Source: Felis catus (lineage: Eukaryota). From it: a stretch of DNA of 64,000 bases. This document shows positions 1-64,000 of the stretch, in pieces (the first letter of the stretch is position 1; every line of letters begins with the position of its first letter). The translations under genes were made by a program, and so were the position numbers. The stretch is from NCBI RefSeq assembly GCF_018350175.1, contig NC_058378.1, forward strand, positions 4,650,001 to 4,714,000. The letters run 5' to 3'. The notes below the pieces were generated by a model. It did not search any database. It saw only the letters and a list, made by a program, of their open reading frames with translations, and was not told where the DNA came from.

Positions 1-38
1 ACCACAGCTCAAGTCAGGCCAAGTAGTGATTCAATTAC
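1..38 (-). pseudogene. Relic coding exon (runs off the window edge) of an unidentified minus-strand gene
   Basis: Acceptor cattatcag| at 39-40. Phase 0 continues the frame of the 156-290 exon: VIESLLGLT*AV (one TGA). Intron 39-155 is 117 nt. Confidence 0.5.
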
Positions 39-155
39 CTGATAATGAATGATGAGCTGGGCCTTCGGATAGATTTCATGCTCTCCACTGACATTTTAAT
101 TACAAATGCCACAAATTGATCTATTGATACATCAGATAAAGGCATTCACACTTAC

Positions 156-290
156 CGCAAAACCATAGAGTTCTGTAAATTTGTCATGTGGTATTTCAGG
201 AGGCTGGTCTTTGTAAGTGCCTTTCATCAAGAAATGGATTTTTATGATGAAGTCCGCAGGCAAAGGCCTTATCCGTTTGACCACTAACAT
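156..290 (-). pseudogene. Relic coding exon, 135 nt, fully open
   Basis: Acceptor catttcttag| and donor |gtaagt. 45 uninterrupted codons, MLVVKRIRPLPADFIIKIHFLMKGTYKDQPPEIPHDKFTELYGFA, phase 0/0. Confidence 0.65.
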
Positions 291-569
291 CTAAGAAATG
301 TTCCCCTTATCTTGTTTATCTACAACCAATTACATAATGACAATTAAAAAATAAGACTGAAATTTGCTTACTTCTTGAATAAAGCAAATCTTTGCATTTA
401 GTACAAATAAACAAGCCTAAACCAATAAACGCAGCTCTTTCTGATAAATTTATGAGCCAGTTTCCTAAAGCAACACAGTTGCCGTTTCTGTAGACTCAGT
501 GAGGCTCTTTATAATGTTCTCGTTCGATCAGAATAAGAAGCACAAATAAAATACAATGCTTCCTGGTAC

Positions 570-721
570 CTTGAGGAGGGCTTAGTCAACACCAATGGCC
601 AACAGATTCACATGTTGCCAGTGACTCCATCTCCGAGATAAAGCTATAAACGTTTGACTAACTTCCAATGCAATATTTATGACAGTTCCCCCTTGGAAGT
701 AATTGCAATCTCCATAAATGC
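570..721 (-). pseudogene. Relic coding exon, 152 nt, one in-frame stop
   Basis: Acceptor ttcttattgtag| and donor AAG|gtacca. Phase 1/0 reads (G)IYGDCNYFQGGTVINIALEVSQTFIALSRRWSHWQHVNLLAIGVD*ALLK. Phases match both neighbours. Confidence 0.6.
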
Positions 722-878
722 CTACAATAAGAAAATATAGTTTGGGAAACATAGGTTTTTTAATGGTTCAGCAGAAGGTTAGAGTCAGAGTACTCATGAA
801 GGAGAGGAAGTCAGGTCATCCCAATCCTTTCTCTGCCTAGCAGTCATCTGCAAAGCTTAAAGATTCAGGCTGCTGTTC

Positions 879-1046
879 AGGAGCCTGGGTGGCTCAGTCG
901 GCTAAGCGTCCACCTTTAGCTGAGGTCATAATCTCGCGGTTCATGGGTTGAGCCCCACGTCAGGCTCTGTGCTGACAGCTCAGAGCCTGGAGCCTGCTTC
1001 AGATTCTGTCTCTGACTGTCTCTGCCTCTTCCGTGCTCATTTTCTC

Positions 1047-1103
<57 letters not shown>

Positions 1104-1130
1104 AATAAACATTAAAATTTTTTTTAAAAA
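879..1130 (+). mobile_element. Can-SINE (SINEC_Fc-like)
   Basis: tRNA-derived head, (CT)n, AATAAA/A tail. 14-bp TSD attcaggctgctgt at 863-876 and 1131-1144. Confidence 0.95.
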
Positions 1131-1429
1131 ATTCAGGCTGCTGTAAACACAGAAATATCTTTCTTGGTGAGAGAGTTTTCCTGTTGATCTTCTGCTTCTT
1201 AATGTCTCTGAAATCCAGCCATTATATGTGAACTGGATCAACATCACCATAAATACTGGAAACATTATGTATATAATTATATAAATACTGGCCGGGTGAG
1301 ACTATTTTCTGAGGCATGTATTTACGACACTGATTAAACAGAATACAAAATGTCACTGGCATTGATGTTTATTGTATTTCTTGAATTCAGTGTTTACTTT
1401 CCTTGGGGTTGTAACAATGGATGTGTTAC

Positions 1430-1562
1430 CAAAGATGTCGGGGGGAAAGATGTGGGTAAAACCTAATAAAAAACGAGAGCAGTGGTTGGCTAATCCTGAG
1501 TTCATAAATAAGATACTTTCCCCCAAATGGAAAATGTCATTTCCCTGGGTATTTTTCAATAA
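1430..1562 (-). pseudogene. Relic coding exon, 133 nt, fully open
   Basis: Acceptor cctcag| and donor TTG|gtaaca. Reads LLKNTQGNDIFHLGESILFMNSGLANHCSRFLLGFTHIFPPDIF(G); phase 0/1 matches the next exon. Overlaps ORF 1353..1559. Confidence 0.55.
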
Positions 1563-1845
1563 CTGAGGCTAGCTGGGGCTACCTTGCCAATGCACATTCT
1601 TAAAAAGTAAGAGGTAAGTGAATTAGAAAAGTTTTTGGGACTTCATGCTATCAAATTATAAGTTCAATGCATTTTTTTTTTCCCACTGAAGTGACTAGTT
1701 GTTACACACAGTTCATTTAAATCGAGCGGCAGGTTAAACAGTACCCATGTGACACTAAAATAGATTGACTCAAAGGGAAAAGTAAAATCAAGCAGATTGG
1801 GTTCACACACATTCGACTGACTGATAGAACTTTCCACATTCTGAC

Positions 1846-3291
1846 CTTTCCCCGAGACATAAACTCCATAAAACCCGAAGACTTGTGTGTAGAGAGAAGT
1901 GAGTGTTTTGGAGGAGAAGATGTGACTTTTTCCTCTACGACTTTCCCAGGATTAAACGCACCATTAAGAGCACAAGATTCAGCCTCTCCATCCCCGCCCT
2001 TTCAGAGAAGGATGTGATACATCCTTGCAACGGCCTCCTGCATACTGAGCAGACAAACTGGCCCGCCCCCAGGCAGTGCTGAAAAACAGACAGTCTGGTC
2101 TGGGGACCCTCCCTGAATGAGAGCCCTGCTCCTGCCTGATAACACCTCCACCCCTGTTCCCACGCTGTCTGGTCACTAGGGTGACTTGTGACTTGCAGCC
2201 ACACCACGTTCAGGCCAGTATTTCTCGAGAGGATTCAAGATCCAAAACCCTTCTCAACCCAACGGAGACCAAAGCTTTAAGTGAGTGCTTTCACTGCCTG
2301 CTTGTGATAGTCTACTAACCACCAGAATCTATAAAGTTAAAGTCTGCTAATGACTTAACCTTCCACGGGACGGTTACACTTCAGAGCACGAGTCTGACAC
2401 AGGGGAGGTCCAGGGAGACCTCTGTATTCGCTGCTAGGCTGAGAGAGAGAAAGGGTTTGCGGTCTGGATCGCCCGAATGCTCTCGAGTCTGGGACGGCAC
2501 GCCGTTGTTAACACACTGATTCAGATTCCGGCTACCAAGGTCACCGAGGGAGGAAGAACCACATGTGCAGCTCTTCAAACACCCAGGTTGCGGGGACTCT
2601 GACTCGCTGTGGTCGAGGCAGTGGTCGAAAACTCACGATTTGTTTTTAAAGCCACACGGACACTGAGGCACGGAGTTCAGTGCCACTTGGAACTGGATTC
2701 TGGACACCCCATCGTTACTGAGATCCGTTCTGGCATTACATCTCTCTCTCCTCGATGGTGAGAGTAGAACACGCAGTACATTGCTTCTTCTGTCAAAGTT
2801 TTCTTGGACACCGAGACGTATAAGCAGAGATCTTCAGAACCCGTGTGGGGTTCCGTCAGGGTTTAGATCCCAGATTTTCCGTTTCTTGGAATACTCCGCA
2901 TTGATGAAGGAGCAGCGGAAGCCCGAGATGACTGCACTCCGACACCAAAATGAGTAAGCAGGACTCACAAAAAGCATCCCCGGCCACGCCGTCGATATGG
3001 TAAAAGCAAGTTCCCTGTGGACATTTGAAAGGGTCCATGTCTCTTTCAGCCAGCGCATCCTGGGTGGGCTTCCTGTGCAAGAGTGACTGTAAGAGAGACC
3101 CTCACTGCTGGCCGACTACAGGTGCCTCCTGGACAGCGCCACACGCCTTAACGGGAGCACTTCTGCCCCTGCGATCCCAGGCTGCAGAAGGACTGTGTTT
3201 GGAGAGGACCACGTCAGGCCTAATTAAGTCTGCTTTCCATAGCCAAGGTCAACTCAGCACTGCACGGGAGTTACGGGAAATCCTAAGATTT
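1846..3291 (-). pseudogene. Large (~1.45 kb) decayed exon, probably a low-complexity/disordered region
   Basis: Acceptor ttatttacag| at 3292-3293 and donor AAG|gtcaga at 1844-1845. No recognisable repeats; CpG-richer than its flanks; several short minus ORFs. The 3' end reads ...TSSPPKHSLLSTHKSSGFMEFMSRGK in phase 0 into the 1430-1562 exon. Confidence 0.45.
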
Positions 3292-4589
3292 CTGTAAATA
3301 ACTGGACAGACCCATCCTGTCTCACTCACTCAAAAGCCAACTTGGAGTCTAATAAATTAAATCATTAACATTTAGATGCACGTGTGTGGGCCACGTTCTG
3401 AGTCAGTCTGGCTCCCTAAATCTGGCCACCCGGACACCGAATGTTTTTAGAGCCCCTCCTCATTACGAAGGCAGTGGAATGTGATTTCCCGTGAGGTTTC
3501 TAAATGATAATTTTTTTGCTCTGATTTGGAGGATAGTAGAGTCTGGCCAGTTACAACCATGTTATTTAACGTTCAACAAGAGGTTAAGAGTGAGGACTTT
3601 GGTATTTTGGTGCTGAAGTTCATATTTCATAAATACGATTCATTTCAAAATTATCTGTCCCTACAAAATGCCTTTGGCTCACAGCTCAGTGGGTTGAACA
3701 TTCCTATCTCTGAGCCATGTGATAATGGCAAAGACACTTCATCTCTCACCTTGGGCTTCTCAGCTGGAAAATGATAAGGCTGAACTTACCCTCAAAATCC
3801 AGGGAGTGGTGAGAAATAGCTACTGCCCCTCATACGTCTTGTGTTCAGAGATATGAATGCACTGTGAGCTGAAGCGATGCGCTTTCCCCCACTAGAGAAA
3901 GAGCCACAGAATAGTTAATGAGAATAGATACAATTCACTGGGTAACACATTTGAGGAAAAAAGCTTAAAGTGACAAGCGGGGATTTCTCTTGACCCGTCC
4001 AACTGTACTGCACTTTTCTCTGTCAGAGGTTTTTACGAAGTAATTGCAGCTAATGACTCGCTGTCATCACGAGAATTTGGGAGAAGTCTACACCTGACCC
4101 TCCCAGTACTACCATTACTTGGGCACGAAAGAAACAATAATATCCTTTGACTGCCTATTATATGCCAGGCATTCTGGCATGTCTGTGTGTCTCATTTAAT
4201 ACAATAACCCTAAGGCACAGGCGTAATTACTTCCACTTAGCAACGAGGAAAGTGACATTCAGAGAAGTTAAGTAGCTACGTGAAGGTGGCACAGGCAGAA
4301 AAGGATAGAATCGGACTTGAACTCGAGCTCTGTTTGATGCCAACATGGTTTTTCGCACCCCATACTTTCCCAACATCCAGCAAATCCCAGTGTTGGTGGG
4401 GAGCCGAAAGGGCATGCCAAGTCCTAGCTCCTCCCTCTCCTCCCAAACTCCCTTCCTTTGTCTGCACTCTGAGCCCTTTGGCTCTGGTTGCTGGAAAACA
4501 CAGCCTTGAAGAATTTCACGGTGACCAATTCGGCTCAGAGATTAGACCTTCCCGATGCTGTTTATACTGACCAGTCTCTCCAGCACGAG

Positions 4590-4950
4590 GCGTTGCCCTC
4601 TTTTTCCCTGGCCTGGCTCTGTGTCCTACGTGGGCTGCTCCCCGGCCCTCTGGCTTCTTCTGGGTTCACCTAATAGGGGACACCGGCAAGGATCGGAAAG
4701 CCCAAGGGGAGACAAGTCAAGGTGGGGTCATCACCGTCACCCCCCTCGCACATCCTGCCCACCTGCCGTCTGGCACCAGGCGGTCTCTGCTTTTTTCCTT
4801 TCCTGTCTCCTGGGGCCCGGAGGTTGCCTGCCTCATGGCGCCTTGTCATCCCTCAGAGTCTGCTCACATCTCTGTATCTAGCTCTTCAATAAACAGGGGC
4901 GTGAACCTTCTGGTGAGCCGTCTGCTTCCTGCCCAGCCCCCGACTGGCAC
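4590..4950 (+). mobile_element. Old ERVL-class LTR fragment (LTR33-like)
   Basis: 3' end aataaa...ctgcttcctgcccagccccgactggcaca resembles the LTR33/LTR40 terminus; highly diverged. Confidence 0.35.
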
Positions 4951-7076
4951 ACGTAATTACAGCGAATTACGATGAACTGCCATTGTCACGCTGCCCAGGA
5001 CTCTCAATGTACCCCCAGAATCTGAAACACAAATATGTATAACTCGTGTTTTTACGGCCCAATGGCCCAAATTCATTGCCCAAGCCTCACAGACTAGTTC
5101 CTCAGTCTTGCCTCGGGATTGTTTCTCCCAGAGAATAATATCCTAGTCCTTAATATAGTCTCTTCCTTTGTCTCTGTACACAGAGACTAGCACAACTTTC
5201 TGTCTTAGAATCCTAGACATTCCACATCTCACTCAATCACAAGAGATATGCCTGCCTTCCCACTTCCTAAGAAAAAGTCTGGAAAAAAGAGTCCAACCCA
5301 CGTAGGTTAAAAAAAAAAAAGTACAGTATAAATAATAAATTTAAACCAAAGAAAAAAACATGTGACATATATTGTCTTCTAAACGTTTGCGTTAGATTGC
5401 TTGGTAAGTTATAAATGTTTACAAATGTTGCCATCAATATGTCCTTGAGATCTAAATCTTTTTCCTTTGCCAGGTTTGCTACTTTTTTGCAGTCTTCATG
5501 GTTTCTTTGAAATTGGTTTCAGATACATTGTGTTTGGCGTAGGGCACTTTGATTCCAAGCCAATTTAGTTTGTTCCTGTGGACCAGGGAGTCTGGGGAGG
5601 GGGGAGAAGCAAGAGAGGCTGTGGCTGAGGGCAGGAGAGGCCACATCAATAATTATTATAAAATGTATCTCTGAAAAGGAGAGGTCATTTTAGAAATGGC
5701 TGACTTCTCAGAGGTGGATAAATGCTCCCGAGATGTGGCTCCTGAATGCTTGGCTCACTGTCTTGATGGGGAGAAAAAGCCCTAAACCATTGTGGGGCCA
5801 CTACGGACAGCAGCAAAGCCTGGGACAGTGATGGTGGCTCTAAAACTGTGCAGTGACCGTTGTCGCCAGCCGCAATCCTTTCCCCAGTTCCCAGATATGA
5901 CCATATATAACACTTGCTTTTACTTTCTACTAGTTTGGATGATCCTTGTAATAATACATCTAGAGGTTGACTGCAACATGTGTAAACAGTTATAGCTTAT
6001 TAGGCAATTTACTGTAAAAGTTTAAAAGCCAGGATGTATCAAGTGCTTAACCCAATGGTTTCCTTGATTTCTATTTATTTACACTGTGCTTCCTCCCCGC
6101 TGTGGATTAGACTACTTCTTCCCAGCAGACAAGACACATTCCTGCTATGTAGGGTCCTGGATGGGGCTTCAGGATGACTGAGGATCTCTCAGGGTTTAGG
6201 TTAGGGGGTTCCCAAAGTATCACCAGAACCACCTGATCAGAGTTCCAGATACAAGTCCCCAGGCTCTACCCTGAACCTTCTGGTTCGGGTTCTAATAAGG
6301 CTCTGAAAATTGCATTTATTTCTCCCCAAATGAGAATCGTTTACCAGTGCAAAGGTTTTTAGCAGTTCGAATATCTCGAGAATCTATGAGCCTCCAACTG
6401 GCAGGCCAGAAAAACACTGCTTTTTATAACCATCTCAACAGATCCAATCACTGAATGGACTTTCACAACTGCATAGAGCATACCTGCCACCTACCTAAGG
6501 CTTTAATAAAGGAAAGGATGTATATGAGAGGAGCAAGAGGGTACAGACAAATAGCAGGGCCCCCAGATCCTTCTAGGCACAGCTCTGACAAAGCCTGTTC
6601 ACTGGAGGTAGCTCTTTGTTACAGAGAACAGATTGCACATATTTCCAAAAGGTTCCTTTCTCCTCCTCGCTGACAAAGACACAGTCATTTTTCTTGGCTG
6701 TGTGCTTGGTGAGATTCCTGGAGGTAAGGGCCCTGAATGTACAGTCCCCCTCCTAAAACTGTGCTCTCAGGACTTTCTCATTCCCAAAGTGGTCCACACT
6801 GAGCCTCCAGCATCATCAAAGTTACCATGTAAGTGTTTCTACGGTTTCTGCCCCAGCTAAGCTGATGTCAGTTGTCTTTCTCAGTATTCACTTGTCCCCA
6901 GGTTTTGAAGTGGCCATTTGTCCCGTGAGTTCAATTCTTTAACAGGTTCCAGAAAAGTTGTTGATTTTCTGTGCATTCAGCGTTTTTCCTGTTGGAACAA
7001 CGGGAAAATGATTTCCAAGCTGTCACATGCCAGAGTTGAAACTTCAAGTACAACAATGTTTTTATAAAGAATTCCA

Positions 7077-7279
7077 GGGGTGCCTGGGTGGCTCAGTCAG
7101 TTAAGCGTCCGACTTCAGCTCTGATCATGATCTCACAGTTCATGGGTTTGAGCCCCGCGTCAGGCTGTGCTGACAGCTCAGAGCCCGGAGCCTGCTTCGG
7201 ATTCTGTGTGTCCCTTTCTCTGCCCCTCCCCCACTCGCACTGTGTCACTCTCTCTCAAAAAATAAACATTAAAAAAATT
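7077..7279 (+). mobile_element. Can-SINE
   Basis: ggggtgcctgggtggctcagtcagttaag head and A-rich tail; tttataaagaa repeated on both flanks. Confidence 0.95.
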
Positions 7280-7702
7280 TATAAAGAAGTTCTGAGTCCT
7301 GTTGGGGTATAAGTGAGAGGAAGTAATGACAAAATATGACACGAGAAATGACCTGAAATATCTTTCATATTGTAGATAATATGTACGGAACTTTGCGGTT
7401 TTCCTGTCGGTGCAAAAGCAAGTTAATGAAAAAAATCAATGGGATAGACAAGCTTAATTAATTAATTAAATTGTTTTCTTAATTTAAAAAGTAAAGTATC
7501 TTTCTTACTTAAAAAAGTAAAAAAAATCAAGTCCATTTTAGAACATTTTTGTAAAAATGAACATTTTATTTGAGAGGCAAAAATTGTTAATTTGTTACAT
7601 ACAAATATTCAGGTTCTGTCATTTTGTAGAACAACCTGATGTTTCATCAACAGAGTGATTGTGGTCTCAGCCAGTCTTATTCTTTACAGTAAGCTCCTTC
7701 TG

Positions 7703-7897
7703 TTTTTTCTTCAAAGGTTTATTTATACATTTTGAGAGAGTGTTCGGGAAGAGCAGAGAGAGAGCGAGAATCTCAAGCAGGCTCAGGCGCTGTCAGCACC
7801 GAGCCCCAAGCAGGGTTCGAACTCCTGAACCTGAGATCATGACCTGAGCCGCAGCCAAGGTTTGGACGCTTAATGGACTGAGCCCCACAGGCCCGCC
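7703..7897 (-). mobile_element. Can-SINE (older, diverged)
   Basis: Reverse-complement body: gctgtcagcac, gagatcatgacctgagcc. Confidence 0.85.
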
Positions 7898-8015
7898 TGT
7901 AGGAACCTCCTGATGAACGGTACTGCTCATCCGTAAAGGATAAATGAGTGGCCCAGAGGAAAGTCTCCCAGGCAGCTTTGGAAGTAAGTACGCACCAGAA
8001 AGCACATTATCTTAC

Positions 8016-8570
8016 TCGCTTTTGCTGCTAGACACTGGTTATTCCATTCAGCTGACCCGTATCACCTGAATTAAGAGCATGAGAAATCTGAAAACTGCAT
8101 TCAGTGTGTGTGCTATGGAAGTCTGAAAAAAATAATGCTATGAATTGTAACAGGGTTCTTTTATTTTTTCCTTTGAATAAGGGTGATGATACGTTCTCTA
8201 GCCCTCTTCTAATCTTTGAAAATAGGTTACCACAATGCATTTGGGAATGCACAGGTGCATACAAACACACACCAATGATATTTATTTAGAATCACAAAGG
8301 ATTTTATACTGCCAGTTTTCACATGCCTCACAATAAAGATATGCTATTTCTAAATTTTCTGGCACGACGATATGCCAAGCAAGGAATGATTTAATCAGGC
8401 CTTTGGAAATCATTCAGTTTTACATATGTGTGATCAGGGAATACAGATTAATTGGAAAAGAAAATGCAGTGTCACCAAAAGGAATATTGATCTTACCAGA
8501 TGGCTGGAAGGTGGCTGCTGTAGTAATCTATTGGAAATATCCTAGCTGGCCCTTTAAAATTTATTTTTCA
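8016..8570 (-). pseudogene. Two possible small relic exons (8016-8065 and 8497-8570)
   Basis: Each has an AG acceptor and a |gtaaga donor on the minus strand, but no clean reading frame. Confidence 0.25.
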
Positions 8571-8719
8571 CTATAATTTAAAGAATTTGAAAGCCATATT
8601 CTTTCTGCAAGTTACAAAACTATTGTCTCACTTCAAAAATGTATCCTTTTCCCACTCCAGCACAAATTACTTATCGCTAGAGGTCTTCACAAGGGTGTGG
8701 GAAGTATGTTTACTCTAAC

Positions 8720-9229
8720 ACTGTCAGGAATAAAACCTTTCCCTTCTTCCCTTCTGGGTTTTTTGGCTGGGCTTTTAATTATTAATTAAATTGACGGGAA
8801 ACATAAACAGGAGTAAAACAAATTGAACGTTGTGTATGGGACTCAAGGAATGAACAAAAGAGACAGGCTTTATACCTTTTAGACAAAGAACAGTGTATTT
8901 GTGAAGAATTGAAAAGACAAGGGAGTTGGGAGTGAGGTAGTGATTTAGTGAAGATCTGTTTAATACAGCCTTCTGCGCCCAGAATTCCCCGTCTCTGATA
9001 AGGAGGTAAGATAGGCCCCAGAAGGACAATATGGATGCCTTCTACCCTCAGGGCAGCGGAGTGGGGGGGGGGGAGGGGGGGAGGGAGACCCTCAATGGAA
9101 ATCTATTTCCTGCTTTCTGGGGGAAAGAAGGAGGCTCAGAATATCCTTCTGACACTTAAGTAACTTCAGTTCAAAATGGTCACTACACCCAAGGGGCACA
9201 TTTTGGGTGAAACGTTCTGCTACCCTTCA
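8720..9229 (-). mobile_element. ERV1-class solo LTR (MER41/CarLTR-like)
   Basis: Minus strand begins tgaagggtagcagaa...cccaaaatgtgcc and contains ctttgtctaaaag, typical of MER41/MER4-group LTRs. Confidence 0.6.
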
Positions 9230-9875
9230 ATATCCTTTTAACTAAAAGTGGAGTCAGATCTCCAGAGAACATTTAGTTACATCATGAAGGTAGGAAATTT
9301 GACTAACCTCTTGTTTTCTTTGACAGTGTTAATAAGAGAATTCTGTTTGATTTTTATTAAATCTCTTTCCCAGAAAGAAAGCCCACACCTGACTGTAGGT
9401 GACAAGACAGATGTATTTACATGTTCTTTGCACAAACGTAGAAAAAAGATGAAAAGGAAATGTTGAGGTTTTTTTTTTCTCTCATTGTATGAAATTATAT
9501 TGTGACTATCCAGTGTTGTCTTGTGTGTTTAGACATCTTGTGTAGAAATTTGATTTGTTGAAATAAATAAGTAAACAAACAAACAAACAACCATCCTCAA
9601 CTGTTAGTAGATGTTGTTCTATTATAACTTGGGTAAGTTATCTTTCTAAAACAAGGCATAAAGAATTGTGAGGCATATGCTATCTTAAATTGCAAGATAT
9701 GTTAATGATAGTTAAAAAATTTTAANNNNNNNNNNNNNNNNNNNNNNNNNNNNNNNNNNNNNNNNNNNNNNNNNNNNNNNNNNNNNNNNNNNNNNNNNNN
9801 NNNNNNNNNNNNNNNNNNNNNNNNNNNNNNNNNNNNNNNNNNNNNNNNNNNNNNNNNNNNNNNNNNNNNNNNNNN

Positions 9876-9970
9876 AGCCTAATGCGGAGCTCAATCCCAT
9901 GAACCATGAAATCATGCCGAGTTGAAATCAAGAGTCAGATACTCAACCAACTGAGCCATCCAGGTGCCCC
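9876..9970 (-). mobile_element. Can-SINE 5' part; remainder lies in gap 9726-9875
   Basis: ...caaccaactgagccatccaggtgcccc is the reverse complement of the SINE head. Confidence 0.85.
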
Positions 9971-11916
9971 AGAAATTCTCTTTCTAAATCTCCTTGACCC
10001 CCCCCCCAAATTTCACAGGTCAGGAAGCTATGTCTCTGGAAGGATCACCAAAATGATAGAGCGGTAACCAGAAGCCTGTTTCCTGATTTTCAGGCCCAGT
10101 GCTCTTTCCAAGTGCAATCTCTAGTCGCTCATCCAGCCTGCAGCACAGGATGGCACCCATCCGGTGGTTTTCGAGTGTGGGAAGTGTGCAAGAATGACAA
10201 GAATCCTGTCAAAGGGAGGGAGACACTCCCCAGCAACAACCTAAGAAACCAATGACCAAAGCCAGCAAAGAACTTCCTACTCAGATTACCTAAATCTTCA
10301 CAAATTGTGAATTTACAAAAGAATAGATGGGCCCAATTTAAGAGCTTTCGGTTTTTCTAAGTGGAGCACTCACATGGTGAGTGAAAAAGAAATTGGCCAG
10401 GTCCATGAGGGCATTCTGATAGCCNNNNNNNNNNNNNNNNNNNNNNNNNNNNNNNNNNNNNNNNNNNNNNNNNNNNNNNNNNNNNNNNNNNNNNNNNNNN
10501 NNNNNNNNNNNNNNNNNNNNNNNNNNNNNNNNNNNNNNNNNNNNNNNNNNNNNNNNNNNNNNNNNNNNNNNNNNNNNNNNNNNNNNNNNNNNNNNNNNNN
10601 NNNNNNNNNNNNNNNNNNNNNNNNNNNNNNNNNNNNNNNNNNNNNNNNNNNNNNNNNNNNNNNNNNNNNNNNNNNNNNNNNNNNNNNNNNNNNNNNNNNN
10701 NNNNNNNNNNNNNNNNNNNNNNNNNNNNNNNNNNNNNNNNNNNNNNNNNNNNNNNNNNNNNNNNNNNNNNNNNNNNNNNNNNNAAGGGAGAAAATTTGTC
10801 TGGGAAAGCAAGAAAACGGGGTTCTAACAATAAAGTTGATGAAGTGTTAGCTGAATAGTGCTTTATGAATCTTTGTCCACAAATTCTCAGTTACTCATTT
10901 CTCATTCATCTGGGAGGAATGTGGATGTATTCAGGGACTCCATAAAACCGAGTCCCGCTCTGGCTGGGAACACATGTGCCCACAGGGGCTACAGGGCTAC
11001 TGCCCCAGTAAATCAGACCTTCCCAGCTGGTAGGAGGGAGCCTGGTGGGACCCACAGGTGCCGAAGTGCTGGTCCCCATGCCCCTCAGGGAAGCTGGATG
11101 GAGCCCAATGCTGTCAGACCCCGACCAGCAAACAGAACTCTGCCATCGGGGATGGACCATAAAGTAGGGACTGTCCTCTCTGCCTGCCGCCTCCTTTTTA
11201 AACGACGTTTACAGGAAAGAGAGCATTTGGATTACACAAAAAATAATACATTCTGGCTCCTAATTTCAGCTCCAACACGTAAAGGGCTTAGAAATCCAAC
11301 TCCCACCTTCACAACAACAAAACGCCAAACAAACTGAACACTAGTGACTTTTCTTAAGTCCTTCAGAGAACGGAGTTCACAAGGCAAAGCATGTGAATAC
11401 GAAACCCCCGTCCCTGTGTAGTGGCTGCAGACTGAAGGATTTAGTTCCTCCTGAGGCTCCTGCTTTTCGTGTCCCGATGCCACCCTGGCCGCGCAGAAAC
11501 ACACCCCTCTTTCAGCCCCGGGTCTACCAGGCCCTCCTCTCGGGATCTGTGCAGTCACCTGGCCCGGGAGCCATGGAGGGAGGCGGTCCTGAGCTCGTCG
11601 GCACGGACGCCCTCACGCCGGAGCCCACAGCCCCCCGGACCCTCGTCTGTACTCCTTCCCTGCTCACCCAGCTCCCAGCTGCCTGGGCTGTGGCCTTCTG
11701 GACGACGAGGCTCTCTTAACCCCTGTACCTGCGTGTGCCCTTTGCCCCAGTCCCGGCCCCCTTGTGAAAGGTTCTCGTGGGGAGGGTCTGTCTGCCCCGT
11801 GGTCCCCAGCCAGGGTCCCAGGTGGGGAGTGGCCCTGAAGAGAGCAGCAGAACATACCCACCGCTCGTTATCAAACAGGCGACTTGTGGGAGGGGGCTGG
11901 CCGAGTATTCTGAGTG

Positions 11917-12021
11917 CACACGCGCACACATACGCACACACGCGCGCACACGCACACACACGCGCATACACACGCACGCGCACACGTGCATGCATACACA
12001 CGCACACGCGCACACACATAC
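11917..12021. repeat. Alternating purine-pyrimidine (CA/CG/TA)n tract
   Basis: About 105 bp of cacacgcgcacacatacgcacacacgcgcgcacac... Confidence 0.9.
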
Positions 12022-13167
12022 AGATGCCCCTTGCCAAATACGGCGGGCGCACAGTCCAGTTGAAAGTTCCTGCACAACATAATGACGCTTCCCTTCCTGC
12101 TTCTGCGCCAGCACGTTAGAAGCAACGTTTTGGGGTGAAGACAGCACGCACCCCGGGAGCAGCAGGGCCAGGGCACCATCTTCCAGCCCTTAGGAACCAA
12201 CAACAGCATCTCCAGAGGCAACATGGCCAGGTCTCCACCCGGGACACGGAAGTTGGAAGACTCATCACTTTGGGAAGTCCAGAGCTCTGCCTCCCAAACT
12301 GGCACTTCTGGCCCACGCCGTCCTGCCGGGTCACAGGGAGTTCACGAGCGGGAGTCATCTCTCCCCGACGCAGTGCTGCTCAGGAACACCGCTGACATTC
12401 CCCCTCTGCTGGGGTGCCAGGCAAACGGGGCTGGGACGCCGACCCAAGGCAAACTCCGTCACAGAGGAAGACGGGCGCTGTTAACCCTTCACACGACACA
12501 GTGCCCCGGTGGCACCCTTCGCTCACGGCGGAACCTTCCCCTGTGTCCACATGCGTTATCAGGAACGCGAGGCCCAGCGCGGTGCCATAAACTGGGAGGT
12601 ACCTCACTGCCTTTGGCTCCCAGAGCGCCAGCTCACCCCCTGCTCCGGCTGGCCCCAGGCAGGGCTTGCCACACATTCTCTCCCAGCACCGGCAGTCCTC
12701 TCTCCATAAGGGCGGCAACGGAATAGGCCCACACGAGCTCAGCCTGTGGCCTGGGCCCCGGACGGAGGACCCCCCACCACGCTCCCCGAGGTTCCCTCTT
12801 GCCGAGGTCACCCACATCTCCGGTCAGCGGGGCTGGTGAGCCACGATGCTTCCCTGCTCCACCCTCAGCAGTGAGGCCCCAGCCGAGGCCTGAGGTGCAG
12901 CCCAAACCCAGGACTGGGAAGGGGCAGGGACACTAGGGAGAGCCCATGATCCAGACAGGGCCTGAGGGCCTCACTGTCTCAGACCTGCTGCTGAGGAGGG
13001 TGGCAGGTGAGGAGGCACAGCCTGAGCCCACCTCCCTTTTAATGAGCAGCTAGTATATTGCAGCCCCAGCTGCTGACCGGCCCAGCCGGCACGACACCAG
13101 AATGTGCCCAGCCCTACTAGACCCCAAACACGGCCTTCGCCTCTCAGTCATCACAGACTGCCTATGC

Positions 13168-13384
13168 TTTTTTGTTTGTTTGTGTATTTATTTATTTTGA
13201 AGAAGAGAGACAGAGTGTGTGCAGGGGAGGGACGGAAGGAAACAGGGAGACCCAGAATCTGAAGCAGGCTCCAGGCTCGGAGCTGTCAGCCCAAAGCCTG
13301 ACGCAGGGCCCGAACCCACCAGCCATGAGATCATGACCTGAATTAAGTTGGGATGCTTAGCCAACTAAGTCACTCAGGCGCCCC
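13168..13384 (-). mobile_element. Can-SINE
   Basis: Reverse-complement body and head; cagactg on both flanks. Confidence 0.9.
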
Positions 13385-13653
13385 CAGACTGGCCATTCCT
13401 TAACTCAGCTATAAATTATTAAGACCACCAAGGGGTTTTCAGCTCTTTCTTATAATGCTAGTAAATAGATAACCACCAAGGGATTTTCATCTTTCTTGTA
13501 ATGCTGGTAAATAGAAACATTAACAGAGGGAATGTTCCCTTGTTTTCCACATGTGTCTTTGAGCAAAAAAGCTCACACATAACACTGCATTGTCTAGGGA
13601 ATAGTGGACTGACTCATCACATAAAATAATACTTCTATGTTCTAAAGAGCGTA

Positions 13654-13890
13654 GGGGTGCCTGGGGGGCTCAGTTGGTTGGGCGGCCGACTTCGGCTCAG
13701 GTCATGATCTCACGGTCTGTGAGTTCAAACCCTACATCCGGCTCTGTGCTGACAGCTCAGAGCCTGGAGCCTGCTTCGGATTCTGTGACTCCCTCCCTCT
13801 CTGCACCTCCCCCATTCACACTCTGTCTCTCTGTCTCTCTGTCTCTCTCTCTCAAAAATAAATAAACATTAAAAAGTTAAAAAATAAATA
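13654..13890 (+). mobile_element. Can-SINE
   Basis: Full head, (CT)n and A tail. Absent from duplicate copy B, so it inserted after the duplication. Confidence 0.95.
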
Positions 13891-14279
13891 AAGAGTGCAA
13901 CACAGAGGGGATGTTAGACGATTTCTATTTTCTAAATCTACCATGAAAACGATTCTGTGATCACGATGAAAAATGAGAAAGTAAAACCACTTGCTGAAAA
14001 GAGTTTTCTATCCAGTTAAATAGGTAGGATAAAGAAAATAGTTTAAGAAAAATTAAGAAGCCAAGGGAGTTAAAGATTTCAGGGTGTTTCCAGATTTTGA
14101 CCGCCAGGGTAGCCTGGGATGACTGAGTCTAGGCGATAGAGCACTCCACTTGCTGGAGGCAGGTGTCCTGTGGAAATTAGGACAACGAACTGATCTTGAT
14201 GGGGAACCACTTGGGGCTGCACAGCACGGGCTTCCTGGGGGGGGGGGGTGCAGGATGGAGACTTCCTCTTGCAGTTACT

Positions 14280-15785
14280 CCCTAGTTAGACCCATGGAAA
14301 CCTCCGGCTGGGGTAAAGAAGATGGGGAGGAGGAGAAACAGGAGGATATGTGACAGTCAGCAGAGCAGGGGCCCTGCATCACAAAGGACACACCTCCCGA
14401 TGCACAGCCGTTAGGGATGCAACTCCCTCTGCCAAATGCTCCGCTGGGACCAACAGGTACACTAGGCCGGAGCTGAACTGCTCTTTCCATCAGTCTCTGT
14501 CTCAGATCTGTGACCCTCTGTCTGGAGACGATATTTCACTCAGCCTCTTATCCTGCCTGGACTTTTGGTTCCAGGGACAGAAGCTGTCTCTGCAAAGGAT
14601 AAATGTTTCTTTCCATCTTGCCTTTGAGATCCTGAAATCCCTGTCTGTAGATTTCACAGCTCAAGGGGTCCTTTGCTTCAGGACATCTCATCTCCTGTTG
14701 CAAGTCACGGTCCACCTTGCCAGGAAACCATCCTGCCAAGCTCCCTTTCTTTCTCTCGAAAAACTCAGTCACTTCATTTCCCTTTGTCACGAGACGCCAA
14801 ACTGCCCTTCTGATCGAGGCTTCCGTGGTCTGGACATTGTACAATACCCGGTCACATGGGCTCTGCTCTTAGTGCTGATGGTGTAGAACTGATGTTGCTC
14901 TAGACCATTATTTGACATTGCAGCGTCCTTCCTCTCCTCCACCGTCTTTTGCCTGGTCATCCACATGCTGTCCCTCCTCTGGCTCCACATTATCACTTGC
15001 GTCCTCTTCTCTCAGAAACCTGCTAATTCTTGGTTCTTGAGCCAGTGGTCCTGCAGAAACAACACCTGACTCTTCGCATGGCCAGAGACATCGGCATGGA
15101 GATGAAGAATCCTTTCAGTTGCCCACAGTACTTCTAAATGTGTTCTAGCTTCTTCTGTTTGTGTTTTAATGGATTGCTGGTTCCTGCAACATCAGGATCT
15201 TAACTGCGGTATCATACAGGTTCTTTTTCATCTGAACATCTGAGGATTTTCTTTCCCCAGTGTTTTACTATCATGTACATGATGTCTCTAATTATAGGCT
15301 TGTAACAGTCCGGGTCATCTGGCATTTTGGAGTTTATGTCATTTCCATTACAGAATAAGACACGTCGAGGATGTCTTATTCCATTTTGCTATGTCCAGCA
15401 CTGGATTGCTACTGGTATGTTCCTTACCTCCCTATTAAAAAAAAAAAAAAAAAAGCTTTTCTTTGACTGAAAATTCTGTATAAAACCAAGATAATCTTGA
15501 CCAGCTGAACAATCACACCACACTCTGTTATCTCCCACCAATATCCAGGGACAGCCTTGGTCTTTCATCATGATGTGCTTTTGCCATAAAACTCTCCGCT
15601 ATTTCCTGGGTTGTTCAACCCTACAGATCCCCGCTCGATGGGATTCCTGCCTAGTGGTTCAGTCTGCAGGAGGGACCCCTGCAGCTATCATGGCTGACTG
15701 GACCACAACACATCATGGCCATCACTCAATGGAGCTACTCGCTGAACCCAACCTGCACCAGAGAACCAAGGCTGACCGTGCCTGT
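14280..15785 (-). pseudogene. Processed pseudogene of cTAGE5/MIA2 (copy A)
   Basis: Intronless, with many stops and frameshifts. Fragments EIYRQGFQDLKGKMERNIYPLQRQLLSLE, LQDHWLKNQELA and GPSGAFGRG match remembered cTAGE5 ETYRKRAKDLEEELERTIHSYQGQIISHE, LTERLLKMKDWA and VPNTAFGRE. ATG at 15691-15689 in gccATG context. 5' UTR-like ggtgcaggttgggttc is present. Confidence 0.8.
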
Positions 15786-16297
15786 GGAGGGCTGGGTGGG
15801 CAGGAACAGAATAATAAATAATTCACACGCCCTCTCCTTTGCTCTTGGCTTTTTCTCCTCTACTTAAACTTTTTCTTCTAGGTTCCCCAATGCCCACCCC
15901 GTTCTCTGTGCATGCTGTTTCTTCTGCCTTTCCTCTTTCCTTGCCCACGGTGGGGGAGCTCAACCATATACAAAACCATGTCCTTCCTCACCCATGTTTC
16001 CTCAGCGACCATGGCAAGCCCGGCCAGGATGAGGTGCTCAGTGCTCTGTGCATGTTTATGGAAGGAATCAATGAATGAGCACCCAAATGAAGAAAGGAGA
16101 AGCAAAGCCACTACTGGTCATCCCTAAGGGGTATTACAAAATAATCTAAGTCGCTGGTTTCCTTAAGAATTTAAAACTCCTGGCAATGTAGAACAGTGGA
16201 GTACATGTGATTTAAAATGTTGAACAAATGTTTAAGATCATGTGGCTATGCAACATTTATCAAAATTTACTAGTTTGGACAACAAACTGATCCTCAA

Positions 16298-16524
16298 TTT
16301 ATTTAATTAAATTTTTAAAAATATTTATCTATTTTTGAGAGAGAGAGACACACACACACAGAGCATGAGTGGGGGAGAGAGAGAGGGAGACAGAGAATCC
16401 GAAGCAGGCTCCAGGCTCTGAGCTGTCAGCACAGAGCCAGATGTGTGGCTCGAACCTGCAAACTGTGAGATTGTGACCTGAGCTGAAGTTGGATGCTCAA
16501 CTGACCTAGCCACCCAGGCGCCCC
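16298..16524 (-). mobile_element. Can-SINE
   Basis: Full reverse-complement element; ctcaattt on both flanks. Confidence 0.95.
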
Positions 16525-16619
16525 TCTCAATTTTTTTAAAATAAAATATTTCAATGGAGCCAATTTCCTGTGGTTACATTTCAGTAGAATTAGAAAAAAG
16601 CAGGGAAAATTGAAGTATA

Positions 16620-16758
16620 AATCAGGAAGCCCTCACCCAACACTGAATCTGTGATCTTGGACTTTCAGCCTCCAGAACAATGAGACATAAGTTTCTGTCG
16701 TCCAGAAGCCCCCCCAGCCTATGGTATTTTGTTATAGCAGCCTGAATGGACCAAAACA
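16620..16758 (+). mobile_element. MaLR LTR (MLT1A-like) 3' fragment
   Basis: gatcttggactttcagcctccagaac...tatggtattttgttatagcagcctgaatggac. Confidence 0.8.
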
Positions 16759-17988
16759 TAGTACATAGTAAAACAATATCTTTTAGATTTCAGGAAGTTG
16801 GAAGACTTTAATTACAACTTCAAGGGCTGAAACAGAGTGGCCATCTCCCTCTTTCTCTCTCTTACACAGAGAAGGTAGAAATTGAAAATCAGAAAGAATG
16901 GAAAAACAAAGATATAGAAGAAAACAAATCTCTAGCTCCTAGAATCTGTGTGGGGAGGTGCAGGGATGAGCCACTGGGAACAGCCGTGGCTCTCAGTGCC
17001 ACCTGCCCTTCCGACCCCTGCACTCCCATCTCATCATGGAGGCAAGACTGAGAAAACACCCATCTAGGCTGGCCAGAGGGCTCCAGCCCAGATTGGAGCG
17101 TGGAGGTTGTGCAGGGCTGAAAAGCACAGCCTGGCATCACCACTCAGAGAAGTTTTCTGTCCAGGAGGACTGGGGACCACCCTTGTGGCTTTATTTGTGC
17201 TCCCTTCTACGAAACAATTAGTAAGATCAATTCTGAAAGAGAGAAGTGGCAGATAATGAGCTAGGTATCTATAGGAGGATTGTTGCAAAATCTGGGATGT
17301 GCCTGTACCTGCTAATGGGATGAATGAATGAATGAGTGAATGAATGATGTGGACACAGTTGTTGGATGAATCTATGTACTCGCAATGAACTCTGTGGACT
17401 CTGTAGATGCTTTAAGCCATGGTGGAAAAGCCACATGCTGCTGGCAGGTTTTGGGGAGACACAAGCAAACCCACTCTACTCAAGGAAGAGCTGTGCTCAC
17501 ACAAGCTGAGGGCCAGTTGTGGAAAAGAGTTCAGAGACAGGAGAGGCATTGTTCCCTTAACGTCTGACCTTGCCCTCCTGTGGCTCTCAGGACAGGTCAG
17601 GACGGGGCATGATGAGCTGACCTCACTGTCTATAGGGTAGACACCCCAACTGCTCTGTAGTGTCACCTGCAACCCTTGGTCATCATATGTCACAGAAGAT
17701 GTTAGGGTCATCCTACCATTTTCCAAAGTGGTGGTACCCCTTGCTTTCTCCCCAGCAGAGTAAGGCAGTTCTGGTTTCCAGTGTCTGGGCTAATTCCTGC
17801 TGTGCTCATTCTAATTGCAGCTTTTTGCCTGAGGTTGTGAGTATCATCTCACTGTGGTTCATGACTATTTCCCTGATAAGAAATGGTGCTAATTACTTTA
17901 TTGTCTTACTGAGCTTTTGTATTTTTTCCTTTGTAGGTCGTTTCAAGTCTTATGCCTACTTTTTTTTTTATTTCTTTGCAAGATATGT

Positions 17989-18184
17989 ATTTTTAATATT
18001 TATTTATTTGGAGACAGAGTGAGCAGGGGAGGGGCAGAGAGAGGGGAAAAGAGAGAATCCCAAGCAGGCTCTGTGCTCTCAGTGCAGTGCCTGACCCAGG
18101 TTTAAATCTCATAACCGTGAGATCACGACCTGAGCCAAAATCAAGAGTCGGATGCTCAACCAACTGGGCCACCCAGGTGCCCCT
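17989..18184 (-). mobile_element. Can-SINE
   Basis: Reverse-complement element ending ccaggtgcccc. Confidence 0.9.
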
Positions 18185-18255
18185 GCAATAAGTTTTATAT
18201 ATTTTAGGATAAGCCATTTCTCAGATGAATTTTATGAATATTTTCTTTTTTCTAA

Positions 18256-18470
18256 TTTTTTTAAAAATTTTAATTTATTTCTGAGAGACAGAGAGAGACA
18301 GAGTGGGTGCAGGGGAAGGGCAGACAGAGAGGGAGACACAGAATCTGAAGCAGGCTCTGGGCTCTGAGCTGTCAGCACAGAGCCCAAGGCGGGGCTCAAA
18401 CCCACTAACTGTGAGATCACGGCCTGAGCTGAAGTCAGATGCTCAACTGACTGAGCCCCAGAGGCGCCCC
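18256..18470 (-). mobile_element. Can-SINE
   Basis: Reverse-complement element; attttatg on both flanks. Confidence 0.9.
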
Positions 18471-20758
18471 ATTTTATGGATATTTTCTAACAATGTTTCT
18501 CTCATCTCATTTTCTCCAGTGGTGCCTTCTGTTGAGGAGAGTTTTCATTTTCAGTGAAAGGTAGTGCACCCATTTCTTTTTATCTTTGTTTTTGGTTTTA
18601 ATATCCTACCAAGACTTTTAGCCTACTCCAATTTCATGAGGATATGCTCCTGTTTTTTGTAGAAAGCTTATTGACGCAGCTTTTATATTCAGTCATAAAA
18701 TTGAGTTAATTTTACATGACTGTGTGGCAGAGGTCAGGATTGATTATATCTCTTCTGAGATACTGAGAAGTTTCAGCAATCTCTGTTGAAAAGACTTTGT
18801 CTTCTCCACTAAAGGTCTTTTTACATTGACTTGGAGAACCAATGTCCCATTTATAGAAACTGGGTAGATGTCTGGATTCTCTATTCCTTTTCACTGATGT
18901 ACTTCTATGTCCCGATGCCAATTCAGTATTATCTTGATTCCTGTATTTCTATACATGAAATCATGAATTTTACACATGAAATCATGTAGTATAGTCCTCC
19001 CCTAATGCATCCTATATGAATTATGGAGTAAGCTGGTAATTTCTCTGGGGTTATAAATAACATTGAGTTGAAACTAGAGACTACTGTGTTGAGAATTGAC
19101 ATTGAACCATATTGATTCTTCTGTGTTCTAAATTATTATTTGCTAAAATATAGAAGTATAAATCGATTGTTGTACATTGTCCTTGTACCCTCTGACCTTG
19201 CTAGATATAAGGATTAGTTCTAGTACTCTTAAAAAAGGATTCCTTAGAACTTCTCCATATCAACTCATACCTTTGGTGAATAGAAGTTTTTCTTCTTCCT
19301 TCCAACATTCTCACTCATTTTCTCTTTCCTTTACCATATTGCACATACTGGATCCCATACCCAACACTGAATAGAGGTGGGAAGAGCTGATTTCTTGGCC
19401 TTATTATCAATCACAGGCACAAAATTTTTCTATGTGTCACCAATAACATTAGCCTAAGTTTCTTAACAAACATATTTTATTACATGGAGGAAATTGTCCT
19501 CTATTCCTAATTTGCTGAGATTTTTAAAAAAAAATAATGAATGGATCATAAATTTTGTCACTGGTTTTTCAGAATCTATTGAAATGATTCTTTTCTCTCT
19601 CTCCCTGATTAAGTGAATATATTGATTTCAAAGTGTGACATGCAAATGTTAACTTGCATTGATGCTATTATAAATGCCACTTGGTCATGATATTCTGTAT
19701 TTGTCATATGCTGCTAAATCAATATATTTTCTTATGAATTTTTTTGACCATGATCATGAAGCACATTGGTCTATAATTCTGCTTTTTACACTGTCTTTGA
19801 CATTGGGTATCAGGAAATACTGGTGTCCCACAATTTATCACCAACTCTTCCCTTTTCCTCTGTGTTCTGAAAGACTTGGTGTAAGATTGTTTCTTCCTTC
19901 AGACTGATAGAATTCACCGGAAAGTCACCTGACCTTGAGGTTGACTTTATGGAGAAGATTTTCAATTGGATGTGTCATTTTGGAAACTGGAAAATTTTAA
20001 TATTTATTGAGTATTGGGATATTTTCTTGGCTGAACAACTGCACACTCAGAGACCTGGATCCTAGCACTTTCTTTCTACAGGTATCACCTCCAGGATCTG
20101 CCTCATTTGAATGACTCTGCAGTGCCTTCCATGAAGTGCTTTCTTAGGAATAATTTGTCCAGACTTAATCACTGTTATAGGCGGTTAGGTTAGACTGATC
20201 AATCACAGCCAGCAGGTATAACTCCCCAGAGCATCATGGAACAGAAGAGAAAGGATCCCTTCCATTCCAGCACCACTCTCATGCCCTAGTGAGGTGCAGG
20301 GGACAGGGCTCGACTTCTCCTTCATAAGGATTTAAATTCCACCCCCACTCCCCCCACCCCCACCTCTGGTCTTGGTTGGCAAACTTTGCAGACAGAGATG
20401 GTGAGGAGCCCAGTGGGGCCATCCTGGGAGGTATCCCACAAAACCTTGTGTCCTTCGTACTTGCCCTTGGTAATCCAGGGAGGTCCTCACACTTGTCCAA
20501 AAGAAACAGGGGCTCAGATCTCATCCTAGGAGAAAGAAGAACCCTCCTTTTTATGCATTTCTAGGATTTAGCCCACAGACAGACAGACAGACATGAAGGC
20601 TGAGTTTGAAAGAGCAGACCCATGAGAGAGGCCAGGGAGGCCTGGCTCGCCATGACCCCCATCATGTGCACAGCCTGTACGCATAGTGCCAAGAGCCTAT
20701 GTTTTTTGAATATATTGAAAAAAAAGGGAAAAGAGAAAAATTGAAGCACCTGGTGTAT

Positions 20759-20773
20759 GCTGCCCTCTGCTGG
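20759..20773 (-). promoter_or_regulatory. Candidate CTCF site
   Basis: Minus strand CCAGCAGAGGGCAGC matches the CTCF core consensus; motif evidence only. Confidence 0.4.
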
Positions 20774-21479
20774 TCATTTTCAGACAAAACCGTCATTGAT
20801 TTCGCACAACAGGGGAGACTTCTCAAAGTGAGGGAATTGTCTGGGAAGCCAGTCGCGTCTGGACAGTGGCTGAGACAGGGATGAAGCCCTACACGCTGAT
20901 TTCTCTGGTGGTGATGCTGAACCATTACCTTCTCCTGGCCCCTCCTTGAAGCTAAAGGGCAATGACATAGAACTTATCCCCAACAGGACATGTGGAGACC
21001 TGTCATCTACCCGTCCACAGGGCACGCAGCACAGCCTGGCTTCTAATAACCCTCATGACCCTTGTGACCACATCCCAGGCCTTAGGGTGACTGGCTAAGC
21101 TTTTACCGTCCCTCTCATTGGTCAGCTACATAAGGAGGTAGCCACAGAAGGCCCGTGACCTGCCCAGAGATGGGTCTCTCTGCCTTCGAGGAAGAAACAA
21201 CCAGATCAGAGCAGGTGATATAAACAAATATAGGAACCAGAACAAAGTATGACTACCTCAGGCATGGGGTTAGGAAGGAACCAGAACAATCTGCCTCCAG
21301 CTGGTGCTGTTCCTGAGAATCTGTGCTGAAAGGACACTCTCTAATGGTGGACTGTCAGGCAGAGACACAGTATCTGCAGTGTGTTGGCATAAGATCCAGT
21401 TGATGCTGGGCCCCCAAGTCTGGGACCCCCACAATCCCTGCCCCCACCAAAATCTTCTGTTTCACTAAGTTGATGGCTT

Positions 21480-21900
21480 GACAGGCACAGTGTGTAGCCC
21501 TCATGCTGCTTCTGTTTTCTGGGAATACCCTAGTGCTTTCCCATTCTTTTTTTGCCTGGTGCCTGGCTCAGAGGTGCATCCTTAGGGAAGTCAATATGGA
21601 CTACTGCCCACTTCTGGATATGTGCTGGTTTCCAGGGGACCCTTGACGCCTAGTGGAATCTTCAGGACCACTGGTAGCAAGTTCTAAGTGTTGGACCCAT
21701 GTAAGGTGGAGAACCTGAGACACAGTGACAGTCAGATGACCTGTAGGTTCTAGATCCCCATTACATACCTTGATCACACCGATATCAAGTATCTGAGGCA
21801 TGAATCCCTTGAGAACCAACAGACGCTTTGCTCAAAATGGTTGCGTCTCTGGACCGGGATCCAGATGAGCAAAGACTAGCCCGTTCTACACGGTGGGACT
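21480..21900 (+). mobile_element. Possible ancient ERVL-like pol (RT-connection/RNase H) relic
   Basis: Frameshifted CWTHV-KVENLRHSDSQMTCRF*IPI resembles remembered ERVL CYWALVETERLTMGHQVTMRPELPI; very degraded. Confidence 0.3.
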
Positions 21901-22389
21901 TGCCTTGTCTCAGACAAAAACTCTTTGCCTAAATACCTGAGGCTCCATCCTTGCACCCTTCATGACCTTCCCTACTTGCCAAACCTGGAGACATGTTTGA
22001 TCTTGTGTCAAACTAGCTGCTGGTCAGAGCTATTCCATACACCCTACTCCCCAGACACCCCAGTACTTGGCACAAGATGCTACCAGGGACACCAACACGT
22101 AAGCCTAAAGATCGCATTGTGAAGAGAGTGACATTGGGATACACCCATCATCTAGATGATTATTTTGAGGGCCACAGTGGCCCAGGTGTCCTAGAGATGT
22201 GGGGCAAAGGTGAGGAGTTATAGACTGACCCGCTCCCATCTTCACTGGATGTCTACACTAGCCTGGCCTCTTCCAGAGGCTCACACAGGCACAGAGCATA
22301 GATATGGGTCCAGTCCTACATACTCGCTACTTCATTGGCTTCCCTCTTCAGTCTACCCACATGTCAATCTTTAATTTGAGCATAATTTA

Positions 22390-25300
22390 TTGAGATCATG
22401 AAGGAGTTTACACCTTTGTCTTATAATGCTGATGATAGAAACGCTGACAGAGAAAATACCTTCCTATTTCAAATTTCTTTGTGGGCCAAACTGCTCATAG
22501 ATAATACCACATTGTTGAAAGAACAGTAGGCTAACTCTTCAAATAAAAAACCCACTACTTATATTGTCTAGAGAGGATCATACAATGAGATAACATAATC
22601 TCAGTTTTCCAAATCTATCCCAAAATGTATACTACTATCAAGATGCAAGACGAAAGTAAATCCACTTGCATAAAAAGAGATTTCTACCCTAAAAATAAGT
22701 GTAAGGAGAAGTCAAAGATATTCTGAAGATAAAATAAGAAATGATTATTGTGATGTTTCAGGATTTTGACTGCTAATGTTGCATGGAGACTGAATGAAGC
22801 CAAGAGGTGATACATGTCCATTTTCTGGGTGGCAGTGTCCAGGAAAGAAAAACAAAAGGCCACTGCAGACGAAAAAGAAGACAACTGGGCTTTGGGGAGA
22901 AGGTGATTTATGTGGGTGCGTGCAGCCTTCCTGAATGAGGCTGGGGAAGAGGACACTTCCCATGGAGACTCACAGAAGACCTCTCATTGGGGAAGAGAGG
23001 AGGAGAACAAAATGAAGGAGATGGAGGGAGAGAAGGAGTGAAAGAGGTAGTTAAGTCCCATCTCAAAGGAAGTGGCATCCCATGCACAGAGAGCAGGGAA
23101 GCAATTGTTCTCGCCAAATGCTCCACTGGGGTCACCGATTACACGAGAATCCACTTCCAGAAGCTGGAGTTGAATCACTCTTCCACTTCTTCTTTGTCTC
23201 AGGTCTTCGCCTCTTGTCTGGTGACGATGAATTTTGTTCAGCCTTCCCAGCTCTCCAGCAGACATCAGGAGCTCTTCCTTCCAGGATCAGAATCTGCCAC
23301 AGATGAGAAGAAATGTTTCTCTCCAGCTGTAATTCAAGACCTTGGAATTGCTTTTGGTAGGTGTCTGCCTCTTCAGTTTCAAGACTTATTAGGCCGCCGG
23401 CTTCAGAACTTCCCACCTCCTGCTAAGGTCAAGTCTGCCTTGACAGGTAATACCCCCAGATGCTCCATTTCTCTTTGGTGATGTAGTTCATTCACTTCAT
23501 TTCCTTTTTCCTCAAAATATTGCTCCTCCCTTTCCATGGAGGCTTCTTGGGTCAGGCACCTGTGTGATGACCTGTCAGGTGGGCTCTCTTCTTCCCTTCT
23601 TTGGCAATATTGCCGTGGCACTGCTTTTTCTAACCCGAATGTTTAAGTGCACGCTTGATGGTGCAGCATACTTGGTTTCCTCCTGAATCCCATTTCCTGG
23701 TCCTCAACATGCTCTCCATTCCCTGGTTCCCCTAATTCCCTATTCTCATCCATGTCCCCACCTTCCAGGGAAACTGCCATTTCTTCGATCCTAAGCCAAT
23801 CTTCCTACAGAGATCATGTCTGACACTTCACGCAGGCCATGGAGATCATGGCGGGGACCTTGAGTCTCTTTTCAGCTGCTGGAAGATGTTTTGAGGATGT
23901 ATTAGCTTCTCGTGCTCGTGTTCAACAGCTTTCTCTTCTTGGTGTGGAGGCTGAATCCTTCTTGCTGTCTCAGACACAGGCTGCTCTTGGTCTGAACGCG
24001 GAGGTCTTTCCCTTGCCCTGTGCCTTACCATAATGCATACGACGTTCCTTCTTGCAGGTTTGGACACATCCAGGTCATCAGCTCCTCTTGAGTTTTCATC
24101 TTCCTCCAAACCTAGGATGAGACTTGTTAAGAGTGTCACGTTTCACTGCGGCTCGTGCAGAACTGCTCCCAGCAGGCCCCTCATCTCCCTCTGCAGAAAG
24201 CCTTTCTTTGAATGACCGTACAATTCCGCCTAAAAGCTCGAGAACTGTGAATACTTGAACTATTGCAGCGTGATCCAGCATCTCCCACTGATAGCCAGGG
24301 ACAGTGAGACTTGAGCTCATACTGTCAGGGGCTTGTGGCAGGAAATGCTCCAGCGTCTCCTGGGCTTGGCAAAGGCACACATCCCCAGCAGGACGAAGCT
24401 CCCCCACGGTGGCCCGGTCTGACACAGAGGTGCCCAGGGCCACCACGGCCAGCTGGACCACACCACCCCATGGAGAAGTCTGCTCTGGGTTCCATCCGGA
24501 ACCAAACCTGCACCAGGCCACCGGGGCAGGCCGTGCCTTCTGAGGGTCAGGCAGGTAGTCCCAAAGCGATGAAGAGCTCGACTCTGCCCTGGGCTCTTCC
24601 TTTCCTCACTTAAGCTTCTCCTTACGTGGCCCACAGAGGCCTATTGAATCCATTATGCACAATGTTCTCTCAGTCCAGAAAGCCCCTCTTTCCACTGCCC
24701 ACAAATGGGGCACACACCCGTCTTGGAACCACTCTTTTCTCCCCCTCAAGTGGCCCCAGTGCATGAAACAGGGCCTGGCCATGATCTTTCATGCCTGTGC
24801 GTGTTTGTGGAAGTGATCTTTGAGGGCACATTTGAATGAAGGAAGGACAAAGCTATTCTTAATTATGTCACACTTAGTGCTCTGCTGAGCAGCAGATAAT
24901 CCATTAGGTGGTTTAATTCTTGTGGATGTAGACTAGCAGAGTACTGTTATTACAAAGGCTGAACGAATTTTTAATATCGGACAACCATGGCACGTTCCTC
25001 AGAATTCACCATTTTAAACTACAAAGAGATCCTCAAATTGCTTTGAAAGACAAAATACTGCACTGGGGATCATCTTCTACAATCCCCCTTTTTAAAAAAA
25101 ATTAGAAAGAAGTAACAAAATCTGAAGTAAAAGCAACGACTGCCTGGGAAATTCAGAGATGTAAATAGCCTGTAGATCCAGTGAGCCACCAAATAAAATT
25201 CTGCACAAGATGTGGAAAGTACAAACAATGAACACGCTAACCATTACGGTCTGTAGGACAAAGCCAATTCTATTCAAGGAGGAAAATCCACATTATTTAA

Positions 25301-27130
25301 CACTGAAGAACTCAAACAAGGAAGGAGAATGAGAAAGCGAATCGAACAGCTGAAGCGTTTCTAACAACGTTAGATATTCACCAGGAAACATAGATGAATC
25401 AGAGTGAGAGGCACAGGAAAGGCTAGCCCTGAACGTCTCAGAGCTCTGAAAATCAGAAGACGGATGCACAACTCCAAGAGCTTGTCACAGGGAAAGTATG
25501 TTTCCTTTCCTTACTGTAGTTTTAAACACTGAATGTGGAAGTACGGAATTGAAAACTAGGAAGAGCTGAAAACCCAAAGACAGAGAAAGCAAGTCTTAAG
25601 TCTTCCCTCAGAACCGTGCAGGACGTGGGCAGACCAGGAAGTGGCGGCTCCCGGGCCACAGACCCTCGTTCCCCACTCTCACTGCCACCTGTCGCCAGCC
25701 CCCCTGCCACCCCAGGTGAACAGCACATCGCCCGGGACTTGGCCACACATGTGGCCCGTCCCAGAGAGGGGAGTCAGACATTGCCACTGAGGCCACTCAG
25801 GTGGGCTGGAGTTGGGAGGGGACTCCAGGTGGTACAGGGTGAGGTGGTCAGACGGGGCAGCACCCAGATGGGTTTTCTCAACCGAGGGCTCAGGGATGGT
25901 GTGTTCGGCCTTGTTTACATTATTTGGTATCCAGAAAAACTTGATAAATGTGATGATAAAAGGGTAGAATGACGGCTTCTGGATTCCCTTTCAAGGAAAA
26001 CTGTTATCAGCAATGAGGCAAGCATAGACCTTCCTTCTGGGAGGTAGCTGGTAGTGTCTGTGTAATGGATGAATAAACGAGAGAATGAGCGACGCAGGCA
26101 TGAGGCCATTTTTGGCCAATCCATGGTGATGCACAGTGAACTCTGTGGACTCTGCAAGTCGTTCCCATAAGTGAAGCTTAAAATCATGGTGGAAAAGCCA
26201 CATGCTTCCAGAAATTTTCAGGAGACAAGTGAGGCAACTCCACTTACTCTGTTCATGAGAGCAGCGAGCCCCATGTGCAGACGTGGGAGTGGAAGCTCAG
26301 AGAGAGGAGAGGCATTGCCCCCTAAACCACTGAGGCTCGCAGGACACATCAGGATGGGCTGACCCCACCAATCTGGGGGGCGTCCCTCTCTGCCACATCC
26401 TCCAGCCCCTGATCCCCAGAGGCCAAATAAGATGTTATGGCCAAAAAAGATTTTACCCTTTTCCAAAGTCAGGGTACCTATCTGCTTTATCCCCGGCAGA
26501 GTACGACAGCCCCGTTTCCTCATGTCTGTGCTGGTCCCTGTTGTGTCCAGCTGTGTCAACTGTAGCCTTTGTCCCAGAGGTGTGGGTCCTAGATCATGGT
26601 GGTCTTCCTTGGTGTTTCCCCAATGAACCATGAGGCCGACCACTTTGTCGCGTGTTTATCGACACCTGTAATCCTTCCTCAGTGCGTGTTCAAGTCTTTA
26701 GCCCATTTTTGTTATTTCTCTGCATGTTTATTGGAGAGTTGTAAGAATTTTTATATATACTAGCGAAAACTCTTTTCTCAGGTAAATTTTACAAATATAT
26801 TCTAACAATTTGTGGCTTATCTCCTCATTTCTTACTGCTGCCTTTGGGTGAGCAGAGTTTTCACTCTTGAGGACAAGTCATCTATCCATTTATCCACTTT
26901 TTCCCTTTTTTCTTTATGGATTTATTATACTTGGGACATTTTTGCCAACTCCAAATTCATGAAGGTACTCTCCTGTTTCCTTATAAAACCTCATTGACTT
27001 AGCTTTTATATTTTGGTCTTATATCAATCTTAATTTTTGGTGATAATGTGTGACAGAGTCCAATATGGATTATCTCTCTTCATATATACCCAGCATTTTC
27101 AGCAATATTTGCTCAAGATCTTTTTTCATT
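22390..27130. repeat. Ancient tandem duplication, copy B (paralogous to ~13430-18780)
   Basis: See copy A. Also acaactccaagagct (~25468) matches acaacttcaagggct (~16814), and ctctcactgccacctg (~25676) matches ctctcagtgccacctg (~16990). Confidence 0.85.
23040..24540 (-). pseudogene. Processed pseudogene of cTAGE5/MIA2 (copy B)
   Basis: Intronless. PDSMSSSLTVPGYQWEMLDHAAIVQVFTVLELLGGIVRSFKERL resembles cTAGE5 [77 protein letters not shown] resembles [52 protein letters not shown] resembles ELLEKDPYALDVPNTAFGR. The start codon has become GTG (24446-24444), and there are multiple frameshifts and stops. Confidence 0.88.
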
Positions 27131-27384
27131 TCCCATTTCCATATGTGGAACTTCAAATAATCATTCTGTGTATAATGGTACTTATATTCCCTTACAATGT
27201 GCACTNNNNNNNNNNNNNNNNNNNNNNNNNNNNNNNNNNNNNNNNNNNNNNNNNNNNNNNNNNNNNNNNNNNNNNNNNNNNNNNNNNNNNNNNNNNNNNN
27301 NNNNNNNNNNNNNNNNNNNNNNNNNNNNNNNNNNNNNNNNNNNNNNNNNNNNNNNNNNNNNNNNNNNNNNNNNNNNNNNNNNNN

Positions 27385-27570
27385 AATGTTTATTTATTTT
27401 TGAAAGAGAAAGAGAGACACAGTGTGAGCAGGGGAGGGACAGAGAGACAGACACAGAATCTGAAGGAGGATGACAGCTCAGAGCCTGACACAGCACTCAA
27501 ACCCACAAACTGTGAGATCCTGACCTGAATCGAAGTTGGATGCTTAACCAACTGAGCCACCCAGGCACCC
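27385..27570 (-). mobile_element. Can-SINE (tail abuts gap 27206-27384)
   Basis: Reverse-complement element with an internal deletion. Confidence 0.9.
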
Positions 27571-27868
27571 ATATATACACTACATATGTGTATGTGTGTG
27601 TGTATATACTGTGCATATGTGTGTGTGTATAGTGAGATAACACATATATAAGTTGTATATACATATAGTGAGGTGTGTATATATACACCGTGTATACATG
27701 TGTACATATAGTGAAATAACATATAATGAGGTATATATATAGAGAGGTGTATGTACCTATATAGTGTGTGTGTGTATATATGTGTATGTGTGTGTGTGTG
27801 TGTGTGTGTGTATAATGAGGTAACATATATATAATGAGGAACATATATAGTGAGGTGTATGTACACAA

Positions 27869-27909
<41 letters not shown>

Positions 27910-28030
27910 CTCTGTATATATGTATATATATGTAGTGAGATAACATATATATAATGAGCTCTATATATATGTATAGTGAAGTGTATATATGTACCATATA
28001 TACAGTGAAATATATATAGGGAGGTATATA
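27571..28030. repeat. Compound (TA)n/(TG)n microsatellite with recurring tagtgagg/taatgagg/gtaacat spacers
   Basis: Directly visible; about ten degenerate units. Confidence 0.9.
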
Positions 28031-28074
28031 CTCACTGTCCATTATAAGCAGTGTTAGAAACATGTATGATTTAC

Positions 28075-28330
28075 AATTTTCTAGAGTCCCCATAAAATCA
28101 GTAAAAAGAAACATGTCAAGTTAACTTTGACTATACTTAACCCAAAGCATTCAAAATATTATCATTTCAACACATAATCATATAAACACATTATTCTTTT
28201 GGTATTTCTCAGTTATTCCTTCCTTATAGCATCCTCAAATAAGGTGTGAATTTTGCATGTACAGCATCTCAATTTGGACTAACATATTCCAATGGCTCAG
28301 CAGGTGCACCTGGCTAGTGGCTTCCTTGTT
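28075..28330. mobile_element. hAT-Charlie MITE (MER3/MER33-like)
   Basis: aacccaaagcattcaaaatattatcatttcaac...acagcatctcaatttggacta...ggctagtggc. Confidence 0.6.
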
Positions 28331-28369
28331 TGGGTATCACATCTCTTTCTCTATGTTGGAGTTAAGGGG

Positions 28370-28729
28370 TGTGATGGCTAGTTTTATGCATCAGCTTGAC
28401 CAAGATACTGTACCCAGTTATTTAATCAAACACTAACCTAGATGTTGCTGTGAAGGTATTTTGTGGGTGTGGTTAACAACTACAATTAGTTGACTTTAAG
28501 GAGATTACAGATTACCTTCAATCACGTGGGTGGGCCTCATCTAATCAGTGGAAAGCCTTAAGAGGAGTAACTGAGGTTTTCTAGTGATGAAGAAATTCTA
28601 CTTCAAGCCTGTCTCTGGCCTCTTGCCTGCCCTACAGACTATGGATTTGCCAGTCCCACTATTTCATGAGCCGATTCCTTAATATAGTCCCTACTGTTCT
28701 GTTTCCCTGTGGAACCCTAACTGATAACA
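28370..28729 (+). mobile_element. ERVL solo LTR (MLT2-type)
   Basis: Begins tgtgatggctagttttatg and ends gttctgtttccctgtggaaccctaactgataaca; internal gatgttgctgtgaaggtatttt. Confidence 0.88.
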
Positions 28730-29924
28730 GAGGGCACCCACAATGTTGCTGGCGATTGAAATTCACAGCACCACGGTTTGTGAGAGCTCGTAAGTCACAT
28801 CCACATTTTGAATCCTGAGGGAAGGCTGTCTCCAGCTATTAAGTGCTAATGGAAGGAACTAGAGTTAGCTTCCTTCCAGCACCAAATTACATCCAAAGAA
28901 ACTGCACAAATCGGTGGGATTGCTCTCCACCCAGCCCCAATTTGGTGTAAACGGATTCTAAGAAAAGTAGTGAAAGTACAGATGTGGCCTTGCTCTCACC
29001 GCAACGTCACAGAGTCTGTGATTGTGCCCACTTACATCTCAGGAGTGTGTCTATGTCCGTGTGACGTGTGTTGGGAGGCAGAGAGGGAGGGGGCATCATG
29101 TCTCTGCTGCTGCGCATCTGTGCCTGTGTTTGTGTATCCTGACTGTGCGTCCAGTGGAGGATGTGTCAGGTCCAAGTGCTTGGAGACGGGTGTGTGTGTA
29201 TGTGTGTACGCATCGGTATCAGGGAACATCCGGATACGTGTGAACGTATAAGATGAGGATGACCCATGAGTTATGAGGCTCAGGCTTGTAAAACTCCTTT
29301 CTGGCCCCCAAAGACAGCCTTGGGGGCCTTCCTTGCCAAGAAGCAACAAGCAGGACCAGCATCCATGTCCCCTCCCAGTCCTCTTGTTGGGAATAGAGTG
29401 CAAGAGCACTGCTGGATGCCAAGTTGGGGTGCTGCTGGCCGGGAATATAAAGGGTTGGGACGGTGGGGGCTGAACCACAGCAGGACAGGACCTAGACCCC
29501 TCAGCAGTTATGTCCTGGGAGGCTGTACCCAGGGGATGCTTTGCAATCCTCCCCCAGCAAGAGGAGCATTTGAGACCCAAAAGATTTGGCTTGGCTCCCA
29601 GTCTAGGTGAGGCTGGTGCCAATCACCTGTTCTTGCACACTGCCTGGGGAACCACCAGCCCTCCTACCTGTCCTTCTGGTCTACCAGCCACTCCCCCCCC
29701 CCCCCCCCACCAGCAGGGAAATGGGATGGCCCTGTTCTGTGCCTCTGTTCCCTCATCTACACAATAGAAAAAATAATACTGTCTACCTCATACATTTGTT
29801 GGAATGGGTATACCTAAAACAATTAGGGCTCATTACAGAGAAACACTAGTTTACATTAAGGTGAGTGGTTTAAGATTCACCCTATTTACTTCTAGTGACT
29901 TTCTAAACATGTCAATATTTTTAA

Positions 29925-30280
29925 AGTTTTTATTTTAATTCCAGTTAGTTAACGTAAGGTAGTATTAGTTTCAGGTGTACAATACAGTTATTCAACACTT
30001 CCAGGTGTACAATACAGTTATTCAACACTTCCACATACCACCATGTGCTTATCACAACAACAGCGCACTCCTTAACGCCCCTCACCTCCTTCACCCATCC
30101 CTCACCCACCTCCCATCTGGGGACCATCAATGTACTCTCTGTACTTAAGAGTTTGTTTCTTGGTTTTCTCTCTCTCTTATTTTTTCCTTTGCTCGTTGGT
30201 TTTGTTTCTTAAATTCCACATATGAGAAAACCTTACGATATTTGTCTTATTCTGACTTATTTCGCTTAGCATAATACTCG
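29925..30280 (-). mobile_element. Carnivore L1 3'-end fragment containing a 30-bp tandem duplication
   Basis: attagtttcaggtgtacaa, aaattccacatatgag, tctgacttatttcgcttagcataa. Confidence 0.85.
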
Positions 30281-30316
30281 AAACATGTCAGTATATTTTA
30301 GGTAAAAACAAAATCA

Positions 30317-30515
30317 GGGGCGCCTGGGTGGCTCAGTTGGTTAAGCGTCCAACTCTTGATATTGGCACAGGTCATGATCTCACGGTTTGTGGGACTGAGG
30401 CCTGCGTAGGGCTCTGCACTGAACGTGTGGAGCCTCCTTGGGATTCTCTCCCTCTCTGTCTGCCCCTCCCCTGCTCTCTCTCTTTCTCCCTCAACAGATA
30501 AACATTTTTAAAAAA
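30317..30515 (+). mobile_element. Can-SINE
   Basis: ggggcgcctgggtggctcagttggttaag head; aaaatca on both flanks. Confidence 0.95.
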
Positions 30516-30792
30516 TCATGTCTTCTCTGATATAGAGAAAGGTGTACTTAATTCTTTCCAATACTTTTGCCTGGTTTTTCTTTTCCTTGACATATTACAA
30601 TGACTAGGAAAGTGTTCCATAAAAGTAAAACGAAGGGATATCCTTAACTCCTTCTTCGTTTAAGTGGTAAAACTGTACATGCTGCACCATTAAGGCTGAT
30701 GGCAGCTATAGGATTTTTATTGCTTTCCATGCATAATGGCTTCTTTATTCTGAGTTTGCTAGAGTTTTTACCATAAAAGAGTAATGGATTTT

Positions 30793-31095
30793 GGGGGGCA
30801 CCTGGGTGGCTCAGTCGGTTAAGCAACTAGCCTCAGCTCAGGTCATGATCTCATGGTTCTTGAGTTTGAGCCCCCGCCTCGGGCTCTGTGCTGATGGCAC
30901 ACTCAAAACAAATAAATATTTTTGAGAGAGAGAGAACTGACGAGGAGCAGAGAGAGGGAGAGAGAGAATCCCATGCAGGCTCTGTGCTGTCAGCACAGAG
31001 CCCAATGTGGGGCTCAATCCCACGAGCCATGAGATCATGACCTGAGCAGAAATACAGAGTCTGATGCTTAACTGACTGAGCCACCCAGGCACCCC
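30793..31095. mobile_element. Inverted Can-SINE pair (+ 5' half 30793-~30900; - full copy ~30915-31095) within one direct repeat
   Basis: The two heads lie at the outer ends. Flanks are aaagagtaatggatttt (30776-30792) and aaagagtaatgaatttt (31096-31112). Confidence 0.9.
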
Positions 31096-31341
31096 AAAGA
31101 GTAATGAATTTTTAAGTGATTTTAAAAATCTATTAATATGAGTATATTGCTTTTCTTCTCTAGTTTGTTAACGGTAGTGGATTTCACCAGTTGATTTTTT
31201 ACTGTCCACTTATTAATACAGATTTATTATTTTTTTATTATTCTTTATTTCTGGGATAAACATGACTTAGTCATGATATGCTTTGTTTGTCACAGGTTGT
31301 TGGAAACATTTGGTATATTTTGTTAAGAATTTTTACAAACA

Positions 31342-31557
31342 GGGGATCCTGGGTGGCTCAGTCAGTGAAGCATCTGACTTCAGCTCAGGTCATGATCTCA
31401 CAGTTCGTGAGTTCGAGCCCCACGTCGGGCTCTGTGCTGACAGCTCAGAGCCTGGAGCCTGCTTTGGATTCTGTGTTTCCCTCTCTCTCTCTGCCCCTCC
31501 CCCACTCATGCTCCCCCCTCTCTCTGTCAAAAATAAACATTAAAAAAATTTTTTAAT
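31342..31557 (+). mobile_element. Can-SINE
   Basis: TSD aatttttacaaaca at 31328-31341 and 31558-31571. Confidence 0.95.
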
Positions 31558-32482
31558 AATTTTTACAAACATATTTATGAGGAATATTTTCTTGTAGTAT
31601 ATTCAGGTTTGATGTTGGGGTTATCCTGGTTTCGCCAATAAACTGGGACGTGTTACTTATTCTACTTTTCTGGAAGAGTTTGTGTCATTTTATTTCTTCC
31701 TTAAAGCTTAATATAATTCATGAGTGAAACCATCTGAGCCTGGAATTGTCTTCAGTGACAAATTTTAATAGGAAATTCACTGTCTTTGGTAGTTAGAGTG
31801 CTGTTCACAATTTCCTATTGGATCTGGTATTATTTTTGTTATCTTTTATTTTTGAAGGAATTTAACTTGGAAAACGTATTGACATGAAGTTGTTCATAGT
31901 CATCCCTATGCTTTTGATATCTATTGAAATCAATAATCATATCCCTCTTTCCTTCCTTCCTGATACTGCTAATTTGTGTTTTCTCAATTGTTATATTAAA
32001 CCTTCTTGCTAGATATTTATAAATTTTCTTAATCTTTGCAAAAGCCCACTTTTGACTTTGTTAATCTCCTTTGTTTTTCAGCTTTTTTACTATTAATTTC
32101 TCTACTCTTTATTATTTCCTTCCTTCTACTTATTTTGAACTTAATTTGATCATATACTTCTAGTTTCTTAGTGTATAGATAATATATGCCATACCTTTTT
32201 CCATTCCATTATGAGCCTTTAAGGCTATGCATTTCCCTATTAGAATTGCTTTAGCCATATGCCACAGATTTAAATGTTTCACTCTCATTATGACCCAATT
32301 CAAAATATTATCTAATTTCTCCTTTGATTCCTCCCATGACTACAGATTATCTAGAAACTACTGGCTGAAATGTGGCATATATTATTCTAGCATCCAGTTA
32401 TGTTACTTGGAATAGTTTGTGATTTCAGGTCTGGCTTTTATGTGGGACCGGGGCAGGGCTTGGTGTAGAGCACATCATTCAC

Positions 32483-32931
32483 CTTTACTGAAGAGTACCC
32501 AAAGCTCCGTGAATAATGAGCGGTGGGATTTGCGGAGGGGGGGGGGGGTTGTTAGCCTCACTAGTCGGTACAGACACTACTGTCAGGCTTGTGTGTCGGG
32601 CACAGTTCATTCTAAGGTTTTCACACGGCTCTCTCCCTGGTCTTGGGCAGAATCCTCACAAGCACACACTGGCGAGAGGCCCTCTGCTTTGGCATTCTTT
32701 CCCGGTATGGATGCCTGCACCCCCTCATCTTCCAGGTCTGTCTCCCCGAATCGGGGCATCACCTCCTTTTCTTTCCCTATATTTCGACCTGTAAACTCTC
32801 TCAAGTCAGCAAGCGGGGGGTTTCTTAAAGCTTGCTTAGATTTTTCTAGTTTCTCAGAGATCATTCTCAGGTGCTTACTGTTCAATGTGTTAAAAACCAC
32901 TGCTTCATTTTTTTTTTTTTTACGATTTCAG
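32483..32931 (-). pseudogene. Relic exon (~449 nt)
   Basis: Acceptor ttgcttatag| and donor AAG|gtgaat. Contains the 97-codon open stretch 32607..32900 (NSKHLRMISEKLEKSKQALRNPP...). An A-run near the 5' end and a C-run near the 3' end may have shifted the frame. Confidence 0.45.
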
Positions 32932-33069
32932 CTATAAGCAAATGGTAGTGGCTGTGAACCGACAAGCCTTAATTTACCAAAACAGGTAGTGGCTGGATTT
33001 GGTCAGTGGGCCTGTGATGAACTAGAGCAAGTCTAATCTATTTTACCATCAGACTCCTGAGAAAGATTG

Positions 33070-33294
33070 TTTTTTAAATAAATTTTGTCATATTTATTTA
33101 TTTTGAGAGAGAGAGTGTGCATGTGTCCATGAGCAGGGGAGGGACAGAAAGGAACGAGAGAGAGAATCCCAAGCAGGCTTCACACTGTCGGCACCGAGCT
33201 CAACACAGGGCTCGATCTCACAAACTGTGAGATCATGACCTGAGCCGAGATCAAGGGTCAGATGCTTAACTGAATGAGCCATGCAGGTGCCCCC
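33070..33294 (-). mobile_element. Can-SINE
   Basis: Reverse-complement element. Confidence 0.9.
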
Positions 33295-33885
33295 TAAGAC
33301 AGACTGTTTTGAAGAATGGTTTTCACCACCACAGAACTCTTCAAAAGCCTCTAGGTCCTATCCCTTCAAATTATGTATAATGTTTTGAAAAGGCCTAAGG
33401 AGACCAACAGACATTAATAAATATTTATTGATTTACACTGCCTGAGATTATAAATAAATTAGCAAAAAAGAACTGGAACTAAAATACAAAAACTCTATCA
33501 CACAGATTTTTTGTTTTTAACTCTTCTTGCCAAAAAATAACATTTATCTCAAGTGGAAAAAAGTAATTCTCTATGTGAGTCTTATTGAGTGTTTTTAATT
33601 GGGATAAAGAATCACAGGATTAACTACACTGACATTAAAAATAAAATAAATAAAATAAAACAAAATAACATTAGAGTCACATGAGCTTAAAAATAGTAGA
33701 TCACACATAACGGCCTCAGATGGGGAAAAATTAAACACAAACCCTATTTTTATTTTCTCCTAAATCCCCATAACAGTTATTTTAAAAGTCTACTGTTATG
33801 TAATACATTGATTTTTCTTGTTATAATTATTGTTATTATTATTACTATATGTTCCAGTTGCCGTTAGTGGTAACTGGTAAAATAC

Positions 33886-34125
33886 CAAGGACACAGTATC
33901 TGTTCATTTGTGATGACATTTCTTGTGGAGACAGCAGAGGGCGCTCTTCCATTAAGATAGGCTACTTTATCCGCTAGGAAATCTGCTTCAAAATGTTTAC
34001 TGAAGAGCAAGAAACGGACTAATACAATGATTATCTTAATGGCTTTCTTCAATTTATCAGTTTTCCAAAGAGATTGTTTCTTGAATTTAGATACCATTAG
34101 TAGTATTCCTGTCCATTCAATCATC
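33886..34125 (-). pseudogene. Relic exon (240 nt) with one open frame
   Basis: Acceptor cattttcaag| and donor TTG|gtattt. Open frame MIEWTGILLMVSKFKKQSLWKTDKLKKAIKIIIVLVRFLLFSKHFEADF... in otherwise AT-rich non-repeat DNA. Confidence 0.45.
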
Positions 34126-34318
34126 CTTGAAAATGTATGAAAACTACAGACCGGCCAAGAAAAGTCATCTACTCACATGTACATAAAAAATGAGTGAAGA
34201 ATTTAGGGAGATACTAAAAATATAACTGGAATATTTCCAAAATGTGTCCAATAATTTTTCAAAGCCAGTTTAAAAATTTCTTTTCTTATGGAAAAATTCA
34301 AACATAAAAAAGCAGAGA

Positions 34319-34541
34319 GGGGCGCCTGGGTGGCTCAGCCTGTGTAGTATCTGACTTCATCAGCTCAGGTCATGATGTTGCAGTTCGAGCCCCACATTGG
34401 GCTCTGTGCTGACAGCTCAGAGCCTGGAGCCTGCTTCCGATTCTGTGTCTCCCTCTCTCTCTCTCTCTGCCTCCCCCACTCACATGCCTGCATGGGCCTG
34501 TGTGCTCTCTCTCTCTCAAAAATAAACATTCAATTTTTTTT
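34319..34541 (+). mobile_element. Can-SINE
   Basis: TSD aaaaagcagaga. Confidence 0.95.
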
Positions 34542-36139
34542 AAAAAGCAGAGAAATTAAAATGATGAACTCATAATCCCTATCCCTTCTCCACTACGTCT
34601 CCCCCAAGAAAAATACCCTCTGGATGATTTTCAACCCAGTTCCAATGATCACATCAATCCTGCCATCAATTATGTATCTCAGAAGGATAAAAAGTTAAAA
34701 AAAATAACCAAACAGTATTGTCACACCTAAAAAAATGAACAATAATTCCTTAATATCAAATATCAGACTATTGTTACCTCATAATTTTTTACATTGATTG
34801 GCTTAATGGACCTGGAGAAAGGTGTAGTAGACTGCATTTGATTACTACGTCTCTGGAGGCACTTTGAATTCATAGGTCATTCCTTTTTTTTTTTTTTTTT
34901 TCTTGTCCCCCCTTAAGAAATTAAGTTTACCTTGAGCCTTGTTGCTCAAAGTACAGTCCATGGGCCACCAACTCTGACAGCTTCTGACAGTTTATTACAA
35001 ATGAAGAATTTCAATCCCACCCCAAACTACTGTCAGACTTTGCATTTTAACAAGGTCGTCGGGCAATTTATAGGCATGTTCAAGGATGAGCACTCCTGTC
35101 GAGTTTCTTATCGTCTGTATTTTGCAGATTGCAACTCTGTGATGCCATTTAGCATGTTCCTCTGTCCCCCGCATTCCATGTCACTGTCATTAAGTCTGCA
35201 GGACTGACCAGACTGAAGGGTAATTTCCTGGCAGAACTACTTCCTGGGTGTTTTGTGTACTCTTACCAGGTGGAGTGTAATGTCTGACTTCAACACTTTT
35301 TATGTTATTATGAGCCACTGATCATCATTGCTTTTGCCTAGTAAATTATTTCCTAGTTTGCAAAATGATACACTACCTTTATTACCTCTTCTTTTATTAA
35401 CTGAGATAATTTTAAAAAGAGAAAAGATTTTTCTCATCTACTTGATCTATTTGATCTAAAGTTTGTGCAGAAAATGTAAGCTCAGTTTTCAGAATGATAA
35501 GTCATTCCCTAGTCAGGAACCAAAGGTGTCCAGGAGGTTTTTTTAAGTGTAATTATGGATTCATGACATTTGAAAAAATTACATTTGGCTGTAATTCACC
35601 AAATCTGGTTCTTGTTGATTAGTCAGTTGATTATTTTGTTGATTTTTCAGTCCTTATGCTTACTGATTTTCAATTTGTCCCAATTGTGGCTATTAGGATA
35701 CACTTCTTGATGGTTCCTGATTCTTTTGACATGACCATGAGGTCAGGATTCTTTGATAGCTTTCCCTGCTCTCTGTTATCACAATATATTCCAGGCTTAT
35801 CTTGTACATTTCCTGTCCCAGTCCTGAAATCAACCATTTCTCTAAGGATCCTTAGCTGGATTTAGGAGAAAATGGTTTTTAGAGATTGGAAGTTGTGCAT
35901 TGGAATGGTACTCACTGCAGCTGAATAATCATTCATTGTTGGTTCTAGGATATTTTCCAGGATAGAACTAAGAAATGCACTTTTATATGAATATATATCT
36001 TGAGTTATACTAATAATTTCAAATTCAAATTTGTTAATACAGGATTTTTGTTTCTCAAAATTTTTATTATGAAAATCTTGATTCCTAATGATATTAACAT
36101 AATCATTTACAATTTTATCTTTTAAATTTTTTAAAAATT

Positions 36140-37455
36140 AAAAAAAAATGTTTTTAATTATATAATTTATTGTCAAATTGGTTCCCATACAACACCGGGT
36201 GCTCATCCCAAAAGGTGCCCTCCTCAATGCCCATCACTCACTTTCTCCTCTCCCCCACCCCCCATCAACCCTCAGTTTGTTCTCAGTATTTAAGAGTCTC
36301 TTATGGTTTGCCTCCTTCCCTCTCTGTAACTTTTTTTTTCCCTTCCCCTCCCCCATGGTCTTCTGTTAAGTTTCTCAGGATCCACATATGAGTGAAAACA
36401 TATGGTCTTTCTCTGCCTGACTTATTTCACTTAGCATAGTACCTTCCAGTTCCATCCACGTTGCTACAAATGGCCAGATTTCATTCTCATTGCCAAGTAG
36501 TATTCCATTATATATATAAACCACACCTTCTTTATCCATTCGTCAGTTGATGGACATTTAGGCTCTTTCCATACTTTGGCTATTGTTGAAAGTGCTTCTG
36601 TAAACTGGGGTACGAGTGCCCCTATGCATCAGCACTCCTATATCCCTTGGGTAAATTCCTAGCAGTGCTANNNNNNNNNNNNNNNNNNNNNNNNNNNNNN
36701 NNNNNNNNNNNNNNNNNNNNNNNNNNNNNNNNNNNNNNNNNNNNNNNNNNNNNNNNNNNNNNNNNNNNNNNNNNNNNNNNNNNNNNNNNNNNNNNNNNNN
36801 NNNNNNNNNNNNNNNNNNNNNNNNNNNNNNNNNNNNNNNNNNNNNNNNNNNNNNNNNNNNNNNNNNNNNNNNNNNNNNNNNNNNNNNNNNNNNNNNNNNN
36901 NNNNNNNNNNNNNNNNNNNNNNNNNNNNNNNNNNNNNNNNNNNNNNNNNNNNNNNNNNNNNNNNNNNNNNNNNNNNNNNNCTTCACTGGATTATTTGTTT
37001 TTCGGGTGTGGAGTTTGGTGAGCTCTTTATAGATTTTGGATACTAGCCCTTTGTCCGATATGTCATTTGCAAATATCTTTTCCCATTCCGTTGGTTGCCT
37101 TAGTTTCGTTGATTGTTTCCTTTGAAGAAGTTTTTATCTTGATGAGGTCCCAATAGTTCCTTTTTGCTTTTAATTCCCTTGCCTTTGGAGATGTGTCAAG
37201 TAAGAAATTGCTGCGACTGAGGTCAGAGAGGTTTTTTCCTGCTTTCTCCTCTAGGGCTTTGATGGTTTCCTGTCTCACATTCAAGTCCTTCATTCATTTT
37301 GAGTTTATTTTTGTGAATGGTGTGAGAAAGTGGGCTAGTTCCAACCTTCTGCATGTTGCTGTCCAGTTCTCCTACACTATTTGTTAGAGAGACTGTCTTT
37401 TTTTTCCATCGGATATTCTTTCCTGCTTTGTCAAAGATTAGCTGGCCATACATTT
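36140..37455 (-). mobile_element. 5'-truncated feliform L1 (L1_Fc-like): ORF2 C-terminus plus 3' UTR; gap 36671-36980 inside
   Basis: Minus ORFs MKDLNVRQETIKALEE, YGQLIFDKAGKNIRWKK and ALLGIYPRD are L1 ORF2 motifs. 3' UTR catacaacaccgggtgctcatccca. Confidence 0.95.
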
Positions 37456-38199
37456 TACACATGCCAAATAGTATTAGAATAACAAGACAAAATCATCACC
37501 AATGACATTATTACTGAAAGAAGTTTTATGTTGGTTTTGTTTTGAAGTTATTTGTTCTTAGCATATATCCCAGTAAAAATGTACAGCCAAATTGCTGTGC
37601 GTTAAAAGTAGTCTGAAATAATTCCCATTTGGTTCTGTCACCAACTCCATGCAGAAAGTTTATCTATTTCATTTTGTTTTCTGTGTTTAGGAATGCTTTT
37701 CATTTTCACGTTGATTTAATTTTGCTTTATGTATGTAGATCATTTTCAGGGTTCCAAAGTGCAATCTCTTAAAACAGGATGTATTCTGAGAAGTGAAGCC
37801 AGGAGAACCTATTTTTCAAAAAGTCTACCTGGGTTGATTTCACAACAGGGAACAGCAGCTAAACCAGGTCAAAAGTGCACGTGTTCCGGGGCCAACGCAG
37901 CCCAGGTAGGAAGCCTGGCCTGCCGCTCTTGGCTCCTCAAAATGCAGTGCGGGCCAGCTGAAGCGGTCTCCCGGCGTACAGCCTACTCATTTAAGAAGTG
38001 GTTGTACCGTGTCATTCACGCACGGTCGTGTGTCAGGCTGTGAACAATCCTACCACACGTTTGGGATGGGGGGGGTGAGGTCATGAAGGGAAGAGAGGCG
38101 AACGTGTATGTTTAATCCGGGGGAGGTCATTTCATCTTTCCGGTTCTTTCATTATCATTAGTATTTGTCTTCACGAAAATGAGAAAGTTGAATCAGAGG

Positions 38200-38760
38200 A
38201 CGGTTCAAGTCCTTGCGGGCACTTGGACTCTGTGCTGTTGCGCGCGTGGTAGGGGGATCCCCACGACAGCCCGTCCGCGCCTTGCCGCCCGCGAGCCGCT
38301 CGTCACACGGACCTGGAGTCCGACGCCCTTCCCTTTGGGTCCGTGGGCCCACAGGACTCGGAGGAAGTCGGTTCCAGGACTCGCGGGGCTGGCCCTGAGG
38401 AACGTGGCAGCGTCCGCCCGCGCGTGTGGGGAGCTCCAGTTCCGGAGGAAGCGACTCCCCGGCTGAGCAACGCACCTCTCCTGAGACTCTCCTGCCGGGA
38501 GCCAGCCCGGGCCGGCCTCGCCGAGCAAACACGAGCGGGAGCGGAAGCGGAAGCGGAAGCGACCGGCCGGCCCTCGTCTGTTGCCGTCGCCTAGCCTTCG
38601 GCACGCGCCGTGGCGCCGTGAAAACGCCTTGTTACCTGTCACGCGGAGTCGGGCCCCCAGATGACCCGGCCCGGCTGCGTCTGTCTGCTACCACACGACA
38701 GACTCGGCGCGGTAAGTGCCCGACCCCCCCCCCCACCTCCTCCCCAGTCCACGGAAACCT
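38200..38760. promoter_or_regulatory. CpG-island promoter with three tandem ETS/GABP sites
   Basis: Dense, undepleted CpG. gcggaagcggaagcggaagcg at 38541-38561. Consensus donor GCG|gtaagt at 38711/38712. Confidence 0.85.
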
Positions 38761-39024
38761 GAGAAGCGCTGAGAAACTAACCGCCAGCTTGTGGGGTGAT
38801 TTTGGAAACGGCAGGCAACCAAGATAACATATGATAATTGCTATACGAAAAATAATCCAAACTCACGAAAGAAGACAAGACTAACTTTGTGGGAAATGGG
38901 GACTTTCTTTCAAGAAGGCATTTTGGTGAGGTCTTGATGGATAAGAAAACACACTGAGGACATCTATGGGGGCAGAAGTATAATACGGAATATCTGGGGG
39001 AGGCTTACTATCAAGAGTATTTTA

Positions 39025-39456
39025 GGGGTGCTCGAGTGGCTCACTTGGTTAAGCGTCTGACTTCGGTTCAGGTCATGATCTCAGGGTTCGTGGATTCGAG
39101 CCCTGCGTCGGGCTGTGTGCTGACAGCTCAGAGCCTGGAGCTCAGAGCCTGCTTTGGATTCTGTGTCTCCCTCTCTCTGCTCCTCCCCTGCTCATGCTCT
39201 CTCTCTCTCTCAAAATAAATAAACTTAAAAAATATTTGCCATTAGGGGCGCCTGGGTGGCTCAGTTGGTTAAGTGACCGACTTCGGCTCAGGTCATGATC
39301 TTGCCGTCCATGAGTTCAAGCCCAGCGTTGAGCTCTGTGCTGACAGCTCAGAGCCTGGAGCCTGCTTCAGATTCTGTGTCTCCCTCTCTCTGCCCCTCCC
39401 GTGCTCATTCTCTCTCTCTCTCTCTCTCAAAAATAAATAATTTTTTTTTAATTTTA
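39025..39456 (+). mobile_element. Two head-to-tail Can-SINEs (39025-39232 and 39245-39456)
   Basis: Both are full length. aagagtatttta flanks the pair (39013-39024 and 39457-39468). Confidence 0.95.
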
Positions 39457-40155
39457 AAGAGTATTTTAATATAAAATTCAAAAATTAACTCAATATTTTT
39501 TATAGTTTCATCTATTAAAAACCAAGAACATGTCACAAAAGAAAACCTCAACTAAAGCAAACTATAGTCCCACTGCATATCCATATGCTCATGGCGGACC
39601 TAAATTTAACCAATAATAGCATATAAAGTAGTGAATGGCGAGAACGGTCCATACAACGTCCAAATAGTTTTTACAGTTCACACTATTTCTCTCAGCTCCT
39701 CTCCTTTATATGAGTCAGAATCAGACGTTTGCTAACACAGGTGCAGAGTGCTCGTATTCTAGTTTCACATGCCTGAAAACCAGGTAAGGACATTAGAAGT
39801 TGCTTATATTTGGGTGGAAACTGCAGACTCTGATTAAGCTCCAAGGAAGACCATCCCTGCCCTGCCTGCACTAGGATGTGAAAGACAACTTCGGGCTATC
39901 AACTTTTGTTTTGTTTTATTTAAGCTTATCAGCGTATTGTGAGCATTTCTTCATGTCCTAAGTGTTGTTTTAAAACACAGCTTGAATTGGCTGAATATTA
40001 TCCCATCCTTGTGCCTTCTCATATTTAACTACTCCCCCCACAGTAGGACATTTCGGTTGTGAATTTTCATTTTATAAATAATCTGTGATGACTATCCTTA
40101 TGGTAAACTAGTTGTGCCCATGTATGATTTTTTTCGTTAAGAAATGAATAGACGA

Positions 40156-40356
40156 GGGGCGCCTGGGTGGCTCAGTTGGTTAAGCGTCCAACTCAGGCCA
40201 TATTCTCACAGTTGATGAGTTCAAGCCCCACGTTGGGCTCTGTGCTGACAGCCTGGAGCCTGGAGCCTGCTTCAGATTCTGTGTCTCCCTCTCTCTCTGC
40301 CCCTTCCCACTCCCTCTCTCTCTAAAAAATAAGCATTATAAAAAAATGAAAAATAA
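40156..40356 (+). mobile_element. Can-SINE
   Basis: aagaaatgaa(t/c)aga on both flanks. Confidence 0.95.
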
Positions 40357-41035
40357 AAGAAATGAACAGAGGATCTTTATTGTACTTTTTAATCCTGGGC
40401 GTCTATGAAAAAAAAAAAAAAAAGACACAGAATGGTAAAATTGGCCACAGTTGAGGATATACAATAATTTAAAACACGATACCACCCTGCTTTCTCTCAA
40501 GCATTATTTCTCTCTCACATGGTTCCAGATACAAGTGGTATAAATGTTAGAATAAACAACAAATTTGAAGAAGCTGAATTTAAAAACTTCTCTATTATGG
40601 ATGTCTACAATCTGGAGTCAAACTTGGTCATAATCATCCTGGAACATTTTTAGGCAGCTTAGGGAAGAGATTTAAAAACTTCGTTGCACACTATAATCAT
40701 CTGGGAATTTATTTAAAATAGGAATTCCTAAGTTCCAAGCCTCTAATATTCAGTGTATTCTTTCAGAACTACTGGCTGAAGACATAACTGTACTGGAGAC
40801 CTGGTACACATACGCCTGAATTAAAATATTTAGCTAAATTGTTCTAAGTAATTCTAGGCCACACAGTATCCTTAGTATTCTCAAAATTGATGCTGATGAT
40901 TATAGATTCATCACCTTGTGTTTTACCTCCAGATCCCTAACACATATTTGTTACATTTTCCCTTCTCGTCTTTCATTTATCCCCCTCTCTGTGATTTTCT
41001 AGGAGAGATTGCCTTTTATCTCAATCATTCTTTAC

Positions 41036-41333
41036 CAATATGTAATTTTCAAGCATGATCATGGAAAAAATGCAAGTTTTTCTTTTCAGATAAAGTTCTC
41101 TGTTAAGTGTTCTTCAGACATCAATTAAAGGAATAGTACATCTTCTGATTCGAGACTCTGGGCAGACTACTTGGAGCAGGTGATTTGGGACAGGGTGGTA
41201 TTCCGGTCACGTCGTGAACAGAGAACAAACTGCAGAAGCAAAAATGTTTCAGGTCCATAGATATAAAAACTAAATCACACTTTGGACATATCTTCATCAA
41301 ATACGATATGAAAAATTACTTGCTCAAAGGTAG
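41036..41333 (-). pseudogene. Relic exon following the DDX60-like C-terminal segment
   Basis: Acceptor aaatttccacag| and donor TTG|gtaaag. Reads either LPLSK* (phase 0) or (A)TFEQVIFHIVFDEDMSKV* (phase 1). Confidence 0.4.
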
Positions 41334-41825
41334 CTGTGGAAATTTGTTACAACTTTTTCATTCTAATTTATCGTAAGAAAGCCCTATTGAAGATACTACA
41401 CAACCCAAGGGAAAGAACTTGGACCTGGAGACTAAACTATAAAGGGACTGTGAGAAAGAGAGAAGAAAGAGCAAAAAGGAATGAAATGGAGATGAAATAA
41501 CTCACCCAGTTACCCCTCCAAGTGATGGATCTTGGAGAACAGCACACGTACTCCTCTTTCCCACACACTATCAATCTACCAGTATACAACAGTGTGTCCT
41601 CGAAACGGGCTCGTCAAATTGCCCATTTTTTTCTGCTATGTTAGGATTTTGTCAGGGGTTCACCTTCTCAGGGAAATCGTGGTTTTGCTTTTTTCACGCT
41701 TCCCAGATGTTTGCTTCATTCTCCCATCTTTGTAAATTGCCCAGTTTACAGTCCTAGGTAGTAAAATGGCTGACTATGGGGAGATCATCAACATAAGTAA
41801 TCACAAATCAGATTGTTTCATGACC

Positions 41826-41856
<31 letters not shown>

Positions 41857-42454
41857 TCATAAACTTCACTTGTTGATAGAGAAAGGGAATTTGTTTGTAA
41901 AATCAACTGAAAGACTGGATGATCAAACAACAGAAGGAATATGACACATCTGGGTCCTAACACCACCTGGGAACCTGATACCCATGTGACCCAGAACTCA
42001 CTCTCCATTTATTCTTCAGGAGATATTTGGATGCAGGGACACCAATCACACATTATTGGCCCAACTTGCTAAAGAGGAAGCAAAGGCTAGAGGGTATAAG
42101 TGACTTCCTGAGTCCATACTAGCTACTAAGTAAGAGAGTCAGACTGGAAACGGGACCAGTATGTCTCCAGAGCCTAAACTGGGAAACTCTAAGGTCTGAA
42201 CACACCTCACTTGTTATCTAATGTGCCAGAACTAATTTCTTAATGTCAGTCATAATTAAATAGACTAAAATCTGTTATTTATTCTTGTTGTGTTAAAATA
42301 AATGAAAATTAGTGAAAATTAATCGACGGTTTAATGAACATATTTTCATCATTTAAGAAGTGTATCTAAAATACATTGAATTGAGAAACCCAACATTTGA
42401 GGTAGAAAATAAAAGTCAATCATGGTCGGTATTGTGCACCTAAAGGCTACTTAC

Positions 42455-42607
42455 CTTTTTCTACATGCCACAAAAAGTAAACTTGGATTACCCAAGTATG
42501 GCTTGGAAAATAGCAATTACATCATCATCGACAACAACAATCTGATCTACTGATGTTCCACCATGTTATTCTAGTATCTTGACTGTTACAGCGAAATTGA
42601 TGACATC
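42455..42607 (-). pseudogene. Relic exon resembling the DDX60 extreme C-terminus
   Basis: Acceptor ttgttag|, perfect donor AAG|gtaagt, 153 nt. DVINFAVTVKILE*HGGTSVDQIVVVDDDVIAIFQAILG resembles remembered DDX60 LLKDFALTIKSISVSLRELCENEDDNVVLAFEQL. Confidence 0.6.
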
Positions 42608-42753
42608 CTAACAACGCAAGCCATTGTTATAGAGCTATAAAACCTAACTTTTAAATGTTTTTGAATTAATAACAAAACAAAGCTTCTCTTATCATTTACT
42701 TCGAATTCAGTAAGACTTATTAATCTAAAGGGAAAATTTGGGTTGGCATTTAC

Positions 42754-42924
42754 CATCATCGTTATGTACTTTCATCAATAATACTCATTAAATGCACAAG
42801 CTGACCTTTATTATTTAAATACTGCCATTTATTCTGGGATCTTCTTGTCTCCCTGAGAATTAAATTCACCTAATGTTCTTCTTCCATAATGTACAAATCT
42901 ATCCCAGAAAACCATTTGTAATAT
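42754..42924 (-). pseudogene. Relic exon, DDX60-like
   Basis: Strong acceptor ttttcttttcag|, donor ATG|gtaaat, 171 nt. YLNNKGQLVHL resembles DDX60 FDNRGRKMSL. Stops in all frames. Confidence 0.55.
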
Positions 42925-43226
42925 CTGAAAAGAAAAGTTAGCAGTAATTTCCTCTCTAGTTATTTTGTGTCTCTTTTAAAATATACTGCTGGTATAGTAT
43001 GTGAAACACTTTAACAGAATTTCTCAAAGGTCAATTCTATAAATGTCATATCTCTTATAATAATCTGATGGCTTTTAAAAAATTAAGGTTGAACCACTAA
43101 AAAATGAATTTTAAGAGACTTCTAAATCAAGAAAGATGGAATAGAAGTACTTTTCTCAAATTCCTTTTGCTAAGTACAGCTAACAACCATGGACGTTATA
43201 TATAAAAGAAACATAAAAAGACACTA

Positions 43227-43394
43227 GGGGCGCCTGGATGGCTTAGTCGATTAAGTGTCTGGCTTCGGCCCAGGGCATGATCTCACGGTTTGTGAGTTTG
43301 AGCCTCACATCGTACTCTCTGCTGTCAGCACAGAGCCTGCTTCTGATCTTCTCTCCCCCTCTTTCTGTCTGCCCCTTCCCTGCTCCCATGCTTT
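43227..43394 (+). mobile_element. Can-SINE (3' end in gap)
   Basis: ggggcgcctggatggcttagtcg head. Confidence 0.9.
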
Positions 43395-45831
43395 NNNNNN
43401 NNNNNNNNNNNNNNNNNNNNNNNNNNNNNNNNNNNNNNNNNNNNNNNNNNNNNNNNNNNNNNNNNNNNNNNNNNNNNNNNNNNNNNNNNNNNNNNNNNNN
43501 NNNNNNNNNNNNNNNNNNNNNNNNNNNNNNNNNNNNNNNNNNNNNNNNNNNNNNNNNNNNNNNNNNNNCGGCAAGGAACATCAGGACTTAAAGAACAGAG
43601 CACCAAGTTTCCTAGTTTTCTTTTAGTTTCATATATTCCAGACAGGGTGCTGGACAAGAGAACACCTGGAAATGCAAATGGTACAAACGAAGAAGTTCCA
43701 GGAAAAACTGGATGTTCTGAGATAAAAGATCAGGAGAGTGGCAGCCTAGCAAGACAGAAAGCGTTTGGACAAACAAGCACTCTGCTTTAGCCAAAAGCCA
43801 CAGAAGAAACAGAGGCTCCACCCAACAGCCAAGGGCAAGCAGGAGTCTGGTCCTCACCCTCTCCAGGCCGCAGTGAAATGCCCCAAACTCCCTGTTGGGG
43901 TGGCATCCCAGAAAACCCAAAGAGAGCCAGGGTGTTCATCCCCGTGGGGGAGTCGCAAGCTCACACGTCAAAGGTGTCGGAGGCTACACAGGGAGCCTGG
44001 GCTTCCACTCCACCTCTTGAGATCATAAAAGGTCTCCCCACTGTCATGCTAGAATGGTGTCAGAGGGGGTCCAACGAAGAGTCGAATTTTCCCCACTGCT
44101 CAGCAGGAACAAAGCCACCTGGACCCTATGGTGTCAGTGGAAGACACGTAGGCAGTAGTAGTGACACACCCCTGACTCTCCTTGCCAGGTGCTATCAGCA
44201 GAGGCCTCCTGAGAAGCCAGAAGTCCCAGCTCTACCTGGTGGCAACAAGGAGATACCCCTGCAGATGTAAACAGAGGCTGAGGAGGGAACTTGGACTTCC
44301 ACCCCACTTGGCAATAAAAGGTGGTATTCACCCTTCCTTCACCAGAGGGTTTCAGTGGTTCTGCTAAAACAGAACATTGAAATAAAACTTCAGGCCTCAT
44401 AACATAATGCCCCAAATGCCCAGAACGTGATCAATTATGACTCCACACCAAGAACCAGGAAAATTCTAACACGAATGAGAAAGACAGGGAACGGATGAAA
44501 TGTCAAGATGGTCCACATGTTAGTATTAGCTAAGAAAGATTTTAAAACAACTAAAAAAATGTTTCATTGAGTAATACAAACATGCCTGAAACTACAAAAG
44601 AGAAAATTTTGCAAAGAAATAAGAAAGTCCCAGGAAAAAAAAAGATCTAAAAAGAACTAAATGAAATTTTTTTAAATGAAAAAATGCAATAATCAGGAAT
44701 TTTTGAAGCCCTAAAGGGGTGATCTCAGAAACAGAATGCAGAGGATAGAGGACAGCATCAGGGAACATAAATACAAAATAGAAATTACCCAATCCAAACA
44801 ACAAAGACAAAATAGATCCCTCCAAAAGAACAGTACCTCAAGGTCATGTAGGAATAGAACAAAAGATGTGATGTTTATTCCATCAGAGTCCAGAAAGAAC
44901 ACAAGCAAAAGAGAGGAACTGAAAAGATATTCAAAGAAATAATGGCTGACAGTGTCTTAAATACAGCAAAAGACATAAACCAACAAAGTAAAGAATCTGA
45001 GTGAATCCCAAATAAGGTAAATCAAAGAAATCCACACCAAGGCCATCACAGTCAAACTTCTGAACACAAAAGACAACACAGGAATCCTCAAAGCAGTGGA
45101 AGAGAAATGATACCTTACATTTGCACGTATTACATTTCTCATCCGAAACCATGCGGGCCAGAAGGAAGTGTCACAGTATTTTAAGTGCTGAGAAAACAAC
45201 CGTTGACCCTGAAATCTATATCCAGTGAAAATAATCTTTAACAATGAAGGGGAAATCAAGTTTCATATGAAGCAAAGATAAAAGAATTTGTCACTAGCAG
45301 ACTTACCCTAAAGGAACGGCTCTCAGAAGTTCCCTAAACAAAAGGAAAATGACTAACATCAAAATCTTAGGACAAAAGGAGGGAAGAGAGAAGATCAGAA
45401 AAAGTAAAAATGCATTTCCTTCTCCTGATTTTTCTAAATCATGTTTGATGGTCAAAGCAAAATGATAATATTTGATGTGGTTTTCACTGTATAAAGAGGA
45501 AATATTTTAAATGATTACAAATAAGAGAAAGTAAAAGTAAGGTTCCTGCATTTCACTTAAATTGGTAAAAAGTTGATACCAATAGACCATGATAAGATAT
45601 GTATATACAATATAATACCTGAAACACTATAGAGAAGTCAAAATGGAATTCTAAAAAATGTTCAGTTCAATTTTTTTCATAAGAAGTCATGAAAAGCAAA
45701 ACAGAGAAATGAAAATTAGAACAGAAATCAGAAAATGTCAGATTTAAAACCTAACGCTAAATGTAAATGGCTTGAAGACACCAGTTGAAAGACAGAGTTT
45801 GGTAAAGTGGATTAAAAATGTAACCTAACTA

Positions 45832-46032
45832 GGGGTGCCTGGATGGCTCAGCCGGTTAAGTGTCTAACTCTTTATTTTGGCTTGGGTCATGATCTCATGG
45901 TTCATGAGATAGAACTCCATGTCGGGCTCTGCACTGTCAGCATGGAGCCTGCTTGGGATTCTCTCTCTCCCTCCATCTCTGCTCCTCCCCTCCCCCCACC
46001 TCAAAATTAAAAAAAACCTTAAAAACAAAAAA
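45832..46032 (+). mobile_element. Can-SINE
   Basis: TSD taacctaacta. Confidence 0.9.
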
Positions 46033-46438
46033 TAACCTAACTAGTTGTTGTTTACAGGAAACACACCAAATGTAATGACATAGGAAAGTTGAAAGAATTA
46101 TGAATTCTGTGGAAAAAAACGGATGGTTATATTTTGCTGTGGGCAAGATGCAGAGCAAGGCCTCCAAAACCGATTTCTATTCTCTGTCTCATTATCTGCA
46201 TGAACTTACCGTCTCTACCCTTTATTTTGCATAATCAGTTAAATGAGAGTTTTCCCTAAGGGGCTCCTAAATTCCCTTTCAGCTTCCAGAGTTACAAAAC
46301 AGAAAATTATTGTGAATGAACCGGAATTCACTTTAGTCAGAGGAGATGCCGTCAGGCAACTCCGATTTCCCACTCCTCCCCAAGAGCACAGCAGAGAGCC
46401 ACGCACGAACTGCGTGGAAGCAAAGTGAGGAAACGTAC

Positions 46439-46590
46439 AGAAAATGCTGGCCTTCTTTCCACATTGGGAGACTTCAGGGTTGCCCTGTTTCCACTACACA
46501 GTGATGTTTCACCTGTCGTAAAATTACGATGTTCCTGGTTTGCGACCTCCATTTGCAGTATTAAGTGTTTTTGAAACACTATGGTCAGCA
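46439..46590 (-). pseudogene. Relic exon, DDX60-like, open frame
   Basis: Acceptor gtcttag| and donor TCT|gtacgt. VFQKHLILQMEVANQEHRNFTTGE...NVERRPAFS resembles DDX60 DFTTFLRIVSKLADMNQEY...KEGRVAIS. Confidence 0.45.
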
Positions 46591-47019
46591 CTAAGACTTA
46601 ACTGCTAAGTAACAAACAAGGTTTGAGTGTAACTAGAAAAATGCATGAAGCATTCATCTTGTCACATGGCCTACAGACTTCTCCTGGTTTTCCCTGTTAT
46701 GGGAACAAGCTAATGACTGGCTCAAGTGTAACTGCAATTGACTGTCGCTCAGCAAATATCTGTTGAATCCTCTTTACGTGCCACAGTCCTAATCAGTGAG
46801 GCAACCATGCTGGGCTGTGATCCCTTCTCTTGAGTCTGACCGTGTGACTAAGACAATTTACTATAAGTCTAAATATAAGGTATGTGGTTAAGTGTAACCA
46901 TGGGACACAATGTAATGAGAGTGGACTCTGCCACCTTGGCGTGACCACGTGCCATCCACGCGACCTCTCCACGCTTCAATATCTTCACTTCAAAATAAAG
47001 ATGTAAGGGTTATTGTATT

Positions 47020-47440
47020 TTTATATTTTTAATGTTTATTTATTTTTGAGAGAAAAAGAGAGACACAGAAAGAGTGTGAGCAGGGGAGAGGAAGGGAAAG
47101 AGGGAGACACAGAATCCGAAGCAGGCTCCAGGCTCCGAGCTGTCAGCACAGAGCCCGACGCGGGGCTCGAACCCACAAACCACGAGATCATGACCTGAAG
47201 TTGGACACTTAACCAACTGAGCCACCCAGGCACCCCTATTTAGTTTTTAAATGTTTGTTTATTTTAAGAGAGAGAGAAAGCGTGCATGCGAGCCAGGGAG
47301 TGGTAGAGAGAGAACCCCAAGCAGGCTCCGTGCTGTCAGCACAGAGCCTGAGGTGGGGCTTGATCCCAGGAACCTTGAGATCATGACCTGAGCCAAAATC
47401 AAGAATCAGATACCTAACTGACTATGCCACTCAGGCACCC
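47020..47440 (-). mobile_element. Two adjacent Can-SINEs (47020-47235 and 47243-47440)
   Basis: Two reverse-complement bodies; aagggttatt flanks the pair. Confidence 0.92.
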
Positions 47441-47557
47441 CAGAGACAGAAGGGTTATTTTAAAGACTGAATGACAGTACTATGTGCATGGCCTGTAATA
47501 AAGGTTCACTAAAACTGGTTATTGCTAGTATTGTTATGCAAATTACATCAGTTTTGT

Positions 47558-47637
47558 AATAGAAGTTGAAGACAAAACACAGCACAGAGGTAGGAGCAAT
47601 AGAAGTTGAAGACAAAACACAGCACAGAGGTAGGAGC
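47558..47637. repeat. Perfect 40-bp tandem duplication
   Basis: aatagaagttgaagacaaaacacagcacagaggtaggagc x2. Confidence 0.95.
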
Positions 47638-48559
47638 ATTGCCTTCCTAAATATCTACTCATCGAATTATCATTGGGTAAGAAAGGCAGAGTGGACTGAG
47701 AGAAGTTTAGAATCCAGTAAAGCAGAGTTCACGTCTCGGCCCAGCCATAGGCTTCGTGAGTTGCTTAGGCAACTTCCTAAGCTTTTCTGAGTTTTAGTGT
47801 TTTCCTGTACAAATGGAGACAACCTGTCTTGCAGTGTTCAGGGCAATATCTGTGAAGCTAACACCTAGAGTGCTGAGTACAGGGCCCAGCATACGAAGAA
47901 TTTGCCATAAAAAGGTAGCAAATGTGATAGTGAGGAAGAGGGGTGTATAAGTGGATAAGGTTTGAATCAGGACCCGAAGTTCTGATCCACCGTAAGTGAG
48001 AATTCTTTTACTTGGAGACATACTAACTCTCGAACTGGTATTAAGAGGCTCTGCAGGCTTCTGTGTTTCTCTCAGTCTCCATCCTTGTTCAGACTTCAGC
48101 CACGCTGAGAGTCTTCCTACAGACCTTGCTTCACTTAGGAAGAAAAGGGACGCTGAAGACGGACGGACGGGTAAAACAGAACCTCCGCATCTTCTCCGTT
48201 AGTGGCACAGATGGCTCCTTTTAAAACCACACCAGGCAGAGTTTTGCCTTTTGCATTTTAAAGTCAGAAGTCATAAATTCTTATCATCTGTCTCCACGTT
48301 CAAATACTAAGACTGTCACATGGCCACAGTTCTGGGAGGAAGGGCCCCTTGGGTTATTGTAAAACTAGATGGTTATGATGTACAGTTCACGCTAATGAAG
48401 GTAGGCNNNNNNNNNNNNNNNNNNNNNNNNNNNNNNNNNNNNNNNNNNNNNNNNNNNNNNNNNNNNNNNNNNNNNNNNNNNNNNNNNNNNNNNNNNNNNN
48501 NNNNNNNNNNNNNNNNNNNNNNNNNNNNNNNNNNNNNNTCAGACTGGCTGGCTACCCAC

Positions 48560-48848
48560 CCAGAGCAATTTCCTCCATCTTTCAAAGTCCGAAGCAATGT
48601 AATGAGGGGTGGGCTAACAAATTCCACTGAGCTAAAATCATCCATTCAAAAACAATAATAACTCTTGTGAAAAACAGACTCGGAAACTGTGTACGCGTAG
48701 AGCAAGAACAAAGCAAAACAAAAATCCATGGTATCCAGAAAACCAGCAGATTGATAAGGCAAAACAAGGCAAAAGCAAATGTCACAACTATGAGTAGCAA
48801 ATCACAGAGTAATTTCACTCCATTGTTCATCTTAATCCTTCACAGGAT
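48560..48848 (-). pseudogene. Relic exon of the DDX60-like series
   Basis: Strong acceptor ttttattttcag| and donor |gtgggt. Non-repeat sequence with stops in all frames; only loose resemblance (LVLPYQSAGFLDTMD vs VFLDDLPEDFSDALD). Confidence 0.4.
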
Positions 48849-49549
48849 CTGAAAATAAAACAGCCAAGAAGTCCAGGACGAGTCATTACATTTTTCTGGA
48901 ATATATATTTATTAAGAATGCAGAAAGTGTTCAATGTCAAGGGCCCCAGCATAATCATCAAGAACATTTTGAAAATGTGAGCTTTGGAAAAGACGGCAGA
49001 AATGTTACTTTACCTTCATTGTTTCGCCGATGAAAAAAGTCAAAGCAGGGAGGAACAGAAGGAGAATTGATGTAACCTCCGCTATTATTAAGATGCATAT
49101 TTTTCTGTGCATTTTCTAGCCTTAATTTCTCATTCTTTTCCTTATTTGATCCACTGAGACAGTGGCGTATCATTACTCACTTGTTACACACAAGAACACT
49201 AAATACCAGACAGGATGAATACATTTTAAATGCCCATCTTTGAAATCAGCTCCCTCTGAAGCTGTGTTCCTAATAAGTGCACAGCATGTGTCTCGTCTAA
49301 TATTTCAGAGCTACCAGTATTGGTAGAGCCAGAATTGAGATCCAGATTCTGTGGTGTCAGGCAACCCTCCTGGTAGGCCGGACTGCAAGCCTATAAATTC
49401 TGAACACATCTCTGTGGACTGTTTGCTTCTAGTTGTGGAAATTCAATGGTATTAAAAAGGAAAGTTCCCTGGAAGAAGTGAGTTAATCCAGAAACTGTCC
49501 AGTGGTACTGTAATAATTTTCCTTGTTTATTTACATATTTCATCTGTTG

Positions 49550-50110
49550 TGTTCATCGGTTTATCCTTATTTCCTAGAACAGAGCCTGGAACACTGTAAG
49601 TGCCTAATTAATAGCTTTTAAGATGAGCGACTTTATTATGTGTCTACAATATGCTGCTAGACCCTGTTTAAGGGGCTAGGACAATGGTGAAGAAATAAAG
49701 GTTCTACAATATGGAACTTCTAGTAGTTGAGAGAGATAGTCAGTGAACACACAAATACCAAAATAACTTTCAAAAGAAGGTAATGAAGAAAATAAAATGG
49801 GACGATGTGACACGGCGTAAGTTGGTGGGCACCTCGGGGGAGTTCTTTTCAAAGTGTTGGACGCTTGAGCTGAACTCTAAATCTCAAGAAGAATGCAGCT
49901 GTATGAAAATCTGTGGGGAGAGGAATTCCAGATAGAGAGGACAGCAGGTGCACATGCTCTAAGGCCGGAATAAGATGGGGGACTCTGAGGAAGAGAAGGA
50001 AGCGTGGCTTGAGCTGAGAGGATGCGCAGGAATGTGAAAGGAAGGGAGGCAGAAGACGTAGGTGCAGGATGGAGACTGGCGGCCCCTGGGGGACTTCAAA
50101 AATACTGATG
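49550..50110. mobile_element. L2 fragments
   Basis: cctagaacagagcctggaacactgtaagtgc and ttgagctgaactct...gggagaggaattccag...gcagg motifs. Confidence 0.6.
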
Positions 50111-50145
50111 CCCATGATAGATTCCAGTTATAAGGGGGACCATAC

Positions 50146-50650
50146 ATTTCCCTGTTTGACTTGTGTCATGTAGCATCATGCCCTCAGGTTTTATCCATGC
50201 TGTTGCAAGGGGCAGGATTTCCCTCTTCTTCTTACAGCTGATTAATATTCTATTACATGTGTTACATATATCACATTTTCTTTATCCATTCCTCCCTCAA
50301 TAGACTTAGCTTGGCCATTGGGAATAATGTTGCAATGAACGTGGCGGTGTAGATATCTCTTCAAGGTACCGATTTCGTTTCTTTGGGGCCAGGAACTGGG
50401 TGGGGGGGGAATGGGGAAATGTTGGTCAAAGTGTATAAATTTTCAATTGTAAGATGAATAAGTTCTGAGGGATCTAATGTACGGCATGGTGACCACAGCT
50501 AACAATATTGTATTGTATACTTGAAATCTGGTAAGATAGCAGATATTAAATGTTCTCATCACACACATAAATGGTAACTATGTAATGTGATGAGTGTGTT
50601 ACTCATCTTACTGTGGTAATCATTTCACAATATGCATGTATATAATTTGT
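50146..50650. mobile_element. L1 (L1MA-type) 3' end with inverted 5' segment
   Basis: 50146-50386 is antisense L1 and ~50387-50650 is the sense 3' UTR (gatgaataagttctgagggatctaatgtac). Confidence 0.8.
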
Positions 50651-50859
50651 AATTTAAAAATTTTAATATTTATTTTTGAGAGAGACATAGAGCATGAGTG
50701 GGGTAGGGACAGAGAGAGAGGGAGACACAGAATCCGAAGCAGGTTTCAGGCTCCTAGCTGTCAGCACAGAGCTCAACACAGGGCTCGAACTCACAAACCA
50801 AGAGATCTTGACCTGTATGGAAGTTGGACACTTAACCAACTGAGCCACCCCGGCACCCC
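50650..50859 (-). mobile_element. Can-SINE
   Basis: Reverse-complement element. Confidence 0.92.
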
Positions 50860-52410
50860 TAAAATTTTAAACTGATAATTAACCAGTTTGTCTAGATTGA
50901 GCTGTGCAAAAGGAGTATTTTTAAAATCTATTTCGTAATTTGGGGGCTATCTCCCCAAACAAAATCGGTTGGGAGAACCATTTAACTCATGCATTTGGCA
51001 ACTGTAGGCAGACAAGGCAGGTAACTCAGAGTAATTATCATACCTTTTTTGCCGAATATATGTGTGCATTTAAAAGAATAATGTGCTTCAACCTCTCATT
51101 TTCTCTGTTGGAGCACAGTCTGCCCCTATTTATTTTAATGCTTTTGGTTGCTGTTGGTAACTATGATCTTATGTTTCTGTTGATTCAATTTTAAAGATCG
51201 TACTTCATTAGATTACAAAAAGAGGGGGAAAGAAAAGCACCTTCAAATATTTAGATTAAAGCATCCTGTGTAGTAAGAGTCTGATTGTCAATTACAATAA
51301 ACTTTGTGTGAGGAAACAGAGATCAACAGTAAAACCACAGAAAATGTCTTCCCCCCCCCCCCCCCACCAGCCTCTCCTTCAGTGGGTGGGGTTTCCTTTG
51401 GGGTAGTCGCCATGGGCTTGTCAGCCAGCCCTCCCAGTCACTGGTGCTCTTGCTCACCCCTCACACAATGTACTTCACGGTCCTGTTCCATCAGAGAGAA
51501 AGAACTTTCCTTTACTGCTAATTAGAGTAGCCATGTTTCCTCAGGCGCAGGCAGCATTCTGAGGGATGATGTAACCCAAAACCAGGGTTGTGTGATAAGT
51601 CAGTACAATTTAATGGAATAGAGAAGGCATTATTTTCTCTGTGGAATACACGATATTACTTCTGTATCAGACAGAAAGGCTGAAAGCACTAAAGGCATTT
51701 TGTTTTCCCCCTTAGATTATAAAGATGGAGAGACAGACAGGAAATTCTTTCAGATTGCTAAATCAATCTAAGAAGGTTTGTATATTAAAAACAATCACAG
51801 GCTTCTGACTCATTGTCAGACAATTTGTAAACAAACAGTTATCGATTCCTATCACTGCTCAGAAAGTGTATTTGCTTGTGTGCTTGGGAACCAAAGCAGA
51901 CATTACAAGTTGGTTACCAATATGGATGCATTTGAAAAAACAAACAAACAAACAAACAAAGTCAGGGAATGTGAACTGCGTTGTTCCCAAACATAAGCAT
52001 TTTAATATGGGCTGCAGGAGAGCAACTCGACGACCTTGCAAGTCCCTAAGTTTAAGGCAAAAATTCTGTGGTTAAAATGCTCTTGGCCATTGTATTTATA
52101 GCTCTCAAAACTTCCCAAGGTTACAGGTTGCTGTTTTTAGATATCCTCAGTTTCGGTGCTACCAATTTTATCTAATGCTTTGGTTTATTTGGAGAGGGGG
52201 AGTAGTTTGGGGAGAAAAACATTCTGTTCCTATTGTTTTACTCAGGACGCAAAAGTGAGCATGTCTGAGGCTCACTCTAAGAAATAATATACTAGAAAAG
52301 CGGTATGTTTAGTGTTTCAAAAAGCTGTATCTGCTGGGGCTTATAAGCCCAAGGAAAAAAACTGCCTACATATTTTGAGAAAGAACAGTGAAATGTGTGC
52401 TTCTCTCTCC

Positions 52411-52622
52411 AAAAAAAAAAAAATTAATGTTTATTTACTTTTGAGAGAGAGACAAAGTGTGAGCAGGGAAGGGGCAGAGAGAGGGAGACCCAGAATCCAA
52501 AGCAGGCTCCAGGCTCTGAGCTGTCAGCACAGAGCCCGACGCAGGGCTCGAATCCACAAACTGGGAGATCATGACCTGAGCCGAAGTTGGACACTTAACT
52601 GACTGAGCCACCCAGGCGCCCC
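52411..52622 (-). mobile_element. Can-SINE
   Basis: Reverse-complement element; aaatgtgtg(c/t)ttctct on both flanks. Confidence 0.95.
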
Positions 52623-53344
52623 AAATGTGTGTTTCTCTTAAACACATCGATAAGTTCCCTAATACATGAAGTAGAGTGGTCTGCTGAGGGACCAGCCATG
52701 AGATATGGGGCAGTTGTGAAAACTCACCTGAAGTTCTCAAACCTGCTTTATTTTCTGAGGACTGAATCTATTCCACAGTAAAGCAGTCAGGAATCTATTC
52801 CACAGTAAAGCAATTTTGAATAATTAAATCCACTGAGACTTAATGATTAGGACTCAAGCTTCTATTTCACAATGTACCCATTCTCAAAAATGTCAGCTAG
52901 CATTAGCTGTGAAAAATTCTTTTCTATGTGTCTGCGACACAGTCCCTTCCTAGGAAAAACTAAAAAAAAAAAAAAACAAAAAAAAACTGTACAATACAAC
53001 CTAGCAAATAAGCGCCATAGAGACAGTCCAAAAGGGAACCTCGAAAAGGGAAGGATGTGACAAAGATTTATTTGCTTATTTTGCTTTTTGTGTTTGAAAT
53101 ACTGAACTAAATAAAGAGCCAAACAGTATAGCTGGTAATAAAGATATACATTTTTGTAAATTACTGATTAAGCCTATTTTTAATAGATTAGAGATCATTG
53201 CAATTTGCTCCAATGCAGTGACAGAACACTTTTCAGTTTCCTGTTAGAGTAAATGCAACATTCAAAAGCATCTAACTTGCTAAATCAGATGGGAAAATCC
53301 CTGACATTGAGATTTGCCACTCTGAAACTTTTTCACTAAAATAC

Positions 53345-53556
53345 CCATAATTAGTCCCGTAAATAGAAGAAACTTCTGCTCCTGAAGTGTGTGTTTAGTC
53401 TGAAAACAGACTCGAGACTTAATTTTTTCAAAGACTCATATTTTATAACCCTATGGACTGTGGATGCTATTCTGTCATACACACTTTGGTCTCCATATGT
53501 CCTCCACCAAGTGATAGTGTAAAATGATGCCATGAAGCCGTGCCGTCGTGTCGGAC
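53345..53556 (-). pseudogene. Relic exon, DDX60-like
   Basis: Acceptor atttgtcag| and donor TGG|gtattt. HGF and GIILHYHLVE (two frames) resemble DDX60 MGFAGLVSHLHYHE; VFRLNTHFRSRSFF resembles LVLAHLFGRRYFP. Confidence 0.45.
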
Positions 53557-54169
53557 CTGACAAATCTTCCAGCCCAGAACAAAACAGATGGTAGAAATAA
53601 GCGTGTCTCCATTATAAAGAAACTCATTGGGGACAGTGGCACTAGACGGTACCTCGAGTTTTTTCCATATAAATAACGTATTCTAAAAAATGTACAACAT
53701 TTATTGCAGAAACAGTAAAGTGTTTGGATTGGCTATTTTAAGGTCAACCCCAGACTAGAACCAAACCCACACTTGTTACATGACCTGAAAGAGGCCAAGC
53801 GGGCTGTGGTCACGATTGTGTATACAAACCGCCCACTCAGGGTGCCATGCCAGGGTTGCTGTGTGTGTGCCAGCCGTTACTGTTACACACGTGGAACTGT
53901 ACACGCTTGTTCTGGGTATGGCAGCTGGAGCAGGTGCTGGCACCACTGTGACGAACAGCCAGCCAGAAACAGGCTGATGACAGGAGGATGAATCAAGCAA
54001 ACCGACATGTATCTATGTTACAAAGACTCTCGCTGTCTGGACGAACTAACTATACAATTGATTGCAAAATTGCAGTAACCATTGGAACATCCACGATACA
54101 TCGTTTTAGGGACAGGACCTTCGTTCCTGTCTGCTGACATATATTTTTCCATTAAAACAATCTATGATT

Positions 54170-54380
54170 GTGGCGCTTGAGTGGCTCAGTCGGTTAAGTG
54201 TGCCGCTCAGCTCAGGTCATCTCACGGTTCATGGGTTCAAGCCCTGCATCAGGCTCTGTGCTGATGGCTCAGAGCCTGAAGCCTGCTTTGGAGTCCGTGT
54301 CTCCCTCTCTCTCTGCCCCTCCCCCACTCTCACTCTCTCTCTGTCTCAAAAATAAATAAACATTAAAAAAATTAAAAAAA
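54170..54380 (+). mobile_element. Can-SINE
   Basis: TSD aatctatgat. Confidence 0.92.
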
Positions 54381-54599
54381 ATCTATGATAGTGAAGCATC
54401 AATCCATCAATAAACTGTAAATTCTCAATCAATTAGAATGCAAGACCAACTGAACATTTAAAAATCCAGATAACCTTAAAAATCATTCCAAAGGAATAGG
54501 CACACACACTGGCAAAATATGGTTCACAGCAATGTACAATTTACATAAGAGATTTGAATTCTTAAAAGGAAAGCATTTAAGCCCATTAGTGGATTTATC

Positions 54600-54822
54600 T
54601 TTAAAAAAATTTTTTTAATGTGTATTTATTTTTGAACGAGAGAGAGAGATAGAGCACGAGCTGGGAGAGGGACAGAGAGAGAGAGGGAGACACAGAATCC
54701 GAAGCAGGCTCCAGGCTCTGAGCTGTCAGCACAGAGCCCAACACAGGGCTTGAACTCACGAACCATGAGATCCTGACCTGAGCCGAAGTCGGACGCTTAA
54801 CCAATTGAGCCACCTAGGCACC
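54600..54822 (-). mobile_element. Can-SINE
   Basis: Reverse-complement element. Confidence 0.92.
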
Positions 54823-55498
54823 TCTTATTTACATTTTCATTTTGCCTGAACACGTGATGCAACTAAAAGCTCCCGTGGAACACCAGTCCACAGAACTTAA
54901 CCCAAAACTCCAATCACACGCAGTGGTAATTCTGCACACATCTCCTGGCCCTCTTTACAGAAGAGGCGTCTGCGGTGGTAGCTTCACCATGTCCGATAAA
55001 TGGAAAGGTCAGCTGACTCACTAAAGGAAAGAAATCAGGCAAAGCAAACCTGGTAACTGCGCCCTTCACTTTTCTGTCTGTAGTAGTAACACCACAGTGT
55101 CATCCTCAGAACACATACTAAGAAAACAGGACATGTTTGGAAATTGACACCGGCACTCAGGATCAGAATTGGAAGACACTTTAATGAAATCTAAGGCAAA
55201 TAAAATGCCATGTTAATAAAGCGGAAATTCTTGGTAAAATAAATAATGTCATATAATACTCATTTGTACACGTGTTATATGAAAGAACTCCTTCCTCACT
55301 GTAGTATTAAAAGGACTAATCTAGACATTTTGAGTGACATTCCAAGGTTAATGTTCCTAGTGAATGTCAGAGATTTTTAGAACCCTGGTTACCAATATTC
55401 TTTATACATTGTGTAAAAATGTAGACTAAAGGTGATGATATATTTATTATATATATAACAAAGTAGGGTGGCCATATAATTTATCATCAAGCCAGCAC

Positions 55499-55706
55499 CC
55501 TTTTGGAGACGAAGGATGCTGATAATAACTGCATCAGGATATGGAACATAAACACAGATTTTCCTGGACTGACAGAGACACTTGCTTCCCCTAGAAAGGG
55601 TTATCACAACTTCACGCACAGGACAGTAAGGGAGGAAGTTTCGGCTTGCTTCACGATCAGAGAAAATGTGACGTTTTGCAAATTTAAATACATTCTCTGT
55701 CCCCAT
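55499..55706 (-). pseudogene. Possible relic exon, DDX60-like; boundaries uncertain
   Basis: One frame is open (ORF 55389..55706). Another gives VFMFHILMQLLSASFVSKR, resembling DDX60 LYFLFSLQFLVKEGYLDQE. Splice sites are weak. Confidence 0.33.
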
Positions 55707-56459
55707 CTCATTAACAGCAGAATGTATATCTCAAACATCAAGTGTGGAACAGGTGCTCACATGTGCTGTGATTATTTGGATACAGGGAACATACAGATAT
55801 GGGGTAGTTTTTGACCTAAGAAAATTAGAGTCAAAAGTCTAAGAACAAGGAAAGACCAAGGGAAGTAAGTTGATTCATAAGAGCTTTGTTATAATTTTAA
55901 ATCATAGGACAAAGTCCTTGGAACTAATTTTTAACACAAGTTTTCACTAAAACTGAATTAAAACTATAAGTTAATTTTATAGATTCAGTTATGACTATCT
56001 AAGTATCCCACTTTCAATATATTTGATTCATGGCTGAACATAATGTGTATGTGGTTTTTTTTCTACATTATAAACTAGAACTTTTTCTTATTATATTTAT
56101 TATGACTCCTATTAGAAAAAAACATATTCTATGAAGTGAGTTTACTCAGTTATTTGCATGACATTTTAACCCAAAGTTGTGATTGCCTGTCAAAGGGTAA
56201 CAGGAATAAACATTTTCTCATTTATCCTCTCACTCAATAAATATTCATCACAATGATTCTCAAAATTAGCAGAAATAAGAGTTAACCTGGAGGGAGGGCT
56301 AGTCACAGCACAGCTTACTGGAGCCTGGCTTCAGAGTTTGAGATTCAGGGGGAATACGGTAGGGTCTAAGAATTGGCATTTCTAACATGTTTCTAAAAAG
56401 TTGCCAGGTCATTCTACCGCTGCTGGTCTGGGCGCTACACTTTGAGGAAATGCTGATGT

Positions 56460-57950
56460 ATTGAACATACAATATTTGCCGAGTGCTGTGTGCTGGGGAG
56501 ACAGCAATAAATGGCAAAACAGGCAAACATCCCTGACCTCAGGGACTGTATGTTCTAGTGGACGGAGACATCCAATAAATACGTAATTAAAATATACGGC
56601 ATGTTAGGTAGTAGTAAATGGCATGCCGTGAAGAAAACAATACAAGAAGCGGAATGTTTGATAAAGTGTGTGTGTCAGGAGTGGGGGGGCGGGTGTGATG
56701 AACAGGGTGGTCTGAGAGCCATTACTCAGCAGGTGAGATTCAGCCTAAGACTTCAGAGAGCTGGAGGGTGAGTTAGAGACGTCTGGAGGGACAGTCAGTT
56801 CAAAGGCAGCGAGGCTGCAACGCCTGGCCAAGGTCAAAGAACAGGAGGAAGAGCAGAAAGGGTGGGGTTGGGGGAGTGACCACGAGAAGAAGGGGACAAG
56901 GCAGGGAGGCAGTGGGAAAATCATCCAGGTGGGGCCTTTGCAGACCCCGGAGCGGTCTTCGGCTTTTGTTCTGGGCAACGAGTAAAAATGGGTAAAAATT
57001 TGAGCAGAGAAATGGCCTTAGCTGATGTGCATTTTCATGGCTGAAAATAAGACTGGAATACCAGAAGTAGGTGTGGGCTGGATGTACATTTGGGAGCCAC
57101 CATCATACTGGCGTTTACAACTGTGAAACTCATGAGCTCACCAAAGAATGAGTGAATCCAGAGAGGAGAAGTCGTCCAAGAACTGGCCCTGGGGAAATCC
57201 AACTTTAGAGGCCAGATAAAATAAGACAACAGCAAAGAGGCTGAGAAGGAGCAGCCTTGAAGTAGGATGAAAACCAGCAGCTACTGGCATTCTGGAAACC
57301 AAGTGAAGGGGCGAATCATTAGGAAGGTGATTCTCAGCTGCTCGTAGATCAACTAAGGAGAGTGACGGCAACGACCGCCTCACCCAAGCGGCGCGAAGTC
57401 AGGTGGTGACATTGGTTAGAGCTGCTTCAGTGGTGAGGTGGAGACTGAAACTTGACTCGAGCATTTCAACGTGCGGATGGGAAGCCAGGGTGGAGAGAGA
57501 CAGTGCATGCAGGCAACCCATTCTTGAGTTCTGCTGTCAGAGAAGAGACACATGGCGGGAGGGTGGTGACAGCTGGAGTAAATGTTAGAGCAAGGAGAGG
57601 GTTTGCTTGGCTAAGATGGGAGAAGGTACTGAAAATCTGTAAGCTGGTGGTTATAATCCAGTAGAGGGAGAAACGTTGATGGTGCAGAGAAACAGCAGAT
57701 CATACTGGCACGATACGCTCGAGGAGGAGGGAGAGCTGAGGTCTTACGCGCAGGGAGAAGTTACATCAAAACACAAACATTCATCCATAGTCACAGGAAG
57801 GGAGACACAATACATGGTGTAGATGCAGGTGCATTAGCAGCAGTGGTGGGTGTTCCAGGGGAAATAGGATCACCGACTGAGAAAAAGCACAAGAAAGAGA
57901 CGCCAGAAGGTTCGAGGAGAGAGGAGAAGGTTTAAATATCCTCTAGTTGA
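56460..57950 (-). mobile_element. Long L2 fragment
   Basis: atatttgccgagtgc...gctgggggagacagcaataaa..., gaactggccctgggga, gcttcagtggtgaggtgg and other L2 motifs. Confidence 0.75.
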
Positions 57951-58047
57951 GACACAGAAAAAGAACGAGAGGAGAGAGCAGAGAGATTGAGAGATTGAGC
58001 TTCATTAGACAGAGAAGTGGAAGTAGAATGGCTGAGAACACGAATAC

Positions 58048-58234
58048 AATCCATCTGACATTTTGAAATTATTCCAATTAATATCTCCTGGGGATCTTTC
58101 CAAGTATTCGTATAAAGCTACTCATCAGAGCAACATATAACCTCCCACGATCTCCCTTTTTTAGAAACTTGGCAAAAAAGGCAGGTCATTTGTTGGATCC
58201 ATCCGTGAGTCTCTCCATAAAGAAATACACTCAA
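58048..58234 (-). pseudogene. Relic exon at the expected position of helicase motif VI
   Basis: Acceptor ttttgaaatcccag|. Fragments SVFL..., IQQMT and KKGDRGRLYV..RILGKI across frameshifts resemble DDX60 SVVF...YRQMSGRAGRRGQDLMGDVY...KIGKL. Confidence 0.4.
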
Positions 58235-58690
58235 CTGGGATTTCAAAATAAATTAGGATAAAACACACTAGTGAATTCTTGCTTTGTGAGATTTCATATA
58301 AAAATACGATGGATAAATTAGTATTGTATTTAGTGCTGTATCTCTTTGCCATCTTTGAAAACTTCAAAAACAGAAGTGTCTTAGTTGAGGTGAAAGGTAT
58401 TAAGGAGACAGGAGCTTTCACGTGCTGGCCCATCAGACCGTCTAGCTTTGCTCCTCAACTATTTTGTCAGAAGCACTCTAGGGGTCCATGAACTCTTCTA
58501 CATGTGAGGCCCCCAATTTTAATCAGTGTGTGTGGTTTTTTTTCCTACAATAAATATATACGGTGTTACAGCAGCATCTGTCAGGAACAGCAAGCATCTC
58601 CTAAAGGTCATAAGGGACAGAGGCAACTAGCTGTAACCGGCAAAAGGGATAGTATAAATACAAACGTGAGATGCAGAGACATGTGAAAAC

Positions 58691-58869
58691 CCGGCCTGGT
58701 ACATGTGTGAGCATCGACTCAGGGCAGAAAGAAAGGTTATCAATCAGCACTGTAACTCTAAAAACATCTGAGGGAATACGAAGATAATTAGAGATGCTGG
58801 TATGGACGTCTTTGTAAAGAAGGCTGCCTTTGTCAGAGACAGTGCTCTCGTGCAAGGTGCAGATTTCCA
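58691..58869 (-). pseudogene. Relic exon at the expected position of helicase motifs IVa/V, open frame
   Basis: Good acceptor ctctcaccctccag|. EICTLHESTVSDKGSLL...FRVTVLIDNLSF...HVP resembles DDX60 GIGYHHSAMSFKEKQL...LRVVTATGTLALGVNMP. Confidence 0.45.
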
Positions 58870-59548
58870 CTGGAGGGTGAGAGGATACAGAGCCGCACAG
58901 GGGAAAGGGCTCCGGAGGATGTAGGACACAAACCATAAAGACTCGGTTCTCACCTTCAAGAGGCTTAGAGTCTAATCAAGAAAGTACCTGTAAATCAAGC
59001 AGCGATATAAAAAATTCAAGATACTAAACTTTAAATATTTAGGGTTTTATCAAGTGCACGTAATATCCTCCAGGGCGAAACCGTCATGGGGAAGTTGGGT
59101 CCTCAGTCACGCGGCTGTCTGCCGGGAGCCCCATGGCACGCTGGCTCACTCTGACTGTCCTTGTCAACCTGGACACCCTTCAGAACGTTCTTGCAAGCTT
59201 TCCAGAAACACGGGTTCCTAGCCTCCACCATATCACTACTCAGGGGTCTGATGCCCACACCTGGCCGTGTAAGTTGTAGAAGGAGCTACTTCTGAGACAT
59301 TCTTATTTTCTCATTTCAGCTAAATCACTCAGATATTTTTTATCCAGAAAAAAAAAGTGAAAGACACTGTCATCACCATCAAGAGAGATGGTTTCCTTCA
59401 TTCATTTCTCCTAAACACATCAGGTTCCTGATCAAAATAAATGAAATCTAGAAGTTCTGTGTCATACAATAAAATCATGCTTTCTGATCTCATGTAAAAT
59501 TGTACCTTTCCTATATTTTATGCTGTATAAATCAGTTATAGTACACAT

Positions 59549-59621
59549 TTCTTTTTTTTCTTTAATTTTTATTTATTTATTTAGGAAGGGATAGAGAGAG
59601 AGAGCATGAGCAGGGGAGGGC

Positions 59622-59665
<44 letters not shown>

Positions 59666-59793
59666 TTCCAAGCAGGCTCAGCACTGTCAACACAAAGCCT
59701 GAAACAGAGCTCAAATCCCCAGAACCATGAAATCATGACCTGAGCCGAAACCTAGAGTTGGATGTTTAACCAACTGAGCCACCCGGACTCCCC
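59549..59793 (-). mobile_element. Can-SINE
   Basis: Reverse-complement element with (GA)n. Confidence 0.9.
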
Positions 59794-59988
59794 ATACATG
59801 TTCCTATCAACTAGAAACTGTCAAAGCCTCATTTCTCAAAATTCTTGCCAAATGTAACCTTCTCTACGAACCCAACCTGGACCACCTCCAAAAAGAATGA
59901 TTGTTCCCTCCTCGGAAAGAGCACTGTGCCTGTACATACCATCAGTCCTGTCATCATTAGAGAATATTAAGATTTCTTATTTACTTAT

Positions 59989-60362
59989 TAGTATGGGTTA
60001 AACTGTGTCTTCCCTCCTCGCCAAATTCATGGGTTGAAACCCAACTCCAGTACCTTTAAAGAGGTGATTAAGTTAAAATGAGGCTGTTAGGGTGACCCTG
60101 AGCCAAAGCGACTGGTGTCCTATAACAAGAGAAAATCTGGACACACAAGAGACACACACACAGACACGTGTGTGCACAGAGGGGCCGCCATGCGGGGAAG
60201 CATGAAGGCAGCCATCTACAAGCCAAGGAGAGAGGCCTTGGAGGAAAGCAACCCTGTTAACCCCGACCTTGGATGTCCAGCCTCCAGAACCGTGAGAAAA
60301 TAATTTCTGTTGTTCAAGCCACCCAGCCTGGGGTATTTCATTACAGCTGCCCCCACCTGACT
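59989..60362 (+). mobile_element. MaLR solo LTR (MLT1B-like)
   Basis: tatgggttaaactgtgtc...gaggtgattaagttaaaatgagg...cagcctccagaaccgtgagaaaataatttctgttgttcaagccaccc. Confidence 0.88.
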
Positions 60363-61512
60363 ATTTCCCTTGTCTGTCTCATTGAGGATGAGCTCCTTGA
60401 GGGCACCCACTGCGTCTCACAGGTGGTGCCCAGCACGGTGTCTGGAGCCTAGTAAATGTCCAGCAAGTGTTAGCTGAATGTATTTACTATGGAGGGAACG
60501 ATATATCTGATTACATATAAAATTATAAATTAAAATAATTTATCAGAAGCTAAAAATTATGTTTAATTTGGAAGGAAATTGAAAAATAAGAAAAGGTATA
60601 AAGAAAAATATTTAAAAGCCATTTATAATCCCATCCTTGGGCATGACCCCTTTTAGTATTTTGGTATTTTTCTTTCCAGTTCTTTTTTAATATTGACATA
60701 AACTTTAAGATTTCAAATATATATAAATTAAATATAAACACATATAAATAAATCCTAAGAAATGTATATATAGACATACACACAGAATTTTATATTACTC
60801 TTTTTCCCTGAACTATTTATATTTATATTTATATTTATATTTATATTTAATCATATACATATATAACCATTGCCTGTATTATATAATCTTTAAGAACATA
60901 CTTTTTAATAGTTACATAATGTTTTATCACATTTATCTATCAGAATTTAACTGTCTCTTATTTACATAGTTTCTGAGCTGATACTACAATAAGCCTCTTT
61001 GTATAAAAATCTTTACTCATGTCTCTACTATGTCCTTCAGATAAACTCGGTTAGGACTTGACACATGAATATCCAGCAGCTGTGATAGTATGGAAGGGTC
61101 ATTCTAGCAGGGTCAGACTCAGACTGTTATCCACGACTTCTATAATTTTCTATCTGTAGAACAGACTGAAACACAACATGCCAAACTCTGCATATGGCTT
61201 TCCTATGGAAATGAGAACACTGAGGTCTGAAGATGAACAACAGAAAGCAACAGAAAAGTATATGCACTAGGTCTGCACAAACGCACACAAGAATCCACCG
61301 TTTTACTATAGAGGATGTTACGGAAGGGCTCACCCGTGTCATGTGATGATCCAGGTAAGAAGAGACACGGAGTCTCCTCTGGTCTCTCCCTTCAGAGAAG
61401 GGGAAAATTGCCGTGGTTGACTGTCACCTGGGGAGGCTTCAAAGAAGGGACGGACCAGGCACTGAAGAACAACTGAATAACTACAGATTACAAAGGAAAA
61501 CAGCCCATATGT

Positions 61513-62190
61513 AGGAATCTGTGAGTATCTTACCTTCCATGGCAAAAGGGGAATTCATGTACTAGAAGAAATGGAGGTTGCTAATCATCTGACCTTCAAA
61601 GAGGGAGATTATCTGGCATTATACGGGGTGGGGGTGGTTTGTAACCTTAAATGAGGAAGAGGGAGGCAGAAAAGTCACAGTTGGAATAATGAAGTGTGAG
61701 AAAGACTCCATCAGGCATCCCTGGCTTTGAAGATGGAAGGAGCCAGGAGACTTCAGAGGCAGGCAGGGTTCTGAAACTGGAAAAGGTGAGAGAGAAATTT
61801 TCCTCTAGAGCATCCAGCAGGAGAGCAGTCTTGCTGAGACCTTGACTTTAGACCAGTGAGACTCTTATGTCAACTTTTAAAAAAGTTTTTTTCATGTTTA
61901 TTTGAGAGAGAGAGAGAGAGAGAGTGAGAGAGGGGCAGAGAGAGAAGGAGACACAGAATCTGAAGCAGGCTCCAGGCTCTGAACTGTCAGCACAGAGCCC
62001 TATGGGGGGGCCTGAACTCATGCACTGCAAGATCATGACCTGAGCTGAAGTCGGATGCTTAACTAACTGAGCCACCCAGGTTCCCCTCTTATATCAACTT
62101 CTAATTTCCAGAACTGTTAAAATAATTAATTTGTATTATGTTAAGCCACGAATTTTGTCGTGATTTATTACAACAGCAATAGGAAATACA
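61513..62190 (+). mobile_element. MaLR solo LTR (MLT1D-like) split by a Can-SINE
   Basis: ttaccttccatggcaaaagg, ctggctttgaagatggaagg, ...acagcaataggaaataca. Confidence 0.85.
61876..62085 (-). mobile_element. Can-SINE inserted in the LTR
   Basis: TSD ctcttat(g/a)tcaactt. Confidence 0.95.
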
Positions 62191-62577
62191 CCATAAAAAA
62201 ACAGAACTATACCAAAGGCACAAAGTCAAAATTCATGTGGGACATGAAATAAGCATATAGATTCAAGATTTCTGCAGGTGAACAGTGGGAGACAAGTCAA
62301 GGGAGCTAGCTTCAGGTGGGAAGGGAGGAAATTTGGAATGTCTTTCAAAATAATTTTTAAAGTTTTATCCTGCAGATGATAGAGGGCATTTAGGCAGGAG
62401 AGCGACATAATAAAAGTGATTATGTTTCAGCAAAATTAATCTGGTGGCATCACGTGAGGGAGATTTAATGGAGAAAGAGCAGCTAAGGTTTTAGAATAAT
62501 CTGAGTGTGAGATGGTAAGCGCCTGGCCTGGGCAGCAGCTTAAATAGAAATGGATGCTGAGAGATGAGAAACATTAC

Positions 62578-62883
62578 AAATGATAATCCACGTTCATATT
62601 CTTCCTGTATAGAGATCATTCTATAGACTTCCCCTAATTCCAGATTGTCAAGTGAAGTTCCAACGATGTAGGTGCACTGAGAGAAATCAAATGGTCCCTC
62701 AGTTAGAGCTCTCCACAGAGAACACATATCCCCTTTTAAAGTTTGTACCGTTCTACACTGAAGTACTTAGAACAAGACTGATGCTTTCTCTCGTTTCACC
62801 CCGTAAACCCAGATGATGAAAATGTATTATTGTCTAGTGAGAAGGGCTATGAAACGAATCGCCTGGTCCCAATGTCATTGCAT
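62578..62883 (-). pseudogene. Relic exon (306 nt, three stops, no frameshift), DDX60-like second RecA region
   Basis: Acceptor cttaaatag| and donor |gtaatg. FIALLTRQ*YIFIIWVYGVKREKA and FDFSQCTYIVGTSLDNLELGEVYRMI resemble DDX60 LVEKLRKMEKLPALFFLFKLGAVE and LEIPQDCTYADQKAVDTETLQKVFGRV. Confidence 0.5.
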
Positions 62884-64000
62884 CTATTTAAGCACGTAAT
62901 TGACTACAGACAATGGGAAACTTCCTTCTTTCAGTAACTGGGCTAGACTTTGCCTTCACATACAAAATATTTTTTAGAGAAAAGAAAAAATAAACCATTT
63001 AATTCTGTTTTCAAAAGAGCCCATGACCAGATGAAACTGAAGACCGTTTTCCTAGTATTTTTACCAGTAGTTATTTTGACCTAAGTCAGTAGAATGATAA
63101 AGTTGCCACAAGAACTTCCCAATTTCCCTTGAGTGTGTGTGTGTCCACCTTATTTATAGCCTCTCTAGGTAAATTGCATGTGATCACTTGGGTGTAAACT
63201 TGTGAAAAGTAATGTATTTGTTGACAGGCCCCTTCCATAGTCTAATCCTACCAATCATTCCATTCCTTCCTGTAAGAGAGATTTTCTCCTTAGTATCTGG
63301 ACTCAGAGTAGCTGCCCAGGTAGAGTTTGATGAATGGGTGACAGATGGATGGATTGATAAATGGATTAGAATCACAGGGTCAAATAATGTCCACGTTATC
63401 TACGGACTATGATGCGTGCAGCTGGGATGCTTCCTAACAACAGATTCCATCTCACTAGGAAACGTTCCAGCTGTTACTACACCAATTAATACTTGCAGTA
63501 CCAAGTTTCTGTGAATTTGATGTGTCCCTCCGTTGAACAAAAGTGAGATTAGATATCTTCCAGGTTCATTATATTCATGTTTTTCCTCTTTGGCCGGCTG
63601 GGTGTTCATTTCCTGGGTCCATTTACATGGAGATCTGGGTACATATCTTAGGTAATTTACACACACTATTTATAAATAAGACCATTGTGGCAAATGTTTT
63701 CTTCAGTTTGCTATTTGTACTTTGGCATAAGTGATTTTAACAGGCAGAAACTTTATATTTTAATATGCTCAAAATCTTCTATATTTATAGACTCAGAAAG
63801 TTCACCCCAGAGGTATTTTACCTCACTCTCCTCACCATGCACTGTGGCCTGTGAGCCTTTTTGCACAACTTTCCACAGGCCTGGGTGCAGTCCCTTTATG
63901 GCCTTGCATATGGTGTCTCCTTGTCAGATGTTCTTCCCTCACATCTCCTTGTCTGTTCTTCGAAACTGGTTACCTCCTGCACCCCCTTCCTATCTTTATA

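Follow-up and report, generated by a model that had tools for sequence, protein, structure and literature searches.

What is the origin of the exon-like pieces that follow one another in matching phases at one end of a gene-poor stretch of the cat genome, and do they belong to a gene that can still be recognized? The window, by which we mean the whole stretch of DNA analysed, comprises 64,000 nucleotides (G000:C22:4650001-4714000) of a 2.4-Gb genome. The same contig carries a PCDH15-type domain (3.35 Mb), a Dickkopf domain (5.04 Mb) and a neutral ceramidase (6.6 Mb); from these neighbouring families we take the genes to be PCDH15, DKK1 and ASAH2. The locus is flanked by the PCDH15-like and DKK1-like genes in an interval that is otherwise gene-poor and contains repeats that are presumably SINE-like. 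Searches of the literature on the neighbouring genes turned up no paper. No cellular gene family was matched among the open reading frames (ORFs) scanned against Pfam: the 233 of 235 window ORFs of at least 70 amino acids gave only two sub-threshold matches, and the 150 of 268 listed flank ORFs included three with matches, two of LINE type and one tandem repeat.

The reading that best fits the data, with a probability of about 0.6, is that the stretch is a unitary pseudogene, the decayed 3' part of an unnamed gene that was single-copy and contained introns. The first-pass annotation of this DNA had likewise proposed a relic of an uncharacterised multi-exon gene, and that part of the proposal stands as the best reading; the chain of exons as it was drawn falls within chance, and its near-intactness is unsupported. 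The verdict of a pseudogene rests on one well-supported exon, which extends from 721 to either 612 or 570.

The chain runs entirely on the minus strand. It consists of a long block at 1846-3291 (1446 nt), a second exon at 1430-1562 (133 nt), the exon at 570-721 (152 nt, with an acceptor at 721 and a donor at 570 as annotated or at 612), a candidate exon at 156-290 (135 nt, 45 open codons, phase 0-0) and, at 1-38, the beginning (5') of a candidate exon of 104 nt, the other 66 nt of which lie beyond the window, up to G000:C22:4649935. A candidate last exon (phase 2, 78 open codons) lies outside the window on the same strand, at C22:4649113-4648876. The coordinates, the phases (0, 1, 0, 0) and the peptide of the five-piece chain could all be reproduced; AG precedes each of the five pieces, and GT follows all four that end inside the window. 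The count of two stops from 1562 onward was also confirmed, in 152 codons. One is a TGA at 11-9, just where it had been placed, and the other is a TAA at 584-582, which had been given as about 580-582. The introns between the four short pieces measure 708, 279 and 117 nt, each a multiple of three, and the pieces accordingly lie in a single genomic frame.

The splice sites of the chain are uneven in quality when scored with rough matrices. In order along the chain and including the candidate last exon, the acceptors score 2.7, -1.9, 7.0, -2.7, 3.6 and 4.5 bits; for the donors the values are 2.9, 0.0, 0.4, 5.4 and 2.9 bits. Two of the acceptors, at 1562 and at 290, are poor, their scores of -1.9 and -2.7 bits reaching only the 72nd and 67th percentiles of all AG dinucleotides. 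Exon 156-290 combines its poor acceptor with a strong donor (5.4 bits), and the 104-nt exon, with an acceptor of 3.6 and a donor of 2.9 bits, is followed by the 4.5-bit acceptor of the candidate last exon.

One might ask whether such a chain needs a gene at all. Ordinary intergenic DNA, kept neutrally across mammals, could yield an open chain when splice sites are freely chosen, and in its favour an equal or better four-exon phase-matched chain was found in 105 of 282 flanking 1.9-kb pieces (both strands). The number rose to 212 of 282 when micro-exons were allowed (again with the rough matrices), and in an earlier version of the test 66 of 282 such pieces equalled the best chain found at the locus. 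In this test the annotated five-exon chain does not rise above chance, and the weakness of two acceptors and two donors points in the same direction. A point in favour of the chain is that, among 2117 contiguous GC-matched pieces of 522 nt, only 2.7% have a frame with two stops or fewer, but the ends of these pieces were not freely chosen. Codon usage in the spliced frame falls between the null and real exons (p 0.11, not significant).

Exon 570-721 has a different standing. Its acceptor at 721 is the strongest of the region (7.0 bits, top percentile), and a full HMMER search with the segment 585-719 against 1.84 billion representatives (E 0.001; relatives below about 50% identity were probably missed) returned five proteins. 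Three of them are unnamed ORF calls, P0002, P0003 and P0005, with E values of 5e-10 to 2e-6; the other two are long repetitive proteins, which aligned over only 15-17 residues and were set aside. The three ORF calls are short and come from contigs of 1.8-3.7 kb in other genomes. Because they continue into the intron in register, they are genomic orthologues and not products of mRNA. In both of the two relatives that cover the acceptor at 721, the residues are compatible with an AG at that site, the DNA being deduced from the peptides.

The changes that separate the cat exon from these relatives are unevenly distributed over the codon. Second positions carry a share of 0.24 of the inferred changes, whereas neutral simulations give 0.45-0.48 (p 0.003-0.011, six settings); the share is 0.22 for 686-612 (p 0.011) and 0.27 for 611-585 (p 0.09). 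The intron control gave 0.50 (p 0.62), as expected of neutral sequence. The test was post hoc and covered 34 codons, and its p-values are optimistic for that reason and because the codons were inferred and the relatives chosen by protein score. The first-pass annotation had staked its gene on codon-periodic substitution and conserved splice sites, and codon periodicity and one kept splice site were found for exon 570-721, the only exon with outside support. From this post hoc test, the exon appears to carry a trace of former coding constraint.

Other measures are less telling. Identity to the relatives is alike in the exon (0.65-0.68, or 22-23 of 34 residues) and in the intron (0.57, or 12 of 21, and 0.69, or 11 of 16), and the excess of conservative replacements in the exon is not significant (p 0.056-0.47 per relative, 0.06-0.20 pooled). 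Nearly equal conservation of intron and exon is what neutral persistence of intergenic DNA would produce. Such persistence does not account for the sparing of second positions in the exon and not in the intron control, nor for a top-percentile acceptor that is apparently kept in both relatives covering it. We therefore regard chance as an unlikely explanation, though one to be taken seriously.

As applied to inferred codons, the codon-position test singles out either the annotated frame or the antisense frame that is in register with it, and it excludes the second frame of the spliced chain. That second frame, which has six stops and whose third position would be the least-changing one, was dropped. 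The antisense alternative supposes that the plus strand was the coding strand and that the TAA shared with the relatives (see below) is a conserved leucine codon. Second positions coincide on the two strands, the first positions of the annotated frame change most (17.3 of 27 changes), and the plus-strand frame over 570-719 has a single stop; even so, the strong acceptor and the donors lie on the minus strand, about half of the changes (counted by hand) would alter the plus-strand residue, and no Pfam match was found for it. Coding on the plus strand is hardly credible.

Comparison with the three relatives changes the view of both the TAA and the reading frame. P0002, P0003 and P0005 all end at the column just before the TAA at 584-582, so that this appears to be a stop shared with all three and therefore probably not a lesion of the cat lineage. 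Rather than a new lesion, the TAA is likely either intronic, behind a donor at 612, or the old true end of the protein. The donor at 612 scores 1.4 bits versus 0.4 bits for that at 570, and its use would place the TAA in the intron. Twelve of the 13 invariant columns fall in the 25 codons before 612 and one in the nine codons after it (Fisher p 0.11).

The frame from 1562 onward had been described as free of frameshifts, which the relatives do not confirm: two of the three, P0003 and P0005, switch frame against the window near 686-699 and are one base longer. P0002 keeps the frame of the window, and its in-register reading needs six changes in the 686-699 tract; a separate one-base loss would explain it better. 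The ancestral exon was probably the form with one more base, whose length is a multiple of three; in the window, exon 570-721 has probably lost one base near 686-699 and is frameshifted. If exon 570-721 was in phase 0-0, the exon before it has to end in phase 0. A candidate 33-nt exon at 1430-1462 on the minus strand (phase 0-0; donor 0.0 bits) appears to fit better than 1430-1562, since it shares the same donor and has an acceptor of 5.2 instead of -1.9 bits; none of the relatives covers it. The phase-1 junction made by 1430-1562 is probably an artefact. With a shared TAA, a probable one-base loss and a junction of this kind, the description of the chain as nearly intact is not supported.

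The same relatives raise the possibility that the gene is dead in the cat and alive, though unannotated, in some other mammals, with P0003 and P0005 coming from such lineages and the TAA being intronic or a true stop. P0005 has, in phase 0, no stop anywhere in the exon, and P0003 is open from the third codon; the signal of constraint would mean that the gene still functioned once the lineages had separated. However, ORF calls are open by construction, and exon 156-290 lacks a relative, none having been found in protein word-index searches or a metagenome scan. In addition, no long homologue or full-length protein turned up among the 1.84 billion representatives at E 0.001, although a match of 63% identity over 38 residues was detectable in the HMMER search. 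The intact vertebrate copy envisaged in the first-pass annotation was not found in the protein searches, which are weak for distant relatives. A living gene in other mammals seems distinctly unlikely. We are as doubtful of a vertebrate gene, missed by annotation and located between PCDH15 and DKK1, that is dead in cats and open in other mammals and that encodes a domain without a match in Pfam, the PDB or the Atlas; its TAA would mark either intronic sequence or an old truncation by which the protein became shorter without being lost.

Block 1846-3291 had been interpreted as a long exon encoding a disordered region, but no coding signal could be detected in it. The block is 52% GC with 57 CpG, its three frames contain 19, 15 and 13 stops, and only the last 50 or so codons of the annotated frame are open. 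Disruptions are not fewer than in Markov controls (9 versus a null mean of 9.4, with 266 of 500 controls as good), and the codon path was equalled by 25 of 100 controls. A long exon without coding signal counts in favour of chance.

Residual coding signal was observed elsewhere in the window. The minus strand of 22950-24650 has a path score of -20.6, against a null of -71 +/- 11, that was equalled by none of 100 controls. With two stops and five shifts, this segment is better preserved than the long block; its appearance is that of one long exon, now decayed, from a protein that was charged and in part coiled-coil. It gave no match to Pfam, the PDB or SPATA31, and no link to the five-exon chain was found. 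The window also contains an old tandem duplication, in which 14057-16300 pairs with 22796-25039 and 17291-18807 with 26036-27133 at the same spacing and with 58-69% identity. A DNA search revealed no further long copies, and substitutions between the copies show no codon periodicity (p 0.93 and 0.89).

Several features of the wider locus were noted in passing. The interval at about 4.5-5.0 Mb of G000:C22, where MBL2 would be expected from synteny, contains no C-type lectin exon at E 1e-10, and three collectin-type exons are found at 39.6 Mb. MBL2 may have been lost from this interval; a literature search found no paper on its absence. At 38200-38800 of the window there is a CpG island (observed/expected 0.96) with three ETS-like motifs in tandem; a donor on the plus strand is situated near 38711. 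No coding exon was found downstream when one was looked for, and a non-coding RNA may have its promoter in this island. A second CpG island, at L016:6000-8000 (G000:C22:4770000-4772000), contains short tandem repeats and has no Pfam-matched ORF. An ordinary, young LINE-1-like element, almost complete in length and with long open frames, spans L023 and L024 (G000:C22:4528000-4534000).

No second copy of the pseudogene proposed for the five-piece stretch, and no parent of it, was found in the genome. DNA searches gave a single match for the region, as did a protein search with exon 585-719, and the long block is single copy; exon 156-290 gave one further genomic match, at E 0.23 and with two stops. 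The disabling lesions are the TGA at 11-9, the 13-19 stops in each frame of the long block and the one-base difference to two of the three relatives. The words of the region are 97-99% present in 14 sequencing runs, with five flagged as possible sources. Two unspliced contigs from run X16 repeat the short form of the exon and both stops unchanged, which argues that the lesions are not assembly errors. Run X20 gave no contig, and runs X18-X20 contain a small share of the region's words and provide no evidence. Raw RNA runs X24 and X21, whose tissues are unknown, yielded no reads in a check of 951 bases that left out exon 1430-1562 and the long block (about 2 and about 1 in 100 of each run were read). 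The locus probably makes no protein in the cat genome.

The old protein cannot be named. Nothing exceeded the Pfam cut-off for the chain exons, the frames or the relatives; the best match was UGSC on the candidate last exon (E 0.0014; 19.2 bits versus a cut-off of 25). Sequence searches of the PDB gave no match for exon 156-290 and best E values of 0.45 for the read-through, 0.23 for P0005 and 0.47 for the profile. The ESM Atlas provided no usable match, only one unnamed cluster whose score of 0.76 is at chance level. Word-index protein searches and two metagenome scans found no homologue; the word-index searches are weak, one of them having missed P0002 even though it is within the length range. 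This lack of a family match is also consistent with chance. A globular domain had been predicted from the short exons and is not borne out by these searches, and the only fold obtained, an AlphaFold model of the 44 residues of P0003 (pTM 0.45), is a single helix.

Three named families were considered. A SPATA31/FAM75 identity failed the profile tests. Ankyrin-repeat proteins (PF12796) were suggested by eye, and P0005 matches a designed ankyrin protein in the PDB (the E 0.23 match), but their 33-residue repeat is not found: a profile built from 30 ankyrin loci scored below 0 bits on every frame and relative, and the family was rejected. The third candidate is an extended Tudor domain (PF00567) of the germ-line piRNA-pathway type, with its core split over 570-721 and 156-290. 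The idea came from a loose resemblance, by eye, to known motifs and to Tudor repeats of this genome that we take to be TDRD6- and TDRD15-like. Against a home-made Tudor profile, P0005 itself reached 3.5 bits and a reading based on it 1.0 bit (equalled by 3 of 300 shuffles). The best pairwise match is in the expected register, but with p 0.81. The window's own frames score below 0, the best of 396 splice variants reaches 1.5 bits (equalled by 42 of 120 controls), and the hhalign probability is 0.14%. No profile, pairwise or profile-profile match is significant, and the test had power: 10 of 11 true Tudor exon pieces scored 15-65 bits when intact and still 6-38 bits once 15% decay had been simulated, the one miss meaning that one subtype could escape. 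A Tudor protein is thus very unlikely.

If the pseudogene reading is correct, the history of the locus might be as follows. The exon at 721 would have coded for protein on some branches after the sampled genomes split. In its ancestral form it would have been one base longer, a multiple of three in phase 0-0, and it probably joined the 33-nt exon upstream and 156-290 downstream. The shared TAA would have been located in the intron behind donor 612 or would have marked the true end of the protein. Death in the cat lineage would then have involved the loss of one base from the exon, the TGA in the 104-nt exon and the full decay of the long block upstream.

Such a history would resemble that of mammalian unitary pseudogenes and "genes with lost coding potential", as described in two studies (PMC5577775, PMC6886504): the cat locus is single copy, probably intron-containing and disabled, with a trace of codon constraint and a place in a gene-poor interval. 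It differs in that theirs have a known intact orthologue, and none was found for the cat locus. DKK1, MBL2 and PCDH15 are not named in the supplementary files searched of either study, and a search of the candidate list of the latter gave no chr10 row for the presumed human coordinate range. The lost-gene table of PMC5577775 gives species gene ids only, and it could still include the orthologue.

The locus illustrates how readily chance alone produces phase-matched chains, and how the loss of one base can give a false junction the look of being in frame. If the pseudogene reading is true, the locus would count as a further, so far unlisted, gene loss in a gene-poor region, and it would hint at a vertebrate gene possibly missed by annotation. 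An intact copy, if found, would raise the importance of the locus, because the domain belongs to no named family.
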